Source: Chitinophaga pinensis
GTDB taxonomy: Bacteria > Bacteroidota > Bacteroidia > Chitinophagales > CAIOSU01
Direction of reading: 5' to 3'
Assembly (NCBI GenBank): GCA_945901065.1
Contig: CAMDKI010000011.1
Coordinates: 16,149-80,148, forward strand
Length of the DNA stretch: 64,000 nucleotides
The notes under the pieces were generated by a model that saw only the letters and a program-made list of their open reading frames with translations, had not been told where the DNA came from and ran no database searches. The position numbers were made by a program, and so were the translations under genes. This document shows positions 1-64,000 of this stretch, piece after piece (the stretch's first letter is position 1; each line of letters opens with the position of its first letter).

Positions 1-2004
1 CGGACGCTGCGTTGCAATAATCAAATGTATACCAATGGCACGAGCCAACTGTGCCAAACGGGCAATGGGTGTTTCTACCTCTTTTCCGGCGGTCATCATT
101 AAATCGGCAAACTCATCCACTACCAACACAATGTAAGGCAAAAACTGGTGGCCTTTATTCGGGTTTAAGCGGCGGGCCACAAACTTAGCGTTGTATTCCT
201 TAATGTTACGCACCTGCGCCTCTTTCAAAAGGTCGTAGCGGTTGTCCATTTCAATACAAAGGGCATTAAGGGTATGGATAACCTTCTTGGTATCGGTAAT
301 AATGGCCTCTTCCTCGCCAGGTAATTTAGCTAAGTAATGTTTCTCAATCATTGCATACAAGGTCAATTCTACCTTTTTAGGGTCGACCAACACAAACTTT
401 AGTTGAGAAGGGTGTTTTTTGTAAAGCAATGAAACCAAAATGGCGTTCAAGCCTACTGATTTACCTTGGCCCGTAGCACCCGCCATTAATAAGTGTGGCA
501 TTTTAGCCAAATCGGTGGTAAATATTTCGTTGGCAATGGTTTTACCAATAACGATAGGCAACTCGGCCTTACTGTTCTGGAACTTCTCTGATGCTATCAA
601 CGAGTGCATACTCACCACTTCCTTCTTCACGTTTGGCACTTCTATACCTATAGTACCCTTGCCCGGGATTGGAGCAATAATGCGGATACCTAAGGCTGCC
701 AAACTCAAAGCTATGTCATCCTCAAGGTTCTTGATTTTGGAGATACGCACGCCAGCAGCAGGTACAATTTCGTATAAAGTAACTGTTGGACCAATGGTAG
801 CCTTTATCTTCGATATCTCGATATTGTAGTTCTGTAGTGTTTCAACAATCTGGTTTTTATTCTTCTCCAGTTCTTCAGTATCTACTAAAATCTTCTCGCT
901 GCCATGTATTCTCAGTAAATCCAAAGGCGGAAATTGAAAATCCCTCAAATCCAACGTTGGATCATATTCACCCAAATCATTGAATATCTCTCCGGCCTCT
1001 TTCTCCACTATCCCTTCATTCACTTCCAGCGCAAGGTCTTCGTAAGGTGCCACTATTTCGTGGGGTGTTTCGGGTTGGTTTACTTCAAACGAAAGGCCCG
1101 GAACAGCGGCAGTGGTAGCCGCAGTGGCCGCAACTGGCGTAATAATGTCAAAATCCAACGGGCCATCTTCCTCTTCCTCTTTGCCGTCAACCTCCCAAGG
1201 TAAATCAACTTCCTCTTCGGTCATATCTTCTTCCACAGCGTTTACCCCATCGTTTTCGGTCTCTATCTTCTTCGTCCAGTTTTTTACATCCGTATCTTCA
1301 TCGTCGTATTGGAAACCTGGAACACGGTTCTTGTTATTGGCAGCATTGGCTTCTGCTACTTTAGCAAATACTTTGGCAGGTATAAGTTTGCCAGGATTAT
1401 AGTTGAACTTGAATACCAAGTATGCCAGCAAGCCAAAACCTAATAATGCAGCCGTGCCCAACATGCCCATAAACTCCATCAACCACTCGCTTACCGAACG
1501 ACCAAAAGCACCGCCCCAGGGAAAACTCATCACCTGAAACACAAACGCTAACGCTACTGAGAAGTATACTAAACAAAGAAAACCGTACTTGAAAATACGA
1601 CCCAACTGCAAGGGCAAACCAAAACCCCACTTTAAGCCAATAGAAAAAAGTATGCCTACAATGGCCCACGAAGCAACCCCAAACAAGTTGTAATAAAACT
1701 GGTGCGACAGCACTGCGCCAAAGCGGCCGAGCATGTTATCCACCGTTACGTCGCTGTTCAGGATCATCCTCCACGAAAACTCCAGCACGCTGCTTTGGTC
1801 TTTCTCCCAAGTAAAAAGATACGAAAACATGGCCGCACCAATAAGCAGGCCCAAGAACATACTGGCCAATCCCAAGATGCGCGGCGTGCGCTCATCGGCC
1901 AGCATAGTGTTGATAGCGGAAGGCTTTGCCTTGGCAGCGGCTTCTTCACCATCAATAGGCTCTTTACCTTTGGTGCTCTTTTGATTTTTTTCTTTGACTG
2001 CCAT
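1..2004 (-). CDS. ftsK: DNA translocase FtsK/SpoIIIE (N-terminal 668 codons; 3' end lies beyond window start)
   Basis: The minus-strand frame is open from position 1 to the ATG at 2004. It is absent from the ORF track because no stop lies in the window. My translation gives N-terminal TM helices, an acidic linker, then PHLLMAGATGQGKS (Walker A), LVVDEFADLMM (Walker B) and IATQRP. The plus-strand ORFs at 440-2052 are antisense shadows. Confidence 0.9.
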   Translation of the reverse strand, partial: MAVKEKNQKSTKGKEPIDGEEAAAKAKPSAINTMLADERTPRILGLASMFLGLLIGAAMFSYLFTWEKDQSSVLEFSWRMILNSDVTVDNMLGRFGAVLSHQFYYNLFGVASWAIVGILFSIGLKWGFGLPLQLGRIFKYGFLCLVYFSVALAFVFQVMSFPWGGAFGRSVSEWLMEFMGMLGTAALLGFGLLAYLVFKFNYNPGKLIPAKVFAKVAEANAANNKNRVPGFQYDDEDTDVKNWTKKIETENDGVNAVEEDMTEEEVDLPWEVDGKEEEEDGPLDFDIITPVAATAATTAAVPGLSFEVNQPETPHEIVAPYEDLALEVNEGIVEKEAGEIFNDLGEYDPTLDLRDFQFPPLDLLRIHGSEKILVDTEELEKNKNQIVETLQNYNIEISKIKATIGPTVTLYEIVPAAGVRISKIKNLEDDIALSLAALGIRIIAPIPGKGTIGIEVPNVKKEVVSMHSLIASEKFQNSKAELPIVIGKTIANEIFTTDLAKMPHLLMAGATGQGKSVGLNAILVSLLYKKHPSQLKFVLVDPKKVELTLYAMIEKHYLAKLPGEEEAIITDTKKVIHTLNALCIEMDNRYDLLKEAQVRNIKEYNAKFVARRLNPNKGHQFLPYIVLVVDEFADLMMTAGKEVETPIARLAQLARAIGIHLIIATQRP

Positions 2005-2110
2005 ATATGTATTGGTGCAAAGTGTAAAATTACGAAACGCCAATCACATTGAAGGGGTAATGCAAAATAGGCTATAAACAGGTGTCGTTTGTTGTGGACA
2101 TTCTTTCTTA

Positions 2111-2166
2111 GTATCAAGTAGTGAGTATCAAGTACTTTCGATTTACGAGGTACGATTTACGATTGA
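2111..2166. repeat. Heptamer array, forward arm (GTATCAA then CGATTTA dialects), 8 units
   Basis: Reads GTATCAA GTAGTGA GTATCAA GTACTTT CGATTTA CGAGGTA CGATTTA CGATTGA with no gaps. Confidence 0.9.
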
Positions 2167-2238
2167 ATGGTCGAAAAATTAAGGAATTTGACCGGAGATA
2201 AAACTAAAAAAACAATTCACACAACATTTTATACGCAG

Positions 2239-2301
2239 TACTAACTACTTGATACTTGATACTTGATACTCACTACTTGATACTCACTACTTAATACTAA
2301 A
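2239..2301. repeat. Heptamer array, reverse arm (TACTTGA dialect), 9 units
   Basis: Reads TACTAAC TACTTGA TACTTGA TACTTGA TACTCAC TACTTGA TACTCAC TACTTAA TACTAAA. Positions 2260-2283 are the perfect reverse complement of 2111-2134. Confidence 0.9.
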
Positions 2302-2353
2302 ATTGAACTTTTGCTCGTAAACTTGTTTTAATTTGTAACAAAGCTTTCATGTT

Positions 2354-3628
2354 ATGGAAATGCAACTAAATCACCCACTTAGCCTTTCTGATACTTTTGC
2401 GAAGCGTTTTAAGCATATACGCGCTCAAACGGAAGCTATTTGTGCGCCTTTGAAAGTGGAGGATTATGTGGCACAGCCCATCGTGGATGTTAGCCCCCCG
2501 AAATGGCATTTAGCCCATACTACGTGGTTTTTCGAGAATTTCATATTGTTGCCGCACTTGCCTGGCTACAAGGTTTTTGATACCGACTTTAGCTATATGT
2601 TCAATAGTTATTACGAGAGTGTGGGTGAGCGTGTATTGCGCGACCACCGTGGCCACATGACCCGCCCTAGTGTTGTTGAGGTGTATGAGTATAGGCGCTA
2701 TGTAGATGTAGCCATGCTGCAGTTTTTTGATAAAAATGATGAATTGGATGCGGCATTAAAATACACATTGGAGATTGGCTTACAACACGAGCAGCAGCAT
2801 CAAGAGCTGTTGGTTACGGATATTAAATACATACTCGGGCACCACCCATTGCATCCCGTGTACAAGGTAATTGAGTTGCCAGAAACCGGAACTGCACTAC
2901 CGCCGCAATGGCACGAAATAGCCGAAGGAATTTATTATATTGGATACGATGGTAGTGGATTTTGTTTTGATAATGAACAAGGTGTGCATCAAGTTTACCT
3001 GCAACAATGTCGCATCATGAACCGCCCCATAACCAATGCAGAGTACTTGCGGTTTATGGAAGATGGAGGTTATGCCAATCACCAATGGTGGTTTGCTGAT
3101 GCCTGGGGATGGCTAAGCGAAATGGGCATAAAAGCCCCACACTATTGGGAGCAACATAACGGCCAATGGTACCAATACCAATTGGATGGCTTAAAACCCA
3201 TTGACCCAAATGCACCCGTAACCCACGTAAGTATGTATGAGGCTGCGGCCTATGCCATGTGGGCCGGCAAGCGCCTACCTACCGAACAGGAATGGGAAGT
3301 AGCTGCCAAAACATTGCAGCCTGGAGGGCCTAGTGAGGGCAACTTCCTAGAGCAAAGTAAATTTCAATCGTTACCTACCCAAGAAAATAGCCAATGGTAT
3401 GGCGATGTTTGGGAATGGACCAACAGCGCCTACCTGCCTTACCCCTATTACCAGCGGCCCGATGGTGCGCTGGGCGAGTACAATGGTAAGTTTATGATTA
3501 ACCAAATGGTATTGCGCGGCGGCTCTTGTTCTACGCCACAAAGCCACATTAGGCCTACTTACCGTAACTTCTTTCAGCCGGATAAAAGGTGGCAGTTTAC
3601 GGGTTTTCGTTTGGCGGAGCACGTTTAG
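2354..3628 (+). CDS. egtB: EgtB-like sulfoxide synthase (DinB-like N-domain plus FGE-sulfatase-like C-domain)
   Basis: 424 aa. The motifs WHLAHTTWFFENF and LQHEQQHQELL fit a DinB-type metal site. The C-terminal motifs RLPTEQEWEVAA, GDVWEWTNS and VLRGGSCSTP fit an FGE-sulfatase fold. No egtD-like methyltransferase is adjacent. Confidence 0.75.
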   Translation: MEMQLNHPLSLSDTFAKRFKHIRAQTEAICAPLKVEDYVAQPIVDVSPPKWHLAHTTWFFENFILLPHLPGYKVFDTDFSYMFNSYYESVGERVLRDHRGHMTRPSVVEVYEYRRYVDVAMLQFFDKNDELDAALKYTLEIGLQHEQQHQELLVTDIKYILGHHPLHPVYKVIELPETGTALPPQWHEIAEGIYYIGYDGSGFCFDNEQGVHQVYLQQCRIMNRPITNAEYLRFMEDGGYANHQWWFADAWGWLSEMGIKAPHYWEQHNGQWYQYQLDGLKPIDPNAPVTHVSMYEAAAYAMWAGKRLPTEQEWEVAAKTLQPGGPSEGNFLEQSKFQSLPTQENSQWYGDVWEWTNSAYLPYPYYQRPDGALGEYNGKFMINQMVLRGGSCSTPQSHIRPTYRNFFQPDKRWQFTGFRLAEHV

Positions 3629-3631
3629 CAA

Positions 3632-3690
3632 GTACCGAGTAGCAAGTAGCAAGTATTTTTGATTTACGAAGTACGATTTACGATTGAATG
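3632..3690. repeat. Heptamer array, forward arm, paralog of 2111-2169
   Basis: Reads GTACCGA GTAGCAA GTAGCAA GTATTTT TGATTTA CGAAGTA CGATTTA CGATTGA ATG. Positions 3653-3690 match 2132-2169 at 35 of 38 positions. It begins 3 nt after the egtB stop codon. Confidence 0.9.
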
Positions 3691-3808
3691 TTGGTTAATT
3701 TAAGAGTTGTAAATTGCAACAAAACAAGAGTAATAATTTAAAGGCCATAATACCTTCCAATCTCGTAATCAGGACTTTGCAAAACCTATTTAAAATTTTG
3801 ATAAGTAG

Positions 3809-3850
3809 GTCTTGATACTTGATACTCACTACTTGATACTTATTCTGTAT
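3809..3850. repeat. Heptamer array, reverse arm (TACTTGA dialect)
   Basis: Reads GTCTTGA TACTTGA TACTCAC TACTTGA TACTTAT TCTGTAT. Confidence 0.85.
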
Positions 3851-3893
3851 CTTTTTCCCGCTTATCCGTTAGCAGTGGGTAAAGCGTTTCGTT

Positions 3894-4487
3894 ATGTCTT
3901 ATACCACCTATCAGATGCAGCAACCATCCTATACTGCCCGCTCGGCCGATGTAAGCGAAGAACAAGCCTGGATAATGGCCGCCCAGCAAGATTCACGCAA
4001 GTTTGAGCCCCTCTACAATCGCTATTACGAGGCTATTTACCGCTTTGTTTACCAGCGCGTAAACGACAAGCATGCCACTAGCGATATTACCTCGGAGGTG
4101 TTTATTAAAGCCTTATCGAGCCTCAACTCATTTTCACATCAAGGCATTCCGTTTAGTTCTTGGTTGTTCCGCATTACGCGCAACATGCTCATCGACCGTT
4201 TCCGCAAGAGCAAAAACCACCGGGTAATAAACGTTGAAACCAGCGCATTGGCAGGTATGGCCGAAGAAGCTGAAGTGACAAGTGTAGATGGGGAAAAGAT
4301 AAACCGCATGTTGCAATGCCTTGAAAACCTTGCCGATGAAGAGATGCAACTGATAGAGATGCGCTACTTTGAGAAGCGCAGCTTTAAAGAAATTGGCGAA
4401 ATACTGGACATAACCGAAAACAACGCCAAAGTAAAAACCTACCGCATCTTAGATAAGATGAAAAACCTTATGCTACAAGCTAAATAA
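3894..4487 (+). CDS. RNA polymerase sigma-70 family (ECF-type) sigma factor
   Basis: 197 aa. It has region 2-like (YEAIYRFVYQRVNDKHATSDITSEVFIKAL) and region 4-like (EMQLIEMRYFEKRSFKEIGEILDITENNAKVKTYRILDKM) sequence. Confidence 0.85.
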   Translation: MSYTTYQMQQPSYTARSADVSEEQAWIMAAQQDSRKFEPLYNRYYEAIYRFVYQRVNDKHATSDITSEVFIKALSSLNSFSHQGIPFSSWLFRITRNMLIDRFRKSKNHRVINVETSALAGMAEEAEVTSVDGEKINRMLQCLENLADEEMQLIEMRYFEKRSFKEIGEILDITENNAKVKTYRILDKMKNLMLQAK

Positions 4488-4494
4488 CCCAGCC

Positions 4495-6183
4495 ATGAAA
4501 AAGAACAAATTCAATATAAACCCTTCCCCTGTAACGCCAGAGGATATACAAGCAGGTAAAAATTTTGATGCCTTTCATAAGCAATACCAAACTACCCAGC
4601 GCGGTTCGGTGCTACGCCGCATGGCTCTGCCTAGCTTAGCTGCAGTTGCCGCATTGGTGCTGGTGTTTATGCTATTTAGGTTGCCCAACGGCGGTACCCA
4701 AATGGTGGCACAGTTTATAGCGCCGCCAATTCAAGGGCTGGAGCGCACCTACGAGCAAATTAGCTTTATGGTTGAAGAAGGACTCATGATAGACCTACCA
4801 AGCGGCACTAAAATAAACATACCGCCCAATGCCTTTGTAGATGCCAATGGCAACCCATACAAAGGCCCTGCAATCCTTAATTACCGCGAATATACCGACC
4901 CACTATCTATTGCCCTGAGCGGCATACCAATGACCTATGATTCGGCTGGAGTATGGTATACTTTCGAGTCGGCGGGGATGTTTGACATGTTGGTTGAAGG
5001 CAAGCCATTTGGCGAGAACGCCGAAGCCACCCAAGCACTTTCATTGGTCAATGGCGCCATAGTATCGGTAGGCATGCCTACTACCAACCCCGACGATGGC
5101 TTTAACGTGTATGAGCTGGATACTGCAAATAAAAACTGGGCCTTGCGTGGCAAAGATTCAATTGCACCTGTGATAGCAGATGCAGCCCCAGAACCTACAC
5201 CTACCAAAATTGCCGCTACCAACCCCGTTAAAGTAGAGGTAACCGATGCCAAACTGCAGCAACTGTACAACACCATCCAAATGATTGGCGATAGCATTGC
5301 TTATTACCAAAACTTTGAGCTGATAAAACCGCTTAGAGCCTCTACCGAAGCGCACCACTTTACCACTGAAATGAAATTGAATGACTACCCGGAGTTGCCC
5401 TTAAATGAAACTGTTTCGTGGGAAGTGGCACCCTACACTGCTGGTTTTGAGCCGACCTTTAAAAGCACCCGATGGGACAACAAGAAAGTAACTCGCATAA
5501 AAGGCACCGAGTACAACTTGCTACTGGAAAAAGGCAGTACCAAACACATTTTTGTATGCAAGCCAGTGTACCAAGGCAAACACTACGCTACTGCCCTAAA
5601 ATACTACGATGCCAAGATGATCACCAATCAAGAGCGTATGGCTTTCCTTGTGCAGCGCCGCAAAGAGTTGCAAAACGAATACGATGCTTACAAAAATGAA
5701 TTGATTGCCAAACAGGGCAACAACACTAAACAGGTACTAGACAATACCGAAGCGCAGTTCGAAAACCAATACAACCTAGCCACCACTCAAAACACTGTGT
5801 ACCGCTTTGTGGCTGTAGACCGCATGGGAATTTGGAACATTGACCAAATATACAAACAGCCAGATTACGTAAGGGCCGAAAGCGAATTTGTGGATATTAA
5901 GGGAAAAGTATTAACCATGCACCGCGTTATCCTTTTCGAGAAAGGATTGCAGGCCAGTTTTGAGTTCTTTAAAATGCCAGATAGCGAGACGGTTAGGTTT
6001 CTATATAACCCCGAAAAGGCGTATACCGGTATTGGTATTACTACTGATGGTAAGGTATTTCTACTTGGGCCAACTGATTTAAAGAAGGTTAAATTGGATG
6101 GTATTAACACCATTAAAACCAAGGAGTTATTTATCCCGAAATCGGAAAAAGAGCTTAGGGATAAATTGAAAAGCATTGCCTAA
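4495..6183 (+). CDS. Single-pass membrane protein, possible anti-sigma partner of the upstream sigma factor
   Basis: 562 aa, starting 7 nt after the sigma gene stop. A ~45-aa cytoplasmic head is followed by one TM helix (LPSLAAVAALVLVFMLF) and a ~500-aa external domain that I do not recognise. No zf-HC2 (HxxxCxxC) motif is present. Confidence 0.6.
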   Translation: MKKNKFNINPSPVTPEDIQAGKNFDAFHKQYQTTQRGSVLRRMALPSLAAVAALVLVFMLFRLPNGGTQMVAQFIAPPIQGLERTYEQISFMVEEGLMIDLPSGTKINIPPNAFVDANGNPYKGPAILNYREYTDPLSIALSGIPMTYDSAGVWYTFESAGMFDMLVEGKPFGENAEATQALSLVNGAIVSVGMPTTNPDDGFNVYELDTANKNWALRGKDSIAPVIADAAPEPTPTKIAATNPVKVEVTDAKLQQLYNTIQMIGDSIAYYQNFELIKPLRASTEAHHFTTEMKLNDYPELPLNETVSWEVAPYTAGFEPTFKSTRWDNKKVTRIKGTEYNLLLEKGSTKHIFVCKPVYQGKHYATALKYYDAKMITNQERMAFLVQRRKELQNEYDAYKNELIAKQGNNTKQVLDNTEAQFENQYNLATTQNTVYRFVAVDRMGIWNIDQIYKQPDYVRAESEFVDIKGKVLTMHRVILFEKGLQASFEFFKMPDSETVRFLYNPEKAYTGIGITTDGKVFLLGPTDLKKVKLDGINTIKTKELFIPKSEKELRDKLKSIA

Positions 6184-6209
6184 TTAGGCAAACAATTTGG
6201 GAGTGATTA

Positions 6210-6941
6210 CTACTGTTTGGCAAGCTTCACAATGCGGAGCTTGTCGAACACCCAAATGAAAGGATACACTGGGTCGATCTCGTACCACTTAACACCGAAA
6301 TTAGCCCTTGCGCCAAATTTATGGTGGTTGTTGTGGAAACCTTCACCCAACATAAATACATCTATTGGCATCAGGTTTTTAGAGGTATCTTTCACCTCAA
6401 AGTTTGTATAGCCGTATTTGTGAGCAAACCAATTGATTACTACCCCATGCACCGGGCCCATAAGAATGTGCACCGGCACCAACAGCAAGAACCAAAGCGA
6501 AGGGGCAAAATACAGATAGAATGCTACGTAAAAGATAATCCACAACAAGCGGTTGAGCTTGCTAGAGGCAAACGTGTCAAACCATTTCCACTCAGGGAGG
6601 TTTTTATAAAACGAACCTTCGTTGGGCGTAATTTTCCTTTCAATGTCAAGATATACCTTACGAGTGCGCATCATCATACTGAACATGTTGGCATCGTACT
6701 TTGGCGAGTGCGGATCTTGCGCAGTATCGGCATAAGCATGGTGCATGCGGTGCATGGCGCCATACACATAAGGGCTAAGATATGAGGAGCCTTGAACAAT
6801 ATAGGAATAGACAAAAAAAGTCTTTTCCCAAAACTTGTTCATGCTGAACATTTGATGGGCAGCATACCGATGGTGGAAAAAAGTCTGAGCAAAAAGCGAT
6901 AAATACCAATGGGCAATAAAGAAAATGAGGATAACTAGCAT
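6210..6941 (-). CDS. Membrane fatty-acid (acyl-CoA/acyl-lipid) desaturase
   Basis: 243 aa with three histidine boxes (HRYAAH, HRMHH, HNNHH) and hydrophobic segments. Confidence 0.85.
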   Translation of the reverse strand: MLVILIFFIAHWYLSLFAQTFFHHRYAAHQMFSMNKFWEKTFFVYSYIVQGSSYLSPYVYGAMHRMHHAYADTAQDPHSPKYDANMFSMMMRTRKVYLDIERKITPNEGSFYKNLPEWKWFDTFASSKLNRLLWIIFYVAFYLYFAPSLWFLLLVPVHILMGPVHGVVINWFAHKYGYTNFEVKDTSKNLMPIDVFMLGEGFHNNHHKFGARANFGVKWYEIDPVYPFIWVFDKLRIVKLAKQ

Positions 6942-7063
6942 TAGCGGATATTAGCGGTGTACCTTAAAGTTAAGGCCAATAGTGCTAACCACATAACCTG
7001 GCACACAATTTAACCCAATAGTATCACAACATAATAATCGACGTTATAGTTTGCGGCCAACAC

Positions 7064-8587
7064 TTACTCCATGTTACTTACTACGGTAAAGCTGCGGTTC
7101 CAGCGTATTTTGCCTTCCATCCAGGTTTTGTATTTATCTAACGATAGCCAAATAAACCAAGCCTTACCTACGATGTGGTCTTCGGGTACAAAGCCCCAAA
7201 ACCGCGAATCGAGGGAGTTGATGCGGTTATCGCCCATCATAAAGTAGTAGTTCATTTTAAAGGTATACTCCGTAACGGCCTTTCCGCCCATAGTGAAAGC
7301 ACCATTGCTGCGCACTATATCGGCTTTCTCATAATCGTTAATGGCCATGCCATAGGTTGTCCAACTCTCTTGGTCTAACTGAATGGTCATGCCGGCATAG
7401 GGTATTTGTATAGGGCCATAATTATCCAAGTTCCATCCTTTTGCTTGCGCAAACTCTGGATACAACTGGCCATCGGTTTGGCCAGGCATACCCACCACCC
7501 GGTAAATGGTATCGATAAACGAAATGGCCTGAATTTTGGCAATCAGTTCATTGTTGTTTATCGGCAAACGGTAGCTATCAATGCCGTGTGCTTCAGGATA
7601 AATATCGCAAAGGTTTACATCCAAGTCGGCCAGTTCTTTTAAAAATGGATAGTTTTTGTACAATTGGGTAATATTCAAATTGCACTCATCGCCATTAGCG
7701 CTACCATGTATTAAACGACCCACACTTAACTCTGGATTGGTATAGGTTACAAAAAACTTTCCTTGCAGGTTTTTGGGTACGAATGCCTTTTCGCCATTAA
7801 TACTCAATACGCCTTCGTTTATCTGCAAGGTATCGCCAGCAATGGCCACGCAGCGCTTTATGTAGTTCTGCTTTTTATCAACCGGAAAATCAGCTTGCGT
7901 ATAATAGTTCTCCACCGGCCAGTTAAACACCACCATATCGTTGCGCTCTACACTCTGAAAGCCCGGCAAACGGTAATAAGGCAAGCTTGGTTTCTCTAAA
8001 TAAGACTTACCACCCGTAATAGGCATATCGCGGTGCACCATCGGGAAGGTGAGCGGTGTATTGGGTACCCTTGGGCCATAGTGTATCTTGCTCACAAATA
8101 AGAAATCGCCTACCATCAAGGTGCTTTCCATAGATGAGGTAGGGATGGTATAAGCTTCGAACACAAACGTACGGATGATGGTGGCGGCCACTACCGCAAA
8201 CAACAACGCATCGGCCCACTCCATGCCTGTGCTGCGCTTTTCCATTACTTTGGGTTCGTATTTCAGGGTTTCTTTGAAATTAAGGAACGGCAAATACAAC
8301 GGCCAAAAGAATATACCGGCCGCTTGCTGTAAAAAGCCACGTTTGCCATACATTTTCAATAGCTCCGTTACCATCCAAATAATTAAGATGATATTGAAAT
8401 AAGGCACTAAAATAAACATCAACCACCAAGGCTTGCGGTCCATTATCTGTATCCAGGCATACACGTTCAGCACCGGTATGCGCGATTTTGAAATCGCTAT
8501 ACCTGCTTTCTCAAAAAACTGGCCCATGAGCATGGTTACCGCGCTCATAAACAACAATGGACCGAATATTAGGACTAACCACATCAT
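7064..8587 (-). CDS. lepB: Signal peptidase I with extended N-terminal membrane domain
   Basis: 507 aa. S26 motifs are [18 protein letters not shown] (catalytic Ser) and [25 protein letters not shown]. It lies downstream of dapB on the same strand. Confidence 0.9.
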
Positions 8588-8588
8588 G

Positions 8589-8630
8589 AGTTGTTATTTG
8601 TTAATTAGTTGATTGGTAATTGGTTAAAAG
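8589..8630. repeat. Heptamer array (TTGGTTA/ATTGGTA dialect)
   Basis: Reads AGTTGTT ATTTGTT AATTAGT TGATTGG TAATTGG TTAAAAG, immediately upstream of the lepB start codon (8587). Confidence 0.8.
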
Positions 8631-8728
8631 TAACAACTCCTACGAACTTGCCAGCAACTATGTTCTTTAATTAGATTTATTTAACGCTTTTATCTGCAAT
8701 CTTTACTGATAAATATCCTATGCTCCAG

Positions 8729-8773
8729 TCAACCAATAACCAGTTAACTAATAACCAATCAACCAATAACCAG
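8729..8773. repeat. Heptamer array (AACCAAT dialect), inverted partner of 8589-8630
   Basis: Reads TCAACCA ATAACCA GTTAACT AATAACC AATCAAC CAATAAC CAG. The 15-mer TCAACCAATAACCAG occurs twice (8729 and 8759). It abuts the dapB stop (8776). Confidence 0.8.
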
Positions 8774-8775
8774 CT

Positions 8776-9495
8776 TTAAAATTGCAACATATCACCCATG
8801 GTGTAAACACCTTGCTTGCCGTGCACCCACTCGGCGGCTTTTACAGCGCCTTGTGCAAAACCCAAGCGAGAATGCGCCACATGGCTTATCTCAATAGTAT
8901 CAATGCCCGATTGGTAAGTAACCAAGTGTGTACCTGGCACGCCTGCTTCGCGCTTTGATATAATGCTCAATTGCTCCTCTCCTTCTGCTGCTTGGTTTAC
9001 CCACACGTGCTTGCGGTCTAATTCTTCGAGCACACCTGTTGCTAGGGTAATAGCAGTGCCGCTTGGCGAATCGAGTTTCTCGGTATGGTGTATCTCTTCA
9101 AGGGTTACATCATATTGCTCTTGCTCGTTCATTACCTTGGCGAGGTATTTGTTCACTGCAAAAAAGATATTGACCCCAATGCTGAAATTACTAGCCCAAA
9201 ATAGGGTACTATTGCTCTCTTCGCATTGTATAGTTAACTCAGGCAAGTGTTTGTGCCATCCAGTAGTGCCTACTACAACTGGCACGCCCGCCTCAAAACA
9301 CTTATTTATATTGAATATGGCAGTTGCTGGTGTACTGAACTCAATAGCTACATCAGCCTCCTTAAGCATCGATGTAGTCAATGGTCCGTCGCTATCACCA
9401 TCGTATTTCAAAATCACTTCATGTTGGGGTATGCCATCAATAACGCTTTCGATAGCCTTGCCCATTTTACCATATCCTAACAATGCTATCTTCAT
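8776..9495 (-). CDS. dapB: 4-hydroxy-tetrahydrodipicolinate reductase
   Basis: The ORF track extends to 9555, but MKIALLGYGKMGKA (ATG at 9495) is the Rossmann start. It forms an ATGA overlap with the stop of the upstream gene at 9492. EIHHTEKLDSPSGTA is the DapB signature. Confidence 0.9.
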   Translation of the reverse strand: MKIALLGYGKMGKAIESVIDGIPQHEVILKYDGDSDGPLTTSMLKEADVAIEFSTPATAIFNINKCFEAGVPVVVGTTGWHKHLPELTIQCEESNSTLFWASNFSIGVNIFFAVNKYLAKVMNEQEQYDVTLEEIHHTEKLDSPSGTAITLATGVLEELDRKHVWVNQAAEGEEQLSIISKREAGVPGTHLVTYQSGIDTIEISHVAHSRLGFAQGAVKAAEWVHGKQGVYTMGDMLQF

Positions 9496-10136
9496 AATCG
9501 TAGTTGTATTCTTAAGCCTGTAAATCCGTTGTTGGTGCCCATATTGGGCTGCCAAACGGGTTCAATGCGCATGCTTAGGTCGTCGCTCACATCAAAATCA
9601 AACAGATGCGCATCAACGGTGGCATCTATAACATTGAGGAGGTACATTACGCCCGTAAAAATAATAAACATGTCGCGGTTGCGCTTATAATAGTTTTTAA
9701 GCTCCCGCAATTGCGACTCGGAGTAGGTTCGACCATCCAACTCGTAAGTGCTTATTGCTGGATCATTGACTACAATTCGAAACGCATCGCTATAGGTGCG
9801 CCAGTTTCGGTGATTTAGTCCCACCCCTACACCCAAGCCGCCAAGCCCGGCATACACAATGGGTATTTTCCAATATTTGCGATTGTAGGCTTGCCCTAAG
9901 CCTGGCAACAGGGCCGAAAAAATGGCCGCCTTCCGGGGGGAATGGCGGCCTTTGTAAGATATTTTTTTGGTCGAGGCGGTATCAATTACCTCTACCGTAT
10001 CGCGGGTGGTCTCTATTTGCGCCTGTATGGTGTTGGGCAGTAGCCAAAGCAATAGCATTAACAACGAGACAAAAGGAATTGCACCATGTTGGTTTATAGC
10101 CCAAGTTTGCAATGTTTTACTCGCCCCATGCGACAC
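9492..10136 (-). CDS. DUF5683-like membrane/secreted protein
   Basis: It contains SALLPGLGQAYNRKYWKIPIVYAGLGG and sits between parB and dapB. The start is uncertain. The ORF track ATG at 10214 overlaps parB and reads through a CCTCC hairpin repeat. GTG at 10136 or ATG at 10058 would give a signal-peptide-like N-terminus. Confidence 0.65.
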   Translation of the reverse strand: MSHGASKTLQTWAINQHGAIPFVSLLMLLLWLLPNTIQAQIETTRDTVEVIDTASTKKISYKGRHSPRKAAIFSALLPGLGQAYNRKYWKIPIVYAGLGGLGVGVGLNHRNWRTYSDAFRIVVNDPAISTYELDGRTYSESQLRELKNYYKRNRDMFIIFTGVMYLLNVIDATVDAHLFDFDVSDDLSMRIEPVWQPNMGTNNGFTGLRIQLRL

Positions 10137-10165
10137 CTCCCTAACCCTCCTTATTAGGAGGGAAG
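10134..10165. repeat. CCTCC/GGAGG hairpin repeat (REP-like family), copy 1
   Basis: ACCTCCCTAACCCTCCT-TATT-AGGAGGGAAG. A 7-bp stem joins 10145-10151 and 10156-10162, just downstream of the parB stop. Confidence 0.75.
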
Positions 10166-10194
10166 TATTTAGTTGGAAAAGTAATTTGCGCTGC

Positions 10195-11091
10195 TTATAC
10201 ATTAAATACATCAAGGATGCGGTCCAAATCGTCGTCGGAGTAGTAAGCGATGGTTATTTCACCTTTGCCTCCTTTACGGGCCTTCACTTCTACTTTAGTG
10301 CTTAGTAACGTACTTAGCTTGTCCTGTATTTTGCGATAAGCCAGCGGCTGCAATTCTTTAGTACTTTTTAACTTTTTGCCGCTGGTGCTACTCTGCTGTT
10401 TTTTCGCCAACTCCTCCACCTGGCGCACCGATAGGCCTTTCTTTACTACTTCTTGGTATATGGCTAATTGTATTTCGGGCTGCTCAATGGCAATCAAGGC
10501 ACGGGCGTGGCCCATGGTCACATCGCGGTTTTTAATACCGTTCTGTATTTCGGGTGGCAAGCGCAATAAGCGTAAGTAGTTGGTAACGGTGGTACGGTTC
10601 TTGCCCAAGCGCTTACTCAGGTCTTCTTGCGTAAGGCTGCACTCATCCATCAAACGCTTATAGTTAATCGATATTTCGATGGCGTTCAGGTCTTCGCGCT
10701 GGATGTTCTCAATCAACGCTATTTCTAGCATCTCTTGGTCGTCGGCTTTGCGCAGGTACACAGGTACCTCCGTCAATCCGGCCATTTTACTGGCACGCAG
10801 GCGGCGCTCACCGCTTATCAATTGAAACTTGTTGTTGCCCAACGAGCGAACCGTAATTGGTTGGATAACGCCATGGTTACGGATGCTTTCGGCTAGGTCT
10901 TCCAAGGCTGCTTGGTCAAAATCGGCACGTGGCTGAAAAGGGTTCACCTCAATCTGCCCTAGCGGAATGCTGGTATTGTTTACTTTATTGCGCAACTCAG
11001 CGGCTACTTCTGGGTTGGCCTTCATGTCATCATTAATGCCACCCAGCAAGGCACGGATGCCTTTTCCTAAATCTTCTTTCTTTGCGCTCAT
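10195..11091 (-). CDS. parB: Chromosome partitioning protein ParB/Spo0J
   Basis: 298 aa. It has the ParB box QPITVR...LISGERRLRASKMAGL and an HTH (LTQEDLSKRLGKNRTTVTNYLRLLRL). A 4-nt overlap links it to parA. Confidence 0.9.
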   Translation of the reverse strand: MSAKKEDLGKGIRALLGGINDDMKANPEVAAELRNKVNNTSIPLGQIEVNPFQPRADFDQAALEDLAESIRNHGVIQPITVRSLGNNKFQLISGERRLRASKMAGLTEVPVYLRKADDQEMLEIALIENIQREDLNAIEISINYKRLMDECSLTQEDLSKRLGKNRTTVTNYLRLLRLPPEIQNGIKNRDVTMGHARALIAIEQPEIQLAIYQEVVKKGLSVRQVEELAKKQQSSTSGKKLKSTKELQPLAYRKIQDKLSTLLSTKVEVKARKGGKGEITIAYYSDDDLDRILDVFNV

Positions 11092-11897
11092 TCCTCGAAG
11101 TCCAAAATTTTATCAGCACTCTTCACCCAAGTATTGTCGTGCTTTTGCACCATCTCTCGGGCAAGGTTCATATAGTTAATACTACCCGAGCTATCGGCAT
11201 CGTACAAAATGGCAGGCTTGCCAGCACTTGGTGCCTCACCTAACTTGGTGTTGCGGTGTATTATGGTTTCGTACACCAGCTCATCGAAGTGGCGTTTTAC
11301 CTCGGTGGCTACTTGGTTGCTCAGGCGCAGACGGGTATCGTACATGGTTAGCAAAATGCCATCAATGTCCAAATCGTTGTTCAATCGGTTTTGTACAATT
11401 TTGATGGTATTGAGCAACTTGCCCAAGCCCTCCAAGGCAAAGTACTCACACTGCACTGGCACCAATACGGCATCGGCAGCGGTAAGGGCATTAACGGTAA
11501 CCAAACCCAACGACGGCGAACAATCGACAATCAAATAATCGTAGTCGTCCTTAATCTCCTCAAACACCCCTTTCATAATGCGTTCGCGGTTGGGGTGGTT
11601 AATAAGCTCAATCTCGGCACCCACCAAATCCAAATGCGACGGCATCAGCCACAGGTTCGGCACCTCGGTTTCCAGAATCAAATCCTTAGCGCGGGTTTCG
11701 TTTACTAGGCAATCGTACAAGCTCGCCCTTACGTTCTTAGGGTCGATGCCCACACCAGAAGTAGAGTTGGCCTGCGGGTCGGCATCAATCAGCAGTGTTT
11801 TGTATTCTAGTACAGCAAGGCTGGCAGCCAAGTTAATGGCCGTTGTGGTTTTGCCTACCCCACCCTTCTGGTTCGCTATCGCAATAATCTTACCCAT
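11088..11897 (-). CDS. parA: ParA/Soj chromosome partitioning ATPase
   Basis: MGKIIAIANQKGGVGKTT (deviant Walker A) starts at the ATG at 11897. The ORF-track start at 11927 is a TTG extension. Confidence 0.9.
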   Translation of the reverse strand: MGKIIAIANQKGGVGKTTTAINLAASLAVLEYKTLLIDADPQANSTSGVGIDPKNVRASLYDCLVNETRAKDLILETEVPNLWLMPSHLDLVGAEIELINHPNRERIMKGVFEEIKDDYDYLIVDCSPSLGLVTVNALTAADAVLVPVQCEYFALEGLGKLLNTIKIVQNRLNNDLDIDGILLTMYDTRLRLSNQVATEVKRHFDELVYETIIHRNTKLGEAPSAGKPAILYDADSSGSINYMNLAREMVQKHDNTWVKSADKILDFEE

Positions 11898-12105
11898 CCT
11901 AAAACCCGTGTTTTTACTTGTTTTCAACGGTGCATACCGTTGTTTTGAAGTGGATGTAAAGATACGATAATTAAAGGAATAGCGCGCCCGAAAACCGCAA
12001 TTTTATGAACACGATATACACAAAATGGACACTATTTTTGGGGATAATGGGTGGGTAAAAATGGATTGGGTTGGTGGTGAAGGGGGTAGGTTTTTACGGA
12101 TGCCT

Positions 12106-12233
12106 GTTCGGATTTGCAATCCGAACTATGGAGCTACGGATTTGTAATCCGTTATACTACGGGTATGTTATGTTCTTGGTGTTTCGGCGGATTGAAAATC
12201 CACGGCTCGGTTGCAACGGATTATAAATCCGTC
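12106..12233. repeat. Cluster of four small hairpins sharing the stem CGGATT/AATCCG
   Basis: GTTCGGATT-TGC-AATCCGAAC (12106-12126, 9-bp stem), ACGGATT-TGT-AATCCGT (12136-12152), GGATT-GAA-AATCC (12189-12201) and ACGGATT-ATA-AATCCGT (12217-12233). Confidence 0.85.
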
Positions 12234-12238
12234 GCGGC

Positions 12239-12247
12239 GGGGGGGGG
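12239..12247. repeat. Homopolymeric G9 tract
   Basis: Nine consecutive G directly after the fourth CGGATT hairpin. It is intergenic. Confidence 0.9.
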
Positions 12248-12478
12248 TAATGGAAATTAGCGGTAGTATTTGGGATGCACTGCACTAGTGGTCGGTGCAT
12301 CCTTAAATCTTCACAAACACAATAAATTGAAAATCAATAAGTTACAAAATAAAAAGCGAACAACTCACACATAATCAATCACTTACATTTTAATAGGCAA
12401 ACACGCTCAAACTCGCGCCAATAAACGATTCGTGGACGACAAAACTCGATTAATTCAGGTTCAGCACTTCACCGGTGC

Positions 12479-12537
12479 AACCACCCCCAACCCCTCCTTT
12501 TTCTAGGCTGCACAGGCTTGGCGAAGGAGGGGAGCTG
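12479..12537. repeat. CCTCC/GGAGG hairpin repeat, copy 2 (forward)
   Basis: AACCACCCCCAACCCCTCCTTT - 23-nt loop - AAGGAGGGGAGCTG. Confidence 0.8.
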
Positions 12538-12640
12538 TCAAGGGCACAGCCTTAACTAACTTCATCAGGACCTTAAAATCCTATACTTTAACATCGAAAA
12601 TAGTAATTTGCAATAGTGCCCCTATATGTCATAAAGTTGC

Positions 12641-12719
12641 CAGCTCCCCTCCCTGCCTACGGCAGGCAGGCTTCGAATGGCCTTTTTGCGCGCTGCGAAA
12701 GGAGGGGTTGGGGGTGGTT
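12641..12719. repeat. CCTCC/GGAGG hairpin repeat, copy 3 (reverse orientation)
   Basis: CAGCTCCCCTCC ... AAAGGAGGGGTTGGGGGTGGTT. Its 22-nt end is the exact reverse complement of 12479-12500. It has an inner CCTGCC-TAC-GGCAGG hairpin. Confidence 0.8.
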
Positions 12720-12793
12720 AAACGCAACACAACCCCCGTCAAACCTCACTTCTTGGACGACAAAACTATGCATTAAGAGAAACACCTTTTCCA

Positions 12794-12801
12794 TAATTTT
12801 G
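12794..12801 (+). promoter_or_regulatory. Candidate Bacteroidota -7 promoter box (TAATTTTG) for the TA operon
   Basis: An exact match to TAnnTTTG lies 32 nt upstream of the ATG at 12833. No clear -33 TTTG was seen. It overlaps an inverted copy of the ACGACAAAA motif. Confidence 0.3.
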
Positions 12802-12832
12802 TCGTTAAATGATAGAATCATTAACTTAGAGT

Positions 12833-13084
12833 ATGGCTCATATCAAAATAGCAGAAACCAAGGAACATATCCATCAATTGATTGATCAATTGAACGATCC
12901 TGATTTGCTTGACCTGTATTTAAAACTGCTGTTAAAACATGTCCAATTGGCAACGTTTGAACCCACTGCAGATGAAATTCAAGCTATTGAAGAAGGCTTA
13001 GACTCCATCAAAAAACACGGCACGGTTTCGCATGAAGATGCTGTGGCTAGGTTGCGCAGTAAGTATCCTAATTTGATACTGTAA
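12833..13084 (+). CDS. Putative antitoxin of a type II TA pair
   Basis: 83 aa, acidic and helical. Its stop TAA overlaps the toxin ATG (TAATG at 13082-13086). I recognise no domain; the call rests on pairing with the ParE/RelE-like ORF. Confidence 0.6.
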   Translation: MAHIKIAETKEHIHQLIDQLNDPDLLDLYLKLLLKHVQLATFEPTADEIQAIEEGLDSIKKHGTVSHEDAVARLRSKYPNLIL

Positions 13085-13377
13085 TGAAAGCAATTCGATG
13101 GTCAGAACAGGCTATTGAAGATTACGACCGTAATCTGGAGTACCTCCAAATTGAGTGGACCGAACGCGAAGAAATCATCTTCAACTTAAAAGTAGCCAAA
13201 ACCCTGAGGAACATATCTACAATGCCAGAATTATACCCAGTGGCCATTATCGGTTCAACGATCGTAAGAAAAGCAGTGATAACCACACAAATCACCCTGT
13301 ACTACCTTGTTTTAGAGGACCAAATTCTGCTGGTGAGGTTCAAAAACAACTTTCAAGCACCCAATAGCGGATTGTAA
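13084..13377 (+). CDS. ParE/RelE-family type II toxin
   Basis: 97 aa. The pattern MKAIRWSEQAIEDYDRNLEYL...ITLYYLVLEDQILLVRF matches the ParE/RelE plasmid-stabilisation toxin layout. Confidence 0.7.
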   Translation: MKAIRWSEQAIEDYDRNLEYLQIEWTEREEIIFNLKVAKTLRNISTMPELYPVAIIGSTIVRKAVITTQITLYYLVLEDQILLVRFKNNFQAPNSGL

Positions 13378-13464
13378 CTCACAAACCCACGCTACCAAAA
13401 CCCACCCTCCAAGGTTATCAACACCACACCAGTATTTCCCCCAAACTAAAACCCATACTTTCAA

Positions 13465-13472
13465 TACTTTTG
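13465..13472 (+). promoter_or_regulatory. Candidate -7 promoter box (TACTTTTG) for the FMN reductase/SBP genes
   Basis: An exact match to TAnnTTTG lies 31 nt upstream of the ATG at 13503. No clear -33 element was seen. Confidence 0.3.
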
Positions 13473-13502
13473 TAATTACAATAGTACTTCGTAAATAGAA
13501 CC

Positions 13503-14030
13503 ATGACTTACACCATCATCGCCTCAACCAACCGCCCCGGCAGCAACACGCTGAAGGTGGCAAAGCAATACCAAATACTAATGCGCGAAGCAGGCATTGA
13601 GGCCAAGCTGCTATCGCTGGAAGTACTGAATGGATTGCCCATAATTGATGCGGACATGTACGACGAGCAACCTGCCAGCCTAAAGGCCATACAGGAGGAA
13701 TACCTAAGCGCCGATAAGCTAGTAATGATAGTACCAGAATACAACGGCAGCGCTTCAGGCATAACTAAACTGTTTATTGATGCTACCGACGTGAAGCACT
13801 ACTGGAACCACAAGAAGATATGCCTAGTGGGCGTGGCCGATGGCCGTGGCGGCAACCTGCGCGGACTGGAGCACCTAAGCGGCTTGATGCTGCATATGAA
13901 AATGAACGTGTTCCATCTGCGCCAACCGTTGGCACAGATCAATAAGGAGTTGGATGAAAATGGTAGGTTTGTGAACGAGGGCACCATCAATATGCTGCGC
14001 GCCCAAATTGAAGCCTACAAAGCGTTTTAA
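13503..14030 (+). CDS. NAD(P)H-dependent FMN reductase-like oxidoreductase
   Basis: 175 aa, flavodoxin-like. The N-terminus IIASTNRPGSNTLKVA and the motif VPEYNGSASG are typical of the FMN_red family. Confidence 0.75.
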   Translation: MTYTIIASTNRPGSNTLKVAKQYQILMREAGIEAKLLSLEVLNGLPIIDADMYDEQPASLKAIQEEYLSADKLVMIVPEYNGSASGITKLFIDATDVKHYWNHKKICLVGVADGRGGNLRGLEHLSGLMLHMKMNVFHLRQPLAQINKELDENGRFVNEGTINMLRAQIEAYKAF

Positions 14031-14033
14031 ACT

Positions 14034-15701
14034 ATGACCAAAACTATATTTAACCGCAACAATACCTCAATCGTACATCGTACATCGTACATCGTACATT
14101 ACGTTGTAGTAGCGTTAATCATTGTATTGGCGACTAGTTGCGGCGGTGACGGCAAAACAACGACCAACAACACTTTCAAGTTTAACATGACCAGCGGCGT
14201 AACCTCGCTAGATCCAGCCTTTGCCCGCGACCAAAGTAATATTTGGATGGTGAATGCCATGTTCAACGGGCTATTGCAGTTTGACGAACTATTGAACCTA
14301 CAGCCGTGCCTAGCCAAAAGCTGGACTATTAGTGAAGATGCACTGACCTATACCTTCGCCCTACGAAACGATGTGTACTTTCATAATGATGAAGTATTTG
14401 GCGGCAATAAACGAAAACTAACGGCAGCCGATGTTGCATATACCTTCAACCGACTGATTGACCCTAACACTGCCTCGCCGGGTGCGTGGATATTCAATGG
14501 CCGGATAGCAGAAAACAACCCTTTTGAAGCGCTTAACGATAGTACTTTTGTAATGCGCTTAAAGGAGCCCTTTGGCCCGATGCTGAGCCTGCTGACGTTA
14601 CAATACACCTATATAGTGCCCAAAGAGGCCACCGAGAAATACGGCAAGGAGTTTAGGTTGCATCCGGTGGGCACCGGGCCTTTTATGCTGAAAATGTGGG
14701 CAGAGGGCAACCAGTTGGTAATGCAAAAGAACCCTGACTACTTTGAGCGCGAAGGCGACCAGCAACTACCTTATCTGGATAATGTGCAGGTTTATTTCAT
14801 CCAGAACAAATACTCGGAATACTTAGAGTTTAATCAAGGCGGCTTGGACTTTATAAGCAGTGTGGATGCCACCACCGTAAACGAACTATTGGCTACCGAT
14901 GGCGGCCTAAAGCCTGAGCATAACGGCAAAATGACCTTGTACAAAATACCTTACCTCAATAGCGAATACTTGGGTTTTCTGTTGGATGAAACCAGCCCCG
15001 ATGCCAATAAGGCACTGCTAAACAAGCAGGTGCGCCAAGCCATTAACTACGGTTTCAACCGCAAGGAGATGCTGCAATACCTGCGCAACAGCGTTGGGCG
15101 CCCAGCCAATGCAGGCTTTGTGCCGTATGGCTTGCCTTCGTTTGACGAAAAAGCCACCCCCGGCTATAGCTATGATGTGGCTAAGGCTAAGCAACTGCTA
15201 GCCGAAGCGGGCTACCCAGGTGGCAAAGGCTTGCCTGCCATTAAGCTGCTTACCAACCCCACTTATAAAGACATAGCCGAGTACCTGCAAAAGCAATTGG
15301 CCGAAATCGGTATCAATATTGACGTAGAGATAGTGCAGCCATCGCTGCTGCGCGACCAAATGCTGAAAAGCAAAGCCACCTTTTTCCGCGGCTCATGGAT
15401 AGCTGACTACCCAGATGCGGAGAGCTTTTTATCGGTGTTTTATGGCAATGTGCCTGCCCCGCCCAACTATACCCGTTTCCGTAATGCGGAGTTTGACAGT
15501 CTGTACACCCTTTCGCTAAAAGAAACCGACCAAACCAAACGCTTTGCACTGTACCAAGCCCTTGACCGTATTGTAATTGAGGAAGCACCCATTGTGCCGC
15601 TATACTATGACGAGGTGCTGCGCTTTGTGCGCACTGGCGTAACAGGCCTAGAGCCCAATGCCATGAACTTGTTGGATTTGAAAAGGGTAAAGGTAAAGTA
15701 A
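14034..15701 (+). CDS. ABC transporter substrate-binding lipoprotein (family 5, peptide/nickel type)
   Basis: 555 aa. Lipobox LATSC follows a long n-region, and the rest resembles SBP_bac_5 throughout (e.g. GTGPFML, NPDYF). No permease or ATPase is adjacent. The n-region is encoded by a perfect 4x heptamer repeat (14071-14098). Confidence 0.85.
   Translation: MTKTIFNRNNTSIVHRTSYIVHYVVVALIIVLATSCGGDGKTTTNNTFKFNMTSGVTSLDPAFARDQSNIWMVNAMFNGLLQFDELLNLQPCLAKSWTISEDALTYTFALRNDVYFHNDEVFGGNKRKLTAADVAYTFNRLIDPNTASPGAWIFNGRIAENNPFEALNDSTFVMRLKEPFGPMLSLLTLQYTYIVPKEATEKYGKEFRLHPVGTGPFMLKMWAEGNQLVMQKNPDYFEREGDQQLPYLDNVQVYFIQNKYSEYLEFNQGGLDFISSVDATTVNELLATDGGLKPEHNGKMTLYKIPYLNSEYLGFLLDETSPDANKALLNKQVRQAINYGFNRKEMLQYLRNSVGRPANAGFVPYGLPSFDEKATPGYSYDVAKAKQLLAEAGYPGGKGLPAIKLLTNPTYKDIAEYLQKQLAEIGINIDVEIVQPSLLRDQMLKSKATFFRGSWIADYPDAESFLSVFYGNVPAPPNYTRFRNAEFDSLYTLSLKETDQTKRFALYQALDRIVIEEAPIVPLYYDEVLRFVRTGVTGLEPNAMNLLDLKRVKVK
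14071..14098 (+). repeat. Perfect (TCGTACA)x4 heptamer repeat inside the 5' end of the SBP lipoprotein CDS
   Basis: Four identical contiguous units followed by a degenerate TTACGTT. They encode part of the signal-peptide n-region (SIVHRTSYIVHY). Confidence 0.95.
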
Positions 15702-15704
15702 ATT

Positions 15705-15746
15705 AGTTGCGGGTTGCGGGTTGCGAGTTACGGGTTACGAGTTAAT
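15705..15746. repeat. Heptamer array (GGTTGCG dialect), 6 units
   Basis: Reads AGTTGCG GGTTGCG GGTTGCG AGTTACG GGTTACG AGTTAAT and starts 3 nt after the SBP stop codon. Confidence 0.9.
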
Positions 15747-15793
15747 ATTTTCAAATAGATGATTTAATTTCGGATTCAGACGCAAACATCGCC

Positions 15794-16078
15794 ATGAGCT
15801 TAACAATTCTCCACGAACAACCCGACCATAAAGGGTCGTTTTACATTGAGCAAGATGGCAAACGTGTTGCCGAAATGACCTACGTAATGGCAGGTGAAAA
15901 GAACCTGATTATTGACCATACCGAGGTATCAGATGCGTTGCGCGGTCAAAAGGCCGGCGCACAAATCTTGGCTGAGTTAGTAGCCTATGCTCGGAAAGAA
16001 GGTATAAAAGTTCGCCCACTGTGCCCCTTTGCTAAATCGGTGTTTGACAAGACACCTGAGTACGCCGATGTGCTGTGA
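15794..16078 (+). CDS. Small GNAT-like N-acetyltransferase (YjdJ type)
   Basis: 94 aa. HTEVSDALRGQKAGAQILAELVAYARKEGIKVRPLCPFAK resembles the minimal GNAT-like domain. Confidence 0.7.
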   Translation: MSLTILHEQPDHKGSFYIEQDGKRVAEMTYVMAGEKNLIIDHTEVSDALRGQKAGAQILAELVAYARKEGIKVRPLCPFAKSVFDKTPEYADVL

Positions 16079-16099
16079 AACTTAATTGCAAAATATGTA

Positions 16100-16140
16100 A
16101 GCTCCTCCCCATTTTTCAGGGGGAGGTTGGGAGGGGGTAA
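16100..16140. repeat. CCTCC/GGAGG hairpin repeat, copy 4
   Basis: AGCTCCTCCCC-ATTTTTCAG-GGGGAGGTTGGGAGGGGGTAA, between the convergent GNAT and AhpD-like genes. Confidence 0.8.
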
Positions 16141-16239
16141 TGTTCGAGCAGAAAACCCCAAACCACCTAATTCGCCACAACGAACAATATCACCAAAAGG
16201 TCGAATCTGATTTCGCAACAACCGCTTTCGTTGAGGTTT

Positions 16240-16758
16240 TTACCCTTTCTTAAACGCCCCCAAGTAATCATCCAACTCCACCTGCAGCACATTATTGAAT
16301 AGATTGGTGGCTACCATGATACCTGCAAAGCCAATCAAGTTTACTACAAAAGCTTCGCCATACTTATCCTTAAAAGGCACTATCATTTCGGCGGGCACTT
16401 GGTTGTAGTTGGTGGCAATTTGTTGGCCCAATAATACCAAGGCTTGTTGCTCCTCGGATAGCACCAGTTCATCTGGGTTTTCGCACCACTCCATCAATAT
16501 CTTCCGGAAGAAGGTTGAACAAATCAGGCAATCGGTTTCGTTACTAATGGCATGTGCAAAAAGTATCACCGACCGCTCCCCAATTACTTTAGCTACTTCA
16601 TCTTTCAAAGGATACCAGCTCATGTAGCTGCCCAAGGTGGCTGGGCTGTGCGCCATGGTTCGTTTCATGTTGGTCATGCGGCTGTGGGTGGCCACTTGCT
16701 CGTCCCATAATACTTTGGCGGCGGCTGGTGCCTCATCGTATGATGATTGCGAAATCAT
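16240..16758 (-). CDS. AhpD/carboxymuconolactone decarboxylase-like protein
   Basis: The ATG at 16758 forms an ATGA overlap with the upstream stop (16755). It is all-helical with a CLIC (CxxC) motif in ISNETDCLICSTFF. The ORF-track start at 16806 is probably an over-extension. Confidence 0.6.
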   Translation of the reverse strand: MISQSSYDEAPAAAKVLWDEQVATHSRMTNMKRTMAHSPATLGSYMSWYPLKDEVAKVIGERSVILFAHAISNETDCLICSTFFRKILMEWCENPDELVLSEEQQALVLLGQQIATNYNQVPAEMIVPFKDKYGEAFVVNLIGFAGIMVATNLFNNVLQVELDDYLGAFKKG

Positions 16759-18365
16759 GCTTCCGTTTTTTGGGTTAGGTGTTTGATGGTCTCTAGGTAC
16801 CAGCAAGCATGTACATGGTTCAATGCCCTAGGGTCGACCACGACCGATTTATCTTCAATTTCCTGATAAATGCGCCCCGATAGCCATTGCTGGCGGTTGG
16901 CATCAATCTGGTTTTCGGGTATCAATAATTTCTTGAGTCCTTGCCTTATCGGCTTTGGGGTGATAGCCTTTATCTTGGTTAATAAGTTATCCGTTTCAAA
17001 CAGGCCATCCACCTTGTTCATATTCTGCTCAATGCCAAATGGCCCAAACAAGTAGCCATTCAGAAACTGCTTATATAGCGTCCTGTCTTTGCGGTACTGA
17101 TTTGGTATGTTGTACCATAGGTTTACGTAGCCATCGTCCCACAAGGGCATGCGCCACTGCAAGCCGTAATATTCATACACCCTCACCGCATTCACAATAA
17201 ACCGCGAAAGCCTATTTACGGTTAGCCAATGCTCATACACCGATACAAACTCATCGCGATTGGTGACGGTATAGCCTTCAAGTTCCTTGCCCAGCAATTG
17301 CAACATTGCCGATTTAAACTTAGGATTGCCGGTTCGAGTAAAGTGGGTTTGGTAAATGTAATCCACCAAACCGCTGATGCTAGTGGTGATACTCGCCCAA
17401 GTAATCTCTTTAGGCAAATAACTACCCGCAGGAAAATCGCCACAATAGCCGGGTATAACCACCCCATCTTTAGGTATGGCACCAGAAGCCAATAAAATAC
17501 CTACTGCAAACCAATCCTGCTCGTGGGCTATAGAATTGTATTGTGCGCCATAGTTTCGGTAAGCCTCACCCTTTTCGTGCATGAAGGTTTCTTGCAACTC
17601 GGCATCATACTCCACAAAATGCCAAGGGAAACCCAATTGCTGTGCCACTTGCTTTGATACCGCTACTTCGGGGCTGTCCTTGCGGCCGTATGTGTAACAG
17701 ATTACTTTGGGGTAATTGAGTTTCTTGAGCATGGCGGCAATAAACCTAGAATCGTGACCGCCGCTCAAAGGAATGATAGCAGGCCTCCCTTCCAATGAAT
17801 TGATGAGCCGTTCAAAAACCGCTTTCGATTCTTGCACCAAAGCAGCTACATAATCATTGGTGCCATTAAGCTTAAGGTTATACTGATGGACGTGCTGATA
17901 ATAAGTAATTACGGACAAAGCCTTACCTTCAAAATTTAGCCATTGCCCGGCTTGCAATTGGTTGAGTCCGTTAAATAGGGTGTTGTTTCCGGTTACACTG
18001 TTCAGGGTTCTTAGTTGCTCCGATGCCAGTGCATTTAGGTTGTTAAGGTCGGATGCTTTTTGCAGCCAAACAGCATCATCGCTTATCACCAATCCGGCTT
18101 TGGTTTGGTGGTAAAACAATGGAAATGCCCGTAGCTTATCAACGGCAGCCCAAACACCATTATCAGTCTCTTTGATGATAATAAAATGACCGTTAGAACC
18201 GCCTAACCATTGCCTTGGCTCACCAGCTTGTTGCGTATAGTCAATCAAGGCTTCACCATGCAGGTATTCGTTATCGGGGCCGAACAAATACCCCTTCACA
18301 TGCCATCCATCTCGTTGATGCCACGTAAAACCTTGATTGTGTATTAGTTGCAGGTGAACGCTCAT
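16755..18365 (-). CDS. Asparagine synthetase-family adenylating enzyme lacking the N-terminal Cys nucleophile
   Basis: 536 aa. PP-loop IIPLSGGHDSRF (SGGxDS). The N-terminal domain is GATase-like (AVDKLRAFPLFY), but the protein starts MSVHLQ, not MC. Confidence 0.8.
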   Translation of the reverse strand: MSVHLQLIHNQGFTWHQRDGWHVKGYLFGPDNEYLHGEALIDYTQQAGEPRQWLGGSNGHFIIIKETDNGVWAAVDKLRAFPLFYHQTKAGLVISDDAVWLQKASDLNNLNALASEQLRTLNSVTGNNTLFNGLNQLQAGQWLNFEGKALSVITYYQHVHQYNLKLNGTNDYVAALVQESKAVFERLINSLEGRPAIIPLSGGHDSRFIAAMLKKLNYPKVICYTYGRKDSPEVAVSKQVAQQLGFPWHFVEYDAELQETFMHEKGEAYRNYGAQYNSIAHEQDWFAVGILLASGAIPKDGVVIPGYCGDFPAGSYLPKEITWASITTSISGLVDYIYQTHFTRTGNPKFKSAMLQLLGKELEGYTVTNRDEFVSVYEHWLTVNRLSRFIVNAVRVYEYYGLQWRMPLWDDGYVNLWYNIPNQYRKDRTLYKQFLNGYLFGPFGIEQNMNKVDGLFETDNLLTKIKAITPKPIRQGLKKLLIPENQIDANRQQWLSGRIYQEIEDKSVVVDPRALNHVHACWYLETIKHLTQKTEA

Positions 18366-19505
18366 TTACTTACCCATTTTTTGTTTTAAAGCATATGTTA
18401 CTGCGCCAACGGCAATGGGTCTAGTGTGCGGGTTGCGGTATATCTGCCAAATAGCCTTCCATGCCGATGGCTTGAACAGCTTTTTCAATATACCAGGCGA
18501 ACCTTTCCTAACACCCTCGCTTGAGTCGCTATTTGCCACTTCCCCACCCGAGCGAGTCATCCAGAAAACACGGTGTGCTTCTGCCAACCAATGTTTTTCG
18601 TACTCCGCCCAGTTATTTAAGGCTTCTATTTCATTAGCAAAAGCCTCTTGCTGGCGGGTTTCAATAATGCCTGTTGAAGTATTAATGTTGATGGGCAACC
18701 AATTATAAGAGCCGCCTGCTTGGTCAAACTCAGCAAACAATATAGCCGATTGGCTAATATAACCTCTATTGGCTTGCAGCTTCAAATCGAAAACAAAGTT
18801 GCCCAACGAATAAAACACCTGATTCCCCTTAACCGACTCAACGCCCTGCAATGTGTGCGAGTGATGCGCCACCACCCACGATTGGGCGTTTAAAGCAAGG
18901 CTTCGCAGCCGTTTCCTCCGTTCAGGTGCCGGATAACGGGTGTATTCTTCGCCACCGTGATAGTTAACAATCAATTGCTTGCCTGCCTTTTGAAAGTCCA
19001 TTATTGCCCTAGAAATCTCTTTTTGACTCGTCTCGCAAAGCACACCAACTTGGCTATTACTGGCTATCATCCCTTCATGGTGGGCAATGCCTATCATACC
19101 TCGCGAAATAGCGTTGGCGGCAAGTTCTATGGGTTTTAGGGCTTGCTCCAAGTTTTTACCTGCGCCAAACCACTGGCCACCGTGCTTTTCAATCAAGGCA
19201 ACGGTTTCTTCAAAACCGGCTACACCATGATCGAACAAATGATTGTTGGCCAAATTGAACACCTTGATATTACGCGCGATTAAATAAGGTATGGCCTCGG
19301 GCGGGCTATGCAGTGCAACGCCATTAATCTTTCTAGTGGGTATATTGGTGGCAGGGCCTTCGAGATTTACTACCACAAAATCTTGTTCGCGCAATTGCTG
19401 TAGCAATTCTGGCGCAAATATTTCCTTGCCTTCCAGCAGTTGCTGCCGGAAAATACCAGAGAAATTCACATCGCCAGCAAAGGCTATTTTTAGCTTTTGT
19501 GCCAT
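18366..19505 (-). CDS. CapA/PGA_cap family metallophosphatase-fold protein
   Basis: The motifs FAGDVNF, NLANNHLFDHG, NYHGGEEY and VVAHHSHTLQG are present. The ATG at 19505 (MAQKLKIAFAGD) overlaps the flippase stop by 16 nt, and the stop abuts the next ATG with zero gap. Confidence 0.8.
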   Translation of the reverse strand: MAQKLKIAFAGDVNFSGIFRQQLLEGKEIFAPELLQQLREQDFVVVNLEGPATNIPTRKINGVALHSPPEAIPYLIARNIKVFNLANNHLFDHGVAGFEETVALIEKHGGQWFGAGKNLEQALKPIELAANAISRGMIGIAHHEGMIASNSQVGVLCETSQKEISRAIMDFQKAGKQLIVNYHGGEEYTRYPAPERRKRLRSLALNAQSWVVAHHSHTLQGVESVKGNQVFYSLGNFVFDLKLQANRGYISQSAILFAEFDQAGGSYNWLPININTSTGIIETRQQEAFANEIEALNNWAEYEKHWLAEAHRVFWMTRSGGEVANSDSSEGVRKGSPGILKKLFKPSAWKAIWQIYRNPHTRPIAVGAVTYALKQKMGK

Positions 19506-20779
19506 ACTGCCTCCCAAGCTTTTTGCCAGCCTAACTTATCGGCACCACTAATGTACCAAATATAGCCAAGCATGAACACATTAAACAATACCCCTACTAA
19601 AGCGAAACCAGCTACAGCCAAAACTGGTTCGCCTGCATAACCAAACCATCCTAACACTGCTGTTCGGGCAATAAAAATGGATACATTGTACCATAGCTCA
19701 AAACCCAATCGTGCCTTTATATTGAGCACGTAAGTAAGCGGATTGACGGTAAACAATAGCAAAAACCAAGGGGCCAAATATTGTGCAAATACCCCCGCTT
19801 CCAACCACTTAGGGCCCAGTGTCCAAGCAAATAACTGCGGACCAGCTATACCCAATAACAATACGGGCAAAATGCCCAAAGCAAACAGATTGCGGGTAGT
19901 TTTCACTACCAGTGCCAAAAACGAACTATGATGCTCCAACTCGTGCTCGCGGGCTGCCCGCTGATAAAATACTTGCCCGAACGATTGTGCCACCAGCAAC
20001 ACTGGAGTACCCAACAGCCTATTGGCCATGCTAAACTGCCCCACTATGGCCGAATTGAAAAAGTACTGCAACAGATATACGGGCACTTGCCTAGAGAAGG
20101 TATTCAGCAACGTGCTGGCCGATGAATACAACGGAAAGTGCTTGTATTCAACGGCTACCAAACGCATTTCGGTGCGCTGGAAGAACTGCCCAAAATTGCT
20201 AAAAGATAGTGCCGTTACAGAGAATATTAATGCTAATAACTGCCCCACAACAAAACCGACCAGTAGCCCAATAGCCCCCAAACCAGCATAACCCAAATAT
20301 AAACTAGTAAGCCCTGTGCTAAATGCCTGCACTACTTTTGCTACCGCTATCGTGCGATATTGGTTGTTACGATTGAGGTATACAGTAAGTGGCTGCAATA
20401 TGGCACCCAATAGACAAGATATGGGCAACCAATGCAGCAAAGCCCATATTTTGGACTCGGCAACCCAACCACTCAGCAATTGTTCGGCGGCAAATACACC
20501 CACAAATACAAAAACACTAACCCCAAAACCTATTAGCCAGCATAACCCCAAAAGGCTTGCTGCGCGATTGTTTTCTTTAGGTAGCATTATGGCATTGTCG
20601 TAGCGAGCGTTAGAGAGCTCGGCCAGTATCAGTTGGGTGGCGGCAAATATGGCCATTACCCCAAAATCAACATCAGTATACACCCTAGCCAATAGCAGCG
20701 TTATGCCTAATGTAAAAACCTGTGCCAAGCCCGAGCCGGTCATTAATACTACAGTATTGCGCAAAAAACCAGATGCCAT
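19490..20779 (-). CDS. MOP-superfamily (Wzx-like) polysaccharide/oligosaccharide flippase
   Basis: It is polytopic throughout, with roughly 12 or more hydrophobic helices by eye, and starts at MASGFLRNTVVLMTGSGLAQ (ATG 20779). The ORF-track extension to 20866 is a translation of a heptamer array. Confidence 0.8.
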   Translation of the reverse strand: MASGFLRNTVVLMTGSGLAQVFTLGITLLLARVYTDVDFGVMAIFAATQLILAELSNARYDNAIMLPKENNRAASLLGLCWLIGFGVSVFVFVGVFAAEQLLSGWVAESKIWALLHWLPISCLLGAILQPLTVYLNRNNQYRTIAVAKVVQAFSTGLTSLYLGYAGLGAIGLLVGFVVGQLLALIFSVTALSFSNFGQFFQRTEMRLVAVEYKHFPLYSSASTLLNTFSRQVPVYLLQYFFNSAIVGQFSMANRLLGTPVLLVAQSFGQVFYQRAAREHELEHHSSFLALVVKTTRNLFALGILPVLLLGIAGPQLFAWTLGPKWLEAGVFAQYLAPWFLLLFTVNPLTYVLNIKARLGFELWYNVSIFIARTAVLGWFGYAGEPVLAVAGFALVGVLFNVFMLGYIWYISGADKLGWQKAWEAVWHKS

Positions 20780-20787
20780 TAGCACAA

Positions 20788-20850
20788 AGATGGAATATGA
20801 AATGCGAAATGAGAAATGGAAAAGAAAGAGATGACAAATGAAAAACAAAA
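20788..20850. repeat. Heptamer array (AATGnGA dialect), ~9 units
   Basis: Reads AAGATGG AATATGA AATGCGA AATGAGA AATGGAA AAGAAAG AGATGAC AAATGAA AAACAAA, directly upstream (minus-strand sense) of the flippase ATG at 20779. Confidence 0.8.
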
Positions 20851-20925
20851 GATACCGGAAAATCACTTTGTAACTTGTACAAGGTACATCGCACTTTGTC
20901 CTTACAGCATTAGTTCCTAACTTGG

Positions 20926-21414
20926 ATGTTACAACGCTCCTATATGAAAAGCTATTTCATTTTACTCCTTTTATCTATTGGTTTTATGGCTGCCGCTCAA
21001 AATGAACTTACCGGACCCACCACTCGCCAGCAACTAGAAGCTTTTGATTGGTTTAATGCAGAATATAATACCTACAAACCATCGGGCAAGAGCATAAAAG
21101 CCTTGAAAGAAGTAGATAAAACGGCCGATTACCGCATTGTGGTGGTACTTGGCACTTGGTGCAGCGATAGCAAGCGCGAAGTACCGCGCTTTTATAAAAT
21201 TGTGGATGCCTTGGGCTTCCCGCATGCCAATATACTCATCATATTGGTGGATGAGAACAAAAACGACGCCAACGGCCTTGCCAAGCAGTTTACTATAAAA
21301 TATGTACCTACCTTCGTTTTTATTGACCCCAATGGCAAAGAGTTTGGCCGAATAGTAGAAACCCCAGCAAAAAATCTGGAAGCAGATTGGCTAAAAATTA
21401 TATCGGGCAAATAA
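20926..21414 (+). CDS. Secreted thioredoxin-fold protein
   Basis: 162 aa. It has a signal peptide (MKSYFILLLLSIGFMAAAQ, alternative ATG at 20944) and VVLGTWCSDSKREVP, a WCxxS thioredoxin-like motif. Confidence 0.7.
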   Translation: MLQRSYMKSYFILLLLSIGFMAAAQNELTGPTTRQQLEAFDWFNAEYNTYKPSGKSIKALKEVDKTADYRIVVVLGTWCSDSKREVPRFYKIVDALGFPHANILIILVDENKNDANGLAKQFTIKYVPTFVFIDPNGKEFGRIVETPAKNLEADWLKIISGK

Positions 21415-21416
21415 AC

Positions 21417-22373
21417 CTATTTGTAGGTAACCGAAGTTTCCGATACATTTCGCCTTTTGCCTGAAGGGTCGGTGCCGTAAATCTCCGTTTTGGTGGTTAC
21501 CGATGTCAACCAACCGCCGGTGGCATTGTAAACCCAATCGCTGTAATTAGTCATATTAAAAGTAATATCGTCAAACTCAGCATTCTTTTTAGCGATGCTA
21601 CTATCTTCCACGCCAAATGATTTGCCCATTTCGCTCATCATTTCCTTCATCATAGCAACAAAACCCGACATATCAAACTGAATGCTATAGTTCAGGTTGT
21701 AAATACCTTTTCCCTTTTCGGTAAGATAATACAAGTGCGTGGTCGAAATTTCCTCAGAGGCATTAAAGGGGTTCACTTCCGCGCGCTCTACTTTCACCGT
21801 ATCGTTTAGCACAAATGCTTGCGAGTAAGGGGTTAACAAATAATTTATCACGTTTTCCATGTATCCTTCTACCGCCTCTTTTGAACTAAATAAACTCACA
21901 ATAGGATTCATCAGCATTTTAGCATACTCAACATCTTCGGGCAATTTCTTTTTCAGCAGTTTTTCGGCTTGCTCAAATGACTCCAAAATAAAAGCCTTGC
22001 TTTCTTTCCAGTTCAATAAATCGGCCGTGCCACCCAGCTTGTTTACCTGATACATGAGCACCAAACTTTTATATTTCGGAAGCTCATCAGCAATCTTATC
22101 ATACATCTCTACTACTGGCGATAGCGCAATGTTATCCATTGTTACCTTTACCGAGTAGTCTGTTGCACTTTCTTTTATTATTTCAAATACCACCTCAAGC
22201 GTTTCAGTAGTTTCCTCTGTCAACTCATCCCCTTTGTATTCGGTATCGTGGGTTATAATGGTAGCAGTACGCTTATCGCCTACTTTCCACTTTGGCTTAA
22301 ATGAAATTTCAGTTTGTGCAAAAGATGCAATAGCGGTTAACAAAGAAAAAAGTAGCAGTATCTGTTTCGGCAT
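21417..22373 (-). CDS. Secreted hypothetical protein
   Basis: 318 aa. It has a signal peptide (MPKQILLLFSLLTAIASFAQ), coding-like composition, and no recognisable motif. Confidence 0.6.
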   Translation of the reverse strand: MPKQILLLFSLLTAIASFAQTEISFKPKWKVGDKRTATIITHDTEYKGDELTEETTETLEVVFEIIKESATDYSVKVTMDNIALSPVVEMYDKIADELPKYKSLVLMYQVNKLGGTADLLNWKESKAFILESFEQAEKLLKKKLPEDVEYAKMLMNPIVSLFSSKEAVEGYMENVINYLLTPYSQAFVLNDTVKVERAEVNPFNASEEISTTHLYYLTEKGKGIYNLNYSIQFDMSGFVAMMKEMMSEMGKSFGVEDSSIAKKNAEFDDITFNMTNYSDWVYNATGGWLTSVTTKTEIYGTDPSGKRRNVSETSVTYK

Positions 22374-22538
22374 GGCCTTTTTTTTGCTAAGATATTTAAT
22401 TTGGTATCAATAATGGGTAATAAACATCAGCTGAAAGAATTTAAGAAAAGTGCTAGCATTTTTTAGCTCATCAGGCTGTGATATCTATCATGTATTACAG
22501 GCTTATGGGCTAAATTTTTTTTTGCTAACTTTAAAAAT

Positions 22539-23618
22539 ATGAAACCACTATATTATTGCATCCCACTACTCTTATTATCGGGATGCAAAAACGGCAGAGA
22601 ATCTGTAACTGTTGAGCGCAAAAGCATTACCGAATCGGTTTATGCTTCTGGGGTAATTAAAGCTCAAGGCCAATACCAATCTTTTGCATTGGTTAGCGGC
22701 ATCCTTAAGGAGATAAAAGTGAACGAAGGCGATTCGGTATCGATTGGCGATACATTATTTGTAATCGATAGCAGAAGTTCATCTCTTAGCGCAGATAACG
22801 CTGCCTTGGCCTATGAGCTATCGGAAAAGAATGCCAACGCCAATTCAGACAGATTGCAGGAACTGGAAACCGCCAAAAACCTGGCCCTCGAAAAATTGAA
22901 GAACGATAGCCTAATGATGGTGCGCCAACAAAAGCTTTGGCAACAGAACATTGGCTCGAAAGTAGAAGTGGAGCAGCGCGAACTGGCATTCGCAACCTCA
23001 AAAAGCAACTACAAAAGTGCCGTAAACCGACTGGACCAAGCTAAACTGCAATTGGAAAGCGAAAAAAACATGGCACTAAACAACCTTAAAATCAGCAAAA
23101 AGAATGTGGGTGATTTTGTGGTTACAAGCGAATTGAATGGCCGAGTTTACGATATTATGAAAGACCCAGGCGACTTGGTTAGCCCTCAAATACCTTTGGC
23201 CATTGTTGGTAGTGCCGATGCCTTTGTAATGGAGCTGCAGGTTGATGAATATGACATTACCTCGTTGCGCATCGGGCAAAAAGTATTGGTAAGCATGGAT
23301 AGCTATAAAGGGCAGGCATTTGAGGCCGTGTTGAGCAAAATTAACCCGATTATGAACGCCTCCTCGCGCACGTTTATGGTGGAAGCTACCTTTACCAAGC
23401 AACCGGAGGTGCTTTATCCAAACTTAACGGTGGAGGCCAATATTGTTTTAGAAACGCACACAAATGCCCTGATTATACCCTGCTCCTACCTTATACGTGA
23501 TTCGCTGGTGCTTATCTCAGATAAGGATACTACCGAGGTAACTACAAGCTTGCGCAACTACGAGTATGTAGAAATAACCAATGGCATAAGCGAAGGCCAA
23601 AAAATATACAAGCCCTGA
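22539..23618 (+). CDS. HlyD/MFP-family periplasmic adaptor lipoprotein
   Basis: 359 aa. Lipobox LLLSGC, a long coiled-coil middle and beta-barrel-like ends. It is the first gene of a three-gene unit with 1-nt gaps. Confidence 0.8.
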   Translation: MKPLYYCIPLLLLSGCKNGRESVTVERKSITESVYASGVIKAQGQYQSFALVSGILKEIKVNEGDSVSIGDTLFVIDSRSSSLSADNAALAYELSEKNANANSDRLQELETAKNLALEKLKNDSLMMVRQQKLWQQNIGSKVEVEQRELAFATSKSNYKSAVNRLDQAKLQLESEKNMALNNLKISKKNVGDFVVTSELNGRVYDIMKDPGDLVSPQIPLAIVGSADAFVMELQVDEYDITSLRIGQKVLVSMDSYKGQAFEAVLSKINPIMNASSRTFMVEATFTKQPEVLYPNLTVEANIVLETHTNALIIPCSYLIRDSLVLISDKDTTEVTTSLRNYEYVEITNGISEGQKIYKP

Positions 23619-23619
23619 C

Positions 23620-24879
23620 ATGGCCTCAAGGCTCATACTGAGTATTTCTAAAACCTTGCTCATGGCAAGGCTCAAGCAGAGCATAGTAGCTGCTGCAGGG
23701 GTAACCTTTGGTATAACCATGTTTATTACCCTCATGGGGTTTATGACAGGCCTAAATAGTATGTTGGATGGTTTGATACTTAACCGCACCCCGCACATTA
23801 GGCTATACAACGAAATAAAGGCCAGCGAGGACCAGCCTATAAGTCTATCGCCAGAATATAAGGACCACATAAACAACATTCGCTCAATAAAGCCCCGCGA
23901 CGACGGTAAAGAAATTTACAATGGCCTAGCCATCGTAGCGGCCTTGCGCAACGACCCGCGAGTATTTGGCGTAGCAGCTAAGGTAGTGGCTCCCGTTTTT
24001 TATAACGTAGGCGCTACTGACATTACGGGCTCGGTAAACGGTATTGACGTAACCAACGAAGAGGCATTATTCGCCTTTAGTACCTATGTGCCCGAAGGCG
24101 ATATAACCGACCTGAACAACATAAGCAATAGTGTAATATTGGGCAAAGGCCTAGCCGATAAAATGCTGGCCGAAATAGGCGATATAGTGCCAATAACAAC
24201 CGCTAGAGGCCAACAAATGAACCTTAAAGTAGTGGGCTTTTACCAATCGGGATTAGCAGATGTTGACAACATAACCAGTTTCGCATCAATTGGCACAACT
24301 CAAAAGTTACTAGGTAAAACGGATAGTTACCTTACCGACATACAGGTAAAGCTACACGACCTGAACCTAGCCCCTGCCCTAGCCAAAGAGTTTCAGGCAA
24401 AATTTGGTACCGAAGCGGTGGATATACAAACTGCCAACTCACAATTCGATACCGGAACTCAAATACGCAATATCATCACTTACTCGGTAAGTATAGTATT
24501 GTTGGTGGTGGCCGGTTTTGGAATATACAATATCCTCAACATGATGATTTATGAGAAAATGGACAGCATAGCTATACTAAAAGCTACTGGCTTTTCTGGC
24601 AACGATGTGCGCAACATTTTTATCAACCTTTCTCTAATCATTGGCATCTCAGGCGGGTTACTGGGCTTGGGGCTAGGTTTTGTTTTCCAGATTATAATTG
24701 ACCATTTGCCGTTTGAGACCTCTGCCCTGCCTACCATAAAAACCTTTCCTGTAAACTACGACTTTAAGTACTACCTCGTAGGCATTGTGTTTGCTTTGGT
24801 TACTACTTTTTTAGCCGGATGGTTTCCTGCCCGTAAGGCTAGTAAAATTGACCCAGTTGAAATTATAAGGGGGAAATAA
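23620..24879 (+). CDS. ABC transporter permease, FtsX/MacB/LolE type
   Basis: 419 aa. An N-terminal TM and a large external domain are followed by three C-terminal TM helices (FtsX fold), ending PARKASKIDPVEIIR. Confidence 0.85.
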   Translation: MASRLILSISKTLLMARLKQSIVAAAGVTFGITMFITLMGFMTGLNSMLDGLILNRTPHIRLYNEIKASEDQPISLSPEYKDHINNIRSIKPRDDGKEIYNGLAIVAALRNDPRVFGVAAKVVAPVFYNVGATDITGSVNGIDVTNEEALFAFSTYVPEGDITDLNNISNSVILGKGLADKMLAEIGDIVPITTARGQQMNLKVVGFYQSGLADVDNITSFASIGTTQKLLGKTDSYLTDIQVKLHDLNLAPALAKEFQAKFGTEAVDIQTANSQFDTGTQIRNIITYSVSIVLLVVAGFGIYNILNMMIYEKMDSIAILKATGFSGNDVRNIFINLSLIIGISGGLLGLGLGFVFQIIIDHLPFETSALPTIKTFPVNYDFKYYLVGIVFALVTTFLAGWFPARKASKIDPVEIIRGK

Positions 24880-24880
24880 T

Positions 24881-25558
24881 ATGAGCGAGCAGATAATAGA
24901 AGCGAAAAATATAAGCAAGTACTTTCACGACCCCGTGAAGGTAAAAGTGTTGAAAGAGGTTTCGTTCTCAATCAACAAAGGTGAGTTTGTATCTATAACT
25001 GGTAAGTCGGGTTGCGGCAAAAGTACTTTGCTCTATATCCTATCAACCATGGATACCGACTATGAGGGGGATTTGTATTTTGACGGGGAATTGTTGCGCG
25101 ATAAAAAACGAGACCAGTTGTCGCACATCCGCAATAAGAAAATTGGCTTCGTGTTCCAGTTTCACTATTTGTTACCAGAGTTCTCGGTACTTAAAAATGT
25201 AATGCTGCCGGGCCTAAAGTTGGCTGAGTTGAGTGCTCAAGAAGTAGAGCATAATGCCATGGAAAAGCTTCGCATATTGGGCATTGACGACCAAGCCAAG
25301 AAACTAGCCAATCAGCTTTCGGGCGGACAAAAGCAGCGAGTAGCTATTGCTCGCTCGCTCATTAATAACCCACTAATTATAATGGGCGACGAGCCTACCG
25401 GAAACCTAGATAGCAAAAACGGGTTGATAGTATTCGATATTTTCAAGGAATTGGCTGCCATGGGTCAATCGCTGCTAATTGTTACCCACGATCAAGATTT
25501 TGCCGATAAAACCGATAGGATTATTGAAATGGATGATGGAAAAGTGATAAAGCAGTAA
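24881..25558 (+). CDS. ABC transporter ATP-binding protein (MacB/LolD type)
   Basis: 225 aa. Walker [10 protein letters not shown], signature LSGGQKQR, Walker [13 protein letters not shown]. Confidence 0.9.
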
Positions 25559-25574
25559 GTTTTGTTAGCATTAA

Positions 25575-25609
25575 GTATCAAGTACCAAGTATCAAGTATC
25601 AAGATAACC
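25575..25609. repeat. Heptamer array, forward arm (GTATCAA dialect), 5 units
   Basis: Reads GTATCAA GTACCAA GTATCAA GTATCAA GATAACC, 17 nt after the ABC ATPase stop. Confidence 0.9.
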
Positions 25610-25634
25610 TATTTCCATAGCAAATGTGAAAACA

Positions 25635-25675
25635 AAAGCCTCGAAACATATCATGTTCCGAGGCTTTAATTTATT
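25635..25675. terminator. Bidirectional rho-independent terminator between ABC ATPase gene and queA
   Basis: A 15-bp stem with one mismatch (AAAGCCTCGAAACAT / ATGTTCCGAGGCTTT) and a 3-nt loop, with an A-run before and a T-rich run after. It sits in the spacer of the GTATCAA module. Confidence 0.8.
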
Positions 25676-25690
25676 ATTTACATATCAAGG

Positions 25691-25774
25691 TACTTAATAC
25701 TCAATACTTGATACTTAATACTCAATACTTGATACTTGATACTTGATAATTGATACTTGATACTTGATACTTTA
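25691..25774. repeat. Heptamer array, reverse arm (TACTTGA dialect), 12 units
   Basis: Reads TACTTAA TACTCAA TACTTGA TACTTAA TACTCAA TACTTGA TACTTGA TACTTGA TAATTGA TACTTGA TACTTGA TACTTTA. It abuts the queA stop codon (25775-25777). Confidence 0.95.
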
Positions 25775-26821
25775 TTACAAAATCAACATTGCATCGCCAT
25801 AGGTAAAGAAGCGGTAATTTTCCTTAATGGCTTCCTCATAAGCTTTCATTATTAGATCGTAACCACCAAATGAAGCGTTCATGATCAACAAGCTTGACTT
25901 AGGTAAGTGAAAGTTTGAAATCATGCAATTGGCAATACTAAACTCGTGTGGTGGGTGAATAAACAAGTTCGTCCAACCTTCCATGGGTTTAAGCAAGTGC
26001 TGTGCCGATACTGCCGACTCCATAGATCGCATACTAGTGGTGCCTACTGCACAAATTTTATGCTTACCTTCTTTACCTTTATTTACAATATCGCAGTTCT
26101 TTTGATTGATAAAAAAGTACTCGGCATCCATTTTATGCTTGCTCAAATCTTCCACATCAATGGTACGGAAAGTACCCAGACCAACGTGCAACGTAAGTTC
26201 AGCAAAGTTTACACCCTTAATCTCTAGGCGCTTCATCAACTCCTTACTAAAGTGCATTCCAGCAGTTGGGGCAGCCACAGCGCCTTCGTTGCTTGCAAAT
26301 ACGGTTTGGTAGCGGTCTTTATCTAAATCTTCTGGTTTGCGTTTAATGGCTTTTGGCAGTGGCGTTTCGCCAAGACTGTATAGCAATGCCTTAAACTCTT
26401 CATAACTACCATCGTGCAGAAAACGAATCGTACGGCCCCGTGAGGTGGTATTGTCAACAACTTCCGCTACCAAATCATCTTCGCCAAAGTAAAGTTTGTT
26501 GCCTACCCGTATTTTACGGGCAGGGTCAACCAATACGTCCCAAAGTTTATTCTCAGCATTCAATTCACGAAGCAAGAACACTTCAATTTTGGCTCCAGTT
26601 TTTTCCTTTTTGCCATACATACGCGCCGGAAACACTTTCGTGTTGTTCAACACCATTACATCGCCATCATCAAAGTAACCCAAAACGTCGCGAAACATCT
26701 TGTGTTCAATAGTGCCTGTAGCACGATTGACTACCATCAAGCGGCTTTGGTCACGTTCATCATTAGGGTAAGAAGCAATTAGGTTGGGAGGTAATTCAAA
26801 GTTAAACTGGGATAACTTCAT
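25775..26821 (-). CDS. queA: S-adenosylmethionine:tRNA ribosyltransferase-isomerase
   Basis: 348 aa. [19 protein letters not shown]...RDQSRLMV and [12 protein letters not shown] are QueA hallmarks. Confidence 0.9.
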
Positions 26822-27038
26822 ATTGGGCCATTATTTTTTAGCGACGCAAAAATACAAATTGTCAGTGTAAAAGACTAAAATCAGCCTATATTTGTTCCGT
26901 GGCAAGGTGTAACTTGGTTCTTTTGCACTATCCGTTTCAATCAGGAAACCAATAACCGGTTAAACTACCGAATATTTGTGTACTTTGTAATGCCCTAGCT
27001 TTTACAACCTAACAACCAACAATTACGATAATACCACT

Positions 27039-28304
27039 ATGAAGGTGCTGCTCAATTTGATTAAAGAAAGTTTTATCAGCGCGCTTCACGAAATCGTAAA
27101 CAATCGGTTGCGAGCGTTTCTGTCTTTATTGGGCATAACCATTGGTATATTCTGCATCGTATCGGTATTTACAGCCATTGGCTCTTTAGAGTATAACGTG
27201 CGCACCAGTCTCGATAAAATTGGCAACCGAGTATTGTACATTGAAAAATTTCCTTGGAGCCAGGATGCTAAAAACTCTTGGTTTAAATACTTGCGCCGCC
27301 CCAACCCCAACATTGATGACTTTAACGCACTTAAAGCAAGCGTGCCGGGTGCTGAAGGCATCAGCATGATGTTTACGATAAATAAACTGGTAAAGCACGA
27401 AGGTAATGCCATGAAGGCCAATATTTTTGGTATCACCTACGATTATTACCTCATCAAAGACATGAGTTTCGAGGAAGGCCGGTACTTTACCGCAAGTGAG
27501 ATAGAGCGAGGTGCCAATGCAGCCATCATTGGGAGCGAAGTAGCTGATATTCTTTTCCCGGGTTCGATAAGCGCTATAGGAAAAGAGATAAATGTTTTTG
27601 GCGCAAGCGTCCAGGTAATTGGCATATTAGAGAAAGAAGGCGAAGATGTGTTAGGTATAACCGGAGACGATGCCGTAATACTGAATTATAACTTCGTGAA
27701 GAAAATAATTGACCTTAACAGCAATTTTATAGGAACTCGAATTGCGCTCAAGGCCAAAGCAGATGTTTCAGATGAAGATATAAGGGATCAAGTAACCATT
27801 GCGATGCGCCAAGCTAGAAGACTTAGCCCATTGCAAGAAGATGACTTTGCAATAAACGAAATGAGCATGTTCAGCAGTATTCTGGCATCTATTTTCGGCA
27901 TTATCAATTTCGCTGGTGGATTTATAGGTGCGTTTTCAATACTAGTTGGCGGCTTTGGGGTAGCCAACATCATGTTTGTGAGCGTAAAAGAACGAACGGC
28001 CATCATTGGCATCAAGAAAGCCTTGGGTGCCCGTAATTTCTTTATTCTGTTAGAGTTTTTGATTGAGGCAATTGTATTGTGCCTTATTGGTGGCATACTA
28101 GGCCTTGTACTTGTGTTTTTGTTGGTTACTATTGGCGAGTACGTAATACTTAATAGCTTCGAAATGAACTTCAAATTCATCATTTCGGGCGGGCAAATAG
28201 CTTTTGGATTGCTATTCTCTGCATTTATAGGTATCGTTTTTGGATTTATACCAGCACACATTGCTTCGAAAATGCGCCCTGTAGATGCCATTCGCTCTAA
28301 ATAG
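27039..28304 (+). CDS. ABC transporter permease, FtsX/MacB type (second copy)
   Basis: 421 aa with the same architecture as 23620-24879, ending PAHIASKMRPVDAIRSK. No cognate ATPase is adjacent. Confidence 0.85.
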   Translation: MKVLLNLIKESFISALHEIVNNRLRAFLSLLGITIGIFCIVSVFTAIGSLEYNVRTSLDKIGNRVLYIEKFPWSQDAKNSWFKYLRRPNPNIDDFNALKASVPGAEGISMMFTINKLVKHEGNAMKANIFGITYDYYLIKDMSFEEGRYFTASEIERGANAAIIGSEVADILFPGSISAIGKEINVFGASVQVIGILEKEGEDVLGITGDDAVILNYNFVKKIIDLNSNFIGTRIALKAKADVSDEDIRDQVTIAMRQARRLSPLQEDDFAINEMSMFSSILASIFGIINFAGGFIGAFSILVGGFGVANIMFVSVKERTAIIGIKKALGARNFFILLEFLIEAIVLCLIGGILGLVLVFLLVTIGEYVILNSFEMNFKFIISGGQIAFGLLFSAFIGIVFGFIPAHIASKMRPVDAIRSK

Positions 28305-28615
28305 CAGCGCTTTTTTATGGAGTAATTGATATTGTTTTCTTCAATTGTTAATCATCCTCCAATCGATATTACATATTCGACTTCTAAACAATAAAATTTC
28401 TTTTGCAATCCAATGGCAATAAGCCTTTCAGCAAAATAGTTTAGGCATTCCAAATCCTATCAGACGTCCAAAAGCCATAACCTTTATAGCATCGCAAGCT
28501 ATTGATTTTCAGATACTTACAAATAATTTTATTGGCATTTGGAGCCCATTGAGTTCATAAAAAACGATTTTTTGTTGTTGGCGCACCTATCATCAACAAG
28601 TAGCTTTACCGACGA

Positions 28616-29233
28616 ATGAACATGGTTCGTAAAAAAACTAAGGCTATGAAGAGGATAATAACCCGAGATTACAAGAAACACTTTATCTTGAATATACTGC
28701 CTTGCAGCACCAACAATGAATATGCAACTTACTACGCCAATGCTGATGAAGCAAAACAATTGAGCTTTTGGACCCGCTCGTTGGTAAGGCAATTGATTGT
28801 GGAACCAACTCACTACAAAAACATACAACTGAGAGCCGATAACCTCAAAAAGCAAGGCGGCATTATAGCAAGCTTGCAAACCATTGAGGTCACTGCCCAT
28901 GCAAGCGAAACCAAAGTACCTTTGGTGTATTTAGACTTAAACTATACCGTAAACAAAGAGGTGCAACTATTTATTGGTGGCATTGATGTTACTCACACAG
29001 TCTCTAAATCAGATAAGCTAACCGGCTTGGTTACCCGGTTTTTGAAAGAACTATACGCTGGCCACGAAATGCAATTCGGTGCCGAATCAACGGATTGTTT
29101 TATAGAAGAGCTTTATCTATTGGACGATGTACAAATGGTGGTTGACGAAAACAACCTTTTCAAATTACAAGTCGACCGTTCGTTGCGAGATTACCTAGTA
29201 GCGCTCAATTCAAGGTTGAGAGTAAATGCTTAA
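28616..29233 (+). CDS. Hypothetical protein (orphan)
   Basis: 205 aa with no motif I recognise. It is preceded by a 311-bp AT-rich spacer and followed by a G7-containing inverted repeat and a terminator. The competing antisense ORF 28529-28900 is shorter and less protein-like. Confidence 0.45.
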   Translation: MNMVRKKTKAMKRIITRDYKKHFILNILPCSTNNEYATYYANADEAKQLSFWTRSLVRQLIVEPTHYKNIQLRADNLKKQGGIIASLQTIEVTAHASETKVPLVYLDLNYTVNKEVQLFIGGIDVTHTVSKSDKLTGLVTRFLKELYAGHEMQFGAESTDCFIEELYLLDDVQMVVDENNLFKLQVDRSLRDYLVALNSRLRVNA

Positions 29234-29317
29234 TTGCTTATTGGGGGGGATACATGATATGCCGATTTTCCCAAAAAATTATTAATTAATTTCTTGTATC
29301 CCCCTTTATAATACAGC

Positions 29318-29349
29318 AAAAAACCCATGGCTGCGGCTATGGGTTTTTT
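29318..29349 (+). terminator. Rho-independent terminator after the orphan gene
   Basis: AAAAAACCCATGG-CTGCGG-CTATGGGTTTTTT: a GC-containing stem followed by T6. It overlaps the ORF-track start of recQ. Confidence 0.7.
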
Positions 29350-29380
29350 GTTGCCCGTAGCTATACGTAATTTAGCATCC

Positions 29381-31276
29381 ATGCACAACCTGAAGGGTAT
29401 ACTAGAGCAATACTGGCACTACAAAGAGTTCCGCCCGCTGCAGGAGGATATCATCCAATCAGTTATAGATGGGCATGACACATTGGCCATATTGCCAACC
29501 GGTGGTGGCAAATCGCTGTGCTACCAAGTTCCGGCAATGGCCTTGCCGGGCATTTGCATAGTGGTTACGCCCCTTATTGCCCTAATGAAGGACCAGATAG
29601 CCAACTTAAAAAAAAGGGGTATAAAAGCGCTTGCGGTGCATGCCGGCATGACTAGGGAAGAAATTGACCACACTTTTGACAATGCCGTGTATGGCAATTT
29701 CAAATTTTTATATCTTTCTCCAGAACGTTTATCGAGCGAAATACTATTGGCCCGCATTGCCAAAATGAAAGTGAATATACTGGCCATTGACGAGGCACAC
29801 TGCATAAGCCAATGGGGCTATGATTTTAGGCCAGCATACCTCAATATTGCCAACATAAAGCCATTAATACCCAATGTGCCCATTATTGCCCTTACTGCTA
29901 CTGCCACACCCAAGGTAAAGGAAGATATACAACTCAGATTGGAGTTTGAAAACCAAAAGGTATTTCAGGCCAGTTTTGCCCGACCAAACATATCGTTTGT
30001 AGTGCGCCGAACCGACGACAAAATGGGTAAAGTAATGCAAGCGCTAAAAAGCGTGCCTGGTTGCGCCATAATATACGTGCGCAGCAGGCGCAAAACGCAG
30101 GAGGTGGCCGATTTGTTGGGCAAAAAAGGCATTAAAAGCAGCTTTTACCATGCAGGCCTAAGCCATGAGTTGCGTAGCCGCCGACAAGAAGAGTGGATAC
30201 AAAACAAGGTTAGGGTAATGGTGTGCACCAATGCCTTTGGTATGGGCATAGATAAACCCGATGTAAGAACGGTAATTCATATTGATTTGCCCGAAAACGT
30301 TGAATCATATTACCAAGAGGCCGGCCGTGCAGGCAGAGATGGAAAGCACTCATTTGCGCTATTGCTATACAACCAAATAAACGAAGACGAGATAAATTAT
30401 AGGTTGGAAAACAATTTCCCTTCGCCTGAAGAAATAGTGAATGTATATAATGCATTAGGCAACTATTTGCAACTGGCAGTGGGTGCTGGCGAAGGCGAAA
30501 GTTTTTTGATTGATACTACCCAATTCATCAAAAACTTTAATCTAGACCCACCCAAAACATTTGGTGCACTTAAAATATTGGAGCAACATGGGCTGTTAAC
30601 CCTCTCTGAAGCAGTGTACATGCCAAGCCGATTGAAGTTTGTGACCGATAAAGAGGAGTTGTATAAGTTTCAGATAGCAAACCGAAAGTTCGACCCGTTT
30701 ATAAAACTGCTACTGCGCTCTTACCCAGGCTTATTTGAAGAATACACCACTTTTAAAGAAAGTGAGTTGTCTCAAAAAGCGGGGTTGAGCTTAAAAGATA
30801 TCGAGAACTACTTGAGTTTCCTGAAAAAAGGAGGTTTGATTGACTATTTGCCCCAAACCGAACAGCCACAGGTAACCTACCTAAAAGCTCGCGAAAACCC
30901 CAAATACCTGAAAATTGACAAGCGATTTGTATTAGAGCGCAAAACGGTATTTGAAGAACAACTAAAAGCCATATTGGGCTATGCCTTAAACCAACAGCAG
31001 TGCCGAAGCCAATACATGCTGACCTATTTTGGCGAAATAGTTTCGGAGCCGTGTGGACACTGCGATATATGCAAAGAAGGGCCCAAAAACACCGATAACA
31101 GCGAGGCCATTATTTCCGCCTTGCACAATGCGCTGCAAAACGGCCCATTAACCAGCACCAATGTGGTGCAACTTTTGGCCGATTATAACCCCGACAGCGT
31201 ATTGATGGCCATAAGGCATTTGATTGAGCTTGAGCAAATTTCGCTTACTGACGATAACCAGTTAACTTGGCTGTAG
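29381..31276 (+). CDS. recQ: ATP-dependent DNA helicase RecQ
   Basis: Motifs: FRPLQ, TGGGKS, AIDEAHCISQWGYDFRP, and a Zn-finger-like CGHCDIC. The ORF-track start at 29327 lies inside the upstream terminator hairpin, so the ATG at 29381 (MHNLKGILEQYW) is preferred. Confidence 0.9.
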   Translation: MHNLKGILEQYWHYKEFRPLQEDIIQSVIDGHDTLAILPTGGGKSLCYQVPAMALPGICIVVTPLIALMKDQIANLKKRGIKALAVHAGMTREEIDHTFDNAVYGNFKFLYLSPERLSSEILLARIAKMKVNILAIDEAHCISQWGYDFRPAYLNIANIKPLIPNVPIIALTATATPKVKEDIQLRLEFENQKVFQASFARPNISFVVRRTDDKMGKVMQALKSVPGCAIIYVRSRRKTQEVADLLGKKGIKSSFYHAGLSHELRSRRQEEWIQNKVRVMVCTNAFGMGIDKPDVRTVIHIDLPENVESYYQEAGRAGRDGKHSFALLLYNQINEDEINYRLENNFPSPEEIVNVYNALGNYLQLAVGAGEGESFLIDTTQFIKNFNLDPPKTFGALKILEQHGLLTLSEAVYMPSRLKFVTDKEELYKFQIANRKFDPFIKLLLRSYPGLFEEYTTFKESELSQKAGLSLKDIENYLSFLKKGGLIDYLPQTEQPQVTYLKARENPKYLKIDKRFVLERKTVFEEQLKAILGYALNQQQCRSQYMLTYFGEIVSEPCGHCDICKEGPKNTDNSEAIISALHNALQNGPLTSTNVVQLLADYNPDSVLMAIRHLIELEQISLTDDNQLTWL

Positions 31277-32364
31277 TGAAACACCTCATAGCCACCGTAA
31301 CCAACGATCTCACTTTCGACCGCCGCATGCAGCGCATTTGCCGAACGCTGGCCGCCAATGGCTTTGCGGTAACGTTGGTTGGCCGCGAGTTGCCAAACTC
31401 CAAGCCTTTGGACATTGAGCCATTCCGGCAGCATAGACTGAGGTGTTGGTTCAACAAGGGCAAGCTGTTTTACCTTGAGTTCAACATCAGATTATGGTGG
31501 TATTTGCTTTGGCAAAAGGCAGATATGGTTTGCGCCATTGACCTAGATACCATTGTGCCCTGTTTTGTAGTTGGCAAATGGAAAGGCTGGAAACGCATAT
31601 ACGATGCCCACGAATACTTCAGCGAAGTGCCAGAGGTGGTGCATCGGCCAATGGTAAAGAAAGTTTGGGAATGGGTAGGCAAAATATTTATACCCAAAGC
31701 AAACCTAGCCTATACCGTAGGTCCTGCGCTGGCCAAAATATTTACGGAACGATACCACATCTCTTTTCACAGCATTCGTAATGTGCCCGATGAAGCAACT
31801 AAAGCCCCTATCGCAACCGAAACAGGCTACCTGTTGTATCAAGGTGCTTTGAATAAAGGTCGTGGTTTGGAGACGCTGCTTACCGCAATGCAACACATCA
31901 ACCTAAAGCTTAAAATTGCTGGCGAAGGCGATTTGTCTAACGAGTTAAGAGAGATGGCAAAATCGCTTGGAGTGGCGGATAAAGTCGAGTTTTTGGGATT
32001 TGTAAAACCAGCCGACCTTCCTGAACTTACCGCAGGTGCTTGGCTTGGGCTTAACTTACTTGAGAACATGGGGTTGAGCTATTACTACTCTTTGGCGAAT
32101 AAATGCTTTGACTACATTCAAGCTGAAGTACCGGCGTTGCACATGGATTTCCCTGAATACCGAAGTTTGGTCGAAAAATATCCGGTAGCTATTTTACTAA
32201 TGGAACTCTCCCCCGAAGCAATTGTTAATGCTGTAAATACATTACAGCTTGACGAGCCAAGGTACAATGCCTTAGTAAGCGAGTGCCATCAAGTTAAAAA
32301 GAACTTTACTTGGCAATTAGAAGCGCAGAAATTGTTAACATTGTATCGTGACATCAGAAGTTAA
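31276..32364 (+). CDS. Glycosyltransferase (GT4/GT1-like)
   Basis: About 362 aa with a GT-B-like C-terminal half (KIAGEGDL...LGFV...SLANKCFDYIQAEVP). The GTG at 31276 overlaps the recQ stop TAG by 1 nt; a TTG at 31267 is the alternative start. Confidence 0.7.
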   Translation: MKHLIATVTNDLTFDRRMQRICRTLAANGFAVTLVGRELPNSKPLDIEPFRQHRLRCWFNKGKLFYLEFNIRLWWYLLWQKADMVCAIDLDTIVPCFVVGKWKGWKRIYDAHEYFSEVPEVVHRPMVKKVWEWVGKIFIPKANLAYTVGPALAKIFTERYHISFHSIRNVPDEATKAPIATETGYLLYQGALNKGRGLETLLTAMQHINLKLKIAGEGDLSNELREMAKSLGVADKVEFLGFVKPADLPELTAGAWLGLNLLENMGLSYYYSLANKCFDYIQAEVPALHMDFPEYRSLVEKYPVAILLMELSPEAIVNAVNTLQLDEPRYNALVSECHQVKKNFTWQLEAQKLLTLYRDIRS

Positions 32365-33490
32365 GCATATTCACATAGTATCGTTCAACGTACCTTATCC
32401 GCCAAACTATGGAGGGGTTATTGATGTGTTTTACAAGATAAAAGCACTTCACGACCTCGGCGTTAAGGTACACCTGCATACGTTTCACTATGGACGGGAA
32501 GAGGCCGAAAAACTGAAAGAACTCTGCGAGAAGGTGTATTATTACCCTCGTCAAAAATTTTACCAAGCCATTTATAGCAGAGTGCCCTATATTGTAGGTT
32601 CAAGACAATCAGATAGCTTGCTTTCAACCTTGATTGTCGACGATTACCCAATCCTTTTCGAAGGGCTGCACACCTGCTTCTATTTAAGCCATCCTTCTAT
32701 TCGCAACCGCTTTAAAATTGTGCGCATGCACAATATTGAGTGGGATTATTACAATAGCTTAGGTAAAGCGGAGCGCAATTTCTTTCGCAAGTTTTACTTT
32801 TATGCTGAGTCGAAAAAGCTAAAGGAGTACGAGGAAGTGTTGCGCGATGCTAACTTGATTGTAGGCATATCAACAAGCGATACAGAATACTTAGGCGAGC
32901 GTTTTAAAAATGTAGCCCACCTCCCAGCCTTCCATCACAATACAGCAGTAGGCAGTAAAGTTGGGCATGGCGATTATGCCCTATACCATGGCAACCTAAG
33001 TGTGCAAGAAAACAACCAAGCAGCTATATACCTTACGCGTAAAATATTCGACAATATTGGGCATCGGTTAAAAATAGCTGGCAGCAAGCCATCGAGTATG
33101 CTACAGCAGGAAGTGAAAACAAGACCTAATTTCGAGCTATTTTCCAGCCCAGATGACACTACTATGGCTTCGCTTATTGGCAATGCGCATATCAATGTTT
33201 TGCCAACTTTTCAAGCAACTGGTGTAAAGCTGAAGCTAATAAATGCGCTGTTCAACGGGCGTTTTTGTGTGGTGAACAAACCGATGATTGAAAACACTGG
33301 GTTAGAAAGCCTTTGCATTGTTTGCGACTCGGCAGATGAAATGAAAGCCGCCATCAAAAACCTGTTCGACCAAGAGTTTACGCAAACGGAGTTAGACAAA
33401 AGAATAGCAGTGCTTGAGGCTAACTACTCAAATGCTGCTAATGCCAGGCATCTAATGCAATTAGTTTGGCCCGCAATTTCGGTAGCATAA
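32348..33490 (+). CDS. Glycosyltransferase (GT-B fold, group 1-like)
   Basis: 380 aa. The GTG start overlaps the previous gene by 17 nt. The N-terminus HIVSFNVPYPPNYGGVIDVF is typical of Bacteroidota GT1-like enzymes. Confidence 0.65.
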   Translation: MTSEVKHIHIVSFNVPYPPNYGGVIDVFYKIKALHDLGVKVHLHTFHYGREEAEKLKELCEKVYYYPRQKFYQAIYSRVPYIVGSRQSDSLLSTLIVDDYPILFEGLHTCFYLSHPSIRNRFKIVRMHNIEWDYYNSLGKAERNFFRKFYFYAESKKLKEYEEVLRDANLIVGISTSDTEYLGERFKNVAHLPAFHHNTAVGSKVGHGDYALYHGNLSVQENNQAAIYLTRKIFDNIGHRLKIAGSKPSSMLQQEVKTRPNFELFSSPDDTTMASLIGNAHINVLPTFQATGVKLKLINALFNGRFCVVNKPMIENTGLESLCIVCDSADEMKAAIKNLFDQEFTQTELDKRIAVLEANYSNAANARHLMQLVWPAISVA

Positions 33491-33513
33491 ATTTATTATT
33501 AGCGCTTTCCGAG

Positions 33514-34203
33514 TTAAATACTCATGTGCTCTTCATCCTTTATGGTGCCATTACTGCACCTAATAATTCGCGACGGGAATTTCTCGATAATGTGGTAATT
33601 GTGTGTCGCCATAAGCACTGCCGTGTTAAGCTCTTTGTTGAGCATAATAAGTAGTTGCATGATGTCGTCGCTGGTATCTGGGTCAAGGTTTCCGGTAGGC
33701 TCATCCGCCAAAATCAATTTAGGGTCATTGAGCAAAGCCCTGGCTATTGATACGCGCTGTTGCTCGCCACCCGAAAGCTCGTGAGGAAATCTAAAACCTT
33801 TGGTTTGCAAACCCACCTTGCTCAGCACTTCGTCGGCCTTTTGGCTCATTTTTTTTTCGTCGCTCCAGCCAGTGGCCTTCATTACAAACGTCAAATTGTC
33901 AGTAACACTTCTATCGGTAAGCAGCTGGAAATCTTGGAAAACTATACCCAGTTTGCGCCTTAAATAAGGTATATCTTTAGTTTTGAGGGCATTTAAATCA
34001 TAACCTACTACTCTACCGGTTCCTTGGTCGAGCAATAGGTCGCCATACAAGGTTTTCATCAGACTACTTTTGCCACTACCGGTTTTACCAATAAGGTAAA
34101 CAAACTCCCCTTGTTTTACCTCAAGCCCTACCCCATTAAGCACCAAGGTTTTACCTTGGTACACAAATGCATTGTGCAGTTCCAAAATGGTTTCAGCGCT
34201 CAT
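33514..34203 (-). CDS. ftsE: Cell division ATP-binding protein FtsE
   Basis: 229 aa. Walker A GKTGSGKSS, signature LSGGEQQR, Walker [12 protein letters not shown]. Length and sequence are FtsE-like. No ftsX is adjacent. Confidence 0.8.
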   Translation of the reverse strand: MSAETILELHNAFVYQGKTLVLNGVGLEVKQGEFVYLIGKTGSGKSSLMKTLYGDLLLDQGTGRVVGYDLNALKTKDIPYLRRKLGIVFQDFQLLTDRSVTDNLTFVMKATGWSDEKKMSQKADEVLSKVGLQTKGFRFPHELSGGEQQRVSIARALLNDPKLILADEPTGNLDPDTSDDIMQLLIMLNKELNTAVLMATHNYHIIEKFPSRIIRCSNGTIKDEEHMSI

Positions 34204-34260
34204 ATAATCGGTGTTTGCCTAGGGCAAATATAGCTAATTAGTAACGCAGTAGACCTGCAA

Positions 34261-34782
34261 TTAGTATTCGGCCGACGTTACTAGGTAAATAACGAAACCC
34301 ATCAGGAACAAAATAAACAATCCGAGAATGGTGTATGCTATTTTGGTACTTTCCTTAAACTTAGAAGCTACGGTTTCTTTGTTTATCTCGTGAATTACGT
34401 TGCGAACTACCAGTTGTGCGCGAGCATAGGCAGTTTCATTCTTGATAATGTAATCTTTAGCGCCATAGTCATAACAAGTAACGGCCACTTCAATTTTATC
34501 TTGGTGCGACATCATTACTACCGGTATCTCGGGGCGCTTGTTCTTGATTTTCTTTAAAACCTCAACACCATCAGATGCTTCTTTGTCTTCACCATCAAAA
34601 TAATAGTCCAATATGATCAAATCAGGATTTGCAGGTAAGTCAACCATTGCATCATCCCCGTTGGTATAAGTTCTTATATCTAGGGTGTAAGGCAGGTGCT
34701 TGCTAAGGTGTTCTTTTAACAATAAAAGGTGCTTTGCATCATCATCAACAAGAAAAATGAGGTACTTGCGATCTTGGGCCAT
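34261..34782 (-). CDS. Stand-alone response-regulator receiver domain with C-terminal TM anchor
   Basis: 173 aa. Acidic pocket LVDDD, acceptor-like IILDYYF, VVMMSH, AKDYIIK, then a hydrophobic tail IAYTILGLFILFLMGFVIYLVT. Confidence 0.8.
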   Translation of the reverse strand: MAQDRKYLIFLVDDDAKHLLLLKEHLSKHLPYTLDIRTYTNGDDAMVDLPANPDLIILDYYFDGEDKEASDGVEVLKKIKNKRPEIPVVMMSHQDKIEVAVTCYDYGAKDYIIKNETAYARAQLVVRNVIHEINKETVASKFKESTKIAYTILGLFILFLMGFVIYLVTSAEY

Positions 34783-35064
34783 ATTGGGAGTATTTTAATT
34801 GTCTAAAGATTGCAAAAATATCAATCATATCCAACGAAAGCTAACTTGTAACAAGTTAATTTGAAGATATTATTAAGTTTTCCACATTTTTTCCACGAGT
34901 TGTTTCTGTAGTAGCAAATTAACAGGAGATTAAAATTATTTGCAGCGCATCGAAACTTATTCAATATTGCCGTATATTGTAGCTTGTGAAATAGGTTGCA
35001 TGGCCTATCAATGTTAAACAGATATTTATTTTAACAAACCGTTGCTTATTGAACATACCTCTAC

Positions 35065-35415
35065 ATGAACCTGTTAGTTAAAGTAACTTTAATGGCATTT
35101 TGCTTTGTGGCACCTTTGTGCGCATTTGCACAAGTGCCTCAGCAAATAAATGTGCCTGAGGTAAGGCATTACCCCAATCCGGTGGGTAACAGTAGTTTTT
35201 TGAACATCACTTTTTCTTTGCCTACCAACTCTTATGTAAGCCTTAAAATTTTCAACCCTTTAGGCATTCAGTTGAAAGAGCTGGTAAATGGAAACCTAGT
35301 TGCAGGCGACCATAATATTCCGTTCGATGTTTCGGTAATAAACGAGGGCGTGTATTTTTACACATTGCGTGTAAACGACCATTCGGAAACCAAGAAACTA
35401 ACGATAAAAAAATAA
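35065..35415 (+). CDS. T9SS type A C-terminal sorting domain mini-protein (signal peptide plus CTD only)
   Basis: 116 aa. The signal peptide ends CAFAQ. About 10 residues later HYPNPVGNSSFLNITF...VSLKIFNPLGIQL...GVYFYTLRVNDHSETKKLTIKK matches the Por secretion tail pattern. Confidence 0.7.
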   Translation: MNLLVKVTLMAFCFVAPLCAFAQVPQQINVPEVRHYPNPVGNSSFLNITFSLPTNSYVSLKIFNPLGIQLKELVNGNLVAGDHNIPFDVSVINEGVYFYTLRVNDHSETKKLTIKK

Positions 35416-35420
35416 GAGTA

Positions 35421-35828
35421 TCAAACCGGGTACTCTACCACATTGCGTTCCGTTTCGAAAAGCTTAATGTGCAAATCGTATTGCGTAGGTAGTTCAGCCC
35501 TAATTCGGTTGTATATAACGTAAGCTATGTGCTCGGCAGTAGGTATTAGCTCCGCAAAATCGGTTACATCCAAGTTCAGGTTTCGATGGTCAAATCGCTC
35601 AACCACTTCGGCATCAATAATATCCTTTACTATTTTCAAATCGATTACATAACCCGTCTCCGGGTCAACTTCGCCAGTAACCTTCACTTCAAGGTTGTAA
35701 TTATGCCCATGAAAATTCACATTATTGCAAAGGCCAAAAACCTCATTGTTCTTTTCCATGCTCCAATCGGGCCTAAACAACCGGTGTGCGGCATTAAAGT
35801 GGGCCTTGCGTATTACTGACATCCTCAT
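35421..35828 (-). CDS. queD: 6-carboxy-5,6,7,8-tetrahydropterin synthase
   Basis: 135 aa. AHFNAAHRL, NFHGHNY and the overall PTPS/QueD layout are present. It lies 15 nt downstream of the phosphatase gene. Confidence 0.85.
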   Translation of the reverse strand: MRMSVIRKAHFNAAHRLFRPDWSMEKNNEVFGLCNNVNFHGHNYNLEVKVTGEVDPETGYVIDLKIVKDIIDAEVVERFDHRNLNLDVTDFAELIPTAEHIAYVIYNRIRAELPTQYDLHIKLFETERNVVEYPV

Positions 35829-35843
35829 TTTCGACAGTTATGT

Positions 35844-37340
35844 TTAAGATGCAACAAAGGTAGCAGCTTTTTGGTTTAGCTCGGCTGATTGGGGCACATT
35901 GGCTTGGTCGCCCAACTTCATTATAAGGCAAGTTAAATCATCATCATAATTTTCTTGTTGCACAAATCGCCTCAAATCGAGTTGTAAATGGCGCAGCATG
36001 CTTTCTGGTTGCAAGTGCTTATTGCTGTCAATAAAATCAGGTAGGCGTTGTTGTTCGTAAAGCACATCGTTTTTATCTGCAGCTTCAGATACGCCATCGG
36101 TATAGGCTATTAGCATATCGCCCGGTTTCAGTTGGACAACTTCGGTTTCAAAAAGATAGTTGTCATCAAAAAGACCGAGAATGGTTCCGCCCCTTTGTAG
36201 CAGTTGGCTCTGGTCATTTTTGGCATTTACTATTATAGGGGCAGGATGCCCGCAGTTTACGCTTTCTAGTTGCTGGGTTGTTTGGTTATAAACCCCTACC
36301 CAACCAGTAATAAACCGGCCATCTTCCATGATGCGGCAAAGCACGCCATTGAGTCTAGTTACAAACTGGTCAAGGCGGAAGTGCGTAGTGTTGTTTAAAT
36401 GCGTTTCGATGTAAGAATGCAACGTTGATACCATTATTGATGCCGGCAAACCTTTGCCCGACACATCGGCCACTACAACCAAAAACCGGTCTTTATCTAC
36501 TTTCCGCACATTATAGTAATCTCCTCCCACTTCTCTCGACCATTGCATAAAAGCCGCCACTTCTGCTGCTTCAATTTTGGGCAGTTGTTCCGGAATCAAG
36601 CGCTCCATTACCTTTTTTGCCAATTGCAACTCTTGAGTAAACTGGTCGTTGTGCTGCCTAACCTTGTTTAGCAGGCCCATTATCTTGTCTTCGTAGCGCT
36701 TGTTCTCGGTTTGGTAAAAGGAAATACTGCCGTACATAAAAAACAATAGCACCATGGGCATTACAGTAGCTTGGTAGTATTGGTGAAAAACCAGACCAAA
36801 CTGTGCATGGCCTACCCCGCAAACATCATGAACAAAATCGAAAAGCAACAGGCATACTACGTTTATGCCAAGTGCCAGATAAAACATAAACCGTTCGCTT
36901 ATATCAATTAAAAACAACGGAAGCAAACTAATAGCTACTAAATAGTAGCGCGGGGTGTAAAAGTGGTATTCGCTTACCACAAAATTGGTTGCGGTGCTAT
37001 ATACTTTAAGCATTACTATTATGACCAACACCATTAAAGGCATTAATACCCCAAAAACCAAACGGCTATACTTGGTAAAACCTAGGTGGTTGAGGCTCAA
37101 AGCCAAAACAGGGATGACCATTATGGAACCAACTAGGTAGGTAACATCTTCATTTCCGTTTGCTAAAGAAAATATAAACGTAATTAATGCCGAAATGGAA
37201 AAAGTGATAATGCTGAGCCTGTTGGATAATTGTATTTTCTTGCGTACCCTGTTTTCGGTATCGCTACGTATACCTAGCTCTGATATGGTGGCCCATAGCT
37301 TGCCGTACCTTTGCGTAATATTGTTTAAAGCTCCATCCAT
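35844..37340 (-). CDS. Membrane-bound PP2C-type (SpoIIE/RsbU family) serine phosphatase
   Basis: 498 aa. A polytopic N-terminal half is followed by GGDYY, VADVSGKGLPASI, CGHPAPI and AYTDGVSEA. Confidence 0.85.
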   Translation of the reverse strand: MDGALNNITQRYGKLWATISELGIRSDTENRVRKKIQLSNRLSIITFSISALITFIFSLANGNEDVTYLVGSIMVIPVLALSLNHLGFTKYSRLVFGVLMPLMVLVIIVMLKVYSTATNFVVSEYHFYTPRYYLVAISLLPLFLIDISERFMFYLALGINVVCLLLFDFVHDVCGVGHAQFGLVFHQYYQATVMPMVLLFFMYGSISFYQTENKRYEDKIMGLLNKVRQHNDQFTQELQLAKKVMERLIPEQLPKIEAAEVAAFMQWSREVGGDYYNVRKVDKDRFLVVVADVSGKGLPASIMVSTLHSYIETHLNNTTHFRLDQFVTRLNGVLCRIMEDGRFITGWVGVYNQTTQQLESVNCGHPAPIIVNAKNDQSQLLQRGGTILGLFDDNYLFETEVVQLKPGDMLIAYTDGVSEAADKNDVLYEQQRLPDFIDSNKHLQPESMLRHLQLDLRRFVQQENYDDDLTCLIMKLGDQANVPQSAELNQKAATFVAS

Positions 37341-37386
37341 CGAATCGTGCCCTTAAGGTAAGCAGGTTATATAACGTAGGGAGGAG

Positions 37387-37421
37387 CAAAAGGTTTGTAT
37401 GGATAACACATAAACCTTTTG
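37387..37421 (-). terminator. Hairpin, possible terminator/processing site between lipoprotein and phosphatase genes
   Basis: A 10-bp perfect stem CAAAAGGTTT / AAACCTTTTG with a 15-nt loop and no clear U-run. Confidence 0.35.
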
Positions 37422-37445
37422 TTAAACTAACTTTGGCCTTAATTA

Positions 37446-38495
37446 TTACGGTATAACTGTATTTATTGTCGATTGCAAATCAACAACACCATTAACACTC
37501 AGATTAAATGGCTTATCGAAAGGAAACTGGATATACTCTCCAGGCTGCGGAACCAAATCGGCATTAGTATCGTAAATTACGTTCAAATAATAACTGCCGG
37601 GGTGCATATAATCAAACTGGTAGCTGCTAGCTTGCGCGCCCTTGAGCAGCACATATCGAGATCGATATTTTAAATTTGCAGGCACATATTGAAACCCGCT
37701 AAACAACGGCTGAGTAGTAATAATGACAATGACCTGCGCCCCAGCTTGGGTTTGCACCGCACTGCCAAAACTGCAGGTAACATTAGTTTGCCCCAAATAT
37801 GGATGCTCCGCTTGTGGATAGGGATCAACTTGGTTGCCGTAATACACCGCCTCAGATACGTTGTTGAAGGTAGTTGAAAAGTCTTTCACTTCTTGCTTTT
37901 TAGGGAAATTAAAGTGCTGCTTGCTTTCTGCAACCGACGAAGTGTCTACGCGCTTTGCGTTCCATTGCATGTGCATAGTTGGGGCCGAAAGCGAATTGTA
38001 TTTGTTGGTAAAGGTTTGCATATACACGCTATCGTTTCTGAAGCGAAACTCGACAAACAGGCGGTTCACGCCAGCCTTAAAATCAACAAACCGATAGTAC
38101 CGCTCCAATCCGCTACTATAGCTACTATCGCAGCGGGCATAGCTTACCCGCTGCTGCCCAGCAAACCCACCACCATTGCGAAAAGCCATAACATACTTTT
38201 GCTCGAATTTGGCTATAAAAAAGCCCATAAAAATATCGTTTACAGTATCCAGTTCGGCCTTACCCGAAAGTTGGGCAGGCGATACAGGCCTAAAATCAAC
38301 TATCCATTCAGGGTAGCTACCTAGTGGGGTTGTAGAGCTTACCGGGCCATCCCAAATCCCCGAAAAGTCGCTCAAAATGCCATAGCCCAATACGTTGGTG
38401 GTATCGTTTATGGGGTCGAGAGTATCGTCATCTTTAGGAGTGTTTTTATCACAAGCGCTGGCAAGCAACAAAATGAATAACCAAGCATATTTCAT
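37446..38495 (-). CDS. Hypothetical lipoprotein
   Basis: ATG at 38495 gives MKYAWLFILLLASACDKN (lipobox). I recognise no domain. Confidence 0.6.
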   Translation of the reverse strand: MKYAWLFILLLASACDKNTPKDDDTLDPINDTTNVLGYGILSDFSGIWDGPVSSTTPLGSYPEWIVDFRPVSPAQLSGKAELDTVNDIFMGFFIAKFEQKYVMAFRNGGGFAGQQRVSYARCDSSYSSGLERYYRFVDFKAGVNRLFVEFRFRNDSVYMQTFTNKYNSLSAPTMHMQWNAKRVDTSSVAESKQHFNFPKKQEVKDFSTTFNNVSEAVYYGNQVDPYPQAEHPYLGQTNVTCSFGSAVQTQAGAQVIVIITTQPLFSGFQYVPANLKYRSRYVLLKGAQASSYQFDYMHPGSYYLNVIYDTNADLVPQPGEYIQFPFDKPFNLSVNGVVDLQSTINTVIP

Positions 38496-39115
38496 TGGGC
38501 AATGTTTACAACAAAAATAGCGACAATTTAAATGCACTATTTCAATAACCATAAACATAACCTCTTTAAATGGACAGCTTTGTCATTATGGCAGGCGGTT
38601 GTGGTCGAATAATCCACTTTGGTAATTGTAAAAATCACTTTTAATCACTTGTTGCAACTATTTGGACAACTTATTATACATGTACCAAAAAAAATACACT
38701 TTTATCTCAAGCTTAAAATATTGAAAACTAAAGTGTTAGCTTTACATGCTGATAAACAATAGTAGCAAGTAAGTACGTTGATAGTAAATATTATGGAACT
38801 ATTAATATTTTTATTACAAGGCTAATTTTGCACAAAAGCGGATGAAAATTGCTTATTTTGTATTAGCTTTTAATTTAAGGATACGTATAATTACTTACAA
38901 CTAGCCGATAACAAAGTGTGGGTTGCCTTTACTTAGCCTGTTAATCTTGCCTCTAGCATTTTTGCTAGCAATGGGTTACTGCCAACGCTGTATAAAAGAC
39001 TGCGCATCGTGTTGGTGATTTAAAATGAGTAATGCTACAATTGAAACCAGAATAAAAGAAAAATAGTTAATAAAACATGGCAGATAGCATCTGCAAAAAT
39101 CCAGAAACGCGCTAT

Positions 39116-39589
39116 ATGAAAAGACTCTTACTCTTGTTGCTACTTGCCACGCCCATGTTTTCATTCGCGCAAAAAGTGGATTTGAACCTACTGCAAGGCG
39201 AATGGGTGCTAAGTGATATACAATCGAAAGATTCGGTTTGGGTAGCTGCCAACCCTGATGGACAAGGCACAGTTACGGCCAACGGCAAAACCATGACCAA
39301 AAACTATCAGGAGAAAAAAATGTCGTTGGTGGAATACATGCAGCAAAGCATGACCTGCGGATTGACCAAATTTGTGTTCAAAAGCACCGAATTTGAGTTT
39401 TACCGAAACAACGAACTCACGTTTGCAGGCAAGTTTATGGTTAAAGGCAATAAAATAATATTGGAATACCTGTCAGGGCCAGATGCAAAAACAAAGGAAA
39501 ATACCTTGGTCTCTTTGTCGGCCAATAAATTGGCACTTGCTTCCGAATCGAAAGAAAAGCCCGTACTGCTTACCTTTTCCAAGAAATAA
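39116..39589 (+). CDS. Small secreted hypothetical protein (lipocalin-like size)
   Basis: ATG at 39116 gives MKRLLLLLLLATPMFSFAQ. The mature part is ~140 aa with alternating beta-like pattern. The ORF-track start at 39077 is an extension. Confidence 0.55.
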   Translation: MKRLLLLLLLATPMFSFAQKVDLNLLQGEWVLSDIQSKDSVWVAANPDGQGTVTANGKTMTKNYQEKKMSLVEYMQQSMTCGLTKFVFKSTEFEFYRNNELTFAGKFMVKGNKIILEYLSGPDAKTKENTLVSLSANKLALASESKEKPVLLTFSKK

Positions 39590-39632
39590 ATCATCGCTTG
39601 TAACCGCTTGATATTAAAGGAAACTGAAACAG

Positions 39633-42600
39633 ATGAACAAACATATACTCACCATACTATTAACGCTTTCGTGCTTGAGTACCATAGCACAAAACGTTAA
39701 TTACCAGATATATACCACCCGGTACTATACCGGCAGGGGCAATTCGGATTTTTGGACAGACGATGACCCAAGGTGGGTAGTGTTGTTTTATGACAACACC
39801 GACGGTTATGTATCCGGACAAGGCGTGATACGCTCTATTGACAATGGCCTAGATGGTGCCGCTTGGGACGACCCTACCGACTTTTTATGTCGCACCGAGA
39901 ATAACACAGCAGCCACTTCTCTAAGGGTAAGGCTTGAAGCTTGGGAAGACGATGCGTGCGGGGGCTCAGATACCTACAACACAGGGTGCGCAAACAATGA
40001 TGAGGCCTATTGCAATATACTAAGTGGTAACATCAATTTTAGGTCGGATGCTATTTGTAACTGGAACACCTACAACATCTATTGCAACGGCAATTGGCAA
40101 GTAGATTATCGGGTAAGGTGGGAATGGGCCAATGCCCCTGCTATAACCAGCCAGCCCTCTCCTACCGACAGAAACTTGTGTATCGGCAATAACACCACGC
40201 TCACCGTAGTTGGCGATGCATCGGCAAGGTTTTACAAATGGCAGGTAAACACTAATACCGGCCTACCTCAAAGCCAATGCGCAACCAGTGGCTGGGCCGA
40301 TATTAGCGGTGCTACCAGCAGCAGCTACACCCCACCCCAAACAGCAGGAGCTAGACAATACCGGGTGCTAATAACCAGCAACTGTACTGCAGACTTTACC
40401 TCAAAAACAACTACTTCTAACTGCGTAAGGGTAAACTATTTTCCATACTCCCCCCCTATTATCAGCGCCGCTTGCGGAAACAGCATCTTTATTGGGTCTA
40501 CCCAAAGCTTTGCAGCTACTTTGCCCCCGGCGGTTGGCGCCATAGGCAATGGTTCATACGTGTGGACGGTAAGCCCAACTACTGGTGTAACTATTGCAAC
40601 TGCTACCAGTTCATCAACCAACATTACTTTTGCCAGTGCGGGCAGTTTTACCGTAACCCTAACTACCGATGATAGCGGAGGCCCTTGCAATACCACCAGC
40701 TCAAGCTGCACGGTAAACGTGAGTGCTCCCGATTGCGACTTTGTTTATGTAAATAGCTCCACCTCAAACACGTTAGTAGGCTCCTCTAACTCGCCAGTAA
40801 CACTTGCAGCAGGCATAGTGCTCGCTAGCGGCTCAGGTCGGAAGCACATTCGTATGGCCAGTGGCACTTATAATATAGCCACTATACTAGATATACCCGC
40901 CGACGTAATTATTGAAGGTGGCTACGTACAAACTGGCAATAACTGGACCAAAAGCAGCGCTGCTGTTACGAATATCAACTTTACCGGTGAGGAAACCACT
41001 AGCGGAGTAAGCCACCGAATGGGTTTCAGATCTAACGCATCGAATGGATGGACACTGCAAGACCTTACCATTAGCACAGCTTCCACAACATTAACAGGAA
41101 ACGACCCATCTGGGCGAGGTAAATCAAACTATGCTATTTGGATAAATAATTCTACTGGTACAAATATTGTACGCTGTGTTATTACTAGTGGTAATGCAAC
41201 AAATGGTGCCGCTGGAACAGCTGGTGGTGCTACAGGTGGCAACGGTTCCGCGGGAAATAATGGATCGCAAGGTACATGTGATGATAACATTTCAGGTGCC
41301 GCTGGCGGTGCCGCTCGCACAGGCCCAGGCTCTGGGACTAGAAAAGGTGGCGATGGTGGAGCTGGCGGCCGTGGTGGAAACTATGGCAATAACGCAGGGT
41401 TAGTTGGCTCATTAGGTACAAATGGTGGCGGTGGTGCAGCAAGAGACCCATCAGCAGGTACCGCTGGTGGCGGTGGCAACCCTGGAGGAACAGGAGGTAG
41501 TGCATCCGCATCGATTTCTACCTCACAAGCAAGTAATGGAATTGCAGGGACTCCAAGCTATACTGCGGGGTCAAGACCAACAAACTATTCTGCATCCACT
41601 TATTTCAACCCTGGCACACAAGCTGCAAATGGTGGTAATGGAACTGGCGGTGGCGGTGGCGCTGGCGGCGGCGGCGGCGGCGGACAAGGCTGTACGTTTT
41701 GTAACGATGGAAACGGAAATGGTGCTGGTGGCGGCGGTGCTGGTGGCGAGGGCGGCCAAGGCGGTGATGGAGGATTTGGCGGTGGCGGAAGCTTTACGGT
41801 GTACGTAACTGGAACGGCTCCAACATTTTCTACTACTAATTTAACTTTTGGAAGCGCTGGAGCTGGTGGCAATGGCCAAGGTGGTGGTGGTGGTGGAACT
41901 GGCGGTGACGGTGGAACTGGAGGAAGCACTTGTACTGGTGAAGTGGGACGAGGTGGTAATGGAAGTAAAGGTGGCGCTGGTGGTGCTGGAGGCCGTGGCC
42001 AAGATGGTGCAAATGGTTTAACTGGAGCTTATTTTTTAAATGGCTCAGTGCAAAACAATCCATCAACAACGGTAGCCAACCCAACCAATGCACTCATAGT
42101 TAACTATGATAATACCAAAGGCTGTACCAACTCGGTAATTAACTTAACCAAAGCAAATGGCAATTGGAGCAGTTATGGCACCGGCGGCGATGAAGTATTT
42201 GATATTACCAGCGCCCTCTCAAGCCAGAATGTTACGGCTACCAATATATCTGTTTACTATTCAACTGGCTCAACTGGCTGGAAGGATGTATCAACTACTA
42301 CCGATACCCGTGCCCGGTTACTATTAATCTCAACTGATAGAACCCCGCCGGTAATTAACGGAATCACCTCGCCTATTTGCGCCGATGGTAGTTTAAGCCT
42401 TACTGTTACTGCAAATAGCCCATCGAGTGTGGTGGCCTATGAGTGGACCATACAAGCACAATCGGTGACTGGATTGAGTACCCCAACACCTATTCTTACT
42501 TCGAGCAGCGCTACCCCAACCTTTGCTTTCCCTAATGCTGGCTCATCCAACATTACATATCAAGTAAAGCTCAGGGTGCAAGACCAATGCTGTGGCTGGT

Positions 42601-44006
42601 CAATTCCGGTGTTTGGTTTCGTAACCGTAGCACCCGACCCCACTCCACCAACCGCAACCAAGAGCCCAACGGATGCAATTGTTTGCGAAGGTCAGACCCT
42701 GACGCTAACCAACCCTACATCGGGGTTAGGCGGAGCAGGCACTTGCAGTTTCGAATATAGGTATAATGACGGTTCTGGTTTCGGCGCTTGGAGTGGCACA
42801 GTGCCTAGTTTTGCGGCCGTACAAGGCACCAACACCATTGAAATACGCACCAACTGCAACGGCACTGGTTGCGATGTGAGCGATGAAACCGCTTATAGTT
42901 GGACAGTAGCCGCCGACCCTGCTTTGCCTTCGGCAACAGCATCGCCAAACATTGATACCGTATGCGTTGGAGCAACCCTTACTCTTACTGGGGTAAGCCT
43001 AGGCCAAGGTGGAACGGGCACTTGCACACTGGAGTATGCCTCCTCAACCAACGGTGGCAGCACCTATACTGCTTGGAGCAGCACGTTGCCATCTTTAACC
43101 GCAACGGGTACCGATAATCGCATTAAAGTGCGCAGCAGCTGTACTGGTTTGGGTTGCGGCACCTCGCTTGAGGCGGTGTTTATCTGGAACATCAAACCAG
43201 ACCCGATAGCCCCAACCATTACCAAAAACCCTACCGATGCCACCGTTTGCGTTGGTGCTACGGTAGCGGCTAGCGTTACGGCCTTTGGTACCGGCGGCGC
43301 TGGTAGCTGCCAGGACGAATTGCGCTACAGTATTGATAACGGCGCTAACTGGAGCGCTTGGGGCACCACTATACCTTCGGTAGTGACCACGGCAGCTGGT
43401 ACGTTCATTATCGAAAGCCGACGCAATTGCCCTGCATCTGGTTGCAACTCCAACGTAAATAGCGTGAGCTGGACCGTTGTTGCCGACCCAACCATACTTA
43501 CCCAGCCAATAAACGGAACGGCCTGTTATAACGGCACCCATACCCTTACCGTTGCGGCTGCAGGCGGTGTGGGCACCTTTAGTTACCAGTGGCAAGAATC
43601 GACTACAGGTTGCGGTGGTAGCTTTACCAACGTGGGTACCAACTCAACTAGCTACACTACCGGTACGCTTACCGCAGCCAGGTATTATAGGGTAGTTGTT
43701 TCGCAAACGGGCAATGCCTGTAGCAATGTTACTTCAAACTGTGTAACGGTCTCGGTGCAGAGCAATTTAGCTTCATCAACATGGAACGGCAACGTAAGCA
43801 CCGATTGGTATAATCCTGCCAACTGGAGTAACTGTGTACCAGGCGATAATACCAATGCCATAATACCTGCTGGAAGGCCAAGGTATCCGCAAATTGTTAC
43901 CACCTCGCCACTTTATAATGGCAATGCAACTTGCAAAACCATAAACATAGCCAATGGCGCTACAGTAGATATTAAAGGTAACGCAGTGCTAGATGTGCTA
44001 AACTAA
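39633..44006 (+). CDS. Giant secreted surface protein with Cys-rich N-domain, Ig-like Cys-containing repeats, beta-helix-like segment and PGRS-like glycine-rich core
   Basis: 1457 aa. Signal peptide MNKHILTILLTLSCLSTIAQ. There is a glycine-rich region at nt ~41187-42030 and four ~90-aa repeats at nt ~42626-43757 (xDPxxPxxxxxPxxxxxCxGxxxTLT...W...C). It ends at a strong terminator and no T9SS CTD pattern is visible. Confidence 0.85.
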   Translation: MNKHILTILLTLSCLSTIAQNVNYQIYTTRYYTGRGNSDFWTDDDPRWVVLFYDNTDGYVSGQGVIRSIDNGLDGAAWDDPTDFLCRTENNTAATSLRVRLEAWEDDACGGSDTYNTGCANNDEAYCNILSGNINFRSDAICNWNTYNIYCNGNWQVDYRVRWEWANAPAITSQPSPTDRNLCIGNNTTLTVVGDASARFYKWQVNTNTGLPQSQCATSGWADISGATSSSYTPPQTAGARQYRVLITSNCTADFTSKTTTSNCVRVNYFPYSPPIISAACGNSIFIGSTQSFAATLPPAVGAIGNGSYVWTVSPTTGVTIATATSSSTNITFASAGSFTVTLTTDDSGGPCNTTSSSCTVNVSAPDCDFVYVNSSTSNTLVGSSNSPVTLAAGIVLASGSGRKHIRMASGTYNIATILDIPADVIIEGGYVQTGNNWTKSSAAVTNINFTGEETTSGVSHRMGFRSNASNGWTLQDLTISTASTTLTGNDPSGRGKSNYAIWINNSTGTNIVRCVITSGNATNGAAGTAGGATGGNGSAGNNGSQGTCDDNISGAAGGAARTGPGSGTRKGGDGGAGGRGGNYGNNAGLVGSLGTNGGGGAARDPSAGTAGGGGNPGGTGGSASASISTSQASNGIAGTPSYTAGSRPTNYSASTYFNPGTQAANGGNGTGGGGGAGGGGGGGQGCTFCNDGNGNGAGGGGAGGEGGQGGDGGFGGGGSFTVYVTGTAPTFSTTNLTFGSAGAGGNGQGGGGGGTGGDGGTGGSTCTGEVGRGGNGSKGGAGGAGGRGQDGANGLTGAYFLNGSVQNNPSTTVANPTNALIVNYDNTKGCTNSVINLTKANGNWSSYGTGGDEVFDITSALSSQNVTATNISVYYSTGSTGWKDVSTTTDTRARLLLISTDRTPPVINGITSPICADGSLSLTVTANSPSSVVAYEWTIQAQSVTGLSTPTPILTSSSATPTFAFPNAGSSNITYQVKLRVQDQCCGWSIPVFGFVTVAPDPTPPTATKSPTDAIVCEGQTLTLTNPTSGLGGAGTCSFEYRYNDGSGFGAWSGTVPSFAAVQGTNTIEIRTNCNGTGCDVSDETAYSWTVAADPALPSATASPNIDTVCVGATLTLTGVSLGQGGTGTCTLEYASSTNGGSTYTAWSSTLPSLTATGTDNRIKVRSSCTGLGCGTSLEAVFIWNIKPDPIAPTITKNPTDATVCVGATVAASVTAFGTGGAGSCQDELRYSIDNGANWSAWGTTIPSVVTTAAGTFIIESRRNCPASGCNSNVNSVSWTVVADPTILTQPINGTACYNGTHTLTVAAAGGVGTFSYQWQESTTGCGGSFTNVGTNSTSYTTGTLTAARYYRVVVSQTGNACSNVTSNCVTVSVQSNLASSTWNGNVSTDWYNPANWSNCVPGDNTNAIIPAGRPRYPQIVTTSPLYNGNATCKTINIANGATVDIKGNAVLDVLN
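41187..42030 (+). repeat. Glycine-rich low-complexity coding region (GGxGG-type) with a (GGC)6 microsatellite at 41664-41681
   Basis: The translation is dominated by motifs such as GGDGGAGGRGG, GGGGAGGGGGGGQG, GGQGGDGGFGGGGS and GGTGGDGGTGGS. The minus strand gives a mirror poly-Pro ORF. Confidence 0.9.
42626..43757 (+). repeat. Four tandem ~90-aa Cys-containing Ig-like repeats within the giant protein
   Basis: Each repeat starts xDPxxPxxT and contains C.G.T(L/V)T...GG.G.C...W(S/G)...C..(S/T)GC...W(T/N)(V/I). Confidence 0.8.
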
Positions 44007-44029
44007 AGTTAAATAATACTGCCACTTGA

Positions 44030-44069
44030 TGGAAGCCTTGGTTAGCACTAACCAAGGCTTCCACTTTTT
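44030..44069 (+). terminator. Rho-independent terminator after the giant surface-protein gene
   Basis: GGAAGCCTTGGTTAG-CA-CTAACCAAGGCTTCC, with perfect 15-nt arms, followed by ACTTTTTGG. Confidence 0.85.
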
Positions 44070-44148
44070 GGGGCCACCATAACAATTGGCTATTTACTAA
44101 ATACCAATTACTTAACCCCAAATGGTTGCTTTCCAGCATCCTATTTGG

Positions 44149-44156
44149 TAGCTTTG
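44149..44156 (+). promoter_or_regulatory. Candidate -7 promoter box (TAGCTTTG) for ahcY
   Basis: An exact match to TAnnTTTG lies 31 nt upstream of the GTG at 44187, inside the longest possible ORF extension. Confidence 0.3.
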
Positions 44157-44186
44157 CAAACGATTTTAGAAACTAAACAATATACC

Positions 44187-45497
44187 GTGTTGGAAACTAC
44201 TAAACTTAAGTACAAAGTAAAAGACATTTCTTTGGCCGAATGGGGTCGTAAAGAAATTGAATTGGCTGAAGCTGAAATGCCAGGTTTGATGGCTTTGCGT
44301 GAGCAGTATGGCAAAGAAAAACCTTTGAAAGGTGCGCGTGTTGCTGGTTGCTTGCATATGACTATTCAAACTGCCGTGTTGATTGAAACATTGGTAGAGC
44401 TTGGTGCTGAAGTAACTTGGAGTAGCTGCAATATTTTCTCAACTCAAGACCACGCTGCCGCTGCTATTGCTGCTGCTGGTGTTGCAGTATACGCTTGGAA
44501 AGGCCTAAGCGAAGAAGAGTTTGATTGGTGCATTGAGCAAACTTTGTTTTTTGGCGAAGACAACCAGCCATTGAACATGATTTTGGACGACGGTGGCGAT
44601 TTGACCAACATGGTACTTGACCGTTACCCTGAATTGGTAAAAGGCATCCGTGGTATCAGCGAAGAAACCACTACTGGTGTGCACCGCTTATACGAGCGCG
44701 TGAAAAAAGGTACCTTACCAATGCCTGCTATCAACATCAACGATTCGGTTACTAAATCGAAATTTGATAACAAATATGGTTGCAAAGAGTCTTTGGTAGA
44801 TTCTATTCGCCGCGCTACTGACGTAATGATGGCTGGTAAAGTAGCTGTTGTTGCTGGTTATGGCGACGTAGGTAAAGGTTCTGCCGCTTCGTTGCGCGGT
44901 GCCGGTGCCCGTGTTATTGTTACCGAAATTGACCCGATTTGCGCCTTACAAGCTGCTATGGACGGTTTTGCCGTTCAACCTATGGCAAAAGCAGTACCTC
45001 AAGCCGATATAGTGGTAACTGCTACGGGTAACAAAGACATTATCCGTGCGGAGCACTTTAAATTGATGAAAGACAAAGCCATTGTTTGTAACATTGGACA
45101 CTTTGATAATGAGATTGACGTTGCTTGGTTGAAAAAACACTATGGCAACACCCACATCAACATTAAGCCACAAGTAGACAAGTACACCATCGACGGAAAA
45201 GACATTCTGTTGTTGGCTGAAGGCCGCTTGGTAAACCTTGGTTGCGCTACTGGCCACCCATCGTTTGTAATGAGTAACTCATTTACCAACCAAACTTTGG
45301 CACAACTAGAGCTTTGGAAAAATAGCGAAAATTACGGCAACGACGTTTACGTATTGCCTAAGCACTTGGATGAAATGGTTGCCCGCTTGCACCTTGCTAA
45401 AATTGGTGTTGAGTTAGAAACCCTTCGCGACGACCAAGCCGAATACATTGGCGTACCGGTTGCCGGCCCTTACAAGCCAGAGTACTACCGCTACTAG
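44187..45497 (+). CDS. ahcY: Adenosylhomocysteinase
   Basis: [31 protein letters not shown], the NAD site [12 protein letters not shown] and the C-terminal PYKPEYYRY are present. There is no ATG upstream. Candidate starts are GTG 44187, TTG 44190 or TTG 44145. A TAGCTTTG -7 box at 44149-44156 favours the downstream starts. Confidence 0.9.
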
Positions 45498-45537
45498 TAG
45501 TTGGTTGATTAGTTATTAGTTAATTGGTTATTTGCTA
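45496..45537. repeat. Heptamer array (TTGGTTA dialect), solo arm
   Basis: Reads AGTAGTT GGTTGAT TAGTTAT TAGTTAA TTGGTTA TTTGCTA and begins within the ahcY stop codon. Confidence 0.8.
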
Positions 45538-45577
45538 GCCGCGCCTTGGGCGAGGGTTATTTGGTAACTGTGAATAA

Positions 45578-45613
45578 TAAAAACGGCCCCAAGAATTTCT
45601 GGGGCCGTTTTTA
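45578..45613. terminator. Bidirectional rho-independent terminator between ahcY and the hybrid kinase gene
   Basis: AAAAACGGCCCCA-AGAATTTC-TGGGGCCGTTTTT: an 8-bp GC-rich stem flanked by A5 and T5. Confidence 0.85.
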
Positions 45614-45635
45614 TTTATGTCAACTCCTTAATTGT

Positions 45636-48104
45636 TTACCCCCGCTTTTTCACCTTATCCACTTTGGGTGTATTGGCTAGCAGCATGCGCTGCTCTTTGC
45701 TCTTCAACGAGAATTTAACTAGCTTGTCGTATAACTCTTCGGGCACAAACGGCTTGCATACATAGTCGTTTACACCCAGCTTAAGGGCCTGCTCGCGTTC
45801 TTGGTTCATGGCAGCAGCGGTTAAGGCTATAATGGGCACTGCGGCCTTTAAAGGTTCTGGCAGTTTACGTATCAGTCCGGTGGCCTCTAAGCCATCCATT
45901 ACTGGCATTTGAAGGTCCATGAGTATCAAATCGAAATCGCCCGCTACGTGCTTGTCAATGGCTTCTTGTCCATTGTTGGCAGTGGTAACCTGAGCTTTCC
46001 AGCGGCTCAAGAATTTAATGGCCACTTTTTGGTTTATCACGTTATCGTCAACCAATAGTATTCGCACATTATCCAGCTTGCTGCTTTCGGCAGGCAGTAA
46101 TGGTTTTTCGTTTCTGTATAGGGCATTACCACGCTCATAAGTTAGGCCGACAGTAAAAGTGGTGCCTTTGCCCAGTTTGCTGCTCACCTGTATATCGCCG
46201 CCCTGCAATAGTACCAGTTTTTGAGTTATGGCCAAGCCAAGACCCGTGCCGCCATACTTCTGCGCCGTTTCGGCCGATGCTTGCCCAAAACTTTGGAAAA
46301 TATACTCTAGTTTATCGTTTGGTATACCTATTCCGGTATCAGCTATCGTAATTTTAAGCTTTACCTCTTCCTCGGTTTCCGCATCAATGCCCACGTGCAG
46401 GTTTACGGTGCCTTGCTCTGTAAACTTCACCGCATTCGATACCAGGTTGTTAAGTACTTGATTCAATCGGTGCGCATCGCCTTTCAGTATATTGGGCAAG
46501 TTCTCGTCAACTTGCAACAAAATTTTGATGCCCTTCTCTTCAGCCTTGAAGGCATGCGCCCTTTTAATGTTAATGAGTGTGTAATGTAAATCAAAATCCT
46601 CTTTCAAAAACTCCATCTTTCCGGCTTCTATCTTGGAAAGGTCCAGAATATCGTTGATAATAGCTAACAAATTAATAGCCGAAAACTTGAGGATGTTCAA
46701 ATTCTCCACCTGGTCGGGCCTCGGGTTTTCATCAAGCAAAATATTGCTGATACCAATAACCGAGTTCATGGGCGTTCTGAGCTCATGGCTCATAGTAGAA
46801 AGAAACTGCTCTTTGGCACGAGTAGCCTCTTCGGCTTTTTCTTTTGCCTCTAGCGTGGCTATTTCAGCATGTTTGCGTTCTGTTATATCCTCCGTAAGGA
46901 TTACAATATTCTGTATATCGCCTTTTTCGTTCCTAATGGGTGCCACGCTGGTAAGTTCGGTAAGCACCTTGCCTAGTTTGTTCCTGAAATTCAATTCGCC
47001 CTTCCAAACCGAGCCACTAATTAAGCGCCCCCAAGTGGCAGCACTTTCGGTGTCGTTTACAACACCATAGCGCTCAATTTTGGTACCAAGTATTTCGTCA
47101 ATATTGTATCCGGTAAGTTTGGTAAAATAAGGATTGGCGTAGGTTATTTTGCCCCAGCGGTCGGTGATTACCACACCAGTGGGTGTATGGTCAATAGCAG
47201 CGCTAAACAGCATCAGCTCGTTTTCGGCTATCTTTTTATCGGTTATATCTAGTATCGTGCCATCATAGTAGGGCACATCGTCTTCGGCAACAATGGGCGA
47301 CATATTTACCAAGCCCCAAAACTCGGTACCGTCTTTTCTGAGGAAAGACACCTCCATGTCCTTAATCGATTCAAGTGCTTCCAAACGTCGGTTTATCTGC
47401 TTATGGTTTTGAAACACTCGCTTTATCTCCTCTACAATTTGCCTATCTTCTGTAACGGCATAGCCCAACATACGCGCCAGGTAATCGTTTGCATACAGCA
47501 GTCTAAACTGGGTATTGATGCGGAAGATGCCGTTGTAGATATTGTTGTTTACCGTATTTAGTAAAATCTGGTTTTCATTTACCAACCGGAAAGCCTCCAT
47601 ACGGTCGCTATTTTTCATGTAGCCAAACAGCAACACCACAAAAATGAGCATGCCAAGCAAAATTATATCGTTATCGACCCTGCCAGTATAAAGCATTAAC
47701 CCAGCATAGGACAACGCCGTAAATAGGTTGTAAACCAAGTGAAGCCGCTTGGAGTTAATGAACATAATGGTGGTAATGACGACAACGAGCAGTGAAATAC
47801 GAAAGTTGGCATCAAAATCGTTGATATAGAGTAGATAATAAAAATGAAGGTTGCAAATGAACATGGTCATGAGCAACACCGTAGAAAAATACTGCTGAAA
47901 GTGGCTTGATAAGCGGGTCATGATAAGGCCCATAAGGCCTATAGTGCCTACCAGAAAACGCAACCAAAAGGGGTCGTTAACCTTTATTTCGGTAATTTGG
48001 TATGCAAAACCGATGCTGACATATACCATGCAGCCGATTACGAAAATGCGCTGAATGCTTTGTTCCTTTTTATCGGAAAAACCTTTATTGAACTTAATAT
48101 CCAC
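45636..48104 (-). CDS. Hybrid sensor histidine kinase/response regulator with membrane and PAS domains
   Basis: 822 aa with a GTG start. It has an N-terminal polytopic region, two PAS-like modules, H-box FLSTMSHELRTPMN, the HATPase motifs DTGIGI/GGTGLGL, and a C-terminal receiver (ILLVDDN...ILMDLQMP). Confidence 0.9.
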   Translation of the reverse strand: MDIKFNKGFSDKKEQSIQRIFVIGCMVYVSIGFAYQITEIKVNDPFWLRFLVGTIGLMGLIMTRLSSHFQQYFSTVLLMTMFICNLHFYYLLYINDFDANFRISLLVVVITTIMFINSKRLHLVYNLFTALSYAGLMLYTGRVDNDIILLGMLIFVVLLFGYMKNSDRMEAFRLVNENQILLNTVNNNIYNGIFRINTQFRLLYANDYLARMLGYAVTEDRQIVEEIKRVFQNHKQINRRLEALESIKDMEVSFLRKDGTEFWGLVNMSPIVAEDDVPYYDGTILDITDKKIAENELMLFSAAIDHTPTGVVITDRWGKITYANPYFTKLTGYNIDEILGTKIERYGVVNDTESAATWGRLISGSVWKGELNFRNKLGKVLTELTSVAPIRNEKGDIQNIVILTEDITERKHAEIATLEAKEKAEEATRAKEQFLSTMSHELRTPMNSVIGISNILLDENPRPDQVENLNILKFSAINLLAIINDILDLSKIEAGKMEFLKEDFDLHYTLINIKRAHAFKAEEKGIKILLQVDENLPNILKGDAHRLNQVLNNLVSNAVKFTEQGTVNLHVGIDAETEEEVKLKITIADTGIGIPNDKLEYIFQSFGQASAETAQKYGGTGLGLAITQKLVLLQGGDIQVSSKLGKGTTFTVGLTYERGNALYRNEKPLLPAESSKLDNVRILLVDDNVINQKVAIKFLSRWKAQVTTANNGQEAIDKHVAGDFDLILMDLQMPVMDGLEATGLIRKLPEPLKAAVPIIALTAAAMNQEREQALKLGVNDYVCKPFVPEELYDKLVKFSLKSKEQRMLLANTPKVDKVKKRG

Positions 48105-48190
48105 TTTAAGATTCTTTTTAGAGTTGGAGTTGACTACGTTCTTTTACGTAGGTTGTAGCTATAAGTTTCTAATTGTTATCCCCTTTTTCA

Positions 48191-48227
48191 ATAAAAATAG
48201 CCAGCACCGTATTCAACGATGCTGGCC
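48191..48227 (-). terminator. Rho-independent terminator downstream of the M1 peptidase gene
   Basis: The stem GCCAGCAcCG / CGaTGCTGGC has one mismatch. On the minus strand it is followed by TATTTTTATT. Confidence 0.7.
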
Positions 48228-48338
48228 ATGAAAAATGTGTCTTTTGTGTTTTTACCCTTTCCTTATTCTTAAATATTAGGAGTTCCCTTTAGCTAGTAAC
48301 CGCAATGGAAATGATACGCACTGCGCATAAAGGCATAA

Positions 48339-49982
48339 TTACTGCACCTCTACAACCCTTACATAAAACAAATTCTCGGCTACACTAAAGTCAGCCGTTT
48401 TTTTGTAATCAAGTATGGTTTCTTGCCACTCAGTGGTGGGGTTTATAAACTCGTATTTGCCGGGGGCTACCAATACTTTTATCGGCATGTGGAAGTCTTT
48501 AACATCTGCCACCCAACGATAGCGTAGGGTTAGTTTCTTCCTTTTCTTGGTAAGCTGGTACTCAAACTCAGGTATGTTTGGATAGCGCAAGTACTGGTCG
48601 AAAAAGTAGGTTAAGTCTTGGTTGGTGCGCTGGTTTATATAGGCAACAATTTCTTCGGTAGTGGTGGTCTTTTCGCCAAACTCTTGCTGAATACCGCGTA
48701 TAATGTCCCACCAAAGTTTGTCGTCGTTTACCACGCTACGCAGGGTATTCAGCATCAGCATACCCTTGTTGTACATATCGCCGGCTCCTTCGTGGTTCAC
48801 GTTGTATATGCCAATGATGGGCTCCTCGTTATCGATGCTTGGTTTCTTGGCATTTACGTAAGCCATGGCGGTATCATAGCCAAACATGCACTCCACATAA
48901 ATGGCTTCTGAATAAGTACAAAAGCCCTCATGAATCCACATATCGGCTATATCTTTCATGCTCACGTTATTGCCCCACCATTCGTGGCCTGTTTCGTGGA
49001 TGATGATATAATCGAACTTTAGGCCAATGCGGGAATAATCGGCGCCATTATATCCCGATTTATAGTTATTGCCATACGCAATGGCCCCTTGGTGCTCCAT
49101 GCCCAAGTAAGGGGTTTCTACTAGCTTAAAGCCATCTTCGTAAAACGGGTAGTTGCCCATATATTGCTCAAAGCATTTCATCATGGGTTTGGCTTGTACA
49201 AAGTGCTGCTTGGCCTTCTCCAAGTTGTAGGGCAACACGTAATAGTCCAAATCCAGCGTGTCACCAGTGGTATTAATATGTATGTCGTGAAAATGGGCGT
49301 ATTTGGCAATGTTCACCGTTACATTGTAGTTGTTGATGGGGTTTGCGACAAACCAATCAAAGCGGGTCCAAGCAGAATCCACCGCAACCGTTTGGCGCAA
49401 TCGCCCGTTGGAAACATCCGTTAAACCCTTAGGCACCGTTACACGAATCATCATACTATCGGGCTCGTCGCTTAGGTGGTCTTTATTGGGCCACCAAAGG
49501 CTGGCACCGATCCCTTCGCAAGCTACGCCCACAAACGGGTCACCGTTTTTATCGGTGCGCCACACTAGGCCGCCATCCCATGGTGGCAATTTGGCGGCGA
49601 TTGGCGTGCCTTGGTAATAAACCTTAAAGCTATCCATAGCGCCGCTGGTTATCGGTGATTTGAAATCAACGAAAACAGCATTGAACTCGCGGGTAAAAGG
49701 CAAGGTATCGCCATGGTACACCACAGCATCAACCTGCATGTTTTCAAACAAATCGAACTGCAAGCGGCTGAAGTTTTGCGTAGCCTTGAACTTGAACAAT
49801 GTGGAGCCAGATAGGTACTTATTAGCAATATCGACCTTTACATCAAGGTCGTAATATTGCACATCGTAGCAAGTGCGCAGCGGGGTAAGCATACCACGTA
49901 GGGTATCGCCTTTGGTAAAAGTCTGCCCGTAGCTGTAAACAGAAACTACTAGTATTATCAGGCTCAACAATATTTTTCTCAT
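48339..49982 (-). CDS. M1-family zinc metallopeptidase (aminopeptidase N-like)
   Basis: HETGHEWWGN...WIHEGFCTY (HExxH-18-E). ATG at 49982 gives the signal peptide MRKILLSLIILVVSVYSYGQ. The ORF-track start at 50066 is an extension. Confidence 0.85.
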   Translation of the reverse strand: MRKILLSLIILVVSVYSYGQTFTKGDTLRGMLTPLRTCYDVQYYDLDVKVDIANKYLSGSTLFKFKATQNFSRLQFDLFENMQVDAVVYHGDTLPFTREFNAVFVDFKSPITSGAMDSFKVYYQGTPIAAKLPPWDGGLVWRTDKNGDPFVGVACEGIGASLWWPNKDHLSDEPDSMMIRVTVPKGLTDVSNGRLRQTVAVDSAWTRFDWFVANPINNYNVTVNIAKYAHFHDIHINTTGDTLDLDYYVLPYNLEKAKQHFVQAKPMMKCFEQYMGNYPFYEDGFKLVETPYLGMEHQGAIAYGNNYKSGYNGADYSRIGLKFDYIIIHETGHEWWGNNVSMKDIADMWIHEGFCTYSEAIYVECMFGYDTAMAYVNAKKPSIDNEEPIIGIYNVNHEGAGDMYNKGMLMLNTLRSVVNDDKLWWDIIRGIQQEFGEKTTTTEEIVAYINQRTNQDLTYFFDQYLRYPNIPEFEYQLTKKRKKLTLRYRWVADVKDFHMPIKVLVAPGKYEFINPTTEWQETILDYKKTADFSVAENLFYVRVVEVQ

Positions 49983-50093
49983 CCGTTCGTCAGGTTTGTA
50001 TTCGGGTTCATCCAATTTTTCAGTTGGTGCAACAAAAATACGATAGTTTTGCACCACACCGAACATTTTTATACCAGACAGGGTTATTCGTCC

Positions 50094-51332
50094 ATGAGAA
50101 AAGAGTTGATATTTCTTATAGTTACCGTTCTACTTTTGGCTGCCGATTTGTACGCCTTTCAGGCGGTAAAAACTTCTCTTCGTGACAGTTCGGATAATGC
50201 CAAGCGCATTGGCTACATCATTTTCTGGAGTTTTACGGTCATTACCGTAGCCACTATTCTATCCAACTTTATATACTCAGTAAGAGATTGGCCCAATGGT
50301 TTAAGGTCAATCGTTTTCAGTATTATCGCCCTCGCATTTTTGGGCAAGTTGTTTATTATCGTATTCTTGATTATTGACGATTTCCAGCGGTTTATCCGAT
50401 GGATAGCTTCAATGGTTTCTGCTCCTGCAGATGGTGGACCTACCAATATAAGCAGGGCTAAATTTTTAAGCCAAACAGGTATTGTGGTCGCTACCGTGCC
50501 GTTAATTGCTGGCATGTGGGGTATATTTAAAGGCGCACACGATTATACGATTCACCGCATAAAAGTTACCTTGCCCAACCTGCCCGATGCATTTAATGGG
50601 TTGAAAATTGTTCAACTATCGGATATACATGCTGGTAGTTTCCCTTCGGCTAACCCCTTGAAGCTTGCAGTGGATATGGTAAACAAAGAAAATGCCGATT
50701 TGCTTTTCTTTACGGGCGACCTAGTAAACAATATTACCGAAGAGGTTTTGCCTTATGTTTCGGTTTTTGGGCAAATGAATGCCAAAATGGGCAAATACTC
50801 GGTGTTTGGCAACCATGATTATGGCGACTACGTAGGATGGGATTCGAAAGAAGCTAAACTGCAGAACATTGAAAACCTTAAAAAGGCACATGGAGATATG
50901 GGTTGGCGCTTGCTTTGGGATGAGCACGTTTACCTTGAAAAAGATGGACAACAAATAGCCCTTATTGGTGTGCAGAATTGCAGCGGCACCAAGAGTTTCC
51001 ATACTTATGGCGACCTAGACAAAGCCTACAAAGGCTGCGAGGCGCCCGTAAAACTCTTATTATCTCACGACCCCACTTTCTGGGATGCCAAAATACGCGA
51101 CTTTGAAGACATCGACATCACTTTTGCTGGCCACACGCATGGTGCGCAATTTGGTATTGAATGGGGTAAAGTACGCTGGAGCCCAGCACAGTATATTTAC
51201 AAGCAATGGGCTGGCTTGTACCAAAAAGGCAAACAATACATCTACGTAAACCGTGGCTTTGGCTACCTAGGCTTCCCGGGCCGAATAGGTATATTGCCCG
51301 AGATTACGGTAATGACGTTGGTGAAAGAATAG
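50094..51332 (+). CDS. Membrane-anchored metallophosphoesterase
   Basis: ATG at 50094. N-terminal TM helices are followed by QLSDIHAG, FFTGDLVNN, GNHDYG and GHTHGAQ. Confidence 0.8.
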   Translation: MRKELIFLIVTVLLLAADLYAFQAVKTSLRDSSDNAKRIGYIIFWSFTVITVATILSNFIYSVRDWPNGLRSIVFSIIALAFLGKLFIIVFLIIDDFQRFIRWIASMVSAPADGGPTNISRAKFLSQTGIVVATVPLIAGMWGIFKGAHDYTIHRIKVTLPNLPDAFNGLKIVQLSDIHAGSFPSANPLKLAVDMVNKENADLLFFTGDLVNNITEEVLPYVSVFGQMNAKMGKYSVFGNHDYGDYVGWDSKEAKLQNIENLKKAHGDMGWRLLWDEHVYLEKDGQQIALIGVQNCSGTKSFHTYGDLDKAYKGCEAPVKLLLSHDPTFWDAKIRDFEDIDITFAGHTHGAQFGIEWGKVRWSPAQYIYKQWAGLYQKGKQYIYVNRGFGYLGFPGRIGILPEITVMTLVKE

Positions 51333-51335
51333 GTC

Positions 51336-51426
51336 AATTTGAAAATGAGGTAATTTGATAATTTGGAAATGAAAAGACATTAAAAAAGTCATTTTCAAAT
51401 TCGCACATTTTCAAATTTTCAAATTA
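51336..51426. repeat. Octamer-array module (AATTTGAA dialect): two inverted arms with 12-nt spacer
   Basis: The forward arm reads AATTTGAA AATGAGGT AATTTGAT AATTTGGA AATGAAAA (51336-51375). The reverse arm 51388-51426 is the complement of AATTTGAA AATTTGAA AATGTGCG AATTTGAA AATGAC. It lies between convergent genes and overlaps the E2 stop codon. Confidence 0.9.
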
Positions 51427-52680
51427 AACAAGCATCCTCACTGGGTCTTCCAACAACGACTTGAAGGTTTGAAGGAACTGAGCACCTGTGGCACCATCCA
51501 CTACACGGTGATCGCAAGATAGAGTAACTTTCATAATAAGCTCATGGCGCAGCTCGCCATCATCATCCATTACTAAGCGCTTACTGATACCGCCAACGGC
51601 CAATATACATGCATCGGGTGGATTAATTATGGCTGTAAACTCCTCAATACCAAACATACCCAAATTGGAGATGGTGAAGGTATTGCCCTGCATTTCGGCA
51701 GGCTGTAGTTTTTTGTCTTTTGCTTTGCCAGCTAGTTCCCTTACTTCGGCAGCAATGTGAGATAGACCTTTGTTATCGGCAAAACGGATAACTGGCACCA
51801 ACAATCCTTCCTCAACGGCCACGGCTACACCAATATGGATGTGGTGGTTGTAACGTATTTTATCGCCCAACCAAGAGCTGTTTACTTTCGGGTGGCGACG
51901 CAAAGCAGCAGCAGCGGCTTTCAATACCAAATCATTGAACGATATTTTCACTGGTGAGAAAGCGTTCAATCCTTCGCGGGCAGCGGTGGCCTTATCCATG
52001 TTTATCTCCATGGTAAGGTAAAAGTGGGGGGCACTGAATTTGCTCTCGCCCAAGCGCTTCGCTATGGTTTTGCGCATTTGCGATACCGTTACCTCTTCAT
52101 AGCTCTCCACTCCTACCACAGCAGGCAGTTGCACCGATTGCTGCGCAGGTTCGGCTTTTTTGGCGGCTGGTTGGTATTGTTCCACATCACGTTTCACAAT
52201 ACGTCCATCATCGCCACTACCTTTTAGATCGCTTACACTTATACCTTTATCCTCAGCTATTTTACGGGCCAATGGCGATATTTTCAAGCGACTATCATCG
52301 GCCACTGGCTCTGGTGCTATTGGCTCAGGTTTTGCTTCTTCTTGAGGCTTATCTTCTTGCTGTGCCGCTGGTTTAGCCTCCTCCTTCTCCGTATTAGTAT
52401 CGCTCCCCTTTTCCGAGCCTAACAATGGTTTATAGTCTTCGCCTTTTTTACCCACGATGGCCAAAATACCATTTACCTGCACCGCCGCGCCAGCTTCAAC
52501 GCCAATGTACAATAGCACACCTTCTTGGTAGCTTTCTAGCTCCATGGTTGCTTTATCGGTTTCCACTTCGGCCAATAGGTCGCCCGACTTTACATTGTCG
52601 CCAACCTTTTTGTGCCAAGCCACTATCACCCCTTCTTCCATCGTATCGCTCATGCGCGGCATTCGAATCACTTCAGCCAT
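51424..52680 (-). CDS. 2-oxoacid (pyruvate) dehydrogenase complex E2 dihydrolipoamide acyltransferase
   Basis: ATG at 52680 (MAEVIRMPRMSDTMEEG). It has a lipoyl site VETDKATMELES, an Ala/Pro/Glu linker, an E3-binding segment (ISPLARKIA) and the catalytic motif DHRVVDG. The ORF-track extension to 52788 translates an octamer array. Confidence 0.9.
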   Translation of the reverse strand: MAEVIRMPRMSDTMEEGVIVAWHKKVGDNVKSGDLLAEVETDKATMELESYQEGVLLYIGVEAGAAVQVNGILAIVGKKGEDYKPLLGSEKGSDTNTEKEEAKPAAQQEDKPQEEAKPEPIAPEPVADDSRLKISPLARKIAEDKGISVSDLKGSGDDGRIVKRDVEQYQPAAKKAEPAQQSVQLPAVVGVESYEEVTVSQMRKTIAKRLGESKFSAPHFYLTMEINMDKATAAREGLNAFSPVKISFNDLVLKAAAAALRRHPKVNSSWLGDKIRYNHHIHIGVAVAVEEGLLVPVIRFADNKGLSHIAAEVRELAGKAKDKKLQPAEMQGNTFTISNLGMFGIEEFTAIINPPDACILAVGGISKRLVMDDDGELRHELIMKVTLSCDHRVVDGATGAQFLQTFKSLLEDPVRMLV

Positions 52681-52687
52681 AATTATT

Positions 52688-52834
52688 AATTTGAAAATTT
52701 GAAAATTAGGTAATTTGGAAATGGTGTGTTTAGTAATGCAATTAAAAAGGGGAGGTAAACTCAACTTGAAAAGTCTGGACTTAGCCAAAAATCATTTCCA
52801 AATTTTCAAATTTCCTCATTTTCAAATTGAATTA
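52688..52834. repeat. Octamer-array module (AATTTGAA dialect): two inverted arms with ~63-nt spacer
   Basis: The forward arm reads AATTTGAA AATTTGAA AATTAGGT AATTTGGA AATGGTGT (52688-52727). The reverse arm 52791-52834 is the complement of AATTTGAA AATGAGGA AATTTGAA AATTTGGA AATGAT and overlaps the M16 peptidase stop codon. Confidence 0.9.
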
Positions 52835-55762
52835 ATATCCAAAAATTTCTTCCAATTTCAACTCCTTAACGGGGCCCAATTGCTTGAGCACGTTAAAGTC
52901 GATGTCCTTTTTGTTACCCAAAACTAAGAAAGTATAGTTTTTACCCTTGATGTTGGCATCAAAAAAGTTTTTCAGTGCTGCCACATCCATGTTGCGTATG
53001 GCATCATAAATTTCTTTGTTTAGGTCATATTCAACCCCACGGTTGCGGGCACCTTCACGGCTCCAATAAATGTTAGCGCCTGTTGTGCGGGTGCTCTCAA
53101 TCTTTTTCAATGCGGCATCTTTAGCACCTTTAAACTGGGCATCCACTTGCGGCATATCGTTCATCAATAACATCATAGCATCGGTTGCATCTCCTAATTT
53201 ATCGGCTTGCGTACCAATGTATGCGGCAATGTAATGCGACTCGGTGTTTAAGCGCGGCACACTTACATAGGAGTAGGCCGAGTAAGCCAAAGCCTTAGCC
53301 TCGCGTATTTCTTGAAAAACGATTGACGACAAACCTGAACCGAAGTACTCATTGAAAATATTGGTAAACGGCATTAAGGTTTTATCAAACTTAGGACCTT
53401 TGGTAATCAAATAAAGCTCTGCCTGCTTCATATCATAATTTACAAAGTAAACCTGGTTTTTGGTTATCTCTAGTTCAGGGTAAACCACCGGTTTTGGATA
53501 ATCGGCCAAAGTAGCAGGCGATTTATGATATTGCTTTAGTACCTCTACTACCGTAGCTGGCTTTTGGGTACCGTAATAGAACATACGGTGCTTGAAACCG
53601 ATAAGTCCTTTCAACTTTTCGGTTAACTCTATGCCTTTTAGTTGTTTCAAATCGGCTGTGCTCAAATTGCGGGTAAATGGCGAAATGGAACCATACTTGG
53701 CATAATTTACCATGCCCCCGTTCAATATTGCTCCTTTGTTCTTTTTGTTATCCGAGCGCTTTTTCAATTCACCATCAATTTGGTTGGCAAGGGCCTTATC
53801 GTCGGGCTGCACCGATGACAAAATGTGCTCAAACAGTTTAACGCCGTCAGTAAATGACTCATCCAAGCCACTCAAGGTAACATATACCCTATCTCGGCTC
53901 GTAAATACATCAAAACTCAAACCAAGTTTAAAAAACTCCTTTTGTAGGTCTTGTGCAGTAAACTTATCGGTACCTAAGTAGGGCAAATACTCAATAGCCA
54001 AACCCAATTTCTGGTCGTTATCAGTACCCATATCAAAAATATAGTACAGGCTAAAAAGGCCATTCACATCGTTGGCTATGTAGCTCACCGGTATACCATT
54101 GCCAAGCGTTGTTTCAGTTATGAGCTTATCGTATTCTAAAAACTGGGCTGCTAACCTGTCTGAAGCTATGGTGTCAAAGTGGGTATAAAACGCCGAGGCC
54201 GTATCGCGGTTCATTACCACTGGGGTAATTACCGGCTTCTCAACCTTGTGTCGGTTAGGGTCTTCGCCGAAGTTTTTATACACCGCTACATAGTTATCAG
54301 CAAACTTGGCTTTGGTCCAATCTACCAAATCCTGCTTTTTTATTTTCGACATTTCGTCCAACTCAAAAATATAGTTGCTCCAATTGGCTCCACGGATAAA
54401 GGCATCTACAAAGTAATCGGCGCGGCTGCTGTTGCTTTCCAGTTCGCGCATACGGTTCAGCTTCAGGTTTTTAATGCAGGCATCAATCAACCAATCATCA
54501 AACTGCCCTTGTTTTACCAATTCAATTTGCGCTACCAACGAATCTTTTACTTGCTGCAAACTCTGCCCTTCGCGGGGCTGACCATACAAGGTAAATGCGC
54601 TGTAATCTACCATTTCTACAATTCCGGCCGAAGCACCCAATACGGTTTGCTTTTGGTTAAGGTTTAAGTCAATTAAGCCCGCCTGTCCATTGCTCAACAC
54701 TTCGCCCAACAGTTTGCCCATGATGGCATCTTTAGTGCCGGCACCATCCAATCGGTAACCCACGCGCACGTGCTCTGGCTGCACACCCGTTACTGTTACT
54801 TCTGTAGATTTGGCCAATGGCTCCTCTTTGGTAAACGAGAAAGGCTCAACATCTTTCTTTTGCCATTTGCCAAAGTACTGGTCAATCATGGCAATAGTTT
54901 TGTCAGGGTCTAAATCGCCAGAAAGGCAAATAGCCATATTGTTGGGCACATAGTACTTATCAAAGTAGTTGTGTATGTTCACCATGCTCGGGTTCTTCAG
55001 GTGCTCGCCTTCGCCAATGGTGGTTTGTGTACCATAAGGGTGGTTCGGGAACAACCCTTTGTACATTTCCTGCCACGATTTGCGGGTATCGCTATCCTCA
55101 CCACGGTTAAACTCTTCGTAAACCGTCTCTAACTCGGTATGGAACAAGCGCAATACCAACGTTTGGAAACGCTCCGACTCCACCATCATCCATTTTTCCA
55201 ACTCGTTGCTAGGTATATCGTTTACGTACACGGTTTGCTCAACCCAAGTGTATGCGTTGGTTCCGATAGCACCCAACGATGAAATCATTTTATCGTATTC
55301 GTTTGGCACGGCAAATTTAGAAGCCTCATGCGACAGGCTATCAATTTGGTGGTAAAGGGCTTTTTTCTGCTCAGGGTCGGCAGTTTGGCGGTGTTGCTCA
55401 TACAAAGCACTTATTTGGTCTAGCACCACTTTCTCTGCTTCCCAATTGATGGTTCCCATTTTGTGCGTACCCTTAAACACCATGTGCTCTAGGTAGTGCG
55501 CCAAACCGGTAGTTTCTTTTGGGTCTGATTTTGAACCGGCGCGCACCGCAATATAGGTTTGCACCCTAGGTTCTTTGGCATTTACGGTAAGGTATACTTT
55601 CAAACCATTGTCGAGGGTATAAATGCGGGCATCCAATGGGTCGTTGGGCACCGACTCGTATTTGTATTTTGATTCAACAGCGGTTGTTTCCTTGTCGCCA
55701 CAACCAACAGCAAACAATGCAGGTAACAATATCAATAACAAACGGAGAATATTGGATTTCAT
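52832..55762 (-). CDS. M16-family (insulinase/pitrilysin-like) zinc peptidase lipoprotein
   Basis: 976 aa. Lipobox LFAVGC and the inverted zincin motif HYLEHMVFKG (HxxEH). Confidence 0.85.
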   Translation of the reverse strand: MKSNILRLLLILLPALFAVGCGDKETTAVESKYKYESVPNDPLDARIYTLDNGLKVYLTVNAKEPRVQTYIAVRAGSKSDPKETTGLAHYLEHMVFKGTHKMGTINWEAEKVVLDQISALYEQHRQTADPEQKKALYHQIDSLSHEASKFAVPNEYDKMISSLGAIGTNAYTWVEQTVYVNDIPSNELEKWMMVESERFQTLVLRLFHTELETVYEEFNRGEDSDTRKSWQEMYKGLFPNHPYGTQTTIGEGEHLKNPSMVNIHNYFDKYYVPNNMAICLSGDLDPDKTIAMIDQYFGKWQKKDVEPFSFTKEEPLAKSTEVTVTGVQPEHVRVGYRLDGAGTKDAIMGKLLGEVLSNGQAGLIDLNLNQKQTVLGASAGIVEMVDYSAFTLYGQPREGQSLQQVKDSLVAQIELVKQGQFDDWLIDACIKNLKLNRMRELESNSSRADYFVDAFIRGANWSNYIFELDEMSKIKKQDLVDWTKAKFADNYVAVYKNFGEDPNRHKVEKPVITPVVMNRDTASAFYTHFDTIASDRLAAQFLEYDKLITETTLGNGIPVSYIANDVNGLFSLYYIFDMGTDNDQKLGLAIEYLPYLGTDKFTAQDLQKEFFKLGLSFDVFTSRDRVYVTLSGLDESFTDGVKLFEHILSSVQPDDKALANQIDGELKKRSDNKKNKGAILNGGMVNYAKYGSISPFTRNLSTADLKQLKGIELTEKLKGLIGFKHRMFYYGTQKPATVVEVLKQYHKSPATLADYPKPVVYPELEITKNQVYFVNYDMKQAELYLITKGPKFDKTLMPFTNIFNEYFGSGLSSIVFQEIREAKALAYSAYSYVSVPRLNTESHYIAAYIGTQADKLGDATDAMMLLMNDMPQVDAQFKGAKDAALKKIESTRTTGANIYWSREGARNRGVEYDLNKEIYDAIRNMDVAALKNFFDANIKGKNYTFLVLGNKKDIDFNVLKQLGPVKELKLEEIFGY

Positions 55763-55773
55763 ATTGGGTAGTA

Positions 55774-57576
55774 TTATAGGTCGAATTTCAAGTCTAAGTT
55801 ATCTTTTAATTTCAAAATAGCGGGATTCTTTTCCGCCATGAGGGCCAGTTTTTCTTTGCTACTAAAAGCCTTACGAGGGGCATTTGCTTCGGCAAGGCTT
55901 CTGTCTACCTCTACTTCGACCACTAACCGCTGCAAGGTCATATGGGCCATTATAAAATCGCGGAAGGCAATGCGCTCACCTTCAAATAAGTCGCGCTCTA
56001 CGGTATTGCCCAGCACCACTTTAACCTTACCATCTTGCAAACGATAAGCGCTGCGCTCCAACAAGCTTTGCATGCTCAACTTATTATCGCTGCCGAGTTT
56101 TGCTTTAAAAGCAGTCCAAGCCGCCGCCAGTTTGGTTTCATCAATTACATCTAACGGAATGCTCTCATCCTCTTCTTCCTTCTTAGGGGCTTCGGGTTTG
56201 TTTTGTTTGGCTGATGATAAACTAAAACCGGTGATACCGCCACCTGCGCCCATGCCTCCGGTTGTTGGCATTTGCCTGGCTTGTGTTGGTGTTGATGTTG
56301 AGACCGGTTTGGTTGCCTCTGTTGATGGTTGCTTGGTTTCTGGTGCCGAAACAGGATTAACCGCCTCAGGAGCTGCAACGGGAGCATTAGCAGCTATTGT
56401 TTGTGGCTGGTTAGCAGGCTTTTGTGCAGCGGGTTGCGGCGCTACTTGCTCAGCACTAGAGTTTTTTTTTGTGGCCTCGCCGTTTGAGGCAAGTTGCATT
56501 GCGGTTGGCAAGTAGCACATCTTCATTATCGCCAGCTCTACATGCAGGCGCTTGTTTCGGCTGGTTTTAAAACTCACCTCGCATTGTGCGGCCAAATTCA
56601 GGGCATTAAGCAAAAAGCCCATCGGTATCAAAATGCCTTGCTGGTGGTAGCGGTCTTTCAAAATACCGCTTACCTCAAGCACTTTAATCGTTTCAGGGTC
56701 GCGGGCTACCATAAGGTTACGGAAATGGTCGGCCAATCCACCAATAAACATATCGCCTTCAAAACCCTTCCTAATAATCTCATCAAAGCTCAACATCAGG
56801 CCTGTTAGGTCTTGGGTCAGCAATTGGTCGGTTATGCGGAAATAGTAATCGTAATCGAGTATGTTTAAATTAACCAACACATTATCATACGTCAGTTGGC
56901 GCGTGCTATAATCTACCAACCTATCAAACAGGGAGAGCGCATCGCGCAGGGCACCATCAGCCTTTTGCGCAATAATGTGCAGGGCATTAGGGTCGGCCGT
57001 GATGTTTTCAGTCTGGCAAATACCTTCCAAATGCTTCACCGTATCGTCAATGGTAATGCGGTTGAAATCGTATATCTGGCAACGCGAAAGAATGGTCGGG
57101 ATAATCTTGTGCTTCTCGGTGGTAGCCAAAATGAAAATGGCATAACCAGGTGGCTCTTCCAACGTTTTCAGGAACGCGTTAAAAGCTTGATTAGAAAGCA
57201 TGTGCACCTCATCAATGATATACACTTTGTATTTAGCACCTTGCGGTGGAACACGCACTTGGTCTACCAACGATCTTATATCTTCAACAGAGTTGTTGGA
57301 TGCCGCATCCAGCTCATAAACGTTGAAGCTCTCATCAAGGGCTTTTTCGCTCTTCGGGTCGAAGTTATCTACCTCTTGGGTAGAGTTTATCATTTGGGCA
57401 AGGATACGGGCACAGGTAGTTTTGCCCACACCGCGCGGGCCACAAAATAGTAGCGCATGAGCCAAATGCCCACTGCGTATGGCATTTTTGAGTGTGTTGG
57501 TTACACCCTCCTGCCCTACTACTTCCTCAAACTTCCTCGGGCGATATTTCCGCGCCGATACCACATATTGCTCCAT
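55774..57576 (-). CDS. dnaX: DNA polymerase III subunits gamma/tau
   Basis: ATG at 57576 (MEQYVVSARKYRPRKFEEVVGQ). Walker A GPRGVGKTT, IIDEVHML, then a Pro/Ala/Gln linker. An A9 run lies at 56462-56470 just after the conserved N-terminal ATPase part of the protein. Confidence 0.9.
   Translation of the reverse strand: MEQYVVSARKYRPRKFEEVVGQEGVTNTLKNAIRSGHLAHALLFCGPRGVGKTTCARILAQMINSTQEVDNFDPKSEKALDESFNVYELDAASNNSVEDIRSLVDQVRVPPQGAKYKVYIIDEVHMLSNQAFNAFLKTLEEPPGYAIFILATTEKHKIIPTILSRCQIYDFNRITIDDTVKHLEGICQTENITADPNALHIIAQKADGALRDALSLFDRLVDYSTRQLTYDNVLVNLNILDYDYYFRITDQLLTQDLTGLMLSFDEIIRKGFEGDMFIGGLADHFRNLMVARDPETIKVLEVSGILKDRYHQQGILIPMGFLLNALNLAAQCEVSFKTSRNKRLHVELAIMKMCYLPTAMQLASNGEATKKNSSAEQVAPQPAAQKPANQPQTIAANAPVAAPEAVNPVSAPETKQPSTEATKPVSTSTPTQARQMPTTGGMGAGGGITGFSLSSAKQNKPEAPKKEEEDESIPLDVIDETKLAAAWTAFKAKLGSDNKLSMQSLLERSAYRLQDGKVKVVLGNTVERDLFEGERIAFRDFIMAHMTLQRLVVEVEVDRSLAEANAPRKAFSSKEKLALMAEKNPAILKLKDNLDLKFDL
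56462..56470 (-). other. dnaX: A9 slippery run in dnaX (candidate frameshift / transcriptional slippage site)
   Basis: The minus strand reads GCC ACA AAA AAA AAC TCT AGT. The -1 frame gives AAA CTC TAG and the +1 frame gives ACT CTA GTG CTG AGC AAG TAG. Confidence 0.4.
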
Positions 57577-57600
57577 TAGGTGCAAAATTAATCAATTTTA

Positions 57601-57635
57601 GACACAAGATTCAAGACACAAGATGCAAGAGTTTA
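57601..57635. repeat. Heptamer array (GACACAA dialect), 5 units
   Basis: Reads GACACAA GATTCAA GACACAA GATGCAA GAGTTTA, 25 nt upstream (minus sense) of the dnaX ATG. Confidence 0.85.
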
Positions 57636-57853
57636 AAAAACGGGAATTAGATTTTAACGCCCCAAAGGGGCACCATACTAATAGCCGTGGGCAACGCCCT
57701 CGGCACAAAATGCCAATATTGGATACGACAAATGTGAATCCAAGGCAGCATGTGCGTAACTTCTGTTAAGTGTTCATTATTTTTTTCATATACTTTGATG
57801 TATCCACTATGGACTACTTATCTTTGCAACGCAATCAACAAATCCTCCTTCCA

Positions 57854-58552
57854 ATGAAAATACAAATGGTAATGTTCGACATGGCCGGAACCACCGTACA
57901 TGACAATGATGACGTAAATATTTGCTTTCAAGCTGCCCTAAAAAGCACTGGCTTGCCTATTTCCCGTGACGACATTAATGCTGTGATGGGCTTACAGAAA
58001 CCGCTGGCCATTCGTTTGGTTTTGGAAAGCAAATTGACCGACCATAGCACGATTACGGAGGAATATGTAAATGAGCTGCACGATGTATTTTTGAGCGAAA
58101 CTATCAATTTCTACAAAAACGACCCGCGTGTAAAGGAAATTGAAGGTGCCAGTGATGTGTTCCGTGCACTGAAGGCTGCGGACATTAAAGTGGCCATTGA
58201 TAGTGGTTTCAGCCGTGATATTATCGATACTATTATTGAGCGCCTAGGTTGGGAACGTGATGGCTTGATTGACATTAGCGTAGCCAGCGACGAAGTGTCA
58301 CAAGGCCGCCCAGCTGCATACATGATACAAAAAGCCATGGCTGCCTTCGGTATTACCGACCCGAAAGCCGTAGCTAAAGTTGGAGATACACCTGCCGACT
58401 TGAACGAAGGCTACAATAGCCACACTGCTTATAACATTGGCGTGTTGAGCGGTGCTTGCACCCGTGCCGAATTAGAAGCACACCCACACACGCATATTTT
58501 AGAAAGCATACGTGAAGTGCCTGCTTTGGTTGCCGGAGTATTGGTAGATTAG
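57854..58552 (+). CDS. Phosphonatase-like HAD hydrolase (PhnX-like)
   Basis: ATG at 57854 gives MKIQMVMFDMAGTTV (HAD motif I DxxGT) and VGDTPADL (motif IV). It is paired with phnW downstream. Alternative starts are 57809 and 57770. Confidence 0.7.
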   Translation: MKIQMVMFDMAGTTVHDNDDVNICFQAALKSTGLPISRDDINAVMGLQKPLAIRLVLESKLTDHSTITEEYVNELHDVFLSETINFYKNDPRVKEIEGASDVFRALKAADIKVAIDSGFSRDIIDTIIERLGWERDGLIDISVASDEVSQGRPAAYMIQKAMAAFGITDPKAVAKVGDTPADLNEGYNSHTAYNIGVLSGACTRAELEAHPHTHILESIREVPALVAGVLVD

Positions 58553-58560
58553 TTTTAACG

Positions 58561-58609
58561 AATTAACCAATAACTAATTAACCAATCAACTATTAACTAA
58601 TCAACCAAA
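58561..58609. repeat. Heptamer array (AACCAAT dialect), 7 units, filling the phnX-like/phnW spacer
   Basis: Reads AATTAAC CAATAAC TAATTAA CCAATCA ACTATTA ACTAATC AACCAAA. Confidence 0.85.
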
Positions 58610-58613
58610 CCGC

Positions 58614-59741
58614 ATGGAGACAACCCTAACCAAAGATAAATTACTATTTACGCCTGGCCCGCTAACCACCAGCTTGACCGTGAAGCAAGCCATGCTTCGC
58701 GACTTGGGCTCTCGCGATATTGAGTTTATCAATACCGTGAAACAAGTGCGCAATGCCTTGTTAGTGATGGGCGAGGTAAGCCAAGCCCAAGGCTATGAAG
58801 CCGTGTTGATGCAGGGCTCTGGCACTTTTGGTGTGGAGTCGGTTATATCTTCGGCACTGCCTAAGGTGGGTGGTCATTTGCTGGTAATTATCAATGGCGC
58901 ATACGGCGACCGTATTGCCAAAATGGCGGACGTGCACGGTATTACCAAAACCGTGTTGAAATATGCCGAAGATGAGTATCCTTCTTTGGAAGATATTGAG
59001 AACACTTTGCAACAAAACCCAAGCATTACCCATGCCGTAGTGGTGCATTGCGAAACTACCAGTGGCATTTTCAACCCTATAAAAGCTATTGGCGAAGTGG
59101 TGAAAAAGCATGGCAAAACCTATATAGTGGATGCCATGAGTAGCTTTGGTGCAGTGCCTACGAATATAGCCGCTAATCAAATCGACTTTCTGGTATCTTC
59201 TTCAAACAAATGTATTGAAGGTGTGCCGGGCTTTAGCTTCTCTATTATACAAAAGGATGCGCTGAACGCCTGCAAAGGTAATGCCCGCAGCCTAAGCTTG
59301 GACCTATATGCCCAATGGGAGGGTTTGGAGCAAAATGGCCAGTTCCGTTTTACGCCGCCTACACACACCATTTTGGCCTTTTGGCAAGCGGTGCAAGAGC
59401 ATACTGCCGAAGGTGGTGTAATTGGCCGCAGTGCGCGATATCAGAAAAACTATAACTTACTAGTGGCTGGCATGCGCGATTTGGGCTTTAAAGAATACCT
59501 GTCGCCTGAAAAGCAAGGCTACATCATTAGCTCATTCTTGTACCCTGAGGATTCGAACTTCGATTTCAAGAAATTCTATGAGCTATTGAACAGTATGGAT
59601 TTCGTTATCTACCCCGGTAAGTTGAGCCAAGTAGATTGTTTCCGTATTGGCAACATTGGCCACATTACCGAGGTTGATATCCGTGGTTTGTTGGGAGCAA
59701 TTAAGGATGTGTTGTTGGAAATGGGTGTAACTTTAAAATAA
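58614..59741 (+). CDS. phnW: 2-aminoethylphosphonate--pyruvate transaminase
   Basis: 375 aa, class V aminotransferase layout (LFTPGPLTTS...SSSNKCIEGVPG with the PLP Lys). It is adjacent to a phosphonatase-like hydrolase. Confidence 0.8.
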   Translation: METTLTKDKLLFTPGPLTTSLTVKQAMLRDLGSRDIEFINTVKQVRNALLVMGEVSQAQGYEAVLMQGSGTFGVESVISSALPKVGGHLLVIINGAYGDRIAKMADVHGITKTVLKYAEDEYPSLEDIENTLQQNPSITHAVVVHCETTSGIFNPIKAIGEVVKKHGKTYIVDAMSSFGAVPTNIAANQIDFLVSSSNKCIEGVPGFSFSIIQKDALNACKGNARSLSLDLYAQWEGLEQNGQFRFTPPTHTILAFWQAVQEHTAEGGVIGRSARYQKNYNLLVAGMRDLGFKEYLSPEKQGYIISSFLYPEDSNFDFKKFYELLNSMDFVIYPGKLSQVDCFRIGNIGHITEVDIRGLLGAIKDVLLEMGVTLK

Positions 59742-59803
59742 TTTTAAAGCAAGGCAACTATTTGGTATATTAAACCGTTTAGTAAATTGAAACCATCATT
59801 CTC

Positions 59804-59980
59804 ATGAAAAAGCATTTGAAACAAACCCCCACTTACATTTACATTTTACTTGCCGTTGTGGGTAGTTGGGCTATTGCTTTTACCAAAGCTGTAATGGCAG
59901 AGTACCCTAGCTTATCGTCGTACAACATTCATCTCGGCGATATACAGTACCAGTATATATTCGCATTCCTGTTTCAATAA
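59804..59980 (+). CDS. Possible small membrane protein (58 aa)
   Basis: This ORF was found by hand because it is below the ORF-track cutoff. It reads MKKHLKQTPTYIYILLAVVGSWAIAFTKAV..., i.e. one TM helix after a basic N-terminus, and it is followed by a terminator at 60015-60049. There is no homology evidence. Confidence 0.25.
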   Translation: MKKHLKQTPTYIYILLAVVGSWAIAFTKAVMAEYPSLSSYNIHLGDIQYQYIFAFLFQ

Positions 59981-60014
59981 TATTTATCACAGCAAAGGCT
60001 GTGTTAATCAATAT

Positions 60015-60049
60015 AAAAAATGCCCCGGCTGTTGAGCCGTGGCATTTTT
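60015..60049. terminator. Bidirectional rho-independent terminator downstream of the AsmA-like gene
   Basis: AAAAAATGCCCCGGCT-GTTG-AGCCGTGGCATTTTT: an 11-bp stem with one mismatch, flanked by A6 and T5. Confidence 0.8.
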
Positions 60050-60074
60050 GTTTGATGGCTCGCAAGCAGATAGC

Positions 60075-62756
60075 TTACCAAGGCTTTTTAATCTGGTTCT
60101 TTATCTTGTCGGCCTCTTCTTTTGCTTTCTTTTTGGCATCGTCAACAGCTTTGTTGGCCGCATCTTCGGCTTTGCGCTTCGCCTCCTCAGCTTGTTTTTT
60201 AGCTTCCGCTTCTGCTTTTAGTTTGGCATCGTTTGCCTGTTTCAAAGCATCTTCTTTCTGCTTGTTAAACTCTTCTTTGGCCTTATCTACTTGGTCGTTT
60301 ACCAAATCTTTAACAGGGCTAGATGAACCACCTTTGCCCAGTAGTTTAACGTCAATCTTCGGATTGCCCATATCGCCTGTTAGCCCTACTTTAAAGCGCA
60401 ATACATCGGGCAACGAAGATGGCGTAATGCCTGGCAGTGGCGATTGTGCCAGCAAGCCATCTACCATACCTTTGGCAGGGCCCATTTTGTTGCTTGGCAC
60501 ATCCATTAATATGCCATAGTCCATCACGTTCAACAGGCTGTGCGAGCCTGATATGTTCATGGCTATATCTTGCATCTTAAATTCAAATGGCTCTACAAAT
60601 ATCTTCCCGTTCACCAACTTTACAATCGTCCACGATTTTGGTATATCAATCGATTTCAATTGCGGCAGTTTAAATTTATCGGCAAGGTTATTCATCACTT
60701 TGTTACCATTTAATTTGGCATTGTTTAGCTCTACGGTGCCTTCGCCTAGTAAGGTATTCAAATCTGGTGATAGATCATCTCCGAGAAAGCCTTTCATATC
60801 GAAGGCAGTAGTAAACTTGCCACTAATCTGGTCGGCAATGGGCATAATTTTCTCTACCGTGTTAAAGGTTTTAAATGCTTGTTGTATATCTACGTTAGTG
60901 AACTTGAATTTAAAATCGAGTGCTGGCCTTTCGGTTTGGAAGGTAGAATAAGTGCCATCCAATGCCAATGCGCCATCCAATATATTGGCTTTCAAATCAG
61001 TGATGGTGATAGTTTCGTTTTTAACGGTAATCTTGCCACTAGCACCTTTTATTTCAATGTTATCGTAAATAACACGAGCCATGTTGGCCACAAAAGTAAA
61101 ATCGATGTTAGCGGGCACATCGGCACCTGAGGTTTCAACGGTAGTAGCCGAACCACCTTCAGTAGCCGTGGTAGATGCCGTGGTGGTGCTCTCCTCGGTC
61201 ATAAACTCGTTCAAGTCAATGAGTTTTGAATTGAGGGTCATGCTGCCTTTTAGCACGTCGCCTGCAAACAAGTAGTTCAACAAATTATCCAAGCGACCTA
61301 CTACATCAAAATCGCTACGGCCCATTTTGGCTACCAACTTATCCAGCGTTACCACTTGCGGGCTAAAAGTCATATTCAATGCATCTATTGAAACGGGCTG
61401 CGGCACATCGGGGCTAGCGTAGCGCAAGTTGGTAATGGCAACAATGCCCTTTGCATCAAAATTTTGGTACTGCTCTTGCTCAATAGCGCTCAATTTACCT
61501 TTGGCCGATACATCCATATCCAGTAACCCACTCAAGGTTTCGCCTTGTGCCATAGGATAGAAGTTCTTTACGTTGTCTAAATTAATTTTACCTTTTAAGC
61601 TAGCATCAATATTCGGGTCCGATATTGGGGTGCGCACATTAATCTTCATTTTAAAAGGATCAGCTCCCGCCACAAAATCAAACTTGGGCACATCAATCAC
61701 TATCCTATCCAAATCGCCTCCGGGGCCTTTTACGCTGGCATCAATGTTTATAGCGCTCACGCCCACTGGCAAATCGGGATATTGGAAACTTGCGTTGCCT
61801 ACCTTCAAGTTCAAGGCAAAGGCTGGGTAGGTTTCGCCTACCAATTTTCCTTTGGCGTAACCATCCAAGGCAAGGCTGCCAGTGGTTTTTACGCTTTCAA
61901 AATCTTTGGCGTAAATGGCAGGCAACAATGAGAGTATATTCTTAAACTCCGTTTTCTTGGCTGCAAAGCTCAAATCTATATCCATGGCATCGTTCTCCAA
62001 CAACTGCAACCAACCATTAAAGGCCAACTCCAATTGATTAAGGCGAACCGTATTTTCTTTAAACGTGTATTTACTGTTTAGCAAATCAAGGTTTAAGTCC
62101 AGTTTGGCCTCCAGTTCGGCCTTGCTCAAATAAGCTACGCCGCCTGTTTTCACGGTCAACGATTTAATACTGGTGGTGGTGGTCAGGTCCACTATCTCTT
62201 GGGCAAAGTCGCCCTTGCCCGTATGGTCAAGGTCAATTATCTCGGCATACATATCGCCTGCCTTATCATCGTATACTATATAGCCTTTGGTAATACTGTA
62301 GCCATTAATTTCGATAGCAGGTGTTGCACCACTAGTGGTGGTATCCACTGTATCCGAAGGCTTCATGATGTCGTAGTTCGCAGTGCCATCTTTCAGCACC
62401 TTAACCCTAATACGCGGCTCGCTGAGGGCTACATTACGGATAACATATTGCTCGCCTTTAATAACGCTCATAACATCGAGGCTCACGGTTACATCCTTTA
62501 TACCTGCTAAAGTATCGCCCTCAAATGGAGCACCGTTAACTACCGATACATCGCCAAGGGATAGGCTGATGTTGGGGAAATCTTTAAAAATAGAAACGTC
62601 AAAGTCGTCAAAATCAACTTTGGCAGTTAGGTAAGTATTGATCTGGGTTTTGGCAAATGCCAAAAGTTCGTCTTTGAAAAGAAAAGGAATGGCCGCCAAT
62701 GCGCCCACTAACAACACTATAATAATCAATAAGCCTAAAAGGACCTTACGTAGCAT
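60075..62756 (-). CDS. AsmA-family outer-membrane biogenesis protein with Lys/Ala/Glu-rich C-terminal tail
   Basis: 893 aa. It has an N-terminal anchor MLRKVLLGLLIIIVLLVGALAAIPFLF, a long beta-rich body typical of AsmA/TamB-like proteins, and a terminal ~70-aa KAEAEAKKQAEEAKRKAEDAANK coiled-coil-like tail. Confidence 0.8.
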   Translation of the reverse strand: MLRKVLLGLLIIIVLLVGALAAIPFLFKDELLAFAKTQINTYLTAKVDFDDFDVSIFKDFPNISLSLGDVSVVNGAPFEGDTLAGIKDVTVSLDVMSVIKGEQYVIRNVALSEPRIRVKVLKDGTANYDIMKPSDTVDTTTSGATPAIEINGYSITKGYIVYDDKAGDMYAEIIDLDHTGKGDFAQEIVDLTTTTSIKSLTVKTGGVAYLSKAELEAKLDLNLDLLNSKYTFKENTVRLNQLELAFNGWLQLLENDAMDIDLSFAAKKTEFKNILSLLPAIYAKDFESVKTTGSLALDGYAKGKLVGETYPAFALNLKVGNASFQYPDLPVGVSAINIDASVKGPGGDLDRIVIDVPKFDFVAGADPFKMKINVRTPISDPNIDASLKGKINLDNVKNFYPMAQGETLSGLLDMDVSAKGKLSAIEQEQYQNFDAKGIVAITNLRYASPDVPQPVSIDALNMTFSPQVVTLDKLVAKMGRSDFDVVGRLDNLLNYLFAGDVLKGSMTLNSKLIDLNEFMTEESTTTASTTATEGGSATTVETSGADVPANIDFTFVANMARVIYDNIEIKGASGKITVKNETITITDLKANILDGALALDGTYSTFQTERPALDFKFKFTNVDIQQAFKTFNTVEKIMPIADQISGKFTTAFDMKGFLGDDLSPDLNTLLGEGTVELNNAKLNGNKVMNNLADKFKLPQLKSIDIPKSWTIVKLVNGKIFVEPFEFKMQDIAMNISGSHSLLNVMDYGILMDVPSNKMGPAKGMVDGLLAQSPLPGITPSSLPDVLRFKVGLTGDMGNPKIDVKLLGKGGSSSPVKDLVNDQVDKAKEEFNKQKEDALKQANDAKLKAEAEAKKQAEEAKRKAEDAANKAVDDAKKKAKEEADKIKNQIKKPW

Positions 62757-62805
62757 AGTAGAATAATTTTTATAAAGATACCATTCTGTTTAGTTTTACA
62801 AACGA

Positions 62806-63402
62806 ATGGATGACCAACTAAGTATACGACAGCAGAAAATGCGGAAAGTTTTATCGCAGCGGCAACCCAATATTACGGTTGTGCTCGAAGATGTGCACGA
62901 CCCGCACAACTTATCGGCAGTGATGCGCAGTTGCGATGCTATTGGCATTATGGAAATATATGCGGTTAATACTTTAACGCCACCCATAACCAAGGTGGGC
63001 AAACGCAGTTCTTCGGGAGCAAAAAAGTGGATAACCCTGCACGTTTTCGAAAACGTGGATGAATGCATGCAAGCAGTAAAAGCTAAGTACGATTTAGTGT
63101 ATGCTACCCACCTAAGCCAAGATTCAGTAAGCCTTTATGACCTTGAGCTAACTGGGTCGGTAGCGCTGCTATTTGGCAACGAAAGACTAGGATTGTCGCC
63201 AGAGATATTGAAACATACCAACGGCAATTTTATCATACCCATGCAGGGCATGGTGCAAAGCCTTAATATCTCGGTCGCATGTGCCGTAAGCTTATTTGAG
63301 GCCATGCGCCAACGCATTAATGCTGGACTATATGCTACTCCTCAGTTGCCTTTGGAAACGATGAGCCAATTGTATGAAAATTGGTCTCAACGAGACGAGT
63401 AG
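62806..63402 (+). CDS. SpoU/TrmH-family RNA 2'-O-methyltransferase
   Basis: 198 aa. VVLEDVHDPHNLSAVMRSCDAIG, LLFGNERLGLS and IPMQGMVQSLNISVACAV are the three SpoU motifs. Confidence 0.8.
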   Translation: MDDQLSIRQQKMRKVLSQRQPNITVVLEDVHDPHNLSAVMRSCDAIGIMEIYAVNTLTPPITKVGKRSSSGAKKWITLHVFENVDECMQAVKAKYDLVYATHLSQDSVSLYDLELTGSVALLFGNERLGLSPEILKHTNGNFIIPMQGMVQSLNISVACAVSLFEAMRQRINAGLYATPQLPLETMSQLYENWSQRDE

Positions 63403-63636
63403 CTGTGCGTTTTTCCAATTGTTAAGATAAAAATTCATAAACTGTAACTATGTATTTATCAGGATTATAATAATAAACTAAATTTAAATACAAAAATAAA
63501 GAGCAAAATATTGGACAGTGACCACTTTAAAATACTGACTATCAATTATTTAAGACCAATAACTTTAACCTAATTTTAATCCAAATAACCCGTTACTTAT
63601 TGTAGCCTGTAGTACTTTTGAGCCGTTAATACTACT

Positions 63637-64000
63637 ATGGACGATTTAAGTTTGTTCCCCAACCCAATGCCACTGGGAAAAGGAACACCAAGCGACGGGC
63701 GGCTGATTGCTAAATCCGCAGTTGCATCCCAATTAAATACATTAATTCAAGCCAAAAGGGTAATGCTAATTGTGTTAATTGCCTGCTTTGGGCATCAAGC
63801 GGCCATGGCCCAGCGCATATTCGATCCTTTGCCTCCCGACTCCAACAACATCCTGTTTCCGTATGCAATGGTATACAACAACCAGGCAATGGCCGAAACT
63901 GGCTTAAGGTACGGGCTTTGGGCAACAGCATCTCCTTTTTTATCGGAAGAAATGATGGTGGTATTCGATGCTTACGAAAAAATACCCGCAGCTATTAGAT
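63637..64000 (+). CDS. Hypothetical protein, 3' end beyond window
   Basis: The frame is open from the ATG at 63637 to the window end (121 codons), so it is not in the ORF track. It contains a hydrophobic segment VMLIVLIACFGHQAAMAQ that could be a signal peptide from an internal start. There is no homology evidence. Confidence 0.3.
   Translation, partial: MDDLSLFPNPMPLGKGTPSDGRLIAKSAVASQLNTLIQAKRVMLIVLIACFGHQAAMAQRIFDPLPPDSNNILFPYAMVYNNQAMAETGLRYGLWATASPFLSEEMMVVFDAYEKIPAAIR

Follow-up and report, generated by a model that had tools for sequence, protein, structure and literature searches.

Short tandem arrays of AAT-phased octamers, lying in inverted order, stand on both sides of the gene for a dihydrolipoamide acyltransferase (E2) in the 64,000-nucleotide stretch of Chitinophaga pinensis DNA analysed here (the window), and they raise the question of what such arrays are and what they do at the edges of genes. 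The two modules beside E2 are copies of a previously undescribed intergenic element, dispersed throughout the Bacteroidota, and they seem to punctuate gene boundaries in bacteria that do not use Shine-Dalgarno sequences; a search of the literature on the array sequence itself found no relevant paper.

Anatomy of the modules around E2

An earlier note on this DNA had described "two inverted arms plus spacer", built of AAT-phased octamers, and the layout is real: the spacers flanking E2 are both filled by arms, four in all, each exactly 36 nt long and composed of four octamers followed by AATG, a single pattern, AATTTGAAAATKWGRWAATNNNNNAATTTGRAAATG, fitting 4/4. The features are the following.

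51336-51371, plus strand: arm A of module 1, a G-strand arm of type X (odd unit in 2nd position), AATTTGAA AATGAGGT AATTTGAT AATTTGGA AATG
51372-51389, no strand: loop of module 1, 18 nt, AAAAGACATTAAAAAAGT
51390-51425, minus strand: arm B of module 1, type Y (odd unit in 3rd position), minus-strand reading AATTTGAA AATTTGAA AATGTGCG AATTTGAA AATG
51424-52680, minus strand: E2 dihydrolipoamide acyltransferase gene, 418 aa, with Biotin_lipoyl, E3_binding and 2-oxoacid_dh domains
52688-52723, plus strand: arm C of module 2, type Y, AATTTGAA AATTTGAA AATTAGGT AATTTGGA AATG
52724-52792, no strand: loop of module 2, 69 nt
52793-52828, minus strand: arm D of module 2, type X, minus-strand reading AATTTGAA AATGAGGA AATTTGAA AATTTGGA AATG

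Arm A begins 3 nt past the TAG stop (51330-51332) of a metallophosphoesterase gene, and the first AA of arm B are the final two bases of the E2 TAA stop (51424-51426), a 2-nt overlap that had been correctly noticed; the like overlap claimed for the M16 peptidase gene does not exist, its TAA stop (52832-52834) being adjacent to arm D, which begins 3 nt past it. On the minus (sense) strand arm C reads as a leader devoid of G, the end of which lies 7 nt ahead of the E2 ATG. Since homologues begin with MAEVIRMP and this ATG is kept in the alignment A1, the true start of E2 is the ATG at 52680; the N-terminal extension of the open reading frame (52681-52788) accordingly does no more than read through arm C, as had been suspected. 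Arrays of this kind inflate ORF calls (the false E2 extension; a 456-aa homologue) and break assemblies. The E2 gene is itself outside the repeat system; its bracketing, offered earlier as a pattern in its own right, is incidental, the modules belonging to the intergenic spacers and close relatives carrying another repeat family, or dialect, at either flank.

Allowing up to one mismatch, the core AATTTGAAAAT has 22 matches in the window against 4.6 expected, a number reached in 0/100 shuffles, and 12 of the 22 fall within the two modules. Arms A and D are 95% complementary over 39 nt, the corresponding values being 83% for C/D, 81% for B/C and 78% for A/B; within a module the 36-nt arms, 78-83% complementary, form terminal inverted repeats of the kind that characterizes MITEs. 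A long imperfect hairpin is predicted for each module on either strand (z = -3.5 to -4.6), while for single 36-nt arms the predicted folding is 0 to -5.1 kcal/mol, in three of the four no better than shuffles. The two loops (18 and 69 nt) are mutually unrelated, and a conserved, MITE-like interior is absent; that of module 2 has a homologue (~85%) in the relative L130, the arms being conserved at a higher level.

Several familiar signals were considered and rejected. Neither module contains a canonical terminator (none, in particular, in the loop 51372-51389) or a sigma-70 promoter, and an intrinsic terminator is excluded by stems that are AT-rich, with no GC-rich stem or U-tract, and by the presence of modules inside operons. 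The Bacteroidetes promoter consists of TTTG at -33, a spacer of 19-21 nt and TAnnTTTG at -7; inspected by eye, the TTTG motifs of the G-arms do not fit this layout, their spacers being 5, 13 or 29 nt long and the -7 element reading AAAATTTG or GATTTTTG. No known RNA family was found among the Rfam models for the window, which as a whole gave 0 matches at the gathering score, the modules having only chance-level miRNA or snoRNA matches.

Grammar, distribution and turnover

The same layout recurs with other unit lengths and sequences, as the earlier note had held: the egtB-like gene (2354-3628; DinB_2 and FGE-sulfatase) is flanked by modules of 7-nt units, several 7-8-nt unit types are present in the window, and in ~1 Mb of Bacteroidota DNA the periods of tandem arrays are dominated by 7 and 8. 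Nor is the AATTTGAAAAT dialect confined to one genome. The core array was found in at least 119 genome stretches, of which 117 are from Bacteroidota, of six classes, and also in 20 viral contigs; in phage-like contigs the arrays extend from stop to ATG, and single arms occur in compact phage genomes. Complete isolate genomes with the dialect include those of Chryseobacterium sp. E1 (CP078104), Niastella caeni and Pinibacter spp. Modules also lie within operons, between rpsC and rplP, accB and accC, atpA and atpG. When a lineage-specific arm was compared with JGI metagenomes, only 2 matches were obtained, one being the orthologous locus. A single recent local duplication carrying its flanks along, which could have made the arms alike, is ruled out by the fact that no unique flank is common to them and by the phylum-wide dialect.

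The arm unit is AATKWGNN; arms start with (T/C)AATTTGAAAAT, finish with AATG and contain 4.5 tandem octamers (~36 nt), usually with one odd unit in the 2nd (type X) or 3rd (type Y) position. Their length is tightly set, the span between the first and the last core being 35 nt (36 nt including the terminal G) in 125 of 205 arms, and free slippage, one of the processes formerly proposed, is therefore unlikely; in the 7-nt dialects the length likewise peaks at 4-4.5 units. This peak and the housekeeping nature of the neighbouring genes exclude a contingency-locus microsatellite, and integron attC sites are excluded by arms without GTTRRRY cores and by flanking genes that belong to the core set and keep their synteny across relatives.

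The two arms invariably follow the order 5'-AATTTGAAAAT…ATTTTCAAATT-3' (48 G->C pairs, 0 C->G), and the same polarity prevails in ~15 unrelated dialects, those of 7-nt units among them (15 against 2): the strand that contains G and lacks C points, 5'->3', away from the neighbouring gene and into the spacer. Consistently, G exceeds C in 57 arrays after stops, against 23 with the opposite bias, and C exceeds G in 31 arrays before starts, against 10. The outer end lies within 20 nt of a codon boundary in 126 of 198 arms (77 at stops, 49 at ATGs), with the TAA overlapping the array in 22 of the 77 stop-adjoining arms; the inner end does so in only 14. Loops range from 9 to 201 nt, 92% of the arrays are intergenic, and about half of the arms are unpaired. 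In pairs the odd units are staggered (X+Y 11, same type 2); the X/Y type has no association with position after a stop or before a start, and X and Y termini have no difference in their flanks. An exclusion from divergent spacers, hinted at by strictly called pairs (0/26), was not confirmed by a rough gene map of all arrays, in which every spacer class, divergent ones included, is occupied.

Partner arms are less complementary than arms drawn from unrelated loci (29.1/36 against 30.0/36; permutation p ~0.003), and their mismatches have no G.U bias toward the transcribed strand. Compensatory evolution of the helix is thus not seen, and a selected RNA helix has no support from covariation. With no special complementarity between partners, and with roughly every second arm standing alone, the basic unit may be the arm rather than the hairpin.

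At the M16->E2 spacer, orthologous sites were compared, as the earlier note had suggested: the module keeps its place, but the dialect differs. With the exception of L131, which has only a C-arm fragment, a stop-to-start module is present in every relative read through; four dialects occur, one of them swapped between strains with ~97% identical DNA. Array-free neighbouring spacers stay conserved, the flanking genes are core, housekeeping genes, and synteny is kept across relatives. Whole spacers are replaced between ~97% identical strains, and paralogous modules within one genome have arms and loop ends in common, the sharing of loop ends being partial (L058 and L078). The arms of inherited modules are better conserved than neutral sites, with 85-100% identity against 53-72% at fourfold-degenerate sites. 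The earlier claim of a general mechanism rather than a selfish element stands in so far as one architecture with many interchangeable sequences points to a general rule; the contrast was, however, too sharp, because modules also act as copied dispersed repeats, as the loop ends shared by paralogues and the replacement of whole spacers indicate.

A possible role in translation and its rivals

The anatomy, polarity, position, distribution, turnover and conservation of the modules are observed; their role in RNA and translation, and the way in which they are copied, are inferred. Judged by sequence, the RNA that follows a stop is a C-free array, and the RNA that precedes a start is a G-free, unstructured array devoid of start codons. 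In Bacteroidetes, which do not use Shine-Dalgarno sequences, structure tunes initiation and the surroundings of starts are depleted of AUG (PMC6847099); in Prevotella, expression falls fivefold when the start has a structure of -5.2 kcal/mol close by (PMC3155529). The account that we tentatively prefer, and that we hold to be almost an even bet, is that the modules are REP/STRR-like dispersed foldback repeats, filtered by, or used for, translation without Shine-Dalgarno sequences. Co-transcribed arms would form a long imperfect AU-rich hairpin with its foot 0-5 nt past the stop and ~5-10 nt ahead of the next AUG; a lone G-free arm would be a good leader in such bacteria, and paired arms would conceal that leader until the ribosome terminating at the upstream stop opened the foot of the stem, so that translation of the two genes would be coupled and the 3' end would gain in stability. 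Where two genes converge, the module would serve as a two-way 3' hairpin. Modules would be copied and replaced among spacers as dialects, and selection at the level of translation would set which orientations and positions survive; a rationale for the C-free trailer is speculative. This account has to bear the weight of several contrary observations, namely the lower complementarity of partner arms than of unrelated ones, the staggered odd units and the missing G.U bias, and also the unpaired half of the arms, the pairing of non-complementary dialects (L126, L130, L131, L148) and the arrays in divergent spacers.

A transposon of the foldback or MITE-like kind, non-autonomous and purely selfish, is unlikely, and of the rivals it fares best. 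The arms would then be terminal inverted repeats made of transposase-binding subrepeats, X and Y the left and right ends, and the locations tolerated insertions. It would account for the fixed 36-nt arm with its defined outer terminus, the X+Y chirality (11 against 2), partners of the same dialect that are not mutual complements, the paralogous modules, the replacement between near-identical strains and the nested or compound arms (a TACGA arm inside AGTATCA modules at 2139 and 3661 of the window, and in L121). Yet no target-site duplication is visible as a direct repeat at the module flanks (T is preferred at -1, and a palindromic TA or AATT duplication could hide in the arm ends), loops are mostly unrelated among copies, no linkage to a transposase or other mobilising enzyme was found, and no autonomous element bounded by long-range arm pairs of at least 88% identity was detected. 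The G->C polarity common to ~15 unrelated dialects would, moreover, require an extra selective filter; arms are flush with stop codons in L126 and L130 although the spacer there carries other sequence, one 11-mer core is kept phylum-wide with arms conserved above neutral sites, and single arms persist in compact phage genomes.

A wider reading, which we consider rather improbable, is that Bacteroidota and their phages have a general gene-boundary punctuation, in which polar arrays of ~4.5 units are set and exchanged at coding edges by a dedicated mechanism (templated addition or an array-specific enzyme family) and then read by Shine-Dalgarno-less ribosomes. A stop-to-start hairpin, for example, might let a terminating ribosome cross the stem to the next AUG, as a bacterial analogue of ribosome shunting; if true, punctuation would be the first function for STRR-type heptamer repeats, unexplained since 1990.

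There is a small chance that each arm acts as DNA, presenting a row of sites to be bound by a conserved nucleoid-associated or topology-related protein of the Bacteroidota, marking both intergenic edges symmetrically, after the model of E. coli BIMEs, with which gyrase and IHF associate. Four phased 8-bp subsites in an arm of fixed length, the phylum-wide 11-mer, the occupation of all spacer classes, the absence of a strand-specific G.U signal and a rule that is symmetric on DNA whatever the gene orientation are what such a protein would leave; unrelated dialects interchangeable at one site would, however, demand either many proteins or no protein at all, the closeness to stops and starts is a feature on the scale of translation, and we know of no candidate protein. 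The chance is very small that units are added, telomere-like, to both 3' ends of a spacer break, which are then joined, leaving head-in arms around leftover spacer DNA. Templated addition or repair of this sort would explain why the G-strand runs into the spacer on both sides, why one dialect occupies both arms without exact complementarity, the limit of ~4.5 units, the unrelated loops and the replacement of whole spacers in ~97% identical strains; however, no bacterial enzyme or template of the kind is known, and vertical inheritance with conserved arms, together with paralogues that include loop ends, fits copying equally well or better. The idea that nothing special is at work, and that the arrays are either the slippage products of ordinary microsatellites in AT-rich spacers or plain intrinsic terminators, deserves next to no credence: the units are short tandem repeats, and the position of module 1, between two convergent genes, is one at which a hairpin terminator would be expected, but the hypothesis is largely refuted by sharply peaked, non-geometric arm lengths, strict polarity, an identical 36-nt architecture in six classes, the missing GC-rich stem and U-tract, modules inside essential operons and canonical terminators coexisting in some loops (window 25630-25672, L126, L130).

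Relation to known repeat systems

Intergenic tandem arrays of 7-8 nt have been known for decades, as cyanobacterial STRRs and TAACTGA repeats, with no accepted function; new here are a precise grammar in a major phylum (single orientation, fixed arm length, stop/start contact), dialects interchangeable at a persistently occupied site, and conservation above neutral. Each rule of this grammar is directly testable by existing methods, and the arrays are potential parts, or hazards, in the design of gene expression in Bacteroidota.

The Neisseria Correia element and other MITEs, like the eukaryotic Foldback elements, are dispersed between genes and have inverted arms at their ends, with a middle that is short or variable; Foldback arms consist of tandem subrepeats. 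The present modules resemble them in their inverted arms around a variable middle, intergenic location and dispersed copies; they differ in that target-site duplication, conserved interior and autonomous partner were not found, and in the polarity common to many unrelated units. REP units are tied to the RAYT transposase, and REP, BIME and REPIN sequences are linked to mRNA stability. Like these proteobacterial repeats, the modules are extragenic, of high copy number and lineage-variable, forming inverted pairs with long hairpins at 3' flanks, in operons and near stops; indeed, 92% of the arrays are intergenic, 48 inverted pairs occur, and 77 arms have a stop no more than 20 nt away. A REP unit is, however, itself palindromic over 20-40 nt and headed by GTAG or CGTC (PMC3733652), whereas the single arm is an unstructured run of tandem octamers, not a palindromic unit, without either head, and one core is common to the whole phylum.

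Closer in form are the TAACTGA and other heptamer direct repeats found upstream of starts in Beggiatoaceae, cyanobacteria and five Bacteroidetes; these 7-nt arrays lie a few nt from starts without a canonical ribosome-binding site, a post-transcriptional role has been proposed for them, and one Bacteroidetes set is reversed, just past a stop codon (MacGregor 2015, PMC4679880). The present arrays, too, lie close to starts that lack a canonical ribosome-binding site; unlike that single heptamer in direct repeats, they form paired inverted arms with a polarity rule, an octamer family, AATTTGAA, and dialect swaps at orthologous sites.

Closely related cyanobacteria reportedly have "variable but structured" nif spacers (Jackman and Mulligan, 1995), and, to our knowledge, strict G->C polarity, a fixed 4.5-unit arm, an X/Y rule, stop/start contact and a phylum-wide core are undescribed for STRRs. 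Cyanobacterial STRR heptamers form hairpins, for example in the hupS-hupL spacer, for which transcript stability, translational coupling and termination have been proposed (PMC2670836). Like them, the modules consist of short tandem intergenic units, capable of forming hairpins between co-transcribed genes; inverted pairing of tandem intergenic units of ~7 nt, by which STRRs are recognised, is found in the window with 8-nt units at E2 and 7-nt units elsewhere. The STRR arrays are a functional analogue of the present modules, from which they differ in phylum, in sequence families and in the 8-nt unit used at E2.

Octamer arms at the E2 gene

The dihydrolipoamide acyltransferase (E2) gene lies between two modules of two arms each; an arm comprises four AAT-phased octamers followed by AATG, and is termed a G-strand arm in its C-free reading and a C-strand arm (C-arm) in the complementary one. 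The features are the following:

51330-51332, plus strand: stop codon of the metallophosphoesterase gene, module 1 being next in the window
51336-51371, plus strand: arm A of module 1, 36 nt, AATTTGAA AATGAGGT AATTTGAT AATTTGGA AATG
51390-51425, minus strand: arm B of module 1, 36 nt, AATTTGAA AATTTGAA AATGTGCG AATTTGAA AATG (minus-strand reading)
51424-52680, minus strand: E2 gene, between module 1 and module 2
52688-52723, plus strand: arm C of module 2, 36 nt, AATTTGAA AATTTGAA AATTAGGT AATTTGGA AATG
52793-52828, minus strand: arm D of module 2, 36 nt, AATTTGAA AATGAGGA AATTTGAA AATTTGGA AATG (minus-strand reading)
52832-52834, minus strand: stop codon of the M16 peptidase gene, beyond module 2

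Module 1 separates convergent genes (metallophosphoesterase on the plus strand, E2 on the minus strand), while module 2 separates the co-directional M16 and E2 genes, both on the minus strand, arm D starting 3 nt after the M16 stop codon and arm C ending 7 nt before the E2 ATG; the N-terminal extension of E2 in the ORF track, taken in the earlier note for a translated array, is indeed read-through of arm C. The 11-mer core recurring in the octamer arms has, with at most one mismatch, 22 matches in the window against 4.6 expected, 12 of them inside the two modules. Folding predicts a long imperfect hairpin for each module on either strand (z -3.5 to -4.6), and essentially no structure for a lone arm.

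In a search across species-representative genomes, the pattern core-N5-core was found in at least 119 genome stretches; 20 viral contigs have it as well. The window itself derives from a metagenome-assembled genome of Chitinophagales-like affinity. Among the genome matches listed, 117 of 119 belong to Bacteroidota (Chitinophagia, Flavobacteriia, Bacteroidia, Cytophagia, Sphingobacteriia and Saprospiria, isolate genomes included). The only others listed, L034 and L087, are MAGs labelled Vicinamibacterales and Caulobacter, and could be binning errors or rare occurrences outside the phylum; L034 is GC-rich, with a single short C-strand arm between two genes.

The grammar of the arms was derived from about 1 Mb of matched loci and the window. 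In adjacent pairs the G-strand arm precedes the C-strand arm 48 times and follows it never (n = 0), the order being 5'-AATTTGAAAAT…ATTTTCAAATT-3' without a single reversal; since an inverted repeat is identical when read on either strand, this polarity is a real asymmetry. In 126 of 198 arms, no more than 20 nt separate the outer end from a codon boundary; 77 of these adjoin the stop codon of a same-strand gene (in 22, TAA forms the first bases of the array) and 49 are C-strand arms 1-20 nt ahead of an ATG; a codon boundary at the inner end is found in only 14 arms. The core-to-core span is exactly 35 nt (36 with the final G) in 125 of 205 arms and 27 nt in 50. Often one of the four units is odd, AATnnGnn, and stands second in 43 arms (type X) and third in 45 (type Y); X pairs with Y in 11 cases, including both window modules, and like with like in 2. 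Modules occur between co-directional (n = 20) or convergent (n = 6) genes, and inside operons (rpsC-rplP, accB-accC, atpA-atpG, iscS-iscU).

Because roughly one arm in two has no partner and phage contigs carry mostly single arms, the basic unit is probably the arm at a gene edge, its commonest arrangement being a pair of the same dialect (family of repeat unit); all six two-sided spacers of the window have such a pair. In the short spacers of L041 (nuoD to nuoE) and L136 (a phage gene pair), a lone G-strand arm extends from the stop codon, and the next gene seems to take its start codon from the terminal AAAATG of that arm.

Other dialects and neighbouring repeats

Tandem arrays of at least three copies in the matched loci have periods almost only of 7 (190 arrays) or 8 (213 arrays), and 92% are intergenic; the heptamer arrays, too, are most often 4-4.5 units long. 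Inverted pairs of other dialects have the G-rich arm first in 15 cases versus 2; G exceeds C in arrays right after stops (57 vs 23), and C exceeds G in those right before starts (31 vs 10). Gene-edge arrays in the window include AGTATCA, TACGA, AACCAAT, GTTGCGG, ATTAGTT and AGACACA; arrays lie on both flanks of the EgtB-like gene, bearing out the earlier claim that it is bracketed likewise with a different unit.

The two spacers flanking this gene (2101-2307 and 3626-3842) hold compound modules, in which an AGTATCA/CAAGTAG heptamer G-arm is directly followed by GATTTACGARGTACGATTTACGATTGAATG, a TACGA arm of about 32 nt common to both, then by an unrelated loop and a CTTGATACT C-arm. The spacer between the convergent ABC ATPase and queA genes (25559-25774) has a canonical GC-rich terminator hairpin (25630-25672) with AAGTATC arrays on either side, so that arrays and an ordinary terminator coexist in one spacer; L126 and L130 have the same layout. 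A perfect 4.3-copy ATCGTAC array (14067-14099) falls in the N-terminal part of an SBP_bac_5 lipoprotein ORF as called (MTKTIFNRNNTSIVHRTSYIVHYVVVALIIVLATSC), ahead of its hydrophobic signal segment and lipobox; it may be translated, or else the start codon may have been assigned wrongly. All 61 nt of the HAD hydrolase/aminotransferase spacer (58553-58613), from stop to ATG, form one G-poor AACCAAT/AACTAAT array with no partner arm, resembling a CAA-rich unstructured leader. Two dialects share a spacer in L148, an IMG/VR phage-like contig (about 2180-2320): an AGTTACA heptamer array after the stop, then a AATTTGAA-type C-arm that ends 11 nt short of the following ATG; another C-arm of this contig ends 7 nt before a different ATG.

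Distinct from the arrays are four small CGGATT(N5-6)AATCCG hairpins in a row (12100-12240), in a gene-poor 1.5-kb stretch (11928-13502). AACCACCCCCAACCCCTCCTTT and its complement (12479-12500 and 12698-12719, 197 nt apart) form a perfect 22-nt inverted repeat, which, together with related GGAGGGG/CCCCTCC motifs nearby and at 16100-16140, looks like a separate GC-rich family.

Dialect turnover in relatives

Relatives were chosen via E2 homologues (98-82% identity), and retain the order dnaX-M16-E2-(metallophosphoesterase)-M1. Every M16-E2 spacer that could be read through holds a stop-to-start module, in the AATTTGAA dialect in the window, L130, L132 and L127, TACGA in L121 and L126, ATGTACA in L124, and AGTATCA in L131, whose contig begins inside the spacer and leaves the C-arm alone visible. 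L121 is about 97% identical to the window over 5.7 kb of DNA; its whole M16-E2 spacer is swapped, though the coding sequence on either side matches as far as the stop and start codons, and nearby array-free spacers are conserved. L121 has an identical E2-metallophosphoesterase spacer; L124 and L132 have a homologous but divergent version, and in L126, L130 and L131 this spacer is made up of two arrays that are not complementary to each other, with a canonical terminator between them. In inherited modules the arms are 85-100% identical, against 53-72% for E2 fourfold-degenerate sites, and the loop is less conserved than the arms. Within single genomes, modules at separate loci have arms and loop ends in common, and the TACGA arm of the L121/L126 module recurs in the window spacers that flank the EgtB-like gene (2139 and 3661).

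A helix kept by compensatory change is not supported, partner arms being less complementary than arms of unrelated loci (p about 0.003), with no G.U bias of mismatches toward the transcribed strand. Nor is a classical MITE, for which no target duplication, conserved interior or partner element was found; a classical REP does not fit, the arms being neither palindromic nor provided with a GTAG/CGTC head. The fixed length and polarity of the arms, the sites inside operons and the failure to find a GC stem or U-tract in the modules exclude a simple microsatellite or terminator, and likewise local duplication, the explanation the earlier note saw as undermining a shared mechanism.

Possible role and precedents

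Bacteroidetes make no use of Shine-Dalgarno pairing; initiation there relies on leaders that lack structure and on key bases upstream, and the surroundings of true starts are poor in AUG (PMC6847099, PMC3155529). An array lacking G would be a safe leader, because AUG, GUG and UUG are impossible in it and no strong structure can form. With the complementary array downstream of the preceding stop, a hairpin would form whose foot lies within the footprint of the terminating ribosome; this would conceal the leader until translation of the upstream gene, and so couple the two genes, and would protect 3' ends too. By our own reasoning, the G-rich arm coming first would avoid naked C-rich, G-poor RNA, open to Rho loading. 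The copying and replacement behaviour of the modules is similar to REPIN/MITE dynamics. We infer only tentatively, at somewhat less than even confidence, that a translational role (safe leader, coupling hairpin, 3' protection) combines with REPIN/MITE-like copying; the description of the arms is much firmer.

No Rfam family matches the octamer modules, a literature text search for the octamer sequence itself returned no relevant paper, and no AATTTGAA octamer family, polarity rule, 36-nt arm plan or one-site dialect turnover was found in the searchable literature. The nearest precedents are the cyanobacterial STRR heptamer hairpins, whose proposed roles are in coupling, stability and termination (PMC2670836), and the TAACTGA heptamer repeats recorded near start codons in five Bacteroidetes (PMC4679880).

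Follow-up and report, generated by a model that had tools for sequence, protein, structure and literature searches.

A conserved A-run at the tau/gamma boundary of dnaX as a probable transcriptional slippage site in Chitinophaga and other Bacteroidota

The dnaX gene (DNA polymerase III gamma/tau) in a 64,000-nucleotide stretch of Chitinophaga pinensis DNA (contig CAMDKI010000011.1; hereafter the window) carries a run of nine A residues just behind the clamp-loader core of its product, and our analysis indicates that this run is probably a programmed transcriptional slippage site of the type present in Thermus thermophilus dnaX. Comparison with other genomes strongly supports a selected recoding site, because such runs occur phylum-wide, stops lie close in the off-frames, the run is conserved in the lineage, synonymous change is suppressed around it, and 26 loci elsewhere in the phylum have an obligatory change of frame at this position.

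The gene occupies positions 55,774–57,576 on the minus strand as a single ORF of 600 codons plus stop, with the ATG at 57,576 and the stop at 55,774 (ORF listing), and its standard product is tau (600 aa). This product matched NCBIfam NF011531 "DNA polymerase III subunit gamma/tau" with 692.9 bits (cut-off 685) and TIGR02397 (dnaX_nterm) with 379 bits over residues 4–354, exhibited Pfam matches to DNA_pol3_delta2, DNAX_ATPase_lid and DNA_pol3_gamma3, with domain III (PF12169) at residues 241–359, and was identical to one entry of the public protein collection (P0001). The clamp-loader core of domains I–III (residues 1–359; pos. 56,500–57,576, minus strand), assigned from TIGR02397, PF12169 and an alignment with the E. 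coli tau/gamma structure, is predicted to be common to tau and gamma. The A9 run is located at pos. 56,462–56,470 of the minus strand (T9 in the template) and touches codons T369–N372, where the gene reads GGC GAG GCC ACA AAA AAA AAC TCT AGT. It starts at gene nucleotide 1107, the third base of codon T369, and the register is therefore A_AAA_AAA_AAC. The run sits 62% of the way through the ORF, 10 codons past the end of domain III, and in the alignment with E. coli tau it falls at about E. coli residues 371–373, the end of the crystallised gamma core (1–373). Past the run, the -1 frame reads AAA CTC TAG and closes at the TAG at pos. 56,456–56,458 (minus strand), which ends 6 nt past the run; the +1 frame passes through six sense codons (ACT CTA GTG CTG AGC AAG) to the TAG at pos. 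56,442–56,444 (minus strand), which ends 20 nt past it; and the zero frame continues for 688 nt. The tau-only part (pos. 55,774–56,461, minus strand), consisting of a Pro/Ala/Gln-rich linker and a C-terminal domain (the precomputed PF28557 match), is predicted to be missing from gamma. The first-pass annotation of this DNA had described the site as an A AAA AAA heptamer in X XXY YYZ register around codon 370 of about 600, between the conserved N-terminal part and the Pro/Ala/Gln linker, with the -1 and +1 frames ending after two and six codons, and the sequence and domain limits bear this description out in every part. No tRNA genes, and hence no part of the tRNA-Lys repertoire, were found within the 64-kb window.

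The A9 is by itself not beyond chance; its position and conservation carry the significance. Three A9/T9 runs were observed in the window and 5.7 ± 3.1 in dinucleotide shuffles. The second coding A9 of the window, in an FtsE-like gene (pos. 33,849–33,857), served as a negative control: it had already disappeared from relatives at about 90% identity, that is, at about 10% protein divergence. One variant of the FtsE-like gene was found without one Lys (a 3-nt difference), in a protein otherwise identical. Efficient slippage on A9 would mean that this genome bears the resulting cost at the FtsE-like gene, a point that counts against slippage.

Close relatives were obtained by protein search and contig look-ups, and genome and metagenome scans with a conserved Walker-B peptide returned relatives at 36–64% identity among the matches listed. 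The A9 was kept in each of the six close relatives whose frame is intact across the run (74–93% protein identity) and in two more at 57–59%, giving 8/8 with a continuous frame, and it was in phase 2 in all of them. The first-pass annotation had proposed an orthologue alignment as a check and had named absence of the run from close relatives as evidence against recoding; the alignment instead revealed the run in 6/6 of the intact-frame close relatives, together with off-frame stops that move in position but persist. Analysis of synonymous variation over the first 393 codons of the window's gene and the six close relatives revealed a minimum at codons 358–375: the twelve least-changing 12-codon segments in this seven-sequence set all start at codons 358–369, with an invariance of 0.75–1.0 against a mean of 0.28 (sd 0.19). 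K370 and K371 were invariant among the 20 closest proteins. A short sequence (P0025/L167, 368 aa) was considered as a two-ORF form and rejected, as its frame is broken ahead of the run and its tau frame is continuous across the run; the break, on a 2.8-kb contig, is probably an assembly indel, and the sequence was left out as evidence.

Across Bacteroidota, a run of A9–A12 just after domain III was present in 118 of 157 dnaX loci (about three quarters), mostly as A10 (n = 94) and less often as A11 (n = 12), A9 (n = 9) or A12 (n = 3); the quarter or so of genes that lack it are mostly from Bacteroidales. By comparison, 272 kb of flanking DNA contained only 15 runs of nine or more. Two of the three frames were closed within 47 nt past the run in every run-bearing locus. 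The nearer off-frame stop lay at a median of 6 nt (maximum 24) from the run and the farther one at 15 nt (maximum 47), compared with null medians of 16 and 55 nt at random positions of the same genes (Mann-Whitney p = 1e-35 and 1e-56, respectively). In most loci the nearer stop was that of the -1 frame. Recoding in the -1 direction by itself would need only one of the two stops. The frame of the tau part relative to the upstream part was 0 in 91 loci, -1 in 22 and +1 in 4, and one arrangement, an A10 followed by tau in the -1 frame, recurred in four of these loci (L075, L134, L137 and L144). The 26 loci with the tau part in another frame are two-ORF forms whose ORFs overlap by a few nucleotides that include the run; thus a change of frame at the run is obligatory for tau. 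The codon phase of the run was 0 in 17 loci, 1 in 64 and 2 in 36, so that the encoded residues differ among lineages, yet the As are invariant, and AAG never breaks the run, though it makes up 27% of Lys codons in the same genes. These patterns show that the constraint at the run acts on nucleotides, not on amino acids. A position-frequency profile over 30 nt on each side of the run revealed no conserved flanking bases and only a mild enrichment of G at -3 to -7. At two loci (L033 and L113) the run was replaced by an E. coli-like layout of GGAGGG, A_AAA_AAG, UGA and a downstream hairpin; the Rfam scan of both loci returned no match.

Upstream of the run, the nascent RNA of the window can form a hairpin (CUUGCC-ucaaac-GGCGAG; pos. 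56,476–56,493, minus strand), a candidate slippage stimulator that ends 5 nt before the run, and an alternative hairpin (GCCUC-aaacggc-GAGGC) ends 3 nt before it. The minimum free energy of the window's hairpin was -9.1 kcal/mol, with z-scores of -1.5 and -2.7 in 32-nt and 24-nt folding windows, respectively, which is moderate support. The hairpin lies within the zone of strongest synonymous constraint and was kept in five relatives (L162–L166) with stem-strengthening changes, and it was absent in two more distant A9 relatives (L169 and L170). Across the phylum, a hairpin ending 0–6 nt before the run was present in 72 of 119 loci, against 19–30 of 119 at control offsets, and the enrichment held after collapse to 78 sequence clusters (p = 4e-6 from z-scores and 3e-7 in a paired test). 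The spacing between hairpin and run had a mode of 0–1 nt across the phylum versus 3–5 nt in the window, and stem sequences varied by lineage. RNAalifold gave no consensus for the Flavobacteriia hairpins, because their stems lie in different registers; a fixed-register pair count lent modest support to covariation. Downstream of the run, no stem-loop beyond shuffles was detected in the window (62 nt after the run, z = -0.29), and folding of 50–62 nt across the 119 loci gave a mean z of -0.32 versus -0.31 for the control. A search of the site for the Rfam DnaX frameshift element (RF00382) returned chance-level hits only. In the window, a GAGG occupies the stretch 5–8 nt upstream of the run; across loci, the G enrichment in that zone is weak.

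For transcriptional slippage, the proposed course of events is as follows. RNA polymerase on the T9 template would hold a 9-bp RNA:DNA hybrid consisting wholly of rA:dT, so that the nascent RNA could realign and mRNAs with differing A-run lengths would arise; the hairpin 3–5 nt upstream may help by weakening the hybrid at its upstream end. Stimulation of slippage by a nascent-RNA hairpin 5'-adjacent to the motif is documented (review), and the same hybrid-destabilising role is reported for the hairpins of the Roseiflexus IS630 slippage site and of intrinsic terminators. A9 mRNA would give tau (600 aa) and A12 mRNA tau with one additional Lys (601 aa). A10 mRNA, or a -1 ribosomal shift, would lead to TAG after two codons and to a 373-aa product comprising domains I–III and ending in ...ATKKKL, and A8 and A11 mRNAs would yield products of 377 and 378 aa, respectively, both ending in ...TLVLSK. 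The first-pass annotation's view that a truncated gamma-like product is probably made gains support from the comparative evidence. An exact look-up of the predicted A8, A10, A11 and A12 products among 15 billion public-assembly proteins found none, a result that is uninformative about RNA, and the literature searched held no RNA or protein evidence on dnaX of this organism or of any Bacteroidota.

The first-pass annotation did not choose between E. coli-type frameshifting and Thermus-type slippage. Ribosomal recoding, by -1 frameshifting at A_AAA_AAA as in E. coli dnaX or by sliding on AAA codons, would have two tRNA-Lys re-pair one base back and terminate at the TAG two codons on; any A9–A10 run contains an in-phase A_AAA_AAA, and this route would yield the same ...ATKKKL product. 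We regard it as unlikely; it could also operate alongside transcriptional slippage. The in-phase X_XXY_YYZ heptamer with its -1 stop two codons away, the position of the -1 stop nearer than the +1 stop in most loci, and the GAGG together with the mild G enrichment upstream all fit it, and the E. coli-like layout of L033 and L113 at the same boundary makes ribosomal shifting plausible here within the phylum. However, Bacteroidota ribosomes generally rely little on Shine-Dalgarno pairing, neither the window nor the family exhibits a downstream stem-loop, and no Rfam DnaX element was found at the site. Moreover, selection keeps 9–12 As where seven suffice, the +1 stop is likewise held near the run, and a -1 shift cannot yield tau at the four loci with tau in the +1 frame (L053, L074, L078 and L120). 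The criterion by which Antonov et al. 2013 (PMC3711429) recognise a transcriptional mechanism is the occurrence of frame changes in both directions. The structure that is enriched lies upstream, where hairpins are reported to attenuate -1 frameshifting (PMC6321510), and A_AAA_AAA is far less shift-prone than A_AAA_AAG in E. coli (review).

Two further explanations do without programmed recoding of the mRNA. The run could simply encode a Lys-Lys linker at a domain boundary beside incidental stops, with gamma absent or made by proteolysis, as it is in Caulobacter (review). The invariance of K370 and K371, the frequency of A9 in the window, which is no rarer than shuffles predict, the other coding A9 in the FtsE-like gene, and the lack of a run in the quarter of Bacteroidota dnaX genes that are mostly from Bacteroidales would all agree with this explanation, which is nevertheless quite improbable: codon phase and encoded residues vary while the As stay invariant and AAG goes unused, the off-frame stops are much nearer than the null, synonymous sites are frozen around the run, 26 loci need a frame change inside the run for any tau, and the control run of the FtsE-like gene does not outlast about 10% divergence of the protein. 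A DNA-level contingency locus, in which replication slippage would cause heritable switching between tau-encoding and gamma-only alleles, appears the least credible explanation and can be given hardly any weight. Homopolymer tracts are classic sites of phase variation, species differ in run length (9 to 12) and between them show all three frame arrangements, and the FtsE-like variant without one Lys shows a length change; but dnaX is essential, and a gamma-only cell would be without the polymerase-holding tau. Run length and frame are also stable within clades (the A9 phase 2 lineage; L075, L134, L137 and L144), and the predicted A8, A10, A11 and A12 products are absent from public assemblies.

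Transcriptional slippage thus remains the reading that we favor for the window's site, and comparison with known systems places it among related cases. In T. thermophilus, the A9 of dnaX yields about 50% gamma via slippage (Larsen et al. 2000, PNAS 97:1683, as cited in reviews). The window's gene shares with it the length of the run, tau as one continuous ORF, stops near the run in both other frames, and a shorter product without the tau-specific C-terminus. It differs in belonging to another phylum, in having the run just where domain III ends, 62% of the way along the ORF, and in the hairpin that precedes the run, none being described for Thermus in the literature searched; furthermore, slippage is experimentally known in Thermus, whereas at the window's site it is a prediction. 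The same mechanism was predicted by Antonov et al. 2013 (PMC3711429, Fig. S3) for two-ORF dnaX genes that carry A10 in Bacteroidetes, Chlorobi and Coraliomargarita, with Flavobacterium johnsoniae, F. psychrophilum, Cytophaga hutchinsonii and Capnocytophaga ochracea as examples from the window's own phylum; since these forms were published in 2013, the window's site belongs to an already known kind. They have in common with it the homologous run and site and the predicted mechanism, and 26 such loci were recovered here. In those genes, however, the zero frame ends just past the run and tau needs a frame change, whereas in the window tau is the zero-frame product of a single 600-codon ORF, gamma would be the recoded one, and the run is A9, not A10. 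Single-ORF cases escape the disrupted-ORF search of Antonov et al. 2013 (PMC4066793).

The E. coli dnaX cassette consists of A_AAA_AAG, an upstream SD-like AGGGAG and a downstream stem-loop. The window's site shares the gene and the predicted outcome (gamma as domains I–III, tau as full length), as well as an in-phase A-rich heptamer with a -1 stop within two codons. Unlike the E. coli cassette, it has no downstream stem-loop and no Rfam match, the last base of its heptamer is A instead of G, its run is longer than required, its +1 stop is conserved too, and it lies about 57 residues nearer domain III. Its layout resembles that of the Roseiflexus IS630 site (Penno et al. 2015 PNAS, as cited in a review), where a terminator-like nascent-RNA hairpin stands directly 5' of a slippage-prone motif, although the hairpin of the window is a candidate stimulator with moderate support. 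The IS630 motif is short (T5C5), wholly hairpin-dependent and gives a specific one-base deletion, whereas the window's run is of a length that slips unaided in other bacteria, and the hairpin is enriched but not universal in dnaX.

Taken across the phylum, the comparative data are compatible with a broader model, for and against which we see the balance as even: most Bacteroidota would make tau and gamma via a cassette of a terminator-like hairpin and an A9–A12 run acting on RNA polymerase, which a few lineages swapped for an E. coli-like frameshift cassette and many Bacteroidales lost. Since slippage would feed all three frames, this cassette would have left the tau C-terminus free to move among the 0, -1 and +1 frames. 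Neither the combination of a hairpin and a long run in dnaX nor its phylum-wide spread in single-ORF genes was found in the literature searched.

The tau:gamma ratio sets the number of polymerases held by the clamp loader. Should infidelity of RNA polymerase at a hard-wired run set this ratio in most Bacteroidota, model and host-associated species among them, a major phylum would serve the same end as E. coli at another level of gene expression. Where dnaX is a single ORF, as in the genome of the window, gene callers would miss gamma, and where dnaX is divided between two ORFs it is prone to annotation as a pseudogene or as two separate genes. The layout of hairpin and run would offer a natural system, in an essential gene, for studying the influence of nascent RNA structure on slippage. 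That run-type and heptamer-type cassettes both occur at this site would show transcriptional and translational recoding replacing each other in the course of evolution.

The window's dnaX is a 600-codon ORF on the minus strand (ATG at 57576, stop at 55774), identified from the ORF listing and family profiles. Its product scored 692.9 bits against NCBIfam NF011531 'DNA polymerase III subunit gamma/tau' (cut-off 685), and TIGR02397 (dnaX_nterm) and Pfam domain III (PF12169) cover residues 4–354 and 241–359, respectively. Reading of the sequence bore out the site as described in the first-pass annotation: an A9 run at 56470..56462 on the minus (sense) strand, in the context ACA AAA AAA AAC, begins with the last base of codon T369, near codon 370 and just past the conserved N-terminal part. 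The frames also close as described, −1 after two codons (AAA CTC TAG) and +1 at a TAG after six sense codons. In an alignment with E. coli tau, the run maps to approximately residues 371–373, where the crystallised gamma core (1JR3, residues 1–373) ends. In the close relatives (L161–L170), dnaX has the same neighbours in the same order as in the window, a divergent HAD-family hydrolase (57770–58552, plus) before it and an M16-family peptidase (52832–55762, minus; 976 aa, starting 12 nt past the stop codon of dnaX) after it.

The window belongs to an uncultured Bacteroidota lineage. A protein search with the window DnaX returned an identical protein, encoded on a 722-kb ENA metagenome contig, along with relatives at graded levels of identity, and K370 and K371 were invariant in the 20 closest proteins. 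Among named relatives of the window's genes, the nearest are MAGs labelled Chitinophagales. Comparison with the DNA of nine lineage relatives revealed A9 in the same phase in six close relatives (74–93% protein identity, frame intact through the run) and in two more distant ones (57–59% identity). The bases past the run change among relatives, and the off-frame stops shift yet persist; in L168 and L170, for instance, the −1 stop is TGA at +12 instead of TAG at +6. A 368-aa DnaX call (P0025, locus L167) was considered as a two-ORF form and rejected, since its frame break lies about 15–20 nt upstream of the A9 and the tau frame runs uninterrupted across the A9 in its usual phase; the contig (GCA_046766215.1, 2774 bp) is short and of low coverage, and an assembly indel is the probable cause of the break. 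Synonymous constraint was analyzed over the first 393 codons of seven sequences, the window and the six close relatives, in which 29% of amino-acid-conserved codons capable of synonymous change were nucleotide-invariant. Synonymous invariance in 12-codon windows averaged 0.28 (sd 0.19), and the twelve most invariant windows (0.75–1.0) all start at codons 358–369, spanning the run and the preceding 30 nt.

The A9 run by itself is no more than chance expectation, as the window contains three A9/T9 runs compared with 5.7 ± 3.1 in dinucleotide shuffles; it is the position and conservation of the dnaX run that are far beyond chance. One of the other runs is intergenic (22515–22523, T9 on the plus strand) and shares with a T8 (22378–22385, plus strand) a 165-nt gap between divergent ORFs (21417..22373, minus; 22539..23618, plus), probably an A/T-rich promoter region. 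The second coding A9 (33849–33857, minus), inside an FtsE-like ABC ATPase ORF (34203..33514), served as a negative control: GAC GAA AAA AAA ATG encodes DEKKM, with TGA in the +1 frame directly after, and relatives at about 90% identity have DKKAM, DERAM or DEKAM, so that this run, unlike that of dnaX, is not conserved even at that identity. A public protein (P0124) is otherwise identical to the FtsE-like protein and has one Lys fewer, hence a 3-nt difference in run length. Slippage of RNA polymerase on this A9 as well would put a fraction of the FtsE-like transcripts out of frame.

The alignment of orthologous dnaX genes proposed in the first-pass annotation was made with 160 loci among the matches listed, from one-genome-per-species and metagenome collections, all Bacteroidota and 36–64% identical to the query. 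Each was anchored with a tblastn search using the first 360 residues of the protein, and 157 reach the boundary. Among these listed matches, a run of at least nine As lies 0–70 codons past domain III in 118/157 loci (A9 in 9, A10 in 94, A11 in 12 and A12 in 3), with off-frame stops kept close. All 118 sequence contexts are distinct, and just 15 runs of nine or more occur in the 272 kb of DNA that flanks these genes. The run falls in different codon phases (phase 0 in 17 loci, phase 1 in 64, phase 2 in 36), and therefore the encoded residues differ between lineages. AAG, which makes up 27% of Lys codons in the same genes, interrupts the run in no locus, and no conserved nucleotide flanking the run was found in the 118 loci. 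Constraint on the run thus acts on nucleotides and not on the encoded residues.

Wherever the frames could be assessed, a single one stays open for more than 300 nt past the run, and the other two soon close. The nearer off-frame stop lies at a median of 6 nt (maximum 24) and the farther at 15 nt (maximum 47), compared with medians of 16 and 55 nt when positions in these genes are drawn at random (Mann-Whitney p 1e-35 and 1e-56, respectively). The tau part is in the zero frame in 91 loci, −1 in 22 and +1 in 4. In the two-ORF genes (L026, L027, L040, L053, L062, L064, L066, L068, L070, L071, L074–L078, L080, L112, L120, L121, L125, L126, L129, L133, L134, L137 and L144), the zero frame stops 3–19 nt past the run, and tau continues in −1 (22 loci) or +1 (4 loci: L053, L074, L078 and L120). 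The ORFs overlap by a few nucleotides with the run inside, and in several genes a TGA overlapping the first A is the final stop that the tau frame meets upstream; given so narrow an overlap, a frame change within the run is obligatory in these organisms.

When a 32-nt folding window was moved across the 200 nt preceding the run in the 118 loci, mean MFE was −6.06 kcal/mol where it ended exactly at the run, compared with about −3.2 elsewhere; no other position stood out, and z was below −2 in 29% of loci at this position and about 9% elsewhere. Hairpins of −4 kcal/mol or lower ending 0–6 nt before the run occurred in 72/119 loci, and in 19–30/119 at four control offsets. With dinucleotide shuffles in 78 sequence clusters, mean z was −0.89 at the run and 0.00 to −0.23 at controls (Mann-Whitney p 4e-6; paired Wilcoxon p 3e-7). 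A sense-strand hairpin abutting the run is therefore enriched across the Bacteroidota dnaX loci compared. Stem sequences differ from lineage to lineage: CUCUAUCA-cuuu-UGAUGGAG in Flavobacteriaceae, with A10 directly after, ACUGCUUCG-gauau-CGAAGCGGU in L125, CGCUUGUG-ucaacu-CACAAGCG in L074 and GCCGCGCC-aaac-GGCGAGGC in Hymenobacter. A fixed-register count in Flavobacteriia gave 81% paired cells, against 39–59% with partners slid, and two pairs with double changes, which is supportive but modest. The window hairpin, CUUGCC-ucaaac-GGCGAG (56493..56476, minus), ends 5 nt before the run, has an MFE of −9.1 kcal/mol (z −1.5 to −2.7 depending on folding-window length), falls within the synonymously constrained zone and is retained in relatives, where changes strengthen the stem.

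The truncated gamma-like product proposed for this site is supported, as a prediction, by strong comparative evidence, and two mechanisms are known to generate gamma. In E. coli, −1 ribosomal frameshifting takes place at A_AAA_AAG, between an SD-like element upstream and a stem-loop downstream. In T. thermophilus, transcriptional slippage on an A9 is experimentally established, and there both alternative frames meet stops; the window has the A9 and the two stops and fits this second route. A −1 ribosomal shift at the window run would yield a 373-aa protein identical to one slippage product. No structure was found downstream of the window run (z −0.29) or across the family (mean z −0.32, identical to control positions), and no Rfam DnaX element was found at the window site; selection keeps 9–12 As in the Bacteroidota run loci, although a heptamer would suffice for a −1 shift. 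A tau part in either shifted frame among orthologues is a criterion for a transcriptional mechanism (Antonov et al. 2013, PMC3711429), and among Bacteroidota orthologues it occupies either one. Upstream hairpins do not stimulate −1 ribosomal frameshifting (PMC6321510), and we take the enrichment of hairpins before the run as further support for a transcriptional mechanism; their layout with the A-run resembles both hairpin-stimulated slippage and intrinsic terminators, and the window hairpin is a candidate slippage stimulator.

Because of the missing downstream structure and Rfam element, the 9–12 As, the retention of both stops and the use of both shifted frames, we favor transcriptional slippage as the most likely mechanism, with moderate confidence, and regard ribosomal shifting as a possible but less likely contributor. 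Slippage on the A9 would produce mRNAs of varied run length and thereby both tau and gamma-like products: 600-aa tau from A9, 601-aa tau with ...ATKKKNSS at the run from A12, and shorter proteins of 373 aa (A10; ending ...ATKKKL), 377 aa (A8; ...ATKKTLVLSK) and 378 aa (A11; ...ATKKKTLVLSK).

About a quarter of the 157 loci are without the long run: 28 have no run of at least six As near the boundary and 11 more have A6–A8 only. They are mostly Bacteroides, Bacteroidaceae, Rikenellaceae and other Bacteroidales (run-less loci include L024, L044, L050, L057, L059, L072, L079, L083, L088 and L094), and in most run-less loci no in-phase slippery heptamer was found near the boundary. A −1 stop lies one codon past seven in-phase Gs in L050 (the match is to GGGGGGG, and the run may be longer) and one codon past an A7 in L005 (Pontibacter). 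L033 (~2613–2690) and L113 (~2625–2700) show the layout of the E. coli cassette, with GGAGGG, a 9-nt spacer, in-phase A_AAA_AAG, a −1-frame UGA one codon on and a 6-bp GC-rich hairpin beginning 6 nt downstream; neither gave an Rfam match. In these two loci the run appears to be replaced by an E. coli-like cassette.

Antonov et al. 2013 (PMC3711429) described 17 two-ORF dnaX genes, nine with A10, including those of Flavobacterium johnsoniae, F. psychrophilum, Cytophaga hutchinsonii and Capnocytophaga ochracea, and predicted slippage; the reported cases are −1, and the +1 arrangement is not among them. The disrupted-ORF approach misses genes in which recoding gives the shorter product (Sharma et al. 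2014, PMC4066793), and the window dnaX is such a case. Within an incomplete coverage of the literature, we found no papers on single-ORF Bacteroidota dnaX runs, run frequency or the upstream hairpin. The window run is a predictable, well-supported but putative instance of a textbook mechanism in a setting where it is new, and the hairpin is the one detail that was not expected. The wider pattern, comprising a run in about 75% of the phylum (loci among the matches listed), three frame arrangements, hairpin enrichment and the replacement in L033 and L113, goes modestly beyond what has been published.
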